Shown here in pieces: positions 1-44,032 of a stretch of DNA of 44,032 nt. The DNA is from a virus (lineage: Duplodnaviria; Caudoviricetes). Below the pieces are notes generated by a model. It did no database searches and was not told the DNA's origin. It saw only the letters and a program-made list of their open reading frames with translations. The stretch spans positions 1-44,032 of IMG/VR virus record IMGVR_UViG_3300020045_004669, one strand, 5' to 3'. The stretch's first letter is position 1. Each line of letters begins with the position of its first letter. Made by a program: the position numbers and the translations under genes.

Positions 1-10
1 ACTTAATAAA

Positions 11-688
11 ATGAACATTTACGAAAAAATTCAAGCGGTTACAAATGAGATAAATAACATCTCTAAAGACATGAGTGTAGGAGGGCAATACAAAGCCGTT
101 AGCGACCTAGCTGTTACATTAGCAGTAAACAAGGCAGAGGCTAAGTTTAAATTGATTTCAATCCCTATTAAACAAGAATTGATTAGTTCTGAAATTTACA
201 GAAACATTGATACGCTCGAATATGTTACTGAGAATATGACAAATGGAACTAAGCAGGTAAATAATACTAATGCTGTTAAAACTACCTATGTAGAAACTAT
301 TAAAATGACAGTTCGTTTTATTGATATGGAAGACCCAACTTCATTTATTGATGTTGAAAGTTTCGGACGTGGTTTAGATAGTGGAGACAAAGGATTTGGA
401 AAGGCTTCAACTTATGCACGGAAATACGCTTTATTGAATGCTTATAAAATACCAACAGGTGAAGACCCTGACAAAGATTTAAGCCCAGTTCATAAAGAAA
501 CCGTTATAACTAAACCTATTGAGCCAACACATCCAGTAAAAGTACTACCAGCCGCAATGAGAGAACTGAAGGGCGCAAAAAATGAAGGTGAATTAGTAGC
601 TGCATGGGTTAAATGGAAACAATTTCACACCGAACAAGAGTTTGTGGATGCTAAAATTGAAATGAAAACAAATTTAAATATAAAATAA
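11..688 (+). CDS. ERF-family single-strand annealing protein
   Basis: Motif GRGLDSGDKGFGKASTYARKYALLNAYKIPTGEDPD matches the ERF signature; first gene of a recombination module. Confidence 0.85.
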   Translation: MNIYEKIQAVTNEINNISKDMSVGGQYKAVSDLAVTLAVNKAEAKFKLISIPIKQELISSEIYRNIDTLEYVTENMTNGTKQVNNTNAVKTTYVETIKMTVRFIDMEDPTSFIDVESFGRGLDSGDKGFGKASTYARKYALLNAYKIPTGEDPDKDLSPVHKETVITKPIEPTHPVKVLPAAMRELKGAKNEGELVAAWVKWKQFHTEQEFVDAKIEMKTNLNIK

Positions 689-689
689 A

Positions 690-1019
690 ATGGAAATTAA
701 AGGAAAAATTATCGCAATTTTACCAGTTCAAACTGGACAAGGTAAAAATGGAATGTGGAGAAATCAAGATGCTGTAATCGAAACAGACGGTCAATATCCT
801 AAAAAAATATGCTTCAATTTATGGGGTGATAAAATTGACCAATATCCGATGCAAATAGGGCAAAAAGTAAACGTTTCATTTGACATTGATAGTAAAGAAT
901 ACAATGGGAAATGGTTTACTAAAGTAGTGGCATGGAAAGTTGATGTCGAAGGAGCTACGCAACCAGTACCAACAAAAGGGAATGGAACAATTGATGAAGG
1001 AACGGGGCTACCATTTTAG
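690..1019 (+). CDS. DUF3127-like OB-fold ssDNA-binding protein
   Basis: MEIKGKII...QYPKKICFNLWGDKID pattern; acidic tail ending LPF as in SSBs. Confidence 0.8.
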   Translation: MEIKGKIIAILPVQTGQGKNGMWRNQDAVIETDGQYPKKICFNLWGDKIDQYPMQIGQKVNVSFDIDSKEYNGKWFTKVVAWKVDVEGATQPVPTKGNGTIDEGTGLPF

Positions 1020-1022
1020 GCA

Positions 1023-1439
1023 ATGAAAACATTTAAGTTCAAAAAAACAAAAGAAAATCCAACTATCAATATCGGTAGTTGGATTGAAAACCAAGTCAGG
1101 TTATTAGCTTTTGGAGAATGGGAGTTAACTATTCAAAAACCAAAACGAAATAACGATCAAAACGCATTAATGTGGGCGTGGTTTAATTGCCTGGCAAAAG
1201 ATAGCGGAAATGAAATGCAAGATTTTTACGACCACTATACAAAGAAATTTCTACTAAAAACTATTGAAATTAACGGAGTTCCTGAAAAAGTAGTATCGGG
1301 AACTTCAAAACTTAAAATCAATGACTTTGCAGAATTTCTTACTAAAATACAAGCGGATGCAGCTTCGGAGTTTGGAATCACATTGCCTACTAGAGATGAT
1401 ATTTACTACCAAGAATTTTTAAATCAATACGGAAAATGA
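1023..1439 (+). CDS. NinB/Orf-like recombination protein
   Basis: KRNNDQNALMWAW and TSKLKINDFAEFL...FGITLP motifs. Confidence 0.65.
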   Translation: MKTFKFKKTKENPTINIGSWIENQVRLLAFGEWELTIQKPKRNNDQNALMWAWFNCLAKDSGNEMQDFYDHYTKKFLLKTIEINGVPEKVVSGTSKLKINDFAEFLTKIQADAASEFGITLPTRDDIYYQEFLNQYGK

Positions 1440-1609
1440 AAAACAACTCTAAAATAGAATATGATGGATTGTTAGCTTCTGGAATGTTTTTTGAATTTTA
1501 TCCGAAACTAACAGGAAAATATATTTCAGATAAAAAACAGTGGGATATTGAGTATAAAAAACTTTTAAAAACAAGAAAAGATTATGCCAAACGAACTATT
1601 TCCAACTGA
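1436..1609 (+). CDS. 57-aa hypothetical protein (not in ORF track)
   Basis: ATGA overlap with upstream stop; MKNNSKIEYDGLLASGMFFEFYP...YAKRTISN. Confidence 0.6.
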   Translation: MKNNSKIEYDGLLASGMFFEFYPKLTGKYISDKKQWDIEYKKLLKTRKDYAKRTISN

Positions 1610-1796
1610 AACGAATCGCATACGTGGCAAGTTTGCAACCTCTACGCATACCCGTCTATACAAATCTATGGAAAATGGATTAAAGTCGCAAATTGAGCAT
1701 CTTAGGCGGCAATTAATCGGAGTAGCTACTATGTTACGATTAAAGGATGAACAAATTATTCAACTAAAACAAAAATTAAAAGATGCTAAAATGTAA
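1584..1796 (+). CDS. Coiled-coil hypothetical protein (copy A)
   Basis: Near-identical ORF at 40789-41010. Confidence 0.7.
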   Translation: MPNELFPTETNRIRGKFATSTHTRLYKSMENGLKSQIEHLRRQLIGVATMLRLKDEQIIQLKQKLKDAKM

Positions 1797-2376
1797 ATGT
1801 GGAATAGAATTTGAGCCATTTTCAAGAAATAGCACGATAAAACAGAAAATGTGCATGCAATGCCTTATTAAAAATGGTAATGAAGAGCGTAAGAAATTAG
1901 CTAAAAATCAATGGAAAAAAGAGAAATCAGAAATTAAAGCTAAATTAAAAACTCATTCTGAATGGCTCAATGATTTGCAAAAGGTTTTTAATACCTATAT
2001 CCGTGCGAGGGATTTAAAAAAGCCTTGTATTTCGTGCGATAAACCTTTAATCGGTAAGTTTGATGCTGGGCACTTTTTTTCTGTTGGGGCTTATCCTAAC
2101 ATTAGATTTAATGAAGACAACGTTCACGGGCAATGTGTACACTGTAATCAACATCTACATGGAAACGTAAATGAGTATGTTATTCGTTTGCCTTTCAGAA
2201 TTGGACAAGAACGTTACGACTTATTATTTTTAAGAAGAAATGAATGTGGAAAATTGACCGTATCGGAAATAAAAGAGCTTTTGATTGAGTATAAAAACAA
2301 AACTAAAGTACTTGAATTAAACCGTATTGATTTTTACGAACAAACCGAAAACGATAAACTTTCAAATAAATTTTGA
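1783..2376 (+). CDS. ninG: NinG/Rap-like recombination endonuclease (copy A)
   Basis: FNTYIRARD..PCISC, DAGHF, RFNEDNVHGQCVHCN motifs. Confidence 0.9.
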   Translation: MLKCKCGIEFEPFSRNSTIKQKMCMQCLIKNGNEERKKLAKNQWKKEKSEIKAKLKTHSEWLNDLQKVFNTYIRARDLKKPCISCDKPLIGKFDAGHFFSVGAYPNIRFNEDNVHGQCVHCNQHLHGNVNEYVIRLPFRIGQERYDLLFLRRNECGKLTVSEIKELLIEYKNKTKVLELNRIDFYEQTENDKLSNKF

Positions 2377-2383
2377 AAAGTAG

Positions 2384-2413
2384 TTGTTTATTCAAAAAAT
2401 AGTAGTATCTTTG
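2384..2413 (+). promoter_or_regulatory. Bacteroidota housekeeping-sigma promoter for the replication operon
   Basis: TTG (2384-2386), 19 nt, TATCTTTG (2406-2413); conserved in the second copy (-7 box at 41972-41979). Confidence 0.7.
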
Positions 2414-2477
2414 CATTTATAAAATAAGCGGTTGAAATAGTCCGCTTTTTATTAACTTTAAAAACTTATAAAATATA

Positions 2478-2627
2478 ATGAAAAAGGAAATTAGACAGGA
2501 TTTATATACTCAATCAGAATATGCAAAATTGATTGGAGTATCACAACCAAGGGTGGCGCAAATGATGAAAGAAGGGAAACTTCATGTGGTATTTGTAAAT
2601 GGTGCTGTATTAATTAAAAACATTTGA
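2478..2627 (+). CDS. 49-aa HTH DNA-binding protein, allele A (not in ORF track)
   Basis: MKKEIRQDLYTQSEYAKLIGVSQPRVAQMMKEGKL, excisionase/MerR-like HTH pattern. Confidence 0.75.
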   Translation: MKKEIRQDLYTQSEYAKLIGVSQPRVAQMMKEGKLHVVFVNGAVLIKNI

Positions 2628-2665
2628 TTTTTTCAGCATTTAAAACTTATAAAAAATAACTAATT

Positions 2666-3379
2666 ATGGCAGAAAATAAAAAATCGTTTCTTTTGTACTG
2701 TGATTTAATTCATACAATTGAGCAATTACCTAATGAAAAAGCAGGTGAATTATTTAAGCATATACTTAGATACGTAAATGATATGCATCCAAAAACAGAC
2801 GATTTGATTACTAAAATATCATTTGAACCAATAAAACAGCAGCTTAAAAGAGATTTAATTTCATGGGAAGATAAAATTAAAGATAAAAGTACAAGTGGTA
2901 GATTGGGCAATTTAAAACGCTGGAATATAGACTTATATAATCAAGTATCTGATAAATTAATAAGTTTAGAAGATGCTGAAATTATCGCAAAAAGTCGCAC
3001 AGTATCGCACACCGATAAAAACATGTCGCTTCCTATCGCAAAAGTCGCTGTTAATGATACAGTAAATGTAACAGTTAATGATACTGTAATAAAAGAAAAA
3101 AAGAATAGAGATGTGGCAAAAGCCACCACGCAAAAAAGAATTTCTATTTTTAAAGAATCTTTATTCCCTTACACAAAAACTCAAGGCGGGATTTATTCAG
3201 TCGATATGGTAAAATCATTTTTCGAGTATTGGAGCGAATTAACAAAGAATGGAACTAAAATGAAATGGGAATTTGAAAAAACATTTCAAATATCAGGGCG
3301 ACTTGCAAGGTGGGCAAAGAATGAACATACATTTTCAAAAGAACCAATAAAAAATAACGTTTATAAAACAACTGATTAG
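2666..3379 (+). CDS. Phage replication initiator, allele A (DUF6291-like N-terminus)
   Basis: KKSFLLY...LPNEKAGELFKHIL N-terminus, low-complexity linker, C-terminal FFEYWSE...KTF...RLARW domain; upstream of DnaB. Confidence 0.75.
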   Translation: MAENKKSFLLYCDLIHTIEQLPNEKAGELFKHILRYVNDMHPKTDDLITKISFEPIKQQLKRDLISWEDKIKDKSTSGRLGNLKRWNIDLYNQVSDKLISLEDAEIIAKSRTVSHTDKNMSLPIAKVAVNDTVNVTVNDTVIKEKKNRDVAKATTQKRISIFKESLFPYTKTQGGIYSVDMVKSFFEYWSELTKNGTKMKWEFEKTFQISGRLARWAKNEHTFSKEPIKNNVYKTTD

Positions 3380-3383
3380 GATT

Positions 3384-4172
3384 ATGGAATTAAACAAAAT
3401 TTATTGTGAAAATAACCTCGAAACAATGGCTAAAATGCCTGACAATTTTATTGACTTAACGGTAACTTCTCCGCCATACGATAATTTACGAGATTACAAA
3501 GGGTATTCTTTTCCATTTGAGGAAATTGCAAAAGAACTATTCAGAGTTACGAAAGTTGGTGGAGTTATAGTTTGGATTGTTGGAGATTCAACTGTAAAAG
3601 GTAGCGAAAGTGGAACTTCATTTAAACAGGCTCTCTACTTTATGTCAATCGGATTTAATTTACACGACACAATGATTTATGAGAAAAATTCAAGTGCTTA
3701 TCCTGCTAGCAGAAAAGGAAACCGATACACTCAAATCTTTGAGTATATGTTTGTTTTTAGTAAAGGTTCTCCAAAATGCAATCTGCTCTGTGATAAAGTT
3801 AATAAATGGGCAGGTTTTACTAATTGGGGGAATAATACACAGTACAATTCTGCTGGAGAATTAATAATAACGAATAATATAAAACCTGTTCCTGAATTTT
3901 CACCCCGAAATAATATTTGGAAATTTACAGTTGGTTTTAATGATAAGACGGGACACCCTGCCGTATTCCCCGAACAATTGGCAAACGACCATATATTAAG
4001 TTGGTCAAATGAAAACGATTTGGTTTACGACCCTTTTATGGGTTCTGGAACAACTGCTAAAATGGCAATTTTGAATAACAGAAATTGGATTGGCTCTGAA
4101 ATGTCAGAAGAATATGTAGAATTAGCGAATAAAAGATTATTCCAATATTTAAAACAACAAACATTATTTTGA
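3384..4172 (+). CDS. Beta-class N4-C/N6-A DNA methyltransferase
   Basis: TSPPY catalytic motif, HPAVFP, DPFMGSGTT SAM-binding motif. Confidence 0.92.
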   Translation: MELNKIYCENNLETMAKMPDNFIDLTVTSPPYDNLRDYKGYSFPFEEIAKELFRVTKVGGVIVWIVGDSTVKGSESGTSFKQALYFMSIGFNLHDTMIYEKNSSAYPASRKGNRYTQIFEYMFVFSKGSPKCNLLCDKVNKWAGFTNWGNNTQYNSAGELIITNNIKPVPEFSPRNNIWKFTVGFNDKTGHPAVFPEQLANDHILSWSNENDLVYDPFMGSGTTAKMAILNNRNWIGSEMSEEYVELANKRLFQYLKQQTLF

Positions 4173-4176
4173 AATC

Positions 4177-5628
4177 ATGGCAAAAAAAGAAAATTCAAAC
4201 TATGCAAAAATACCACCTCAAGCATTAGATATTGAAGAAGCCGTATTGGGTGCATTAATGATTGAAAGCGAAGCAATAAATAGAGTTGACCTTAATCCTA
4301 ATGACTTTTACAAAATTGCACACGAACGTATTTTTTTAGCAATTAAAAATTTACATAATCGTCAAAATCCAATTGACAGGCTTACGGTTGTAGAGGAGTT
4401 GACAAAAATGGATGCTTTGGAAGAAGTCGGTGGAGCTTATGCAATTGTAATGCTTGCAATGAAAATGTCAAGTGCCGCAAATTTAGAATATCATTCAATG
4501 ATTATTAAGCAAAAATCAATAGCTAGAAAATTAATTGCTTTGAGTTCCGAAGTGCAAACAATGGCTTATGATTCAGGAACCGATGTTAGTGATATTATTG
4601 AATTTGTTGAAAAAACATTCACTGATATTTCGGTAGGTCAAGAAGAAAGCGAAGTATTTGATATTGAAAATTCATTGAACAGCGTTATCACTTATATTCA
4701 GAATATCGAAAATAACGTCAGAAACGGCATTTCTACGGGTTTAAATACTGGACTGGTAGAATTAAACAAACAATTAAATGGAGGCTTTACATCGCCTGAT
4801 TTGGTTATTGTCGGAGGTCGTCCATCGATGGGAAAAACGCAATTAGCCGTACATTTCGCTAAAAATGCAAGTTCGGATGATAATCATTGTTTATTTTGCT
4901 CTTTAGAAATGACCAAGATACAATTAGTTTTAAGAATGATAACTGAACATGAAGGAATTGATTTCTACAAAATTAAAACTGGTCAATTATCTATACCAGA
5001 ATGGGTGTTGATTGATGAAATGATTGGGAAAATTAGTAAATTGAATTTATTCATTGCAGACGATCCAAATGTTGTTTATCTTAATAACATAAAATCAATT
5101 GCTCGTAAAATGAAACGACAAGGTAAATTAAACTTATTAATTATTGATTATTTGCAACTTGTTGAAACTGGAATGAAATTTGGAACACGAGATTTAGAAG
5201 TTGGTTATATTACTCGTAATCTTAAAAACTTTGCAAAGGAATTAAATATCCCAATTATTTTATTAGCTCAATTAAATAGAAGCGTTAAGGGTTCAGTTCC
5301 AAAAGCTCCAAATTTGGAAGATTTGAGAGAAAGCGGAAACATTGAACAAGATGCAGACATTGTAATTTTTATTCATAGACCGGCATATTATAACCCTGAT
5401 GGATTAGACGAGGATGGTAATAGTTGGAACAATAGAGGGTTATTGATTTTAGCTAAGAATAGAGAGGGTGAAAGAAATGCAAGGGTAGTATTTAAACACG
5501 ATGACCATTTCAAAAAAATATGGGATGATGGTGGGTTTGTTCCATTTAATAATCCACCTAAATTTTTAGTTACAAATACAGAGGCAGATTTTTATGGTGG
5601 GAAGAAAGATGGAGAAACTCCATTTTAA
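4177..5628 (+). CDS. dnaB: Replicative DNA helicase DnaB
   Basis: PPQALDIEEAVLG N-terminus, Walker A GRPSMGKT, IIDYLQL, QLNR, DLRESGNIEQDAD. Confidence 0.95.
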   Translation: MAKKENSNYAKIPPQALDIEEAVLGALMIESEAINRVDLNPNDFYKIAHERIFLAIKNLHNRQNPIDRLTVVEELTKMDALEEVGGAYAIVMLAMKMSSAANLEYHSMIIKQKSIARKLIALSSEVQTMAYDSGTDVSDIIEFVEKTFTDISVGQEESEVFDIENSLNSVITYIQNIENNVRNGISTGLNTGLVELNKQLNGGFTSPDLVIVGGRPSMGKTQLAVHFAKNASSDDNHCLFCSLEMTKIQLVLRMITEHEGIDFYKIKTGQLSIPEWVLIDEMIGKISKLNLFIADDPNVVYLNNIKSIARKMKRQGKLNLLIIDYLQLVETGMKFGTRDLEVGYITRNLKNFAKELNIPIILLAQLNRSVKGSVPKAPNLEDLRESGNIEQDADIVIFIHRPAYYNPDGLDEDGNSWNNRGLLILAKNREGERNARVVFKHDDHFKKIWDDGGFVPFNNPPKFLVTNTEADFYGGKKDGETPF

Positions 5629-5637
5629 TTCAAAAAT

Positions 5638-5692
5638 ATGTTTTACAACACAAAAATCACATAGTTTAAATCAAAAAATAGCAGTTACTTTG
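5638..5692 (+). promoter_or_regulatory. Promoter with upstream palindromic box A
   Basis: ATGTTTTACAACAC (5638-5651), 33 nt, TTACTTTG (5685-5692). Confidence 0.65.
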
Positions 5693-5716
5693 CGTAAACA
5701 AAAACAAGAAAAAAAT

Positions 5717-5995
5717 ATGTACCAACTATCAAAAGATTACCAATTATTATATCAATTAATTCAAAAACAATCAATAGTTTGTTTTGTTGATTATGATTTT
5801 TATAGAAATGGGAAAGACAAGGCTAGAGATATTTGCCAATGTAAAATAACAAAGTCAAAAGATATAACATTTATTTCACGAGGTCATGAATATGGAGGTG
5901 TATCACAATGGGAAATTGAACTTGAAAAAACAACTGAATATGATTTATTTTTAAGTGAGTGTAAATCGTTAAATATAGAATTTATACCATGCTGA
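5717..5995 (+). CDS. Hypothetical protein (start at 5717 preferred over 5594)
   Basis: ATG with an A-rich leader just after the promoter at 5685. Confidence 0.65.
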   Translation: MYQLSKDYQLLYQLIQKQSIVCFVDYDFYRNGKDKARDICQCKITKSKDITFISRGHEYGGVSQWEIELEKTTEYDLFLSECKSLNIEFIPC

Positions 5996-6183
5996 CATTC
6001 AAACTTCTATCGGAGATGAAACATTCCGAGTTCACTTGCGAAACCGTTCAGGAAATGATAGACGAACTTACTAGACTAGAGAAAGAAAACAGCCCACAGA
6101 CTTATATTTGTGTAGAAAAAAGCACAGGAAGGTCAATTGTTGGGGGAGAATTAATGCTTGTAAAAAGAAATAAAAGGATATGA
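5989..6183 (+). CDS. Hypothetical protein
   Basis: ORF overlapping both neighbours in the operon. Confidence 0.6.
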   Translation: MLTFKLLSEMKHSEFTCETVQEMIDELTRLEKENSPQTYICVEKSTGRSIVGGELMLVKRNKRI

Positions 6184-6854
6184 TAAAAATTAGCGAAACA
6201 GAATACTTTTCAAACGATGGTACAATCAGATTCTTAAATATGGATTGCAATGATTTTATGAAAGGTTGCAAAGATAATAAGTTTGATTTGATAATAAATG
6301 ATAGTCCTTATGGTATCTCTGTAAACATGAATGCTGGCAGAAAACAAGATACAAAATCAAAAAAAAGAACCGTAAAAAAGTGGGATAACGAAACACCAAA
6401 CGAGGAGCATTTTTTAGAGTGCTTTCGCATTTCAAAAAATCAAATTTTTTGGGGTGCAAATCATTTAATTGATAAAATAAAAAAGCCTTCATCTGGTTGG
6501 ATATTTTGGGATAAATGTGTTGCTGCAGGTTGCTCTTTTTCGGATGGGGAGTTAGCTTGGACTTCATTTAATCAATCACTTAAAAAAGCGGTTATTGCCT
6601 GGAGTGGATTTATAGGGCAGGAAGGTGAAAAATTCCATCCGACAACAAAACCGATTAAATTATACCGTTGGATACTTCAAAACTACACCAAGCCAACCGA
6701 CACAATACTTGATTGTTTTGGCGGCAGTATGAGTAATTCAATAGCCTGTCACATGGAGCGCAGAAAGCTAACTATAATCGAGTTGGATAAGGATTATTTT
6801 GATAAGGCATTGAACCGTTTTTCAATTTATGAGCAACAAATGAAATTATTCTAA
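6180..6854 (+). CDS. Beta-class DNA methyltransferase with a variant catalytic motif
   Basis: DSPY where DPPY is expected, HPTTKP, DCFGGSMS; paralogous to 42938-43612. Confidence 0.85.
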   Translation: MIKISETEYFSNDGTIRFLNMDCNDFMKGCKDNKFDLIINDSPYGISVNMNAGRKQDTKSKKRTVKKWDNETPNEEHFLECFRISKNQIFWGANHLIDKIKKPSSGWIFWDKCVAAGCSFSDGELAWTSFNQSLKKAVIAWSGFIGQEGEKFHPTTKPIKLYRWILQNYTKPTDTILDCFGGSMSNSIACHMERRKLTIIELDKDYFDKALNRFSIYEQQMKLF

Positions 6855-6855
6855 A

Positions 6856-7010
6856 ATGACTACACCAGCAAAAAAAAAGCTTGTCATTGCAAACATTGCA
6901 AGGCTAGTAAAGCGAACAAAAGCACTAAGCTAAAGAGAATTATTAAACGATATTTAAACAAACAACGCAGGACAAAAACAGACTGCTATAAAACATTTTA
7001 TTGGGCATGA
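6856..7010 (+). other. Small frameshifted ORF (Cys/His motif in the -1 frame)
   Basis: ATG 6856, A9G tract at 6870-6879; -1 frame reads ACHCKHCK... and ends in an ATGA overlap with the next gene. Confidence 0.45.
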
Positions 7011-7282
7011 CAACAAAAGAAATAACACAGCGAAACTATATCGCAACGGTAAGGCGTGGACAAATTACAGCCGAAACAACAGCAAAACAATTCATTCAAA
7101 AGCTACAAGAAGAGCTAAAAGAGCTTATTGATTCACTTTCTGATGATGTAACAGCTCCATTCGATATTAAAGAACTTGCGGATATTAGCTTAGTTTGCGA
7201 CAGAGCTATGGGCATGGTTATTCTCCTGCCCATAGTAAGTATTATGTTTTCGTGCTTTATTATCTTTAAATCAATTATTTAA
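7007..7282 (+). CDS. MazG-like NTP pyrophosphohydrolase fragment, C-terminus probably replaced
   Basis: KLQEELKEL...KELADI resembles the MazG EE..E / E..D motif; the tail runs through an attC-like hairpin. Confidence 0.45.
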   Translation: MTTKEITQRNYIATVRRGQITAETTAKQFIQKLQEELKELIDSLSDDVTAPFDIKELADISLVCDRAMGMVILLPIVSIMFSCFIIFKSII

Positions 7283-7301
7283 ACAATTAAAATACAATCA
7301 A

Positions 7302-7589
7302 ATGGAAGTAAATTTCAACAATCTTAGAAAAAAAACTTGTGTTGCTTTTGACAGGCTTACAAGTAAATTAAATAACGAGTTAAAAAGTTATGAAAAAGAA
7401 TATGGCGACAAAGGATTTATATTAATTCATGTTGACGATATTCAAAAGGAAATGGACGAATTAAAGCAGCTTATTGGCTCGATTGCGATGTGCTATAATC
7501 CGAATGACGAAGATATGAAGGATGTCTTTGAAGAATTATATCCCGATGATAAATCAATGTTTGACTTTAATCCCGATGCTGATGAGTAG
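7302..7589 (+). CDS. Hypothetical acidic protein in cassette 1
   Basis: 95-aa ORF bounded by complementary cassette ends. Confidence 0.7.
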   Translation: MEVNFNNLRKKTCVAFDRLTSKLNNELKSYEKEYGDKGFILIHVDDIQKEMDELKQLIGSIAMCYNPNDEDMKDVFEELYPDDKSMFDFNPDADE

Positions 7590-7610
7590 TGCGATTTTTC
7601 TTAGCATGAA

Positions 7611-7743
7611 ACATAACGTCCGAGTGTATGCTTTGTAGCGGATTGCGGAGCGCAGATTTGTCGACAGACAAATCAAGCCGCAAGCGGGCGAAAAAGCTAT
7701 ACTAACGCACAAATAGGCTATAGAGCATACACGTGTGTTGGCC
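7611..7743 (+). mobile_element. attC-like recombination site
   Basis: ACATAAC ... GTTGGCC ends, 16-bp imperfect inverted repeat 7624-7639/7717-7732, nested inner hairpins; 133 bp; GC-richer than its surroundings. Confidence 0.6.
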
Positions 7744-7785
7744 GTTCGTTGTTTTCTTGATTATTAACTTTGAACAATAAATATC

Positions 7786-7959
7786 ATGGATTTAGTATTT
7801 GTAAATGATTGCGCCGTTGACGGATGTGGTAAAAAGAACATGGGAAAAGGCAAACAAATGTGTAAAGAACATCAAGCCAAATATGAAGCTGGTGAAAAAC
7901 TAACGGCTTTTTATGGTAAAACTGTACAGAAAAAAAAATTTCAAAATAAAAAATTATGA
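7786..7959 (+). CDS. 57-aa putative Zn-binding protein in cassette 2 (not in ORF track)
   Basis: CAVDGC...MCKEH; ATGA overlap with the next ORF. Confidence 0.6.
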   Translation: MDLVFVNDCAVDGCGKKNMGKGKQMCKEHQAKYEAGEKLTAFYGKTVQKKKFQNKKL

Positions 7960-8237
7960 CACAACAAGAAATTGAAGAAGAAAAAGCAGTAAGAATCTGC
8001 TATGATAACTTGGATAAATTCACAGATATTTATCCAACAGATAAAAATGCAGACGGAACATATTGGGAAAACAAAATTCCCGAAAATGTAAAGTTGACCG
8101 TATTTTGTCAAGGTTCAAACGACGAAGGCTTTCTTATAAATGTTACTTCGGACGAACTTGGATTAGAAGCATTAATCGCTCAAAAATGGATTATCCATTC
8201 AGAACTCGAAACGCTCTCTGGTTGCTCTTTGCAATGA
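7956..8237 (+). CDS. Hypothetical protein in cassette 2
   Basis: 93-aa ORF ending immediately before GACTAAC. Confidence 0.7.
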   Translation: MTQQEIEEEKAVRICYDNLDKFTDIYPTDKNADGTYWENKIPENVKLTVFCQGSNDEGFLINVTSDELGLEALIAQKWIIHSELETLSGCSLQ

Positions 8238-8474
8238 CGACTAACGACCTAATATGCACATAAAAAGTATTTCAAATCTATTAAAACACCAATGGTTCAG
8301 CACTCTATAAAAATATCAATTGATTGCAAAACTGCAATCAATTTCTTGAAAACAAAGCATATAAGTGCGGATAAGTATTTTAGATTGGGTGGGGAATCGT
8401 TGGTGATTGAAATTGCAAAAAAAAATATTTACATTGAAGAAAGTTAGATTACCATTTTAAAATAATAATACATA

Positions 8475-8912
8475 ATGACACCGCACCAAGAATCAAAAAT
8501 GAATGCAAAATTAGCTCCAATTGTAAATATGGTTTATTCAATATCTATGATTATCGAGGGGATGGCGTTAGATTTGAACGAAAAAGAAATATATGATAAT
8601 GCAGTACTACTAAGGAATAAAGTAGGTGAAATCGGATTAAATACATCGACTAGCTTTGGCGATTGGACTGATTATGTAGAAGAAAATATAGTGATATTTG
8701 GTTATAAATCCGAATTGCTGCCTATTCTATGCTATAAACTCTATCACTACGCTAAAAAAATGGAGGATGTTTACCGAATGTATGAGCCGAGGTTTGATTT
8801 TTACCAAATGAAAGAAGTTAAAGCGATTTTCGACAGTGTAAAAGATTTCAAATCTAACGGAGTTTTATTCAAAAAAGTAACAAATACGCTTGAATTAATG
8901 CGATTAAGTTAA
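8475..8912 (+). CDS. Hypothetical protein
   Basis: 145-aa ORF with an A-rich leader. Confidence 0.7.
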   Translation: MTPHQESKMNAKLAPIVNMVYSISMIIEGMALDLNEKEIYDNAVLLRNKVGEIGLNTSTSFGDWTDYVEENIVIFGYKSELLPILCYKLYHYAKKMEDVYRMYEPRFDFYQMKEVKAIFDSVKDFKSNGVLFKKVTNTLELMRLS

Positions 8913-8948
8913 ACTTTCATTGTTGATTGAAAATAACTTGCAATAAAC

Positions 8949-8979
8949 TTGGTTTGTGTTTACAATAACTATATCTTTG
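8949..8979 (+). promoter_or_regulatory. Bacteroidota consensus promoter
   Basis: TTG (8949-8951), 20 nt, TATCTTTG (8972-8979). Confidence 0.7.
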
Positions 8980-9015
8980 TATCATAATTAAAAACAACAA
9001 TTAAAACGTAGCATT

Positions 9016-9132
9016 ATGAAAGCAACAGAAAAAATTTTTGGTCAAACAGTAAAAGTAGGAACTAAATTACATGCAAAATTAGTTCAACAAAGAAAACAAT
9101 TTAATGACCTTTTAAAGCATGAAACAAACTAA
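9016..9132 (+). CDS. 38-aa hypothetical protein
   Basis: First ATG after the promoter; TAATG coupling to the next ORF. Confidence 0.55.
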   Translation: MKATEKIFGQTVKVGTKLHAKLVQQRKQFNDLLKHETN

Positions 9133-9254
9133 TGCAGTACTATTCAAAATGGCGTAAACAATGGATTGATTTTACGCCAACAGAAGGGAAATTAATTCAA
9201 CTTAAAAAATATCATTATGCAATCAGAAATAATTTAGCCAATGAAAAACACTAA
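9132..9254 (+). CDS. 40-aa hypothetical protein
   Basis: MQYYSKWRKQWIDF...; coupled start. Confidence 0.5.
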   Translation: MQYYSKWRKQWIDFTPTEGKLIQLKKYHYAIRNNLANEKH

Positions 9255-9408
9255 CAACCACGGAGGGGTTAGAATCCCCTCGCTCGGTAAAACTTTAGGC
9301 AGACCAAAAAAAGAGCCTACAACAGTCGTATCATTTCGCGTTCATCTTGAACACGAAGAACCAATCAAGAAATTTGTAAAAGAATATTTAGATCATTTTA
9401 AAAAATAG
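9241..9408 (+). CDS. 55-aa putative DNA-binding protein (GRPK motif plus ribbon-helix-helix-like strand)
   Basis: HGGVR...GRPKKEPTTVVSFRV. Confidence 0.6.
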   Translation: MKNTNNHGGVRIPSLGKTLGRPKKEPTTVVSFRVHLEHEEPIKKFVKEYLDHFKK

Positions 9409-9412
9409 AATT

Positions 9413-9562
9413 ATGGATTATTTAAAAGTAACCACAGATAATCTATTTAAAGCAATTGAATTTCAGAAAAATGGATATATAACTCCAAAGGCAGTGATTG
9501 AAAAGCTAACTAAATACGATTATTTATATGTTAATCCACCGTACAATGGCCAAACAAGATAA
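9413..9562 (+). CDS. 49-aa ORF containing an NPPY motif
   Basis: ...YITPKAVIEKLTKYDYLYVNPPYNGQTR. Confidence 0.5.
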   Translation: MDYLKVTTDNLFKAIEFQKNGYITPKAVIEKLTKYDYLYVNPPYNGQTR

Positions 9563-10264
9563 ACGCTTAGGGCTTACTAAGGCACTAGAAAAGCTAACCG
9601 GGAAACAGAATATAAATCAAGTGTTTGATGACTTCTTAAAGATGACCGTATGCGCTTATTCCCTCGGAAAAATGGAGCCTGAATACGAGCAAATCATTAA
9701 ACGGTACGATAAAGACGAACTCCCACCTTTCGGATCTGCACTTGGTGAGTTAATTTTGGAACACGAACGCACAAATACTCAATCTGCTTGGGTTGATGTT
9801 GTAGGTACAACTTTTGAAGAGGTCAATTCAGCTTCCGCGGCTTCGAGAATGGGTCAATTTTTTACACCAGTAGCATTATGCCGATTGATGGCACAAATCA
9901 CACAGGACGGCTTAAATGAAGGCAGCGTAAACGATCCAACGTGTGGAAGTAGTCGAAATTTAGTGGCCACGCACAACTAAACCCAAATAATAGGTTTAAC
10001 TTTTGGTATGTCGGTTCAGATTTAGACGAAAGATGTGTAAATATGTCAGTGATTAACTTTCTAATGTTTGGAATGAAAGGCGTAATTATTCACATGGACG
10101 CTTTAAGAATGGAAATTTTCAAAGGCTACCGTATTTATTTACCAGAAACAGGGCTTGGAGTTATTCAACTCACTAAACAAGAATGCCATAAGTATTTATT
10201 TGCAGAAAGTGAAAAAGAAAATGTGATAGTGATTAAACAACCAGTACAGCAAAGTTTATTCTAA
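9546..10264 (+). pseudogene. N6-adenine methyltransferase-like gene (HsdM-type SAM-binding half), frameshifted near 9970
   Basis: GQFFTP and DPTCGSSR in ORF 9528-9980; the -1 frame continues HAQLNPNNRFNFWYVGSDLDERCVNMSVIN into ORF 10043-10264. Confidence 0.75.
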
Positions 10265-10266
10265 AC

Positions 10267-10321
10267 ATGTTTTATAACATAAAAATATGATTTTATATAC
10301 CAACTAAACAGACTTACTTTG
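10267..10321 (+). promoter_or_regulatory. Promoter with upstream palindromic box A
   Basis: ATGTTTTATAACAT (10267-10280), 33 nt, TTACTTTG (10314-10321). Confidence 0.7.
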
Positions 10322-10347
10322 CATATTAATTTTAAAACAAAAAAATC

Positions 10348-10539
10348 ATGACTAAACAAGAGTTATTAGAAGAAAAAAACGATTTACTAATTTACAGCGT
10401 AAAGGTTGCAATTGGTAAACTTGAAAAGAAGAACGCTTACAACGAGCGAAAAGAATTGGTACCTGAAATTACGGAATACCGGAAAGAGAAGATTAAGAAG
10501 TTATCAATTTTATTAGAATGGCTGCAAAATGAAAACTAA
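10348..10539 (+). CDS. Hypothetical protein
   Basis: First ORF after the promoter. Confidence 0.65.
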   Translation: MTKQELLEEKNDLLIYSVKVAIGKLEKKNAYNERKELVPEITEYRKEKIKKLSILLEWLQNEN

Positions 10540-10882
10540 ACGGACACCTCAAATCGAAATCCCTGCTATTATTTTAGAAAAAAGAAAACGATATGCAGAA
10601 GAAAACAAAGAACTACTAAGAAAGCGAAGTTCAGAAAGTTACTCAAGAAAACGAAATCGGATTTCATCTGCATCAAGAAAACGGAAACGCATTTTATCAA
10701 TCACTTTGTACGATGGCGCAATGTATGCAAAATTTACCACTAAGCAAGCCCAAATTCGCTATAAATTACAAATTGAGTGTGATAGCCTATGGAGTAAGTT
10801 TTGCAGCTTAGAAAGTCTTATTTCAGTCGAAGCATTTAAAACAATCGAAAGGATTAATCAAATAGAATATTTAACGGTATAA
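10529..10882 (+). CDS. Basic hypothetical protein
   Basis: Arg/Lys-rich 117-aa ORF. Confidence 0.6.
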   Translation: MKTKRTPQIEIPAIILEKRKRYAEENKELLRKRSSESYSRKRNRISSASRKRKRILSITLYDGAMYAKFTTKQAQIRYKLQIECDSLWSKFCSLESLISVEAFKTIERINQIEYLTV

Positions 10883-10892
10883 AAATTGAATT

Positions 10893-11345
10893 ATGAATAA
10901 AATTGAATTTATGGCAATGAGTTTGCCGAGTGGATTAAAAATACAATGTCAATCATCTAACAAGTATAATCGTAACATCTTGAACTATTACGATTTGATT
11001 GGCATAAGCAGAAACGAATATACTTGTGAACTTAATTTAATATATCATTTTAATATAGATGCAGTTAAGCCAGTTCTTCACCCACCTTCCGACCTCACAA
11101 AAGAAATTGATCATGGTGGTGAAAGATTTATACCAATTGAAAGATTAGGGTGGTTGTATGATTTTGATTCAGATACAACTTGTCAAATTAGAATGTATAT
11201 AAATCAAGGTTGGACTTCAAATATTACAGAATTACCTTTTGATTTAGTTTCACAATTAATCGAATGGCATTTCGATATTGCCAATTTAATCGAAAAAGGA
11301 GAGGCGATAGATGCAAATACTTTAGAAGTAAATCCGTATAAGTAG
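10893..11345 (+). CDS. Hypothetical phage protein
   Basis: KPVLHPPSDLTKEI...LIEWHFDIANLIEKGEAID pattern recalled from Bacteroidota phage accessory genes. Confidence 0.65.
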   Translation: MNKIEFMAMSLPSGLKIQCQSSNKYNRNILNYYDLIGISRNEYTCELNLIYHFNIDAVKPVLHPPSDLTKEIDHGGERFIPIERLGWLYDFDSDTTCQIRMYINQGWTSNITELPFDLVSQLIEWHFDIANLIEKGEAIDANTLEVNPYK

Positions 11346-11350
11346 AAAAC

Positions 11351-11405
11351 ATGTTTTAGAACATAATTTTTCTATTGCACCAATAAATTAAACACGCTTA
11401 CTTTG
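11351..11405 (+). promoter_or_regulatory. Promoter with upstream palindromic box A
   Basis: ATGTTTTAGAACAT (11351-11364), 33 nt, TTACTTTG (11398-11405). Confidence 0.7.
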
Positions 11406-11436
11406 CAATTATAAATTAAACAATTAAAACAACATT

Positions 11437-11871
11437 ATGCAAAACTGGTTTTTAGTAAAAGTCAAGTACGAAAAGACAGCCGAAGAAGGCAAAATCGTAA
11501 AAATTAATGAGCAGTATTTATTCGATGCTCTATCGTTCACAGAAGCCGAAAAGCGGGTAGCTGAAGAATTACAACCTTTCATTTCTGGCGAGTTTATCAC
11601 AACGGCTATTTCAAGGGCACGTATAAATGAATTATTCACTAACGAAAATGGTGATAAGTGGTATAAAAGTAAAGTGTATTTTATTTCGCTTGACGAAGAA
11701 AAAGGCATTGAAAAACGAACTGCCACTACAATGATGGTACAAGCCAACAACGTAAAAGAAGCATGGGACGGACTTCAAGAAGGTATGAAACATACAATGG
11801 CAGATTATGAAATTGCATCCATTGTTGAAACGCAGATTTTAGATGTTTATCCATTTATCAAAAAAGACTGA
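11437..11871 (+). CDS. DUF4494-like protein
   Basis: WFLVKVKYEK...YLFDALSFTEAEKR...KWYKSKV...ETQILDVY. Confidence 0.85.
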   Translation: MQNWFLVKVKYEKTAEEGKIVKINEQYLFDALSFTEAEKRVAEELQPFISGEFITTAISRARINELFTNENGDKWYKSKVYFISLDEEKGIEKRTATTMMVQANNVKEAWDGLQEGMKHTMADYEIASIVETQILDVYPFIKKD

Positions 11872-11954
11872 AACTGAAAGCGGAAAATAAAACCCGCACC
11901 CTCAAGTACCTGGTACGGATTGGGGGAACTAACTAATTTTTAAATAATTAATTT

Positions 11955-12401
11955 ATGAAAGTAAAAATAACAGGTGGATATAAAGAGGTTGAAAGTCTCT
12001 ATCAATTTAAAGTAAAGGATGATTTGTTTTTTGTGCATGAAGTACTTGAGTTTGCGAGTCATCAAAAGCAAAAATACTCAGCTAGCCATTTATTAACCGG
12101 TGTACAAATTCCTGAAACTACCTTCATTAAAATTGAAAGCGTAAAAAGTAAAGTAATCCGTATATTCAGAAAAACTCCTTTCAATTCATTAGGCCATAAG
12201 ATTGTCAATTCTGACTCTCCGATAAGATTAGACCCGTATGTTTTCAAAAAATATGGAGATAACCGAAATGAGAAAATGGAAGCGTTTCGGAAAAAATTAA
12301 AGAAATTGGAATATGAATATGAAGATTTAGAGGATCACATTTGCGATAAAGCGATGAAAATATATAGTGAAATTAATAACCTTAGATGTATTTTAAGATG
12401 A
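11955..12401 (+). CDS. Hypothetical protein
   Basis: 148-aa ORF. Confidence 0.65.
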   Translation: MKVKITGGYKEVESLYQFKVKDDLFFVHEVLEFASHQKQKYSASHLLTGVQIPETTFIKIESVKSKVIRIFRKTPFNSLGHKIVNSDSPIRLDPYVFKKYGDNRNEKMEAFRKKLKKLEYEYEDLEDHICDKAMKIYSEINNLRCILR

Positions 12402-12679
12402 AAACAATTGAAGAAGCAACGCAAGATTTTGCAGACTCAAAAGAATATGCAGAATTTTATTCACTTAATAGATTTGATAGTATTTTCAATGCTGGAGCAA
12501 AATTTGCTCAAAAATGGATTCCATTTACCGAAGAAAAACCGCCTTTAGAAAGAGTATTATTAAAGACTGAAAGCGGATATGTAGAAGCAAGAACAATAAA
12601 AAAATTCATGCTAAGAGATTTAAAAATATATTTAGGAAGTAAACTTGCTACTCACTGGCGCAAAATAGAAATATCATGA
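12398..12679 (+). CDS. DUF551-like phage protein
   Basis: MKTIEEA...WIPFTEEKPP...THWRKI; ATGA overlap favours the 12398 start. Confidence 0.6.
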   Translation: MKTIEEATQDFADSKEYAEFYSLNRFDSIFNAGAKFAQKWIPFTEEKPPLERVLLKTESGYVEARTIKKFMLRDLKIYLGSKLATHWRKIEIS

Positions 12680-12939
12680 CACGAGAAGAGATTGAAAAAG
12701 CATCAAAAAAATATGCGAATAATTACGGAAATCAATCATGTAAATCAATGAAAGACCAATTATACGATGATGGGCGTGAAATTGGGTTTATTGATGGGTT
12801 TATATGTGCTATTCGTATTAATTTAGAAAATAAACGCCAGGCATATATTGACCGCATAGGTTACGAGCCCGAAAGCAAACATTTAGATAATTGGAATTTA
12901 CAAATTGATTTACTTAATAAAAAAATTGATGAATTATGA
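12676..12939 (+). CDS. Hypothetical protein
   Basis: ATGA-coupled ORF. Confidence 0.65.
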   Translation: MTREEIEKASKKYANNYGNQSCKSMKDQLYDDGREIGFIDGFICAIRINLENKRQAYIDRIGYEPESKHLDNWNLQIDLLNKKIDEL

Positions 12940-13175
12940 AAGGATTAAGATTAGATAGCGAAGAAAAACTATCAGTGTGGACGATTGGGTCTAAAAAAGA
13001 AAATATTGAAATAAAAGAAGGCGCTCTATTTAGCTTCACAGACATTGTAACAATGAAGAAGCAATTTGGAAATGCTTTACTGTATTGTGGATATTGGTAT
13101 TTAACAGATAAGAAAACAAATAAATCATGGTTATTAAATAGTCAATTATTGGATTTAAAACAAGAGGAATTATGA
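12936..13175 (+). CDS. Hypothetical protein
   Basis: ATGA-coupled ORF. Confidence 0.65.
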   Translation: MKGLRLDSEEKLSVWTIGSKKENIEIKEGALFSFTDIVTMKKQFGNALLYCGYWYLTDKKTNKSWLLNSQLLDLKQEEL

Positions 13176-13999
13176 AAACAATTAAATTAACTGATAAAAA
13201 AGGTTTAACAAATACCTTTGAATTTGACGAAATGCCATCTATCACAATCGATGGGGAAGTGGTGGTTTTTGAAAGTAAAAAAGTGGAATTTAAGAATGGG
13301 GATGTAATTTTTGTGTCCGACCATGATAATAGAAGTGAAGCTGTTTTTATATTGAAAGTCTATAATCAATATGAAGCAAACGGTATTTGTTATTTTTGCA
13401 AAATAAACATTCGTCAAGAGTTAAACTATAACGATAATATCTCATCAAATTGGAAGGAAAAACGCCACGCAACCCAATCCGAAGCCAAACGGATATTCGA
13501 TGCACTTGCAAAGGACGGCAAACAATGGAATGCTGAAAAGGAATGCATTGATGATTTGAAAGTTGAGCCGAAAGGTGGGGATTTGGTGAAAATAACATTA
13601 AACTCTAGTAAAAGTGTTTTATCTAGAATTGACACTAGTGATAGAATAGAATTAAGCTATATTTCCAGAATATATGATGGAGTAAATTATAATTCAATAG
13701 GGCATTGCAGACTTACTGATATTTTATCAATCGAAATCCTCACCCCCGACCAATTTCAATCCGAAGTTAACTACTTAGGTTTTGAATATGACTTTGAAAA
13801 TGATAGTTATTCAGTTTTGAAATGGAAGCCGAAAGATAATGATCTCTATTACTATTTTAATACAACATTAGATGTTTGCAATATACATTATTTAATAATA
13901 TCATCAATTGATTTTTTAAGATTTGAAAATGGTAACTGTTTCAGAACAGAAACCGAATGCCAAGAAAAAATCGAACAAATTAAAGCGATACTAAAATGA
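13172..13999 (+). CDS. Multi-domain hypothetical phage protein
   Basis: 275-aa ORF with WKPK...YYY...GNCFRT C-terminal module. Confidence 0.7.
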   Translation: MKTIKLTDKKGLTNTFEFDEMPSITIDGEVVVFESKKVEFKNGDVIFVSDHDNRSEAVFILKVYNQYEANGICYFCKINIRQELNYNDNISSNWKEKRHATQSEAKRIFDALAKDGKQWNAEKECIDDLKVEPKGGDLVKITLNSSKSVLSRIDTSDRIELSYISRIYDGVNYNSIGHCRLTDILSIEILTPDQFQSEVNYLGFEYDFENDSYSVLKWKPKDNDLYYYFNTTLDVCNIHYLIISSIDFLRFENGNCFRTETECQEKIEQIKAILK

Positions 14000-14106
14000 A
14001 CGAGCAAGGCCAAAGCCCCGACAAGAAATGGAATGATTTTAAAATTCAAGTCATTTACACGGCAATAGCTGCAATTATTTATTTGATTTATAATTTAGTA
14101 AAATAA
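13996..14106 (+). CDS. 36-aa single-TM protein
   Basis: ATGA overlap; hydrophobic C-terminal half; ends just before the terminator. Confidence 0.45.
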   Translation: MNEQGQSPDKKWNDFKIQVIYTAIAAIIYLIYNLVK

Positions 14107-14111
14107 CCAAC

Positions 14112-14141
14112 AAAAAAAGGCTGTCATCACGACAGCCTTTT
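14112..14141. terminator. Bidirectional intrinsic terminator between converging arms
   Basis: AAAAAAAGGCTGTC-ATCAC-GACAGCCTTTT. Confidence 0.85.
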
Positions 14142-14675
14142 CCACATAAAAAAACCAAAACCAAACAAAGCTAATCCTAAAATTATAAAGTCAAAATAAC
14201 TAAACCATCGATATTTTAGAACTTGATCGCCTTTTATTTTTTTCGTTATTATTAAAGTTTCTACTATATTGATTTTAATGTATTTGTAAATTTTTATTTT
14301 CACCTCTTTAATTTTCGACGGAATGACTGTAAAGTTTTCAATTGAATGATTTAATAATCCTGTTGAATCAATCCAGGCATTTGAAAAACTAAAATCAGTT
14401 GAAAGTTTAGATTTTTGATTTGTTTTTACCTCTTGTTTTTGTGGTAGCCATTTGATGACTGTATCTTTTACTGTTATAGTCGTCGTACTGTCGTTTCGTT
14501 CGATTGTACTGTAGTTATTTACTAATTGCTTAGCCTTACACCCACTCAAAAAAATAATGGCTATAACAAGCCAAAATAGAAGTAATATAGTTATTTTCTT
14601 TTTCATTTTGTATGTGTTCATTTCTTTTTCAACTTGTTTATATTCATTGCTGTTAATTAATTCTTCATGTGTCAT
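14127..14675 (-). CDS. Unimolecular spanin-like lipoprotein
   Basis: Signal peptide with lipobox FLSGC, beta-rich middle, C-terminal TM helix; follows the endolysin; true start probably the internal MKKKI. Confidence 0.7.
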   Translation of the reverse strand: MTHEELINSNEYKQVEKEMNTYKMKKKITILLLFWLVIAIIFLSGCKAKQLVNNYSTIERNDSTTTITVKDTVIKWLPQKQEVKTNQKSKLSTDFSFSNAWIDSTGLLNHSIENFTVIPSKIKEVKIKIYKYIKINIVETLIITKKIKGDQVLKYRWFSYFDFIILGLALFGFGFFMWKRLS

Positions 14676-14681
14676 GATAAT

Positions 14682-14736
14682 ATGTTTTATAACATGTTTT
14701 TATTGATTGTTTATTGAAAAATAGTATATATCTTTG
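14682..14736 (+). promoter_or_regulatory. Promoter with upstream box A driving the tRNA-like RNA
   Basis: ATGTTTTATAACAT (14682-14695), 33 nt, TATCTTTG (14729-14736); TTG at 14707-14709. Confidence 0.75.
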
Positions 14737-14747
14737 CAATTCAGAAT

Positions 14748-14838
14748 ATGGAGTTAGCAAAGTTGGTTAAGTGCGACGTGAGGCATACTTGAAATAAGGT
14801 TGCTACGGGTGACAATGGTTCGAATCCATTACTTCATA
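14748..14838 (+). ncRNA. tRNA-like RNA with a non-canonical elongated anticodon arm
   Basis: 7-bp acceptor ATGGAGT/ACTTCAT, D-arm GCAA-AGTTGGTTAA-GTGC, T-arm AATGG-TTCGAAT-CCATT; no standard anticodon loop, no encoded CCA. Confidence 0.75.
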
Positions 14839-14840
14839 TT

Positions 14841-14873
14841 AAATCCTATTCATCATTTGGATAGGATTTTTTT
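14841..14873 (+). terminator. Intrinsic terminator of the tRNA-like RNA
   Basis: AAATCCTATTCA-TCATT-TGGATAGGATTT followed by a T run. Confidence 0.8.
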
Positions 14874-14897
14874 ATTAGCTTAATGTTTCGTCTAATT

Positions 14898-15371
14898 TCA
14901 TGATAATGCTTTTGTAGTATTAATTACCCTATTTAGCCAGCCCTTAAGAAATACCGTATTTCTGCCTGTTGCAATTTGTTTATAGTAATTGTTTCGAACT
15001 GAAATAAAGCCATTAGCCCAATTCCCAGCATTTGCAGTGTTGATTGTATCTTTTCCAATAACTCCATCAGCCGAAACAACTAATAGCCTTTGAAGTAGTT
15101 TTATTGACCTTGAATTTCCAGCATTTACAGCCATGTCGAAAACATGGAGTGCTAACAGTTCGTTATCAATTAAATCAATTTTACAAGGATCGTAATAGTC
15201 ACGTTTATATAGAAATTCGGCACGCTCTTTAGTTAGATTTCTAATGTCTTCTTTTGGATATGCTTTTTGCGAAATTCCATATTTTGTCAACCCGCCTTTG
15301 TCATTCACATTATCCGATAAAATACCCTCATTTCTGAAAATTATAGGTATAAATTTTTCAAATCTTGTCAT
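14898..15371 (-). CDS. Endolysin, glycoside hydrolase family 108 with peptidoglycan-binding C-terminus
   Basis: EGILSDNVNDKGGLTKYGIS, FDMAVNAG, DGVIGKDT, FLKGWLNRV. Confidence 0.92.
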   Translation of the reverse strand: MTRFEKFIPIIFRNEGILSDNVNDKGGLTKYGISQKAYPKEDIRNLTKERAEFLYKRDYYDPCKIDLIDNELLALHVFDMAVNAGNSRSIKLLQRLLVVSADGVIGKDTINTANAGNWANGFISVRNNYYKQIATGRNTVFLKGWLNRVINTTKALS

Positions 15372-15727
15372 AATCTTTTTTTTATCAGTGAATCAAAAGT
15401 ATTTAATATAGGGCATTTTTCACACTCGATTGTACATTCCACTTGCGAATTGAAAGCCCTTTTGTAAATGTTATTTTCTTTTTCAATTACTATTTTTTCA
15501 CTTTCAGAAAAGTTATAATCTCTTTTTAAGTCGTTTATCTGTTTTTGCATTGAAAGTTGATTGTCTTTCATTTCAGATATTATCTTACTTAAGTTTTCAA
15601 TCTCTCCTTTTTCGGCTTCATTATTTTTTATTCGTTTGTTGTACTTAAAAAATATAATGAAGAAAATAGGAGTTGAAAGGCCTCCGATTATTGCTAATAC
15701 TTTTAATGCTATTTCCAAAATTTCCAT
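15368..15727 (-). CDS. Putative holin (N-terminal TM plus coiled coil)
   Basis: Hydrophobic N-terminus; ATGA-coupled to the endolysin. Confidence 0.55.
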   Translation of the reverse strand: MEILEIALKVLAIIGGLSTPIFFIIFFKYNKRIKNNEAEKGEIENLSKIISEMKDNQLSMQKQINDLKRDYNFSESEKIVIEKENNIYKRAFNSQVECTIECEKCPILNTFDSLIKKRL

Positions 15728-15888
15728 GTTCGTCTTGTTGGTTTTTCTCTTATTTCAATTATTAATTGCATGCACTCTATCAGCTTATCATATTGTTCTG
15801 TTGTAAGGTTGTCACATTGTCCATTATTTATTGCATCAATTAAGGCTCTTAAAGCAGTTATTATTTTTTTTTTTAACGAACCCTCCAT
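15709..15888 (-). CDS. 59-aa soluble protein (not in ORF track)
   Basis: MEGSLKKKIITALRALIDAINNGQCDNLTTEQYDKL...WKFWK; fills the gap between two genes and overlaps both. Confidence 0.6.
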   Translation of the reverse strand: MEGSLKKKIITALRALIDAINNGQCDNLTTEQYDKLIECMQLIIEIREKPTRRTWKFWK

Positions 15889-16201
15889 ATACGCTTAAAA
15901 TAGTAGATAGTATTACAAATGATAATGTGAATATAAAAGCAATATGTTGATTGGTATAAATTATATATCCGTTGTTTTGAGCAAATTCAAGAAGTAAATT
16001 TACAATCAATGAAATAATTAGTACTTTATGCCATAAGCAGAATTTAAAAACAAATGAGCCTGAGAATAGCAATAAATCAAGTATTACTGAATGCCCAAAA
16101 AATGGATAAAGGCTATCAGTTAATACCCCCGAAAGTATCAACAGCAACCAAGCGTTAATAACAATCGGGATGTACTTAATCAACTGAATAAATAACCTCA
16201 C
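15836..16201 (-). CDS. Four-TM membrane protein
   Basis: Four hydrophobic segments, FGHS and FKFCLWHK motifs; GTG start overlapping the upstream TGA. Confidence 0.7.
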   Translation of the reverse strand: MRLFIQLIKYIPIVINAWLLLILSGVLTDSLYPFFGHSVILDLLLFSGSFVFKFCLWHKVLIISLIVNLLLEFAQNNGYIIYTNQHIAFIFTLSFVILSTILSVYGGFVKKKNNNCFKSLN

Positions 16202-16248
16202 CGCTTAGGTGGCTTGTAGGTACTTCCAGATTGTTTCCCTTTTTTCAT
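16198..16248 (-). CDS. 16-aa basic peptide MKKGKQSGSTYKPPKR
   Basis: A-rich leader, first ATG after the promoter, GTGA coupling to the membrane protein gene. Confidence 0.55.
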   Translation of the reverse strand: MKKGKQSGSTYKPPKR

Positions 16249-16275
16249 TTTGTTTGTTTTTAATTAATGATATTG

Positions 16276-16283
16276 CAAAGATA
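16276..16283 (-). promoter_or_regulatory. -7 promoter box for the peptide/lysis unit
   Basis: TATCTTTG(C) on the minus strand in the intergenic gap. Confidence 0.6.
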
Positions 16284-16287
16284 CAAT

Positions 16288-16491
16288 TTATTTTTCAGTT
16301 TTTGCATAGCTTTTAAAAATAGAAAGCAATGCGGGGGTAAGAGCCGTTCCGATTAGTGGAAGTAGCTCCTTAATTGTCGGGATGTCTCCGATATTTAGCA
16401 ATCCAACTACTGAAATTAACAATGTTCCGATAAAATAGTACAAGGCATTTAGTAGCTGGACCACTGTTATTTTTCCAAATTCGCTTTTCAT
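16288..16491 (-). CDS. Two-TM holin-like protein
   Basis: 67 aa, two hydrophobic helices, basic C-terminus. Confidence 0.55.
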   Translation of the reverse strand: MKSEFGKITVVQLLNALYYFIGTLLISVVGLLNIGDIPTIKELLPLIGTALTPALLSIFKSYAKTEK

Positions 16492-16721
16492 ATCATTTCT
16501 ATATTTTCGGGTTGTTTTTCACTAAAGCAGATAATTTCTGTTTCCATTTCTTCAAACTGAACAGTCAAAACCTCTACTTCTTCATATCTTAATTCTTTGA
16601 ATCCTAAACTGATTAATTGTTCATTGGTTGGATTGCTTACCCAGTTTTTACCTACCAACATAAAGTTGGAAGTGTATGTTAATTTATTGTTTTGTAGTAT
16701 TGCTTTCATATTATATTCCAT
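16488..16721 (-). CDS. Small tail-fibre-associated protein
   Basis: NPTNEQLISLGFKEL motif; follows the lectin gene. Confidence 0.5.
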   Translation of the reverse strand: MEYNMKAILQNNKLTYTSNFMLVGKNWVSNPTNEQLISLGFKELRYEEVEVLTVQFEEMETEIICFSEKQPENIEMI

Positions 16722-17418
16722 ATTTGCCTCGTAAGGCGTTAAAATTATCTAAAACTTGTTGTGCTGTCAATGCGTAATTGTATATGTTTACGTCATTGAT
16801 TGAGCCTCTAAAAAGAGCATCCCCTTGAGGTCTCGATGATATTTGTAAATTTGCATTGTTTATAGTAGTATCCGTCAACGTATTTTCAGTTATTATTTTA
16901 GTAATTAAAACTCCATTTACATATAAATTTACGCCATTTGCAGATGAACTGCCATCATAAGTTATTACACAATTACTCCAAGTATTTGGTGTTATTACAG
17001 AATTGATGGTTTTAACAAATATCCTATTCCCCGTTGAACTTCTAAAGATAAATACCATTTCGCCAAGAGATTCAACGGATGCATAGTATCCTCTTGCTAC
17101 CTCCATTTTAGCAATAAAAGCTCTATAAACAGCTAAATCAGTCGGATTAATCCACGCATTTAGCGTAAATTGTTGAGTTCTTTCAAAATTAAGCACATTA
17201 CCAATATTCACATAATCATTCACTCCATCAAACACCATATCCCTACCGTTACATACCACGCCATTAATTAAAGTTCCATTATTGTTTGACCCGCTTAAAT
17301 CGTACCAATTAATCCCAATGCCAGGATAGCTTAACGGATTTCCAGCATCTAAAGAGAGTTTATTTCCTACAATAAATCTATTTTGCCCGAAAAATCTTTT
17401 TGAATAATATCCGTTCAT
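16711..17418 (-). CDS. LamG/concanavalin A-like lectin domain protein (probable receptor binding)
   Basis: LDAGNPLSYPG..WYDLSG, FDGVNDYV, LYVNG, IYNYALT. Confidence 0.85.
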   Translation of the reverse strand: MNGYYSKRFFGQNRFIVGNKLSLDAGNPLSYPGIGINWYDLSGSNNNGTLINGVVCNGRDMVFDGVNDYVNIGNVLNFERTQQFTLNAWINPTDLAVYRAFIAKMEVARGYYASVESLGEMVFIFRSSTGNRIFVKTINSVITPNTWSNCVITYDGSSSANGVNLYVNGVLITKIITENTLTDTTINNANLQISSRPQGDALFRGSINDVNIYNYALTAQQVLDNFNALRGKYGI

Positions 17419-17419
17419 T

Positions 17420-19414
17420 TTAATATTCCCCCCAACTTGTTTTTACTATCCAAACGCCTGTAGAAACTTCTACCTGTTCGAATACTATTGTATATTTCTT
17501 GCTAACTTTCATTGATAAAGCCGTTCCACCAAGCCAAACTGGAGTGAATCCCGAATAAATAAATGTCGGTGCGGCAACTGCATTTGTGCTGAAATGTAAA
17601 ATAGTTTCATTTCGTTTTCCGCTTGTTGGGGCTTCGATAGTCAATGTACTATTAACGCTATTAACCAAAGTTCCTGAGATGCTATTTTGTTTTAATTGAA
17701 TTAACGGATAAGTGGCCGCCCCGACAGCCGCATTTAAATTATTGAAATTTAATCTATCAATTCCAATATATAAAGAGTTTAACCATTCTTTAAAATCGCT
17801 AATCCTAGTACTAACAAATTTCAATGCTACACTATCCCACAATGCTAATTTATCAGCATCAATCGGAGTTATTTTTTCGGACGTGCTGTCAATGTGTTGG
17901 ACGGTTAAATCTTGATTAACAGCCCTTAAACTTGTATGTCGTATTGCATTTGGGTTGTTAAGATATGAAGCGTTACCATCTCCTAAAAAAATTGACACAG
18001 TTCTTGAAGCGCCGCTTGTTTTAATAAATAAATCACACCCCATTCTATCCGTTGGATCAACATTGAAAGCTAATTGAACGGTTGCAATAGGAATGTAGTT
18101 GGCTGTTGCAAGTAAGTTGTTAACCTCGTCTTTGCACCAAACTATTGAAGGGAATAAATAAGTTTTAACGCCTAGTGCTGAATACTTGTAATACCTTGCA
18201 CCTACATAAGTTGCACCAGTTGCACTGCTTACATATCCATATAACGCAAAACTCCATAGGCCAGAAGGGATTTGAGTAGTTGAAACAGCGTCAGGATAAA
18301 TAAACGATTGAAATAATTTATCACCTTCGCCACTTGTTACTGCTAAGGATAACGTATTTGCGGAAACGTCTGGAATATAACTTAGAATTTTTACATTTGG
18401 AATTGAGTTATTTTCAAATGAAAAATACAAATTATTAGCATATCCACCGACTGCCGATGTAGCAGGTTTAAAAGTTCCATCGTCTGAAAGAACATCACCA
18501 ATTGGAGTTATTGGAAACGGTAATAAATTTTGCTTTGTAGTAATTAATTCATTAATAGCTCCAACTAATGTTTTACTAACAGTATTTAGTTCTGAAATAA
18601 CATAGTTTTTAGCTTGGTAGTACCAACTTTGAACAACTCTTAAAGCTGTCATTACTTTGGTGTTTTCAGTGCCTGTTTCAGCTTCTAATTGAGTTGCGTA
18701 ATCTAATGGATTTGAAATGGAAACATAAGCCGTACCACTCCATCGATAAGAAGTATTAGTATCGATTGTTATGTAAATTTTACCGCTTTCGCCTGTTACC
18801 GGCAATGCTGCAAAATTAGCAACTTCTAAAACATCATCGACAAATGAAGGTAGTTCAGTCGATGGTACTTTCCCATCGACTAAATGCGCAAAATCTGTAG
18901 TTTCTGCATAAGCTGCCGAGCCTAGAGCATCTTTGCGTTCGTAAGTTAATACTATATCGTTATCATCGTTATCTAATTGAGCTTTCCCAGCAACGTCTGC
19001 ATTTTTAGCATTACTCGCATTTGTTGCAAGCTTCGCTAGATTCACATCGGCGAATTCTAGTTGTGATGTGAATGGGTTTTCGGTTAACTCGCCACTATAA
19101 TCAGCTTTTCCACTCAAATCAACCTCAATATCCGTACATCCATCAGTCGGGTTATCGGTCGCTGAAAGTACGCCTTTAAAGTTTAGTTTTGTTCGAGGTT
19201 CTACGTCGGTTCCGTTGGATTGGATTGTGTGACCTCCACCGACAGCCATATTTTCAGACCATGTACCATCTTTGCGGGTGTATTGTTTTCCGTCAATAGG
19301 AGCTTCTTCAATCCCATTTGAAAAAAGCTGAACTATTTCGAAAGTAACATCGGGTTGATTAGTTAAACTAAATTCAACTCCGTTAATGGTATGATATATT
19401 GAAAAATTAGCCAT
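17420..19414 (-). CDS. Tail fibre protein
   Basis: EEAPIDGKQYTRKDGTW and GKVPSTELPSFVDDVLE...GESGKIY...YRWSG fibre modules. Confidence 0.75.
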   Translation of the reverse strand: MANFSIYHTINGVEFSLTNQPDVTFEIVQLFSNGIEEAPIDGKQYTRKDGTWSENMAVGGGHTIQSNGTDVEPRTKLNFKGVLSATDNPTDGCTDIEVDLSGKADYSGELTENPFTSQLEFADVNLAKLATNASNAKNADVAGKAQLDNDDNDIVLTYERKDALGSAAYAETTDFAHLVDGKVPSTELPSFVDDVLEVANFAALPVTGESGKIYITIDTNTSYRWSGTAYVSISNPLDYATQLEAETGTENTKVMTALRVVQSWYYQAKNYVISELNTVSKTLVGAINELITTKQNLLPFPITPIGDVLSDDGTFKPATSAVGGYANNLYFSFENNSIPNVKILSYIPDVSANTLSLAVTSGEGDKLFQSFIYPDAVSTTQIPSGLWSFALYGYVSSATGATYVGARYYKYSALGVKTYLFPSIVWCKDEVNNLLATANYIPIATVQLAFNVDPTDRMGCDLFIKTSGASRTVSIFLGDGNASYLNNPNAIRHTSLRAVNQDLTVQHIDSTSEKITPIDADKLALWDSVALKFVSTRISDFKEWLNSLYIGIDRLNFNNLNAAVGAATYPLIQLKQNSISGTLVNSVNSTLTIEAPTSGKRNETILHFSTNAVAAPTFIYSGFTPVWLGGTALSMKVSKKYTIVFEQVEVSTGVWIVKTSWGEY

Positions 19415-19761
19415 TATAGAACCTCCGCTTTAATTTTATTGTCAACCATTTCAATACCAAATAAAGTACCACCTAACAAGTCATCCATCGGGTTCATATT
19501 ATCGTCAAACATTTCAAACATAATTTCACCTTTAACCATTGTTTTAGTAATATTTCCAGCAACTTCAATTTTCATTTGAGTATCTGAAATTATCGTAAGT
19601 GGCAAATATCCATCCTTTTCAAGTACAGACATTTTAATTACTTTCCCACCCGTATATAGATAGATAAATATGTTTATATAGTCATTAAATGAAAATCCAA
19701 CTGTAGTAGCTACGAGTGTGCTTTCAATCGGACTTCCTAGATATAATTGCTTAGATGCCAT
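19414..19761 (-). CDS. Putative tail/baseplate protein
   Basis: Beta-rich 115-aa ORF coupled to the fibre gene. Confidence 0.5.
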   Translation of the reverse strand: MASKQLYLGSPIESTLVATTVGFSFNDYINIFIYLYTGGKVIKMSVLEKDGYLPLTIISDTQMKIEVAGNITKTMVKGEIMFEMFDDNMNPMDDLLGGTLFGIEMVDNKIKAEVL

Positions 19762-19921
19762 AATGTTTCCTTAAAAATCGTGTGTAAATTAGTAATTGAC
19801 AATCACAGAATTGAGGGTTTAAATTAGTCAATATTCGATATTCTTTAAAGACCTGTAAAACTAAATTACCCGACTTCGCAATGTCGGAATCGGGTAATTT
19901 TAATAACTCTTGAATTGTCAT
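19751..19921 (-). CDS. 56-aa hypothetical protein (not in ORF track)
   Basis: MTIQELLKLPDSDIAKSG...FCDC; overlaps both neighbours. Confidence 0.5.
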   Translation of the reverse strand: MTIQELLKLPDSDIAKSGNLVLQVFKEYRILTNLNPQFCDCQLLIYTRFLRKHYGI

Positions 19922-20040
19922 TTAGATTTTATTTTTGTAATTGCTTTCCACAATACAATATCTTTTTTCTTCAATGCCTTAAGTTGTGATGCAGTTAAAG
20001 TATCATCGCTATATTTTATACCACCTTTGCAGACTATCAT
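19918..20040 (-). CDS. 40-aa hypothetical protein (not in ORF track)
   Basis: MIVCKGGIKYSDDTLT...; ATGA overlap downstream. Confidence 0.45.
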   Translation of the reverse strand: MIVCKGGIKYSDDTLTASQLKALKKKDIVLWKAITKIKSK

Positions 20041-20041
20041 A

Positions 20042-21067
20042 TTAATTAAATGTTAGTGTCCAAGAAGCCAAAGTAATTCCTACTAAATCATCAGCGATAA
20101 CATTAAGATTCAATAAATAGGTTTCAACTTCCAAATAGGTTGCATTTGCGCCAAGTTCGAAATTCCCATAAGCACCGATGGCCGTTGGATTGTTTTTGGC
20201 AAAAGAAAGTAATTGATCACCTATTGACTGAGCTGTAAGAGAACATCCTGAGACAGATAATTCGACTATATATGGAGCAGAAACTCCAACTAAAGAAACA
20301 TTATCTATTAATGACAATGGATTAAGTCCGTTATAAATTACACTACCTGCCAAATCACTAACTTCAATAGATGTACTTGTAATATCCTTTGGAATATAAT
20401 AGGTAATCGCACCATTAACGCCAGTATAGGTTTCATTAATTGAGCCGGATACAGTCGTAAGAATAACTCCATTAGGTAATTTAACATAACCAACTTTTGC
20501 AACATCAATATCTAACACCACAAGATCACCACTTGAAATATTGCCACCGTAAATAGTATCTAATTTGCTCCAATCAATAACATTATCATTTGCAAATAAC
20601 ATCGGAGTATTAGTATAATTTTCGTCAAACGTCAATAGAATACCTCCGTGGGTATCAGTACTCATTAATTCCTGCGCTGTAGTTTTCAAAACTAATCCAC
20701 GTTCAAAACCAAACACTATATTTTGCCCGTCTCTTTGCGTTAATACTGCTACCCAGTCCTCATTCCTTAATTGTAAAATTTGTTTTTGAGTCAATGCAGT
20801 ATTTTGGATAATGAAAACTTCTATGCTTTTTGAAAACTTAGTAAGTCCATAAGCGTTTTTTTCACCATCAGATTTTGGAGCAAAAGGATTTTCAGATGGC
20901 TGATAAATTGGAATCATCAGCCGAGGCACGAAATCAACTATATAACCACTTTCAGATTTAGGATTAATTTCAGAGCGCAAACAAAGAAAACCGACTCTTT
21001 CCATTCCAAAAGTTGTCGGGCAGTCGGTGTTTATTGCAGAATCTAGTTTATCTTCTGGACAAATCAT
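20042..21067 (-). CDS. Tail-tube paralogue with C-terminal extension
   Basis: N-terminal ~160 aa align by eye with 21132-21713. Confidence 0.6.
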   Translation of the reverse strand: MICPEDKLDSAINTDCPTTFGMERVGFLCLRSEINPKSESGYIVDFVPRLMIPIYQPSENPFAPKSDGEKNAYGLTKFSKSIEVFIIQNTALTQKQILQLRNEDWVAVLTQRDGQNIVFGFERGLVLKTTAQELMSTDTHGGILLTFDENYTNTPMLFANDNVIDWSKLDTIYGGNISSGDLVVLDIDVAKVGYVKLPNGVILTTVSGSINETYTGVNGAITYYIPKDITSTSIEVSDLAGSVIYNGLNPLSLIDNVSLVGVSAPYIVELSVSGCSLTAQSIGDQLLSFAKNNPTAIGAYGNFELGANATYLEVETYLLNLNVIADDLVGITLASWTLTFN

Positions 21068-21131
21068 TTTATATTTTTATTAAAAGGTTTATAAAACCGC
21101 ACAGCTATCACCCTATGCGGAATTAAATGAT

Positions 21132-21713
21132 TTAGGCAGTTTTTAATGCCGCAATAATTGCATCGGTAGTTGCTTCGTCTGTTTTCCAAATAAATGCAAC
21201 TGGCAACAGAGCTTCTTTTTCCATCATTTCAATTGTCCAACCAAAAGCATCTTGGCTTTCCATCGAGAAAGCGGCCTTTGTAGTTGTTAATCCCTTTGAT
21301 GGCGCAAGCAACATGTATTTGTTTTTTTCAGCAACAGTGTAGCTTTTGTTTTGGAGAATCAAATAATACTCATCGTTTCCAAGCTGGATAACTTGTTCCA
21401 CTTTTGCAGGTGAATTGCCAAGGATTTTAAATCCAGCGGTAGAGTTAAATTTCAAAAGGTATTCTCCACGTTCACCTTCTATTTTTGTTGCTTTGAAAGG
21501 CATTTCTGCATTCTCAGTAACATTATATCCAAGTCCTGCCCCGATGCGAGCAAAAGTATTTACAACTACAGACCCCGCATCATATGCCAATGTTGCAGCG
21601 TTAATATAGCTACGTGCAATAAGTACACCGTCACGCTCTACGCCTACGGTTTGATTTTGACATCCTGCATTAATGCTAGTGTCGAGTTTGTCGGTAAAAC
21701 AAGGTTGACTCAT
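21132..21713 (-). CDS. Probable major tail (tube) protein
   Basis: 193 aa, own late promoter, downstream hairpin at about 21094-21122; position in the tail module. Confidence 0.6.
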   Translation of the reverse strand: MSQPCFTDKLDTSINAGCQNQTVGVERDGVLIARSYINAATLAYDAGSVVVNTFARIGAGLGYNVTENAEMPFKATKIEGERGEYLLKFNSTAGFKILGNSPAKVEQVIQLGNDEYYLILQNKSYTVAEKNKYMLLAPSKGLTTTKAAFSMESQDAFGWTIEMMEKEALLPVAFIWKTDEATTDAIIAALKTA

Positions 21714-21746
21714 TTTGTTGTATTTTAAATTAGTTTGTTATTTTTG

Positions 21747-21799
21747 CAAAAATATAAATATATAGTAGTACTTTTAGTTTTAATGTCAAAAGATTGACA
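21747..21799 (-). promoter_or_regulatory. Late promoter with palindromic box B
   Basis: TGTCA-N6-TGACA (21784-21799), 29 nt, TATTTTTG on the minus strand (21747-21754). Confidence 0.7.
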
Positions 21800-24700
21800 T
21801 TAAACGCTTATAGTGCTTATATTTTCAATAAATGAAACTTGTTTCTGTTTTGTTTTTAATTCAACTATTGATAGTTCTGGAGCTGGTAATTCTGCCACTG
21901 CCTTAGCAAATTCTTTATAATCAAAAGTAGGAATATTTCCAGTAATTGTTGCTCCGCTTGTTATTGCATTGCTTCCACCATTTGCTTGAATTGATGCAAC
22001 TGAACCAGTCAAAGGTACTGCCATCTTTGAAGTCAAATCGGGTGGTAATGATGAAACACCGCTACCACTTGCGCTATCTGTTGAATCAGCGGACGGTATA
22101 GGAGTTGCAATAATTGCGGCAATTTGTAAAGCGGCTGCAATTCCTGCGGCAATAGCCAGCGGTGGAGTATGCAATAAACTTACAACGGATGCAGCCCCGT
22201 TAATAATAGCATTTACAACTTGCATAGCCTTATTTCTAACGGCCGCATCATGGTCTAATTTAGCTTTTTTCTTTGCGTATTCCTCGTCAAAGTCCGCCTT
22301 TCCTTTGTTCTGTTTAGCCCATAAATCGAGTTCATTTGCTGCAATTGCATTTGAAAAAGAGAATGCACCATCTAACACATCTGCTGCGGAGTTTGCCCAA
22401 TTCATTACGTTCTGAATTTTAGCTGATGTGGCTTGTTTGTCGGCCTCTTCATTCATTTGCCTATATTTCTCACGAATATTAAATTCGGCTTGACTACCTT
22501 CTTTAATGCCTGTCAATTCCAAATTCATTTGGTCAGATAAACTCAATTGAGTTAACCGCAATGTTTCATCAGCGTTATTTTGTGCCAAATTTAATTGATT
22601 GTCATAAGCATCAATTGAATCTTGCAGCATTTGTTCCCGTTTGGCTTTACTGGCTTCTACTGGGTCAACTTCAATTTTTTTATTAAATGGCTTTTGTGAT
22701 AACGATGCAGTTGTTTGGATTTGAGCCCTTGCATCTGCTTTCATTTGCTGAAATTGAGCCGACAATTTACGGTTCAATTCATACTCATTTTGTTTTATTT
22801 TATTTAGTTTATCGAGTTCTTTTTGTTGCTCTTTTGTTACTTTTGTCAATTCAACAATTGAATCAGTCAATGGAGCAATTGATGGTTTAACAGGTTTAGA
22901 GGCTTCGTCTTTTATTGATTTTATTGCACGACTAGCTAAATAAGCCTTATCAACGTTTTCTTTACTAAATGCTTTAATTCCCTCGTTTATGTCCGAAAAC
23001 AATGTTTTGAATTTAGAAAAATCTCCACTTAAAGCCGATTGTATAGCTATGTTTAATTTTCCAAATGACATCCCAATTGTATCAACAACTGACTGAATCC
23101 TCATGTTAAGATAATCTGATTCATCGCCTATTGCAATGAAAAATCGCTTAATATCTTTACTTAATAAAGTCAAATCGGTTAATAGTCCAGTCCAAGCCTG
23201 AACGAACCATCTCGAAATATCAGACAGTACCCCTTCACCGTCTTCAATCGATAACATTAGATTAGTCCATGCTTTACCTGCTTTATCGGTATCACCTGCA
23301 AGATTATTCATTACAATTGCAGCTTGTTCAAATGCTACATTTGTGCCTGTAATATCTTTGGTTAATTGCTTGAACTTTTCAGAGTTTTTAAATAAAATAC
23401 CTGCTAAGTCAAAATAATGTTCTCCAAATTTTTCTTGTAGCGCAATGTTATCTTTCGCAATTGATTGATTATTGGCAATAGCTTTGTCGAGGCTAAAAAT
23501 TCCTTTTTCGTAATTGGCAGTATCTTTTTGAAGTTCAACCAATATCTTTTTAAATCCTGTACCTGCTTTTTCAGCTACAATACCTTTTTCTCCGAATAGT
23601 TCCATCATCGCAGTTAATTGTTCAATTGATAATCCTGCGCTATCGGCTGTACCACCAACTTTTACAATCGCTTCATTCAAATATGGAATTTCTACAGCTC
23701 CATATTTTGCCCCTGCTCCAAGCACATTTATAAATTTATTCGCTTGGTCGGCACTTACACCGAATTGATTCATTATTTGTGTTAATGCTTTTGTTGATTC
23801 TCCAAGGTCAAGCGATGAGGCTTTACTTAGAATCATAACTGCATCAGTCATTTGCGCTAATGCTTTTACATTTGAAAGTAGTTCGGGTTTTGCACTCCCT
23901 ACCAATTTCATAGCGTTAACGACCTCTATAGCCGAAATTCCATATTGAGAGCTCATTTGTTGCGCTTTCTCCTTTAAGAAAACTAAATCTTGTCCTGTTG
24001 CGCCTGTAATTGCTTCAAGTTCCGAAAGTTTTAGTTTAAATTCCATTGCGTTTCTTGTTAGCGCAATAAATCCAGCTACCAACACCGCAACGCCTGCGAT
24101 TGCTGCCATTACTGGATTTCCAAACAACGCCAACATCTGAACTTTTAATCCATTTGTAGCCACAATTGCAGCCTCTGTTGCTGTTGTTGTTGCTGTTGTT
24201 GCCTTACCCCTTGCAGCCTCTGCGGTTGCTGCTGTTGTTGCTGCAACTGCCTCTGCCTCTTCGGCTGCGGTTAATGCTACTGTTGCGCCTGCACTTGCTG
24301 CGCCTGTAGTTGTTACTGCTGTATTTGCGGTCGCTCTTGCTGCCTCTGCTGCGGTTGCTGCGGTTGCTGCTACTGCCTCGGCTTCCATTGCTGCCATTTG
24401 TGCAGCACTAGATTCTAGTTGTGACACCTTAGCAATTTCCTGCGCCTGCGTATATTGCATCGTTGCATCTTTTACGCTGTCAAATTTATTTCGTAACGCA
24501 ACTAAGACGGTCTGACCACTTGCAGCCATTTGACCAAAAATGCCAGGCAATCCACTCAATCCGATTCCATAATCAGCAACACTTCTTTGGTTTTGCCCAA
24601 CTGTTTTGTCAATTGCTTTTAATTTATCATTTAGGTTATTAGCTGCTATTGCTGCTGCAATTGCTTGACGGCTATTTAACCCTTGTTCGGCTGCCAAATC

Positions 24701-25003
24701 TTTTGCTTTTGCCGCTGCCTTTGTATACGCTATTTGTAACTTATCATAAGCCCCCATAGCCGATTGAGCCGCTTTTACTTCCGTTTGAATTTCACGTTGT
24801 AAAATCCGCTTTTGTTGGCTGTATTCTTTTATTGCAATAGCATTTTTTTCGTATTGTTGTTTTTGCGCTTCATCACCATTTTTCAGTAACTTTTGGTCAG
24901 CCTGTAACTTTCCAATTTCTGCGGTCAGTTGTCCAATTTGTTTAATGCCAGCACCTGCATCAACTTTTATTTCAATTATCTTAGTCTCTGTACTAGTTGC
25001 CAT
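21800..25003 (-). CDS. Tail tape measure protein (TP901-like core)
   Basis: 1067 aa, Ala-rich coiled coil; LSELEAITGATG, MNQFG, AGTGFK motifs. Confidence 0.92.
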   Translation of the reverse strand: MATSTETKIIEIKVDAGAGIKQIGQLTAEIGKLQADQKLLKNGDEAQKQQYEKNAIAIKEYSQQKRILQREIQTEVKAAQSAMGAYDKLQIAYTKAAAKAKDLAAEQGLNSRQAIAAAIAANNLNDKLKAIDKTVGQNQRSVADYGIGLSGLPGIFGQMAASGQTVLVALRNKFDSVKDATMQYTQAQEIAKVSQLESSAAQMAAMEAEAVAATAATAAEAARATANTAVTTTGAASAGATVALTAAEEAEAVAATTAATAEAARGKATTATTTATEAAIVATNGLKVQMLALFGNPVMAAIAGVAVLVAGFIALTRNAMEFKLKLSELEAITGATGQDLVFLKEKAQQMSSQYGISAIEVVNAMKLVGSAKPELLSNVKALAQMTDAVMILSKASSLDLGESTKALTQIMNQFGVSADQANKFINVLGAGAKYGAVEIPYLNEAIVKVGGTADSAGLSIEQLTAMMELFGEKGIVAEKAGTGFKKILVELQKDTANYEKGIFSLDKAIANNQSIAKDNIALQEKFGEHYFDLAGILFKNSEKFKQLTKDITGTNVAFEQAAIVMNNLAGDTDKAGKAWTNLMLSIEDGEGVLSDISRWFVQAWTGLLTDLTLLSKDIKRFFIAIGDESDYLNMRIQSVVDTIGMSFGKLNIAIQSALSGDFSKFKTLFSDINEGIKAFSKENVDKAYLASRAIKSIKDEASKPVKPSIAPLTDSIVELTKVTKEQQKELDKLNKIKQNEYELNRKLSAQFQQMKADARAQIQTTASLSQKPFNKKIEVDPVEASKAKREQMLQDSIDAYDNQLNLAQNNADETLRLTQLSLSDQMNLELTGIKEGSQAEFNIREKYRQMNEEADKQATSAKIQNVMNWANSAADVLDGAFSFSNAIAANELDLWAKQNKGKADFDEEYAKKKAKLDHDAAVRNKAMQVVNAIINGAASVVSLLHTPPLAIAAGIAAALQIAAIIATPIPSADSTDSASGSGVSSLPPDLTSKMAVPLTGSVASIQANGGSNAITSGATITGNIPTFDYKEFAKAVAELPAPELSIVELKTKQKQVSFIENISTISV

Positions 25004-25004
25004 C

Positions 25005-26801
25005 TTATATATTTTTTAGTTCTAAAAGTTCACATTCTGAAAATTCACTCTCACGATATTGCAATTTCATAACCGCATAGTATTTACCAAATTGTTGAAG
25101 GTAAATAGGTATTTTGGTAGAAAAGTTATAAATATCTTCGGGTTTTAAATAGAAATTTTCTTTAATAAAACGAGGCTTGTTTAATAAGTCCTGTTGAGCT
25201 GAATAGTTGGCTTCTACTTTTATGTTCGACCAAATCAAATCGTTTGGAAATTTCAAATAATTTATTGATCCTGTTCCAATAACTATAGAAATCACATCGT
25301 TGCTTTGTGTTTTTGCGTTCTTAATTAATTCACCACTTACAATCTTAATATCGTATAGCGGGTAATCAATAATAAAATCTGATGTGGAAAACCGCTTACC
25401 GGCTGCAAATTTTAATTCTACTAATTTTGATTCATCCTCTAAATTAAGATTGTCAACAACTAAATAAGCATCGGTAGCTAATAGATTTGTTTCATCCTTT
25501 TTGTATGCCAATGTATTTCTACGTGCATAATTTCCGAACTTAAATTCAACGTCCGAAAGCTCACTCATTCGAGTAGTATTCTTTACTAGCTTATTGCTCC
25601 AATCTTTTGCTAGTGATAAATTATCGTAAATAATCTCCGCACTGAAAAAATCTATCGTTGTAGGCGTTTCATCCGATATTGAAGGAAATAATCCAACTAA
25701 TTGCATCGCTTCAAATATGAAATCAGAACAACTCATATCTGGCAAATTTGGAACTACCGGGAAATACCCTCCAGTTGTCGATGTGTTATAATATCCCACT
25801 TTATTTACTGTTTCTATTTGAAGCGTACCTATCATAGTTACAGTGTAGGTACTAAAGTATTGAATGTAAAAACTATTTGTTTTACTGTCTAAATCAAAAG
25901 TAAATACATTATTAATAACCCAAACAGCCCCGACTAATACTGCATGTATAGTGCTACCATAGGTTAATGTAGTTAAAAGTATGTCGAATGGATTATCTCC
26001 CTCTAAATATAGATTTACAGTTACTGTTGAGTTGGTTATATTTAAATTAGTAAAAACAGGGGTATATACATTTGTCATATCAAAAAAGCCCGAATAATCC
26101 GAAAAATTCAAATCATTTACAGCATTTGTATTTGATATAGGGTCGGTTATTGAAGTGCCAATAGAGCTAACTCCCACACTCTCTTTAAGCGGAAATACTA
26201 CATTTGTGAGGGCTTCGGTTAATCCTGAAAATGATAAACTAAACTCATTTGCAATCTTATTTATTAACCAATTAAAAGTAACTGTAGGGTGTAAAACAGA
26301 AAATGGAACATCTGCATGAGTAGTATAACTTCTATCCTCATTTGTGAATGAATAGAAATCGCACCAGCCAATACCATCATCTATATTGTTTAAATCAATT
26401 GACCTATTCCATGTTAATGAATCTCCAGCTATCTCTTCCAATTCAGTGAGTTTTTTCTCACTCATTGATTTTATCGCTTCAAAAGCTTTCCCAAAAGTGA
26501 AAACGAACTCTATTCTATTGACTATTTTTGTGAGTATCCCTTTCCCGTCGTTGATAAGTCGAAATCCATTATTATAATAATCAACTGAATAGTTTTCATA
26601 AGGAAAGTTACCCGCATAATCGCTACTGTCAGCACCTTCGATAAGTCCTAAATTAGTAGATGTCTTTGGAAGTGAAACTGTCCAACTCCGAGGTGTCGAT
26701 ATTGAATTTATAGATGTGAACAAAAAAGACACAAATTGTAAATCCATTTTTGTTTTATCGTCAAAATCAACCGTTATACCGTTAATTATTAATTCTTTCA
26801 T
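25005..26801 (-). CDS. Tail tip/baseplate hub protein
   Basis: SWTVSLPKTSTN N-terminus, NLPDMSCSDF, IPIYLQQFGKYY C-terminus; adjacent to the tape measure gene. Confidence 0.65.
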   Translation of the reverse strand: MKELIINGITVDFDDKTKMDLQFVSFLFTSINSISTPRSWTVSLPKTSTNLGLIEGADSSDYAGNFPYENYSVDYYNNGFRLINDGKGILTKIVNRIEFVFTFGKAFEAIKSMSEKKLTELEEIAGDSLTWNRSIDLNNIDDGIGWCDFYSFTNEDRSYTTHADVPFSVLHPTVTFNWLINKIANEFSLSFSGLTEALTNVVFPLKESVGVSSIGTSITDPISNTNAVNDLNFSDYSGFFDMTNVYTPVFTNLNITNSTVTVNLYLEGDNPFDILLTTLTYGSTIHAVLVGAVWVINNVFTFDLDSKTNSFYIQYFSTYTVTMIGTLQIETVNKVGYYNTSTTGGYFPVVPNLPDMSCSDFIFEAMQLVGLFPSISDETPTTIDFFSAEIIYDNLSLAKDWSNKLVKNTTRMSELSDVEFKFGNYARRNTLAYKKDETNLLATDAYLVVDNLNLEDESKLVELKFAAGKRFSTSDFIIDYPLYDIKIVSGELIKNAKTQSNDVISIVIGTGSINYLKFPNDLIWSNIKVEANYSAQQDLLNKPRFIKENFYLKPEDIYNFSTKIPIYLQQFGKYYAVMKLQYRESEFSECELLELKNI

Positions 26802-27745
26802 CTTCTTTGATTAAAATCAGTTGGTAATTCAACCATAAATTCAATGTCAACCATGCCTGATCGTTGCGGAGTAACTGCATTATCTTTTATTTTAACTTCA
26901 ATCCATTTGCTATTAGTCCAATACTTAACAATTGGGCTAAACAAAATACTTTCAACAATTGGATATATAGTTTCATCTACTGATTGGAAACATCCGAATG
27001 AACGGTCTTTAATTTTCTCAATTACTTTACCACGTCCAAATTGTGAATCGGTTAATGATAATGGATAATATGGTATAATTTCACCACTCTTTATTTCTTT
27101 TGTAATTTGTCTTTCACGGCTTGCATAAAACATATAATGCCATATTTGACCATGTGTGCCTATCCATTGCAAATAGTGTCCTGTCGGGCATGATTGAGGC
27201 TCAAAAGTTATAGTTTGAACTTTTACTGTGGCTAATTTCGTCTCTTGTGTAAATTGATCTACGGCATCAGACGGTATTGTTTTTACACCTGAATATGTGC
27301 CGTCGTAGCTTTCAGTACTTGTAATTATAGTTTCATCATGATTTTTACTTGAGTTGATCACTAATGGATAACCTGGCCAATATGGAAATTTAAAATCAGC
27401 GTTCGAGTATACTTCATCAAATTGATAAGCACCCCAACGCAATTTCTTTGATACGTCCGTTTGTGTCGTTTCATCGGGTGCCGAAATTGTGAATAAACAA
27501 GTAGCAAAAAATGGATCGTTTGCATTTGCTGAATAATCCAACGCAAAAGTGGCAGCGTTGAAATAGCTTTCAAAAAGTACCGACATATCAAAATAAGCAA
27601 CCGATGCAATGCAATTTCTTTTTAAAGTAATGCCATTTGAAATTAACGTTACTTCTTTAGTCGGAACGCTTGTGTTTTCACATACTACCTTTAATATGTT
27701 TGGTTCAAATATGTAGCAATAATCATTTAAGTTTGATAGTATCAT
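26798..27745 (-). CDS. Tail structural protein (distal-tail-like)
   Basis: YLQWIGTHGQIWHYMF and SILFSPIVKYW motifs; position. Confidence 0.6.
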   Translation of the reverse strand: MILSNLNDYCYIFEPNILKVVCENTSVPTKEVTLISNGITLKRNCIASVAYFDMSVLFESYFNAATFALDYSANANDPFFATCLFTISAPDETTQTDVSKKLRWGAYQFDEVYSNADFKFPYWPGYPLVINSSKNHDETIITSTESYDGTYSGVKTIPSDAVDQFTQETKLATVKVQTITFEPQSCPTGHYLQWIGTHGQIWHYMFYASRERQITKEIKSGEIIPYYPLSLTDSQFGRGKVIEKIKDRSFGCFQSVDETIYPIVESILFSPIVKYWTNSKWIEVKIKDNAVTPQRSGMVDIEFMVELPTDFNQRR

Positions 27746-28215
27746 AATATTTTATGTTCAAGAATTATTGTTCCTATTTGTTTTGAAATGCTGTCATAAA
27801 GTGGTTGATATTCATTTGAAAATATATCATTTCTTCCGCCTTGTTGATATAGCTTTGTTCCAAATTCAAGTATTTTATTTGCTACATTCCACGCAAAAGA
27901 AAAACGTTCTTTAGTCGATTTAAACTCAATACCTAAATAATTTGCCCAATTGTATAACCGTCTACGGAATAAATTAAAATCTAATTTTGCGGCTTCTTGT
28001 GGGCTTGTACCGGTTTCAATGTTTTGGAAGTTTTCACGTCCCCAAACGATTAAACCGTCCACAGCTGCATCCGAGTGCATACTTGTTTGAGTTGAGCCTG
28101 TTTTGGTTAACTTTTTATTTTGAATGTTTTTTCTTACATTCGTCACAAACTTTTTGCCCTCTACATCAAGTGCCGCTTTTATATCGGTCTGTATTTTATT
28201 TATATCGTCAGACAT
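27742..28215 (-). CDS. Putative neck/tail completion protein
   Basis: TGSTQTSM...IETGT...KILEFGT pattern; position. Confidence 0.55.
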   Translation of the reverse strand: MSDDINKIQTDIKAALDVEGKKFVTNVRKNIQNKKLTKTGSTQTSMHSDAAVDGLIVWGRENFQNIETGTSPQEAAKLDFNLFRRRLYNWANYLGIEFKSTKERFSFAWNVANKILEFGTKLYQQGGRNDIFSNEYQPLYDSISKQIGTIILEHKIL

Positions 28216-28619
28216 TTTGAATAAGTGGCTGTTAGATTAAATACTATTCCGTACTCGTTGTAGTTAGTTTGCTTCCAGTTTGGGAAAGGTTTTTGTGAGA
28301 ATGACAATAATACACCTCTACGATGCATTAGGTCTTTAAACGCCTCGTATTTATACATTAAATCTAAAACGTTTTCGTTTATCTTCTCGTGTGCTAATTT
28401 ATCGAATCCAATGTGCACAAAATACAGCGACATTTCACGCTCGTAAGATTGCGAATTATCAAATAATGGTTGAAATGGTTCGTTGAAATTTCTCCAAATA
28501 CAAGGGAATTTATATTGATTTCCTGCCCTTACATTCTGATCGGGAAGATTTTCAGTTATAAACCATGCTAACCCGACTGATTTTGCACAATCATTAAATA
28601 TTTGGTCAAATGCTGTCAT
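28200..28619 (-). CDS. Putative tail terminator
   Basis: 139 aa; position in the head-tail module. Confidence 0.5.
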   Translation of the reverse strand: MTAFDQIFNDCAKSVGLAWFITENLPDQNVRAGNQYKFPCIWRNFNEPFQPLFDNSQSYEREMSLYFVHIGFDKLAHEKINENVLDLMYKYEAFKDLMHRRGVLLSFSQKPFPNWKQTNYNEYGIVFNLTATYSKCLTI

Positions 28620-28620
28620 A

Positions 28621-28746
28621 TTAATTAATTGTTACGTGTCCTTTACAATTTACACAATCATAAGAAAATGTGCTTTGCCCATCATAATATTGTGTTAATT
28701 CAACTGAATGACCACACTTAGGACATTGTTTTATTATTATACTCAT
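28621..28746 (-). CDS. 41-aa zinc-ribbon protein (not in ORF track)
   Basis: CPKCG...CVNCKG; ATGA overlap. Confidence 0.6.
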   Translation of the reverse strand: MSIIIKQCPKCGHSVELTQYYDGQSTFSYDCVNCKGHVTIN

Positions 28747-29306
28747 TTTTTTTCGCTGATTATTTTGTTGTATTTCCTTTGTTTATTGCTTTCTTTTGCT
28801 TGTCTTGAGAAAACGAATATATATTCTACAAGTGGATAATTCCAAGCTTCACTCATGCTTACCCCTCGTTTATCTGCCATTGATAAAACCATTCCTGATA
28901 ATCCATTTTCATCCTTATCTCCATACCCTGCCTTTTTTTCATCCTCTGTCAGTTCAATTTTAATGTTTGAAAACTCTTGAGCGTAATAGTTTGATTTCTC
29001 TTTAACTTCCCAAGCAAAGCGATAAAAATCAATAAGTGGACATTTTGAAAGCCATTTTTCATGATTATTTTTAATACCAAAAAATAATTCAGCATAGGCC
29101 TTCAATAGTTCATTTGTATCTGTAATATCCCAAATCCAAGATTGTTGTAAAATAGTAATCTTCGAATGCTTCATCACCTCAATTCCTTGAATATGCGTCG
29201 GCATTGGAAATTTACTGCACTGCTCTAAAATATCGGTTTTAGTTATGTTTGCAATTGTTAGTATGCTTGCAATTTCTTTTAGTAATGTTTTGTCGGTTAT
29301 TTTCAT
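28743..29306 (-). CDS. Putative tail assembly chaperone-like protein
   Basis: Helical; TEDEKKAG...MSEAWNYPLVE C-terminus. Confidence 0.45.
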   Translation of the reverse strand: MKITDKTLLKEIASILTIANITKTDILEQCSKFPMPTHIQGIEVMKHSKITILQQSWIWDITDTNELLKAYAELFFGIKNNHEKWLSKCPLIDFYRFAWEVKEKSNYYAQEFSNIKIELTEDEKKAGYGDKDENGLSGMVLSMADKRGVSMSEAWNYPLVEYIFVFSRQAKESNKQRKYNKIISEKK

Positions 29307-29782
29307 ATAAAATAGGATAACTTATATATTTCAGAATTATAATCCGTTGGATATATTGCCTCTAATCCATTATTATACAAACTTTCTCTTATATCTCCTA
29401 ACATTTCTACCATATCATTCCATGCCTCATCCATTTTATTTTTTACCGATATACTAATGCTAGTTTCAGCGGAGTGTATTTTTTCTCCCGAATCTGTTGA
29501 ATTGCTTTGATAGGCCGTAATTACATTACAATAAACATAATTAGCAATTGGGCTTGTCAATGTGTTTTCATCTACAATTAATTCAAGTACTGACTCCGGA
29601 ATAATATCACTACCAAATAATTTAATTAATAGCTTTTTTTGATGTTTTGCGATTTGCTGATCTAATCTTGACATAAAATCATCAATAGCCCCATCCGATG
29701 GCGTTCCATTTTCCGCTTGCGTTAACGATAGTGGTAGTTCTATTAGGCTATGAAAATATCTTGAATCTATTTTGTTTTCCAT
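29303..29782 (-). CDS. Putative head-tail connector
   Basis: SPIANYVY...AWNDMV; position after the capsid genes. Confidence 0.55.
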   Translation of the reverse strand: MENKIDSRYFHSLIELPLSLTQAENGTPSDGAIDDFMSRLDQQIAKHQKKLLIKLFGSDIIPESVLELIVDENTLTSPIANYVYCNVITAYQSNSTDSGEKIHSAETSISISVKNKMDEAWNDMVEMLGDIRESLYNNGLEAIYPTDYNSEIYKLSYFI

Positions 29783-29794
29783 TATTTTTAGTAT

Positions 29795-29828
29795 AAAAAA
29801 AGGTGCGATATTTATACCGCACCTTTTT
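29795..29828 (-). terminator. Intrinsic terminator after the head genes
   Basis: AAAAAAAGGTGCG-loop-CGCACCTTTTT. Confidence 0.8.
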
Positions 29829-29830
29829 AT

Positions 29831-29989
29831 TTATTTTGCGGTTTTCTTTGGTTTCTCCGCTTTTACTTCCTGTTTTTCTACTGCCACATTATTTGCAATT
29901 AAGCTGTCTGCGTGGTTATCAACAATGAAGTCTGCCGTATCGCCTTTTTTATGATTGCAATGATTTTTTAAGAAAATAACCGTTTTCAT
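29831..29989 (-). CDS. 52-aa protein following the capsid genes (not in ORF track)
   Basis: MKTVIFLKNH..KKGD...ADSLIANNVA, Lys-rich tail; stops just before the terminator. Confidence 0.65.
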   Translation of the reverse strand: MKTVIFLKNHCNHKKGDTADFIVDNHADSLIANNVAVEKQEVKAEKPKKTAK

Positions 29990-29991
29990 CT

Positions 29992-30444
29992 TTAATTAGA
30001 TTTAAACGATATTTTGACATACTCAACTTTTGATTTCCCACTAGTATTTGTGACCAGTACTTTATAGTATCTGTAGTATTGTTTAGTGGTTATTTCGCTG
30101 AATGGGGCTATAGTATCGGTACTTCCTACCCCTGTCCACGTTACGGTCTTTAAGGTTGAATAAGTATCAGTGCCAAAATGCTTCCCTTGAATAACAATTG
30201 TACATACTCCATTCGCTCCAGTCGTTTTGTCGGAAACTTTAACCCTCGCATTGTAAAAAACACCTTCTGGCTTGTTAAGTTCATAAACATAACTAAACGT
30301 AGTAGCCGTAACAGTACCGAGTGTATCGGTTGCAATGCCTGTATATTCGGAAATCCAAACGCCACCCAGGTTAAGCGTATATGCTTTTTGTGCGTTTGCA
30401 GTAAAAGCAATCATTACTAATAGAAATAAAATAATCTTTTTCAT
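29992..30444 (-). CDS. Beta-rich protein with a Sec signal peptide
   Basis: MKKIILFLLVMIAFTANA-Q cleavage pattern. Confidence 0.7.
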   Translation of the reverse strand: MKKIILFLLVMIAFTANAQKAYTLNLGGVWISEYTGIATDTLGTVTATTFSYVYELNKPEGVFYNARVKVSDKTTGANGVCTIVIQGKHFGTDTYSTLKTVTWTGVGSTDTIAPFSEITTKQYYRYYKVLVTNTSGKSKVEYVKISFKSN

Positions 30445-30504
30445 TTTGATTTATTTTTGATTGTTATAAAATAGTGGGAGTATATCTCAACCCCCACATT
30501 TAAT

Positions 30505-31770
30505 TTATGCTACTGGAATTGTAATAGCGGTTTTAGCGGCTTCAATATCGCTGATTTTCACAAAGTTGTTTTTGTGAGCTTTAACAAATTGCATGCCGTA
30601 GAACTCTCCACGAATTGCGTAACGGTTACGGGCGAAATCGTCATTTATCCAACCGATTTCAAACTCAACATTTTTCACAAAATTGAAAGTTGCTTTTGAG
30701 AAATCTCCAAGCAATACCTCGTTTTCGGTCAAGTATTCGGTTTCAATGATTGGAATGTTTTTCAATGATTTATTTGCATTTGTCAACCAAGTAGGCAAAA
30801 TGTAATTGCCGTTTTTGTCCTTCTGCAAATCCAACTCATTTACCTTGTCAATTGACATCAAAATTGCTGTCGGACGCTGACCTCTTACGGCCTTACGAGA
30901 TTGCAACCAAGCTTTCAACAATACATCCCAAAGAGTTGCTTCTGGTAATTGGATACCGGCTGTAACAAATTCAACAGCATATACAGCTTTCAATCCATTG
31001 ATTTCAGTAGTTCCTGCGCCATTGATGATGGCATCGTTATACTTATTAATCAACTCATCCATCAATTCCTTGCGGACTTCCTGCTCCAGTGTTGGATAGT
31101 TCCATGTTGCTACTTTTGAAATAGGAACAATAGCGGCAATTAATTTTGCTGTTACTTCTTTTTCTGACCATTCATAGTCGATAAATGGTTTAACACCACC
31201 CTCCAAAACGTATTCAGGAACGCCTTCTTTTTTGTTTCGTTCCATCCAAACGTATGGATTTGAACCAACGCCTCCGTTCATTTCTGTAATCAAAGAAGAT
31301 GGTAAAAATTCAGGCAATGTGTTTGCAGCGTCAACTGTTGCATCACGTCTGCCAAGTGTTTTTGGTGCTACGATATTAGCTAATGTAATCGGTTCGGCTG
31401 CTCGAAATGAAATCTTTACAGAACCGCCATTTTTGGTTGCAAGAATTTCTTCTTTTTTTGCTTCAAATTCAGCACGGAAAGAATCCCAAAATCCTCTTGG
31501 CTGTGAATCACCAGCACGCATTCCTTCAATTGTAGTTTGCATTGCAACAATTGTTTCCGCTACTGTTTTACCATTTCCAAGGTCGCCCAATTTCTCACCT
31601 ACTATTTCAGTAGCTTTCAATTCTAAAGCGGTGCGAAGTGTTTCGTTTTCTTTTTGCATTGCATCGAATAAACCACCTGCCAATTGCTCAGCTCCTTGAA
31701 GCTGTTCGTCTGTGTATCCTTTTGCTTTAAATTCGGAACGCAAACTTTCAATAAATACTTCCTTTTTCAT
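30505..31770 (-). CDS. HK97-fold major capsid protein
   Basis: Coiled-coil delta domain, EGGVKP, AIINGAG, QKDKNGNYI, LLGDFS, DDFARN. Confidence 0.92.
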   Translation of the reverse strand: MKKEVFIESLRSEFKAKGYTDEQLQGAEQLAGGLFDAMQKENETLRTALELKATEIVGEKLGDLGNGKTVAETIVAMQTTIEGMRAGDSQPRGFWDSFRAEFEAKKEEILATKNGGSVKISFRAAEPITLANIVAPKTLGRRDATVDAANTLPEFLPSSLITEMNGGVGSNPYVWMERNKKEGVPEYVLEGGVKPFIDYEWSEKEVTAKLIAAIVPISKVATWNYPTLEQEVRKELMDELINKYNDAIINGAGTTEINGLKAVYAVEFVTAGIQLPEATLWDVLLKAWLQSRKAVRGQRPTAILMSIDKVNELDLQKDKNGNYILPTWLTNANKSLKNIPIIETEYLTENEVLLGDFSKATFNFVKNVEFEIGWINDDFARNRYAIRGEFYGMQFVKAHKNNFVKISDIEAAKTAITIPVA

Positions 31771-31781
31771 TTTTTATTATT

Positions 31782-32390
31782 TTAATTGTGTTTTGTAAAT
31801 ATGTTTTTCAATAAATCTTTTTCGATAATTGGTTTTATTGTATTTCCTTCAATTTTTGCATCGCTTCTTACGGTGCAATTTACATCAGCTGGCTCAGGAG
31901 CAAAAGCCACATGTTTAGGCTGCCATTTTAAAGCAGTGTAGCTAATTTTCCCGTCAACTTCCATTCTCATAACATTGAATATGTTTATACCAACAGAAAC
32001 AGTTTTAAGAACTTTGTTTTCTAGGTCTAACAATAAGGCTTCGTCTGCTCTTGCTCCAAGTTTAAATGTCGCTGTAATTTGTCCGTTGCCTATTTCGTAA
32101 GATGTTGAAATACCTCTCAAATCTTCTGCATCTCGTTCCCAGTGGCTCTCAAATAATGGCAACCCAACTTCTAGCCTATCGGTAACAATGGCATCGGGTG
32201 AGCAGCGCAAAACCTCTGTAAATTCCTCGAATGTATCACCATATTTATACCCTTGTAATAAAATAGGGGTTTCGGTGGCAATCACAGCGGTGAATGTTTT
32301 TTCCTCACGATTCACAACAAAAGGGGCATCAACCCTTAATGTTTCAAATCCTAATTCTTTATTTTGAATACTTTTCATATAGTTTGTCAA
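31782..32390 (-). CDS. Prohead maturation protease
   Basis: PLFESH, VSVG, FAPEPAD motifs; between portal and capsid. Confidence 0.85.
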   Translation of the reverse strand: MTNYMKSIQNKELGFETLRVDAPFVVNREEKTFTAVIATETPILLQGYKYGDTFEEFTEVLRCSPDAIVTDRLEVGLPLFESHWERDAEDLRGISTSYEIGNGQITATFKLGARADEALLLDLENKVLKTVSVGINIFNVMRMEVDGKISYTALKWQPKHVAFAPEPADVNCTVRSDAKIEGNTIKPIIEKDLLKNIFTKHN

Positions 32391-33621
32391 GTTGTATTTT
32401 CGTGTCTATACCAGCAAGTTTTAATTCAGAAAGATTTTTTATTAAAATAGAATCTGATTCAAGTTCAAGTTTCCTGTTTGCTTGTAAAAATCCAATCCCT
32501 GTTTTATTTATTGCTATCTTCTCATTTGTAAGCCCGAACATATATGTTAAATCATTACAAATATCATCCGCATAAGAGACAGCAATATCAGACCAAATTT
32601 TAGCCTCTGCAACTTCTTTATTTGTAAATGTCGTTCCTTCTTTGATTGGTAGTAAATCCTTGTCAACTCCATAAACCCCTGCTATTGCTAAAAAATTAGC
32701 CAATGTTTCTTCAAGTGGCATTAAATCTTTGATAGAAACAAGAGTATTTAAACCAGCTAATGGAGTATTCGAAATACCTTTTATTTGTTTATCGCCTGTT
32801 AATCCAAATCTATTGTTTAAATCTGAAACTATACTATCCCTCTTAAGTGGATTAATTGCTGATTCTAAATCATTTGCAACCGTTCTTTGTGGGAATAATA
32901 TATAAGCAGTACCATTTTTTACATAAACATTATATCTTGCTTGATAAACAGCCAATAGATTATTCACATTATTCTTTGCAGCCATCAGTGGGCTCATTCC
33001 CCTATAATCACTTACTGATCTGTTTTTTATATAGCTTTTTGAGTGCAATATAAATTTAGGTGAAATCTTATCTCCAGTTACTGAATAGTCGTAAGTTGAA
33101 ATATAATCATCAATTTGAGCTGCCTTAAAGTAATTTTGCTCACCATTTTTAAGTATTATATCAACCTTGTCAGGCTGCAATAAATGGATTGATTGAACAT
33201 TGTCCTTTGTTATTTTTTCAGTTCCTTCTGGTGTCTTGAAATACATATACCCATTACCGTCTGAAAGTTCACTAAAAACAAAATTATAAATCAAATCAGT
33301 AAATGATCCATCATATATATTTGGTCTTGTTAATAACTTTTTTAGTGTACGAGACATCTGTATTTCTTTTCCAGCTGAATTTTCCAAATGAACGGTATTA
33401 AGAAGTTTTGCCACTTTTTCAGCAATGCAATCAATTGGAAAAAATACCTCTGCAAGTTGTGAAGCTATTACATAACCGTTAGCCTCTGTAAGTGTTTCGG
33501 GTGTAATCGAGTCGGACAGGTTCATATATGTGAAAAATGAACCATCCGACAAGGTGGTAATTTTACCATCTGTAGCCGTTGTTTTAGCTCTTTTCCAATT
33601 TAAAAATCCTAATCCTGCCAT
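32359..33621 (-). CDS. Portal protein (HK97-like)
   Basis: LLTRPN, GNGY, YRGMSPL, IAGVYGVD..L, TFTNKE. Confidence 0.9.
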   Translation of the reverse strand: MAGLGFLNWKRAKTTATDGKITTLSDGSFFTYMNLSDSITPETLTEANGYVIASQLAEVFFPIDCIAEKVAKLLNTVHLENSAGKEIQMSRTLKKLLTRPNIYDGSFTDLIYNFVFSELSDGNGYMYFKTPEGTEKITKDNVQSIHLLQPDKVDIILKNGEQNYFKAAQIDDYISTYDYSVTGDKISPKFILHSKSYIKNRSVSDYRGMSPLMAAKNNVNNLLAVYQARYNVYVKNGTAYILFPQRTVANDLESAINPLKRDSIVSDLNNRFGLTGDKQIKGISNTPLAGLNTLVSIKDLMPLEETLANFLAIAGVYGVDKDLLPIKEGTTFTNKEVAEAKIWSDIAVSYADDICNDLTYMFGLTNEKIAINKTGIGFLQANRKLELESDSILIKNLSELKLAGIDTKIQLDKLYEKYSK

Positions 33622-33639
33622 TTATGTGTTATTTATTTG

Positions 33640-33692
33640 CAAAAATATAGTTTAATGATAAAGTTATTTATATCTTTGTCAAAAATATGACA
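33640..33692. promoter_or_regulatory. Divergent promoters sharing box B
   Basis: Minus TATTTTTG (33640-33647), 29 nt, TGTCA-N6-TGACA (33677-33692); plus TATCTTTG (33671-33678) overlaps the box. Confidence 0.7.
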
Positions 33693-33983
33693 TATATGAT
33701 ATATACAGTTACGACCTATTCAACTACATTCCATCCTTCAAAATCAGAGCGTACAGTTAGACGGATGATAAAATCTAAATTGCTACCCGAAAATCACATT
33801 ATTAGCAATATAGGGAGTCATTTATTTATTAACGTAATGACAATCACTGAAAAGGCAGAGTATTATTTGGAAAAGGCAATTGAGTATAATCTAAATAAAA
33901 ATAAGTGTATTTCATCAGTTGTAAAATTCTGCATTGAAAATGATTTGAGTGTTAAGTTGTTTTGTAAAATAGTAGGCGTATGA
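33687..33983 (+). CDS. Putative HTH transcriptional regulator (candidate late activator)
   Basis: YTVTTYS...KSERTVRRMIKSKLLP HTH-like segment; divergent from the portal gene. Confidence 0.6.
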   Translation: MTYMIYTVTTYSTTFHPSKSERTVRRMIKSKLLPENHIISNIGSHLFINVMTITEKAEYYLEKAIEYNLNKNKCISSVVKFCIENDLSVKLFCKIVGV

Positions 33984-34363
33984 AAAACCAAAAGCTATTA
34001 CCAATAATAAATTATTGGACAGAATACAATAAGCTTAATTCAACACCCGCAGAGGTACTAATGGCTTCAAAATTACGCTTTCATGAAATAGCATTTGAAG
34101 CAGAATATCCAATACTTACAGAGCGTTCTTTTTTTACCGCTGATTTTTATTTGCCAAAGCATGGGTTATTGATTGAAATTGACGGGGAAATACACAGCCA
34201 AATAGAAATACAAGCTAAAGACTTTGTTAAAGATATGGTTTATAAATCATTCGGCTATCATGTACTAAGGATCAAAAACATGGAGGTTGAATTTTTCAAT
34301 CTTGATTTTATCAAAAAATATAAACCAAAAAGAATTTCACAATATCAAATCGTAAAAAAATGA
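33980..34363 (+). CDS. DUF559/Vsr-like endonuclease
   Basis: TPAE...ADFY...IEIDGEIH...D..KD....GYHVLRI. Confidence 0.85.
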   Translation: MKNQKLLPIINYWTEYNKLNSTPAEVLMASKLRFHEIAFEAEYPILTERSFFTADFYLPKHGLLIEIDGEIHSQIEIQAKDFVKDMVYKSFGYHVLRIKNMEVEFFNLDFIKKYKPKRISQYQIVKK

Positions 34364-34677
34364 CAAACAAGAAAGAAACTCCAAAAACTAGAATTGAATT
34401 AATTAGTAATGTTGACTTTATTTCTCAATTTGTATCTGATTTAGATACAATAAAATCTGATAGGCTTAGAAGGATTTCTCCACCAAATGGATTTAGATAT
34501 AAGAAAGACTTTATCGATAAATTGATGCAACTCGACAGCTTTACGGTTGATTATTTTATTCGAAATATATTTGATATTATTGATAAAAAATCAAAACTAC
34601 AACCATTTGTTAGAAATGGTATGTTGCAAGTTTGGAATATTTCAGTACATAATTTTATATATAATTTAAACAAATAA
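34360..34677 (+). CDS. Hypothetical protein
   Basis: ATGA-coupled ORF. Confidence 0.6.
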   Translation: MTNKKETPKTRIELISNVDFISQFVSDLDTIKSDRLRRISPPNGFRYKKDFIDKLMQLDSFTVDYFIRNIFDIIDKKSKLQPFVRNGMLQVWNISVHNFIYNLNK

Positions 34678-34681
34678 CAAA

Positions 34682-34894
34682 ATGATCGAACTAGGAAGAA
34701 TAGGAGTACTTGCAGGAAAGAAAGTAAAAGCTATACAGGCTACAGAAGAGGGTTGCAAGACATGCACTTTTATTAATGTATGTGCTAGACATAGCGCAGT
34801 AACATATTTTAATAATGCACCTAAATTGCATTTAGATTGCATGGCTAAATATAGATTTGATAATATCAGCGTTTACTTTTTAAAAATTAAATAA
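34682..34894 (+). CDS. Small Cys-rich phage protein
   Basis: GCKTCTF..C...C...R.D..SVYF pattern. Confidence 0.6.
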   Translation: MIELGRIGVLAGKKVKAIQATEEGCKTCTFINVCARHSAVTYFNNAPKLHLDCMAKYRFDNISVYFLKIK

Positions 34895-35088
34895 TGGAAT
34901 ATCTAATAATAATTAATTTATTTTTAAAGGTTCTTTTCATTACATCTGCGTTATTTAATATATTCAAAATAACAGAAGAGTACCTTACGGATAGCATTTC
35001 ATTCAATGAAAGTGCATTTTATGGATGGATTTGCGCAATACTTTGGTGTATTTGCGCAATACTTTGGTGTATTTCATCTTTCTTTTAA
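34894..35088 (+). CDS. Small two-TM protein
   Basis: Hydrophobic 64-aa ORF. Confidence 0.55.
   Translation: MEYLIIINLFLKVLFITSALFNIFKITEEYLTDSISFNESAFYGWICAILWCICAILWCISSFF
35029..35070. repeat. Perfect 21-nt tandem duplication
   Basis: ATTTGCGCAATACTTTGGTGT twice (ICAILWC twice). Confidence 0.95.
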
Positions 35089-35098
35089 TTTATAAACT

Positions 35099-35132
35099 AA
35101 AAAGGCTACCCGTAATTGAGTAGCCTTTTTTT
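35099..35132. terminator. Bidirectional terminator between the island and the terminase gene
   Basis: AAAAAGGCTAC...GTAGCCTTTTTTT. Confidence 0.85.
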
Positions 35133-36588
35133 AATACAATACACTTTTAAACTTTGCCTTTAGAAATGCAGCCGCCCCGCAACAAGCATCAATAGGGTCT
35201 TTAATATGTTTATTATCACCTTCTGTTTGATAACTTGTTAAGCATTTTATAAATGTTGAATAATCAACATTATTTTTATAATTGCTATCAAAAACAAAGT
35301 TATCTCTTACAAACTCATAAGATGCTAAAATGCGCCCTTCCTTATTCTTATGCTCCGATAATGGTATAAGCTTAGTATTTCCAGTTATCGACCTATGTAG
35401 GTCAACCACCGCCCCCATACCGACCCCATTTGATTCTACAATACAATCATCAATCCCATAATTGGTAAGTTTACTAACTACATTTGGAGTATTGGCAATT
35501 ATTCCAACCTTATTACAAATTACATCCTTGACGTAAACGGTCAACTTTTTTACTCCGAAATCAACAAACATAAAAGGCATTGCGTAATTATCTCCACCTC
35601 TATCGGCTGGATCACCACAGGCAAATGAGTATTGGAATAGCTTTCTATCAATCTTTGATAAATCGTCAAATCTAAGGCTTGAAATTGGAAGCAACAACCC
35701 TTCTTTCGGCTCTGGGTTTTGCATGTATTGCGTTTCGAAAGTTGTAGGTGATTTTGACTTTAACCGTTCAATTTCTTCATGTCCGCATTTCCACTCCCAT
35801 AGTAGCCGGCCATCAGGATAAATTACAGGCATGACAAGAAACTTTGCTTTCGTACTTTCTCCGAAATAATCTTGAAATACAGCCGTCGCATCCTTCGCAC
35901 CTGCTCTTTGTTGAATGTTTATAATCGGGGTGTCTTTCGAATTTACACGGCTCAATACAGTATTTAAAAGTACCCGACTAACTTTTTCGTTTATTGCATT
36001 TTCTTGACTTGCATCATCAATTTTGTTTATATCATCCAATACTATACAGCCTTCAAAATCTCGAATGTAATCAGTAAGTCCAGAATCATGTTCAATCATT
36101 TGCCCCGCACCAAATCCAGTTATTTGACCAAAAATAGTGGCAGTTTTCAATCCTCCACCTTTATCGGTTCTCCAAAGGTTTTTACCATTTTGGTCTCTTT
36201 TTAATTCGACTCCATACATTATATTAAAATATGGATGCTGAACTATATCACGAATAGACACAGACGTTTGCGCCCTTAATTCGTCCGATGCTGTAATGTA
36301 TAGCCAGTTTGAACATGGATTCATCCCTATGCCTCTAGCTATCACATTAACGGCTGCTATCTCTGTTTTACTGAACCTTGGAGGTATGTTTATATTAAGC
36401 AGTAATAATTCGTAGTCTTCAATTAGTTTTAAATTCTGCTCAATAATTTTGTGATGGTCGCTAATAATAAATTTCGTTCCTCGCAAAACCCGAAACCAAA
36501 AACGAGTAAAAAATAACAGCGAAATATCACACTGGATTCTCGCTGCAATTAATTCAGTTCTGGTTAAGCTTTCAAAGTTCATTTTCAA
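35131..36588 (-). CDS. Terminase large subunit
   Basis: Walker A NIPPRFSKT, Walker B IVLDD, QYMQNP, nuclease motifs DPADRGGDN and DPIDA. Confidence 0.93.
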   Translation of the reverse strand: MKMNFESLTRTELIAARIQCDISLLFFTRFWFRVLRGTKFIISDHHKIIEQNLKLIEDYELLLLNINIPPRFSKTEIAAVNVIARGIGMNPCSNWLYITASDELRAQTSVSIRDIVQHPYFNIMYGVELKRDQNGKNLWRTDKGGGLKTATIFGQITGFGAGQMIEHDSGLTDYIRDFEGCIVLDDINKIDDASQENAINEKVSRVLLNTVLSRVNSKDTPIINIQQRAGAKDATAVFQDYFGESTKAKFLVMPVIYPDGRLLWEWKCGHEEIERLKSKSPTTFETQYMQNPEPKEGLLLPISSLRFDDLSKIDRKLFQYSFACGDPADRGGDNYAMPFMFVDFGVKKLTVYVKDVICNKVGIIANTPNVVSKLTNYGIDDCIVESNGVGMGAVVDLHRSITGNTKLIPLSEHKNKEGRILASYEFVRDNFVFDSNYKNNVDYSTFIKCLTSYQTEGDNKHIKDPIDACCGAAAFLKAKFKSVLY

Positions 36589-36976
36589 ATGATTGTTTTG
36601 CTTGGTTTAGTTCGGCTTGCGCTATTGGGGTATTATTTAAACTTTCGTTATTAGTCGTTACATCCGCTCTATCAGTCCATTTATAATTAGACTTTAGATT
36701 GACTATTGCGGTGGCCTCTTTAATAGTTCCTTTTTTTGCGTGCGAAAAACAATTGGCTTCAAGGTTAGAAAGTATTATTTTGTGCTTGATATTCAGCTCT
36801 TTATATTTATCTGATAAATACCCGAATATATCCCTATAAGTTCCTAATTCCCTTGCTACCTCGCCAATAAAATCAAATTCATCGTTATTAGACAAATCAA
36901 TTGCATCATCAAATAGCTTAGTAGCTTCTTCGATGTTCCATTGTTCTGCATTCTTATTATCTTTTGGGGCTGCCAT
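36572..36976 (-). CDS. Terminase small subunit
   Basis: MAAPKDNKNA N-terminus, AIVNLKSNYKWTDR; upstream of the large subunit. Confidence 0.8.
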   Translation of the reverse strand: MAAPKDNKNAEQWNIEEATKLFDDAIDLSNNDEFDFIGEVARELGTYRDIFGYLSDKYKELNIKHKIILSNLEANCFSHAKKGTIKEATAIVNLKSNYKWTDRADVTTNNESLNNTPIAQAELNQAKQSFENEL

Positions 36977-37332
36977 TATTTTCTTAATAAATATCTATAA
37001 CTTAATTCAAAACATATCTGTCTGATACAATATACTAAAGGCAACCAAATAATATCACCTACCAATAAACAAGCTGCAATAAGTGTAATATCACGAATCA
37101 CATCGAATAAATGCCAGGCATCAGTTAGGAAAACCAGAAATGTAGAGCTACCGAAAAATGCTTCTCCTTGTTTACTGTCTCCGTTCTTCCATTTACGCAT
37201 CCATGATAGTGATTTACACCAATATGCTGCGTTTAGGCTTGAAAGTTTACTATTCCAGTAGTTGGATGCACTTACATCGCATATAGCCTTAGAAGCCCCC
37301 GAAATGATTAATAGTAATAGTATGATTATCAT
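36976..37332 (-). CDS. Membrane protein
   Basis: SWMRKWKNG...FLVFLTDAWHLF; hydrophobic segments. Confidence 0.7.
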   Translation of the reverse strand: MIIILLLLIISGASKAICDVSASNYWNSKLSSLNAAYWCKSLSWMRKWKNGDSKQGEAFFGSSTFLVFLTDAWHLFDVIRDITLIAACLLVGDIIWLPLVYCIRQICFELSYRYLLRK

Positions 37333-37384
37333 GTTTTAAAACATATTTCTTGCAAATATACATCTAATTATCTAATAAAACAAA
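37331..37384 (-). promoter_or_regulatory. Consensus promoter of the terminase operon with box A downstream
   Basis: Minus strand TTTG (37381-37384), 20 nt, TATATTTG (37353-37360); perfect palindrome ATGTTTTAAAACAT at 37331-37344. Confidence 0.7.
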
Positions 37385-37420
37385 TACTTGTATTAAATTA
37401 TGTTATATGATTGAATTATA

Positions 37421-37462
37421 TAGTCCCATTTTTGGTACTATCAAATAAAAGCATTACTTTTA
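37421..37462 (+). promoter_or_regulatory. Early promoter overlapped by an operator-like palindrome
   Basis: TTTG (37431-37434), 20 nt, TACTTTTA (37455-37462); TAGTCCCA-TTTT-TGGTACTA (37421-37440). Confidence 0.55.
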
Positions 37463-37507
37463 CATCATGAAACAACAACGAAGATGTTTCGGTTAAAAAA
37501 TAAGATT

Positions 37508-37687
37508 ATGACAACTACAGTAAATTTAATTGGAAAAAAACTTAGAGATTCAGAAGGAAATATTTTTTTTATTACAGAATATACCTACTCCGCAGATGGA
37601 AAAAAAAACGGATATACATTAAAAGGAAATGGTGGCGAAAAAGAAATATCAAAATACGATTTAAATTTTTACGGATTTATGAATTAA
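37508..37687 (+). CDS. Hypothetical early protein
   Basis: First ORF after the promoter; start may be 37484 or 37508. Confidence 0.6.
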   Translation: MTTTVNLIGKKLRDSEGNIFFITEYTYSADGKKNGYTLKGNGGEKEISKYDLNFYGFMN

Positions 37688-37722
37688 CTAACCCCTGTGC
37701 TATCGGGTTACGGGCAAAAAAC

Positions 37723-37911
37723 ATGAAACAAATAACAGGCAATTGGTGCGATATTTTCGCACAAAAAATAGATGAAAAAGGTATGACAGTAAATGAGCTC
37801 GGAAGGGATGCAAACGTACCAAAAACTACAATTCACCGAATTATGAATGGCGGTACAATATCACTAAAAAATTTCGGGTTAATCACTAAATTTTTAAATA
37901 TAAAATTATGA
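37723..37911 (+). CDS. Cro/XRE-family HTH regulator
   Basis: KGMTVNELGRDANVPKTTIHRIMNG. Confidence 0.85.
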   Translation: MKQITGNWCDIFAQKIDEKGMTVNELGRDANVPKTTIHRIMNGGTISLKNFGLITKFLNIKL

Positions 37912-38057
37912 AAGCAATTGAAATTATCGGCTTCGCTATCGGAGTATTAGCAGTGTCAGGATTTGGATATATTATTATTAAATTACTGGTATCATTCGCT
38001 CAGATGAATGAAAATAGCTTAAACATTTTCAAAAAGAAACACAATGAAAAAATTTAG
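37908..38057 (+). CDS. 49-aa single-TM protein
   Basis: ATGA overlap; hydrophobic N-terminus. Confidence 0.5.
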   Translation: MKAIEIIGFAIGVLAVSGFGYIIIKLLVSFAQMNENSLNIFKKKHNEKI

Positions 38058-38169
38058 AGATTACTTTGAAATTACCGAATCAGAAGCAAAAGTAGTAGTT
38101 CAGGCAGCGGTAGCAATATGTTTAGTTTTGCTTATTGGATTATTAACCGGTAAAATATACATACCATGA
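38044..38169 (+). CDS. 41-aa single-TM protein
   Basis: Overlapping chain of small ORFs. Confidence 0.5.
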   Translation: MKKFRDYFEITESEAKVVVQAAVAICLVLLIGLLTGKIYIP

Positions 38170-38318
38170 TAATATATGAAAAAAAATGCCCCGAATGTGG
38201 CGAATGGTTTGAAGATAGAGAATTAAACAATTATGGCTTATGTACTCCATGTCAAATGGATTTAGAAATTGAACATCAACAAGTAATAGACACCCAAAAC
38301 AGTTTAAATAATTTATAA
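38166..38318 (+). CDS. 50-aa zinc-finger protein
   Basis: CPECG...LCTPC; ATGA overlap. Confidence 0.6.
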   Translation: MIIYEKKCPECGEWFEDRELNNYGLCTPCQMDLEIEHQQVIDTQNSLNNL

Positions 38319-38320
38319 AT

Positions 38321-38563
38321 ATGAAATACTACAAAAGAGAATGGCCAACTATCGGAACTACATTTGTACATTGCATTAATGGATTGCAACATACAGAGAT
38401 TCGATATGATTCAGAAAGGAGCGTCCAATCAATTGAGACGAGAAAAACAAGTCAATCATTTATTGACGACTATCATGTTGATTCAATAGCGATTGGAGAA
38501 GGAGAGTTTTTATTAATCAAATCAAAAGCGCAAGCCGCAATTGATAAAATTTTGGGATTATGA
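38321..38563 (+). CDS. Hypothetical protein
   Basis: 80-aa ORF coupled to the next gene. Confidence 0.6.
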   Translation: MKYYKREWPTIGTTFVHCINGLQHTEIRYDSERSVQSIETRKTSQSFIDDYHVDSIAIGEGEFLLIKSKAQAAIDKILGL

Positions 38564-39210
38564 GCAATTTACCGAAAATTAAAGACCTATATGGCGAAGG
38601 ACTTTCAATAGTCGAAAGTGACAAATTAGTTACCTTATTAAATCAACCTCCTTTAGAAAGTTGGGTAAAACTTCATCCATTCATTAAGAATTATAAATAT
38701 GTTCCAATTGAGCGTGTAGAATTTCTTTTGAAAACAATTTTTAAACGTTATCGCATCGAAATAACAAACCAAGGAAGTTCATTTAATGGTGTTTGGGTAA
38801 CAGTTAGAGTTCACTATTTGCACCCAATTACCGGGGAATGGGATTACCATGATGGAATAGGGGCAGCGCAATTACAGACTAAAAAAGATACAAGCCCTGC
38901 AGACTTATTAAATATAAATAATGGAGCTTTAGCAATGGCTTTCCCAATTGCTAAAACAGTCGCAATTAAAGACGCTTGCGACCATTTCGGGAAATTATTT
39001 GGAAGTGATTTGAACCGTAAAGATATAATTAATTATGAAGTTGATTTAACTTTGCAGCTTATGGAAGAAAGCCACCCGAACTGGGACAAAGTTTGTTCTG
39101 CTATTAAATCAAAACAATTCACAGTTAGTGATATTTTAGATAAATATTCAATAACTCCAGAAACTCAAATTTATTTAAAAGATTTATACGATGGAAAAGT
39201 TTCTTTGTAG
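38560..39210 (+). CDS. Rad52/Sak-like single-strand annealing protein
   Basis: YKYVPIERVEFLL...AKTVAIKDACDHFGKLFGSDLNR; paired with an exonuclease. Confidence 0.65.
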   Translation: MSNLPKIKDLYGEGLSIVESDKLVTLLNQPPLESWVKLHPFIKNYKYVPIERVEFLLKTIFKRYRIEITNQGSSFNGVWVTVRVHYLHPITGEWDYHDGIGAAQLQTKKDTSPADLLNINNGALAMAFPIAKTVAIKDACDHFGKLFGSDLNRKDIINYEVDLTLQLMEESHPNWDKVCSAIKSKQFTVSDILDKYSITPETQIYLKDLYDGKVSL

Positions 39211-39805
39211 GGCTTCGGCCAGTGGATTATTGATGACAAATCCAAAAAATAAAACTGATTTATTAAGTAAAACTACTCAATCGTATTTACAGGAGTGGAC
39301 AAAAGAAAAAATCTTTAGAGTTAGAAAAGAAATTTCAAACAAAAAACTTGACAAAGGAATTGAATATGAAGATATTGCAATTGATAAAGCAATTGAGTGG
39401 CTTGATTTACCTTTTGCATTGAAAAACAATAAACGATTTACAGATGAGTTTTTCACAGGTGAACCCGACCTACTATTATCGGATACTGTAATTGACATAA
39501 AAAATAGTTGGGATTGCTTTACTTTCCCGTTGTTTGACACAGAAATTCCAACAGATGGATATTATTACCAACTTCAGGTATATATGTACCTAACAGGTCT
39601 TAAAAATGCCAAATTAGTATATGTACTTTTAAATACACCAGAAACAAAATATACTCCCGAAATAGATTATTCAAATATCGATAAAAAATATAAAATAAAA
39701 TCATTCGACTTTGAATACGATGAGGCAGTAATTTTGAAATTAATTGAAAGAGTAAAAGAATCACGTATTTATATTAATAATTTAATAACACAATTCTATG
39801 AGTAG
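39191..39805 (+). CDS. Lambda-exonuclease/YqaJ-like recombination nuclease
   Basis: RASA, KGIEYE, GEPD...DIK, YYYQLQVYM. Confidence 0.8.
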   Translation: MEKFLCRASASGLLMTNPKNKTDLLSKTTQSYLQEWTKEKIFRVRKEISNKKLDKGIEYEDIAIDKAIEWLDLPFALKNNKRFTDEFFTGEPDLLLSDTVIDIKNSWDCFTFPLFDTEIPTDGYYYQLQVYMYLTGLKNAKLVYVLLNTPETKYTPEIDYSNIDKKYKIKSFDFEYDEAVILKLIERVKESRIYINNLITQFYE

Positions 39806-40118
39806 TTTAAGCGAAATTTTTATCAAAAAAGAAACACTTGAAATTTTAGTGGCAACACTAAATAAAAAAACAGATGAAGATGCAAAAGGTGTAAAAATTC
39901 AGATTTCAATATCTGATACCTCAAATGATTATGGACAAAATGTTTCTGCAATTGTAAGTCAATCAAAGGAGCAAAGGGAACAGAAAGTAAAACCATTCTA
40001 TGTCGGAAATGGTAAAACTTTTTGGACAGATGGTAAGATTAGTATTGCAGCAAAAAAAGAAGCTGTACAGGCTGCGACTATACCCACTACGAAAGAAGGT
40101 GACGGATTACCATTTTAA
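39798..40118 (+). CDS. Putative ssDNA-binding protein (different family from 690-1019)
   Basis: YGQNVS...QSKEQRE...YVGNGK; tail ending GLPF. Confidence 0.6.
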   Translation: MSSLSEIFIKKETLEILVATLNKKTDEDAKGVKIQISISDTSNDYGQNVSAIVSQSKEQREQKVKPFYVGNGKTFWTDGKISIAAKKEAVQAATIPTTKEGDGLPF

Positions 40119-40167
40119 TCAATCTAACCGCCCCTATCAAATTCGGTAGGGGCTAAATTTAAACAAA

Positions 40168-40545
40168 ATGAAAATATATATTAGCGGACAAATTACAGGA
40201 TTAGAAAAAATTGAGTATGAGAATAATTTTCGAGATGCAAAAAGATTTATAAATATGGCATATAGTGCCCCTTGGGATATTACAGTTAGTCCGTTGGATA
40301 TAACTCCGTTTTTAGGAAATTGCAAAAGAACAATCACTGTTTTGAATTATAGTGGTGAGTATAAAGTAAAACATTGGTCAGAATTTTACAAAGAAAATTG
40401 GTTAAATTACATGATTAATGATATTCGTTCTTTACGCAAATGCACCCACATAGCAATGCATCCAAATTGGATTGAAAGCCGAGGTGCGGTGATCGAGTAT
40501 TTTCTAGCTAAATTTATTTTTAAACAAAAAATAATTTGGTTATGA
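40168..40545 (+). CDS. DUF4406-like (nucleoside deoxyribosyltransferase-fold) protein
   Basis: MKIYISGQITG...NWIESRGAVIE. Confidence 0.8.
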   Translation: MKIYISGQITGLEKIEYENNFRDAKRFINMAYSAPWDITVSPLDITPFLGNCKRTITVLNYSGEYKVKHWSEFYKENWLNYMINDIRSLRKCTHIAMHPNWIESRGAVIEYFLAKFIFKQKIIWL

Positions 40546-40820
40546 TAGAGTATAAAGATTTAATTGATTTAGGATTTAAAAAGCGAAATTACTCCGACAG
40601 CGTACATTTTGATCGATATGGTTATCATTCATTTGCTTTAGAAAAAGAATTTCACATTCAAGAAACTAAAAAAGTGGTACTATTTGAATGGCATCCTACA
40701 GAATTAAAAGTTAACTATTGGATTGGAGACAGAAATTTAATCAAACAAATAACCGAACTTTCAGAATTAGTCGATACTTTAAAAATATATGGATATGCAA
40801 AACGAACTATTTCCAACTGA
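40536..40820 (+). CDS. Hypothetical protein
   Basis: 94-aa ORF; ends YAKRTISN like 1436-1609. Confidence 0.6.
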   Translation: MVMIEYKDLIDLGFKKRNYSDSVHFDRYGYHSFALEKEFHIQETKKVVLFEWHPTELKVNYWIGDRNLIKQITELSELVDTLKIYGYAKRTISN

Positions 40821-41010
40821 AATAAATCGCATACGTGGCAAGTTTGCGACCTCAACACATACGAGGTTATACAAATCTATGGAAAACGGTTTAAAGTTGC
40901 AAATTGAGCAGCTTAGGCGGCAATTAATAGGAGTAGCTACTATGTTACGACTAAAGGATGAACAAATTATTCAACTAAAACAAAAATTGAAAGGATATGA
41001 AAGCAAATGA
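40789..41010 (+). CDS. Coiled-coil hypothetical protein (copy B)
   Basis: Near-identical to 1584-1796. Confidence 0.7.
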   Translation: MDMQNELFPTEINRIRGKFATSTHTRLYKSMENGLKLQIEQLRRQLIGVATMLRLKDEQIIQLKQKLKGYESK

Positions 41011-41362
41011 ATTAAGAATTGGAAATTTAGTCTATTTAAACGATAAACAAAAGGTTTGGGAAATCTTAGATGGTCATGAAATTGATGAGATTAATGAAAA
41101 TAAAACTGTTGAACCAATAAATCTTATTGAAGAATGGTTGTTGAAATTTGGATTTATAAAAAATCAAAATGTATTTTGGATTTCCATAAGTAGCATAAAA
41201 GCGGAAATTCACATTGAGCAATATAGTAAGGAATTTGTAACTATAGTCAGAAGTGATTTTTCAGAATTAATTTTATGTCCAGTAAAATATGTTCATCAAC
41301 TTCAAAACCTATATTTTGCATTAACTGGTAAAGAATTGGAGGTGAAAGATGCTAAAATGTAA
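40997..41362 (+). CDS. Bacteroidota phage hypothetical protein (present only in arm B)
   Basis: MKANELRIGNLV...EEWLLKFGF...YVHQLQNLYFALTGKEL. Confidence 0.75.
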   Translation: MKANELRIGNLVYLNDKQKVWEILDGHEIDEINENKTVEPINLIEEWLLKFGFIKNQNVFWISISSIKAEIHIEQYSKEFVTIVRSDFSELILCPVKYVHQLQNLYFALTGKELEVKDAKM

Positions 41363-41942
41363 ATGTGGAATAGAGTTTGAGCCGTTTTCAAGGAATAGCA
41401 CGATAAAACAGAAAATGTGCATGCAATGCCTTATTAAAAATGGTAATGAAGAGCGTAAGAAATTAGCTAAAAATCAATGGAAAAAAGAGAAATCAGAAAT
41501 AAAAGCTAAATTAAAAACACATTCTGAATGGCTCAATGATTTGCAAAAAGTCTTTAATACCTATATCCGTGCGAGGGATTTAAAAAAACCTTGTATTTCG
41601 TGCGATAAACCTTTAATCGGTAAGTTTGATGCTGGGCACTTTTTTTCTGTTGGGGCTTATCCTAACATTAGATTTAACGAAGACAACGTTCACGGGCAGT
41701 GCGTACACTGTAATCAACATCTACATGGGAATGTAAATGAGTATGTTATTCGTTTGCCTTTCAGAATTGGACAAGAACGTTACAACTTATTGTTTTTGAG
41801 AAGAAACGAATGTGGAAAATTGACCGTATCGGAAATAAAAGAGCTTTTGATTGATTATAAAAACAAAACTAAAGTGCTTGAATTAAACCGAGTTGATTTT
41901 TACGAACAAACCGAAAACGATAAACTTTCAAATAAATTTTGA
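41349..41942 (+). CDS. ninG: NinG/Rap-like endonuclease (copy B)
   Basis: Differs from copy A at three residues in the supplied translations. Confidence 0.9.
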   Translation: MLKCKCGIEFEPFSRNSTIKQKMCMQCLIKNGNEERKKLAKNQWKKEKSEIKAKLKTHSEWLNDLQKVFNTYIRARDLKKPCISCDKPLIGKFDAGHFFSVGAYPNIRFNEDNVHGQCVHCNQHLHGNVNEYVIRLPFRIGQERYNLLFLRRNECGKLTVSEIKELLIDYKNKTKVLELNRVDFYEQTENDKLSNKF

Positions 41943-42048
41943 AAATTAGTTGTTTATTCAAATAATAGTAGTATCTTTGCATTTATAATTAATTAAGCGG
42001 TTTAAATGTACCGCTTTTTATACCACAATAAAGTTAAATAATTAAACC

Positions 42049-42210
42049 ATGAAGCGAATCAAAACAAAAGACATTGACACTACTAAGTTAATAACGAAGG
42101 CAAAGTATGCCGAAAAAATGGGTATCAGCCAGCCAGCTGTACAAAAACAAATTGAAACTGGAAAGTTGACAATTATTCGTGCAAACGGAGCAGAACTTAT
42201 CCACGAGTAA
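42049..42210 (+). CDS. 53-aa HTH DNA-binding protein, allele B (not in ORF track)
   Basis: LITKAKYAEKMGISQPAVQKQIETGKL; distant homologue of 2478-2627. Confidence 0.75.
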   Translation: MKRIKTKDIDTTKLITKAKYAEKMGISQPAVQKQIETGKLTIIRANGAELIHE

Positions 42211-42243
42211 TTTTTTTTGAATAATAAGTTAAATAATTAAACT

Positions 42244-42936
42244 ATGAAGTACTACCTACATGATTCTAATTCATTCAATGACGAAAAAATAACAGAACTA
42301 TTTATCTGTTTTGGATATGAAGGACTTGGATTATTTTATACATTGCTTGAAAAGTTGGCACAACAAGAGAAACCAATTAAAACTACTGTTTTAAAGAGCC
42401 AATTAAAAGTAGGTAAAAAGCTTGAAAAATGTTGGTCGTTTATGGAAGAAATTAAACTTATTTCATCAAACAATGGAGAAACTTTCAACAAACAATTGAT
42501 GAACTTTAGTGGAAAGTATGCAATAAAAAAAGAAAAAAATAAAAAACGGGTTGCAGAATGGCGTGATAAACAAGAAGTTACAGAAAATGTAACGTGTTAC
42601 AAAAGTGTTCGTAACACCGATAAAGTAAAGGAAAGTAAAGTAAATGAAAGTAAAGAGAGTAATAGAGATGTGGCAAAAGCCACCACGCAAAAAAGAATTT
42701 CTGTTTTTAAAGAATCATTATTCCCATATACAAAAACTCAAGGCGGAATTTATTCTGTCGATATGGTAAAATCATTTTTCGAGTATTGGAGTGAGTTAAA
42801 CAAATCAGAAACTAAAATGCTTTGGGAAATGAAACCTACATTTGAAATATCGAAAAGGCTTGCAACCTGGGCGAAAAATGATAATACATTTTCAAAAGAA
42901 CCAATAAAAAATAACGTTTATAAAACAACTGATTAA
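42244..42936 (+). CDS. Phage replication initiator, allele B (DUF4373-like N-terminus)
   Basis: YYLHDSNSFNDEKI...GYEGLGLFYTLLEKL; C-terminus shared with 2666-3379. Confidence 0.75.
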   Translation: MKYYLHDSNSFNDEKITELFICFGYEGLGLFYTLLEKLAQQEKPIKTTVLKSQLKVGKKLEKCWSFMEEIKLISSNNGETFNKQLMNFSGKYAIKKEKNKKRVAEWRDKQEVTENVTCYKSVRNTDKVKESKVNESKESNRDVAKATTQKRISVFKESLFPYTKTQGGIYSVDMVKSFFEYWSELNKSETKMLWEMKPTFEISKRLATWAKNDNTFSKEPIKNNVYKTTD

Positions 42937-42937
42937 A

Positions 42938-43612
42938 ATGATAAAAATAGATAGCTTTGAATTTCATAACGCAGACAACATGCAGATAATGAAACAATAC
43001 CCAGATAAGTATTTTGATTTAGCTATTGTTGACCCGCCTTACGGAATAAATATAACAAAAAATAAAAGGTTAAATAATAATTCAAAAAACGATTGGGATT
43101 CAGAAATTCCAAACAAAGAATATTTTAATGAATTATTTCGTATTTCAAAAAATCAAATTATTTGGGGCGGAAACTATTTTATTGAGCATTTAAAAAATAG
43201 TCGCTGTTTTATAAATTGGGATAAATTAAATCATTCTGATACTTATGCAGACTGCGAAATGGCTTGGACTTCATTTGATAAAAATGCTAAAATTTTTAAA
43301 TATATGTGGGATGGTAATAGATATGGATATGAAGGAAATATAAAAGGAGTTGGAAAACCTACAATAAGATTTCACCCAACTCAAAAACCAATAGAATTAT
43401 ATGATTTTTGTATTATAAACTATGCTAAACAAGGCGATAAAATCATCGACACACATTTAGGCAGTGGCTCAATAGCTTTAGCAATCGACAAAGCAAATAA
43501 ACTCGACAATATGAATTTAGAGTTTGTCGGGATTGAGTTGGACGCGGAATACTTCAATGCTGCATTAAATCGGTTTAAATTAGCACATTCACAAACAACA
43601 ATTTTTGACTAA
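42938..43612 (+). CDS. Beta-class N6-A/N4-C DNA methyltransferase
   Basis: VDPPYG, HPTQKP, DTHLGSGS. Confidence 0.92.
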   Translation: MIKIDSFEFHNADNMQIMKQYPDKYFDLAIVDPPYGINITKNKRLNNNSKNDWDSEIPNKEYFNELFRISKNQIIWGGNYFIEHLKNSRCFINWDKLNHSDTYADCEMAWTSFDKNAKIFKYMWDGNRYGYEGNIKGVGKPTIRFHPTQKPIELYDFCIINYAKQGDKIIDTHLGSGSIALAIDKANKLDNMNLEFVGIELDAEYFNAALNRFKLAHSQTTIFD

Positions 43613-44032
43613 TGGCAAAAAAAGAAAATTCAAACTATGCAAAAATACCACCTCAAGCATTAGATATTGAAGAAGCCGTTTTGGGCGCATTAATGATTGA
43701 AAGCGAAGCAATTAACAGGGTAGACCTTAATCCTAATGACTTTTATAAAATTGCACATGAGCGTATTTTTTTAGCAATTAAAAATTTACATAATCGTCAA
43801 AATCCAATTGACAGACTTACGGTTGTAGAAGAGTTGACAAAAATGGATGCCTTGGAAGAAGTCGGAGGCGCTTATGCAATTGTAATGCTTGCAATGAAAA
43901 TGTCGAGTGCTGCAAATTTAGAATATCATTCAATGATTATTAAGCAAAAATCAATAGCTAGAAAATTAATTGCTTTGAGTTCCGAAGTGCAAACAATGGC
44001 TTATGATTCAGGAACCGATGTTAGTGATATTA
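43612..44032 (+). CDS. dnaB: DnaB helicase, second copy truncated by the window end
   Basis: Aligns to 4177-4597 with scattered third-position changes; last 121 nt identical. Confidence 0.92.
   Translation, partial: MAKKENSNYAKIPPQALDIEEAVLGALMIESEAINRVDLNPNDFYKIAHERIFLAIKNLHNRQNPIDRLTVVEELTKMDALEEVGGAYAIVMLAMKMSSAANLEYHSMIIKQKSIARKLIALSSEVQTMAYDSGTDVSDI

Follow-up and report, generated by a model that had tools for sequence, protein, structure and literature searches.

We report a locus on a 44,032-nucleotide phage contig (IMG/VR record IMGVR_UViG_3300020045_004669, the whole of which is called the window below) that is probably a two-cassette, partly decayed integron-like array, belonging to a system shared by Bacteroidota and phages and with units that an IntI-related tyrosine recombinase without the IntI-specific segment is likely to have placed. 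By our own hairpin detector and by eye, the array contains one intact and one decayed site, and the genes of both cassettes occur as cassettes in other arrays.

The array on the phage contig

The contig carries a tailed-phage gene set (terminase, portal, capsid, tape measure, DnaB and endolysin), and the host is likely a member of the Bacteroidota. A PF00589 scan found no tyrosine recombinase at an E-value of 10, and tblastn with five phage recombinases as queries returned nothing below E 0.6. The first-pass annotation's description of a phage with no integrase is borne out for the contig, a record classed as linear and 53% complete, and a recombinase may be encoded elsewhere in the genome. 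The contig encodes an Erf-like annealing protein and is mosaic outside the array. Comparison of 7190-8300 by blastn with 50,697 phage records gave three chance matches only. The early region is duplicated on the contig (1583-4597 and 40789-44032), with blocks that are 86-95% identical alternating with different genes, namely the replication-initiator N-terminus, a methyltransferase and an extra 121-aa open reading frame (ORF); the contig may be a junction of two related phages, or longer than one genome length. DNA methyltransferases are encoded by three genes (3384-4172, 6180-6854 and 42938-43612), and a short ORF at 9528-9980 weakly matches a methyltransferase. There is also a tRNA-like Rfam match on the plus strand between genes of the lysis region (14748-14838). 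The TAnnTTTG box, which we take to be the Bacteroidota -7 motif, occurs at 8972 with TTTG upstream of it and a promoter-like appearance, and also at 7765 in the leader of cassette 2; there are 7 such boxes in 4.5 kb.

The intact attC-type site occupies 7611-7743, and its plus strand is the G·T-rich, bottom-equivalent strand. It consists of AAC (7615-7617), a 6-nt spacer, a 16-bp stem formed by inner arms at 7624-7639 and 7717-7732, an apical hairpin (7655-7674), and a 4-nt spacer before GTT (7737-7739). All of the sequence strings quoted in the first-pass annotation are present where it placed them. The 16-bp inverted repeat that it described can be assigned to the inner arms, but only 14 of the pairs are Watson-Crick, the other 2 being G·T on the plus strand. 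Integron cores follow the consensus RYYYAAC and GTTRRRY, and the cores of the intact site match this at 6 of 7 bases, with AAC and GTT present. The inner stem is unbulged with a 6/4 loop, and the extrahelical bases and near-even spacer of classical attC are absent. The site is 133 nt long with 49% G+C, compared with ∼33% for the whole window, and folds as DNA with z-scores of -2.67 on the plus strand and -2.13 on the minus strand, and as RNA (plus strand) with a z-score of -3.96. It is the sole hairpin in the window at a detector score of 12.5, a level reached by none in shuffled loci (409 kb). A close homologue, flanked on both sides by different genes, is found in phage locus L009, and both partners of one apical pair are altered in it.

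To the left of the intact site lies cassette 1, the body of which extends from 7241 to 7617 between complementary end arms (7241-7256 and 7603-7617). The claim that these ends are near reverse complements holds well, with an arm score of 10.5 out of 12, which 7241 alone reaches among 5631 NTT sites on the plus strand. In L450, the arms are as in cassette 1, with one change that is found on both sides. The single gene (7302-7589, plus strand) encodes a 95-aa protein of no assigned function, with no significant match in PHROG or Pfam. Metagenome searches found 16 loci with this gene, of which the weak L464 and L465 (29-32% identity) were left out; of the remaining 14, 5 have both arms, 2 combine a single arm with a hairpin, and 7 lack cassette arms altogether. 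The gene is also without arms in L004, and across loci it is flanked by three different arm pairs.

Preceding cassette 1 is a decayed 48-nt site (7196-7243, plus strand), with TGC in place of AAC, a 6-nt spacer, a 10-bp stem, a 4-nt spacer, and ATT in place of GTT. It shares the 6/4 geometry of the intact site, and its length is that of the shortest class in the family. The first-pass annotation had noted a remnant hairpin at 7206-7235; the hairpin is present and folds at z -3.7, but we reread it as part of what is probably cassette 1's own attC, judging from the sequence. Perfect 9-bp repeats separated by loops of 8-40 are found 28 times in the window, so it is the position and geometry of the hairpin that argue for this. 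In L450, L451 and L459, GTT is found where the window has ATT, and a hairpin lies upstream of the homologous cassettes. The decayed site also overlaps the end of a gene at 7007-7282 (plus strand), presumably MazG-like or NTP-pyrophosphatase-like from its motif, whose product ceases to match its relatives after LVCD and reads on through the decayed site. One relative, P0002, has a weak PRA-PH Pfam match (E 0.025) and is 94% identical to the product up to LVCD, and its C-terminus beyond this point is common to all 8 homologues. We looked for this C-terminus after 8245 and saw no match among the matches listed, and a simple insertion of the array into the gene was accordingly rejected. Given that the decayed site starts where the MazG-like gene stops matching, and that the C-terminus was not found after the array, the simplest account would be a deletion through a shared CGAC microhomology that fused the decayed site to the gene.

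Cassette 2 (body 7737-8245, plus strand; end arms 7737-7751 and 8232-8245) is less clearly bounded. Its arm score is 7.5 out of 12, and because 10 of 871 AAC sites reach the same score, the arms are weak when taken alone; the proposed complementarity of the ends is nevertheless supported by homologues that end at the same position. Its first gene (7786-7959, plus strand) encodes a 57-aa protein of no assigned function that is 88% identical to the product of the first gene of a cassette in phage array L470, where the relative opens a two-gene cassette whose second gene differs. The second gene (7956-8237, plus strand) encodes a 93-aa protein, likewise with no assigned function, whose relatives are 71-81% identical. 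A GTT arm precedes the relatives of this gene in 11 of 11 viral loci, with a matching end arm in 10 of the 11, and the gene is found in nine different left contexts. Since the two genes occupy two different cassettes elsewhere, cassette 2 is a composite.

The array ends at 8243-8263 (plus strand) in an unfolded sequence at the attI position, composed of AAC, 6 nt and ATATGC. As an attI-like site it is a weak match, scoring 2.1 bits and ranking 10th of 1706 AAC sites; 16 of 18 cellular attI-like sites, each left out in turn, score 3.6-20.5 bits, all above the window's end. A rank of 2 out of 1706 for part of the attI motif was not relied on, because the sub-window had been picked after inspection. 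The first-pass annotation took the site after cassette 2 to be a truncated attC, but the sequence after 8243 shows no folding (z +0.86) and lies where attI would be expected. A 51-aa ORF (8292-8447, plus strand) starts 46 nt past the array end, where related phages begin their recombinase gene; we considered it as a recombinase remnant and rejected this, as none of the five phage recombinases gave a tblastn match there. Given that one of its sites is dead and that its attI-like end is weak, the array probably has little mobility at present.

The site family in phages and the polarity of its cassettes

Phage loci were gathered by pattern scans of IMG/VR, mostly with one 17-nt seed, and some of the loci overlap. 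Our detector permits no bulge in the stem and, together with the single seed motif, this biases the counts of site geometry. In 132 phage loci (409 kb) the detector found 310 sites, compared with 5 in shuffled sequence, and similar sites surround unrelated small genes. Pairing between the two ends of a cassette reaches at least 9 of 12 positions in 113 of 155 distinct co-oriented neighbours, but in only 1 of 153 controls, in which the two flanks of a single site were compared; 24 neighbours are opposed. The abundance of these sites and the self-complementary cassette ends uphold the original interpretation of attC-type sites in a cassette array. In 249 of 280 detections, one side of the loop exceeds the other by 2-4 nt, bulged stems being invisible to the detector. 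Free partner arms were counted both downstream (46 of 124) and upstream (35 of 109) of the sites, but hairpins missed by the detector swamped these figures, which served for inspection by eye only. By eye, site lengths in L001-L132 cluster near 47, 86, 124 and 190 nt, the first three spaced by ∼38-39 nt. Comparison of L010 with L064 shows a gene that is 90% identical between end arms that differ, each pairing over ∼25 bp with changes on both sides.

Three features indicate that the genes of phage cassettes lie on the strand equivalent to the attC bottom strand. First, the gene is on the strand that reads AAC-G in 105 of 114 phage cassettes. Second, wobble pairs of the inner stem favor G·T on that strand, with 245 G·T against 43 A·C in phages, and in the stem formed by the cassette ends, position 11 has its G·T on the AAC-G strand in 125 of 164 cassettes from phages and 78 of 98 from bacteria (positions 4-6 of this stem were forced by the filter). 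Third, phage arrays terminate in unfolded attI-like sequence on the gene strand. The bottom strand of the published attC of aadA7 likewise runs TAACG...ATTGTT (PMC9892861, Table S3). The G·T strand is the gene strand in phages and the opposite strand in bacteria, and therefore the wobble tracks the DNA site and not the mRNA. The polarity assumed in the first-pass annotation, with genes on the top strand, thus has to be reversed, and with it the cassette boundaries: in place of 7241-7736, the likely units are a hairpin with its downstream gene, which from our analysis would be 7198-7616 (419 bp) for cassette 1 and 7617-8244 (628 bp) for cassette 2.

Units of this form can be seen in comparisons of arrays. 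An AAC-bounded unit of hairpin plus downstream gene, 95.7% identical between the two, is first in the host array L403, at the attI-like site, and last in the phage array L056, and in the pairs L260/L262, L261/L268 and L265/L266 identity begins at AAC. In L403 (L403:5617-5834), the cassette shared with L056 is of the reversed phage type, has its start codon inside the hairpin, and heads an array in which the remaining genes have bacterial polarity. No relative lacking exactly one array unit was found in the viral and metagenome scans.

By analogy to classical integrons, the AAC-G strand would fold as single-stranded DNA, and the folded strand would be cut between AA and C and joined to a double-stranded attI-like site. 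A cut at this position of the folded strand would make the unit a hairpin plus its downstream gene, and would have the unit enter at the 3' end of a phage operon, where its reversed gene could be read from an upstream phage promoter. The recombinase would be supplied by the host or by a co-infecting phage.

Bacterial arrays and a candidate recombinase

A scan of GTDB gave 129 stretches, mostly from records titled as Bacteroidota. The 126 bacterial loci hold 215 sites, compared with 10 in shuffles, and among 61 bacterial neighbours the gene is opposite to the AAC-G strand in 49 and on it in 11. In ten genomes, one kind of tyrosine recombinase is encoded at the head of the array, with nine tandem and one divergent, and this recombinase was detected in 70 of 201 genomes sampled from the phylum Bacteroidota. 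We also surveyed loci starting from the recombinase, using 40 of 87 matches chosen on rank and length of contig. Hairpins are carried by 22 of the 40 loci, with none detected in the other 18, and all 40 hairpins direct the AAC-G strand at the recombinase gene (35 tandem, 5 divergent). By comparison, 20 control stretches located 100 kb away yielded 1 site in 261 kb. An unfolded motif, AAC-T-N5-WATA, is found ∼100 bp behind the recombinase gene.

All ten recombinases scanned with TIGR02249 score 158-209 bits, below the cut-off of 265. Between the KG.K.R and HxxRH motifs there are 53-61 residues in the recombinase and about 100 in VchIntIA, and relative to structure 2A3V the recombinase is ∼42 residues shorter where VchIntIA has an insertion. 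In a midpoint-rooted tree, which does not give the order of origin and in which the one integron integrase is a long-branched sequence of 300 aa, the recombinase family lies apart from XerC and XerD of Bacteroidota. By its sequence, the candidate enzyme is an IntI-related tyrosine recombinase without the IntI-specific segment, not a classical IntI.

Relatives of the recombinase are encoded in viruses as well, and 12 of 80 viral loci with such relatives contain sites. These lie upstream of the recombinase on the same strand in L310, L316, L318, L321, L327 and L329, and in at least 7 of the 17 viral loci inspected by eye, the recombinase start codon is directly preceded by the unfolded motif together with an arm and AAC. 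An array, an attI-like site and the recombinase occur together in L316, L318, L321 and the cultured Polaribacter phage Freya_10, where the order is hairpin, cassette, array end and a gene annotated as an integrase (L466:3791-4962). In Cellulophaga phage Ingeline_1 (L467), an arm and array end precede the recombinase, with no hairpin detected. The gene annotated as an integrase in these flavophages may be a cassette enzyme rather than a lysogeny integrase. The recombinase is also present, together with an array, on a Chryseobacterium plasmid (L469; NZ_CP041688), and plasmids of Acinetobacter and Klebsiella encode relatives that are 48-59% identical (matches H5, H6, H8 and H9).

Alternative readings and relation to known systems

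Exchange between arrays is not fully described by movement of whole units. Among 44 homologous cassette pairs, which are non-independent and about half of which belong to one family, neither hairpin is kept in 34, the upstream hairpin only in 7, the downstream only in 1, and both in 2. Furthermore, the upstream hairpin can differ between cassettes whose 97.6% identity begins at GTT, so that a single crossover point is insufficient. Either the other strand recombines too, or cassettes are rebuilt, or phage recombination reassorts the parts. One could suppose that the site family derives from this system, but that phage genes are now moved by phage recombination, through Erf-type annealing at the short, similar arms and hairpins, and not by a site-specific recombinase. 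Consistent with this are the hairpins swapped on both sides of near-identical cassettes, the Erf-like protein and mosaicism of the contig, the occurrence of the cassette 1 gene without arms, and the decay of both cores on the contig. Nevertheless, identity begins and ends at AAC or GTT triplets, arms change jointly on both sides, and several phages retain the recombinase right behind the array end, and we regard this explanation as unlikely.

The layout could also be read with canonical polarity, as the first-pass annotation did, such that each gene moves together with the hairpin that follows it, which makes the unit 7241-7736, or the stretch from 7737 on, and turns the final site into a truncated attC. 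AAC and GTT are present on both strands, making the layout readable either way, and the L011/L043 pair keeps the downstream hairpin only. However, the gene strand is identified as the bottom strand by its wobble, by the asymmetry of the loop and by the way the sites face the recombinase, and it is on this strand that the attI-like sequence ends phage arrays. In addition, pairs retaining only the upstream hairpin outnumber those retaining only the downstream one by 7 to 1, and the unit common to host and phage has its hairpin upstream, making canonical polarity a distinctly improbable reading.

A further possibility is that the hairpins are structured RNAs that lie among the small phage genes and serve in processing, as leaders or as terminators. 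The G·T excess in phages lies on the mRNA strand, the plus strand of the intact site folds best as RNA, and an ATG in A/T-rich context, with a frame open for at least 30 codons past GTT, is contained in 67 of 265 phage hairpins (a count made with no chance control). The first-pass annotation had named top-strand G-U pairs as the sign of such an RNA, and these are indeed present, but RNA is not favored by them, as in bacterial arrays it is the non-coding strand that carries the wobble (124 to 37, and 78 of 98 cassettes for position 11). Moreover, an Rfam scan gave no match at the intact site or at the sites in L001, L002 and L004, and sites are oriented toward a recombinase. We give this reading very little credence as the primary role, although hairpins may have a secondary RNA role in phages and may supply translation starts. 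A chance palindrome or REP/MITE-like repeat, suggested by cassette 2 arms and a 9-bp hairpin that are weak alone, can be set aside as scarcely credible given one intact copy in 44 kb with no dispersed near-identical repeats, hundreds of diverse homologues in ordered arrays, and paired ends specific to each cassette.

We return to an array that would work in the manner of an integron. Similar to classical integrons, and in particular to sedentary chromosomal ones with a tandem integrase gene, the system to which it belongs has AAC and GTT cores, fold-back sites of ∼47-195 nt, cassette ends that pair on circularization, an unfolded site beside a tyrosine recombinase gene, and strand-biased G·T. 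It differs in a recombinase that lacks ∼42 residues and falls below the TIGR02249 cut-off, in an unbulged inner stem with a loop 2-4 nt longer on one side, in cassette ends whose pairing spans ∼15 bp and includes a fixed G·T (position 11), and in phage genes that lie on the folded strand, with top-strand genes kept by 49 of 61 bacterial neighbours. On enzyme domain, site geometry and gene polarity, the array is outside of the classical family.

Several published observations touch on the same system. Qi et al. 2023 (PMC9892861) described phage CALINs, including that of Polaribacter phage P12002L with sites of divergent direction, and these resemble our arrays in that integrase-free phages carry cassettes together with attC-like sites. 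In the portion of that paper available to us, the sites are treated as classical attC and tested with IntI1, the divergent directions are left unexplained, and neither a Bacteroidota recombinase nor a rule of reversed genes is named. P12002L_attC1, which yielded no recombinants with IntI1 in the same available text, has by eye the 6/3 loop of the family and a one-base bulge and was missed by our detector, which found four more sites in P12002L; attC2, reported there to recombine, sits at an array end. In Riemerella anatipestifer, as described in the accessible part of PMC13148043, a gene is inserted together with 27 bp of DNA on its 5' side and 140 bp of folded DNA on its 3' side, and no flanking homology is involved. 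Compared by description, a gene with a short 5' arm and a folded 3' segment moving as one unit is what is predicted for bacterial polarity; the enzyme is not named in that part of the paper. CTXphi and XerCD (PMC4792948, as far as its available text goes) likewise use a folded single strand without extrahelical bases and an enzyme without the I2 domain, but there the whole phage integrates at dif via host XerCD, whereas our family comprises small gene units arrayed next to a dedicated recombinase, which forms a group distinct from the XerC and XerD of Bacteroidota. Phage CALINs are thus already published; in a literature search of titles and abstract openings, with subscription journals mostly outside its reach, we found no I2-less integron-like system in Bacteroidota and no reversed phage cassettes.

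The locus on the contig is itself a small, decaying example of a wider system. Complete integrons are reported to be nearly absent from Bacteroidetes in surveys for which the IntI domain is a prerequisite (PMC9024848), and yet the recombinase is present in over a third of the genomes that we sampled from the phylum, often heading an array. One unit is common to a phage array and a host array, and phages may therefore feed host integrons. The same phage gene is found with three arm pairs and with none, which offers a handle on how cassettes are made, and with cultured phages such as Freya_10 the system is testable. We tentatively suggest, as a possibility that we do not favor strongly, that Bacteroidota phages make cassettes anew from their own genes, in reversed orientation, that the I2-less recombinase cuts either strand, and that hairpins and gene bodies reassort as modules between phage arrays and host chromosomes. 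If true, the integron would survive here in a living pre-I2 form, offering a place to watch cassettes being created. The handling of folded sites without an I2 domain bears on the chicken-and-egg origin of integron integrases, and also touches the viral origin of integrons suggested in the available text of PMC4792948.
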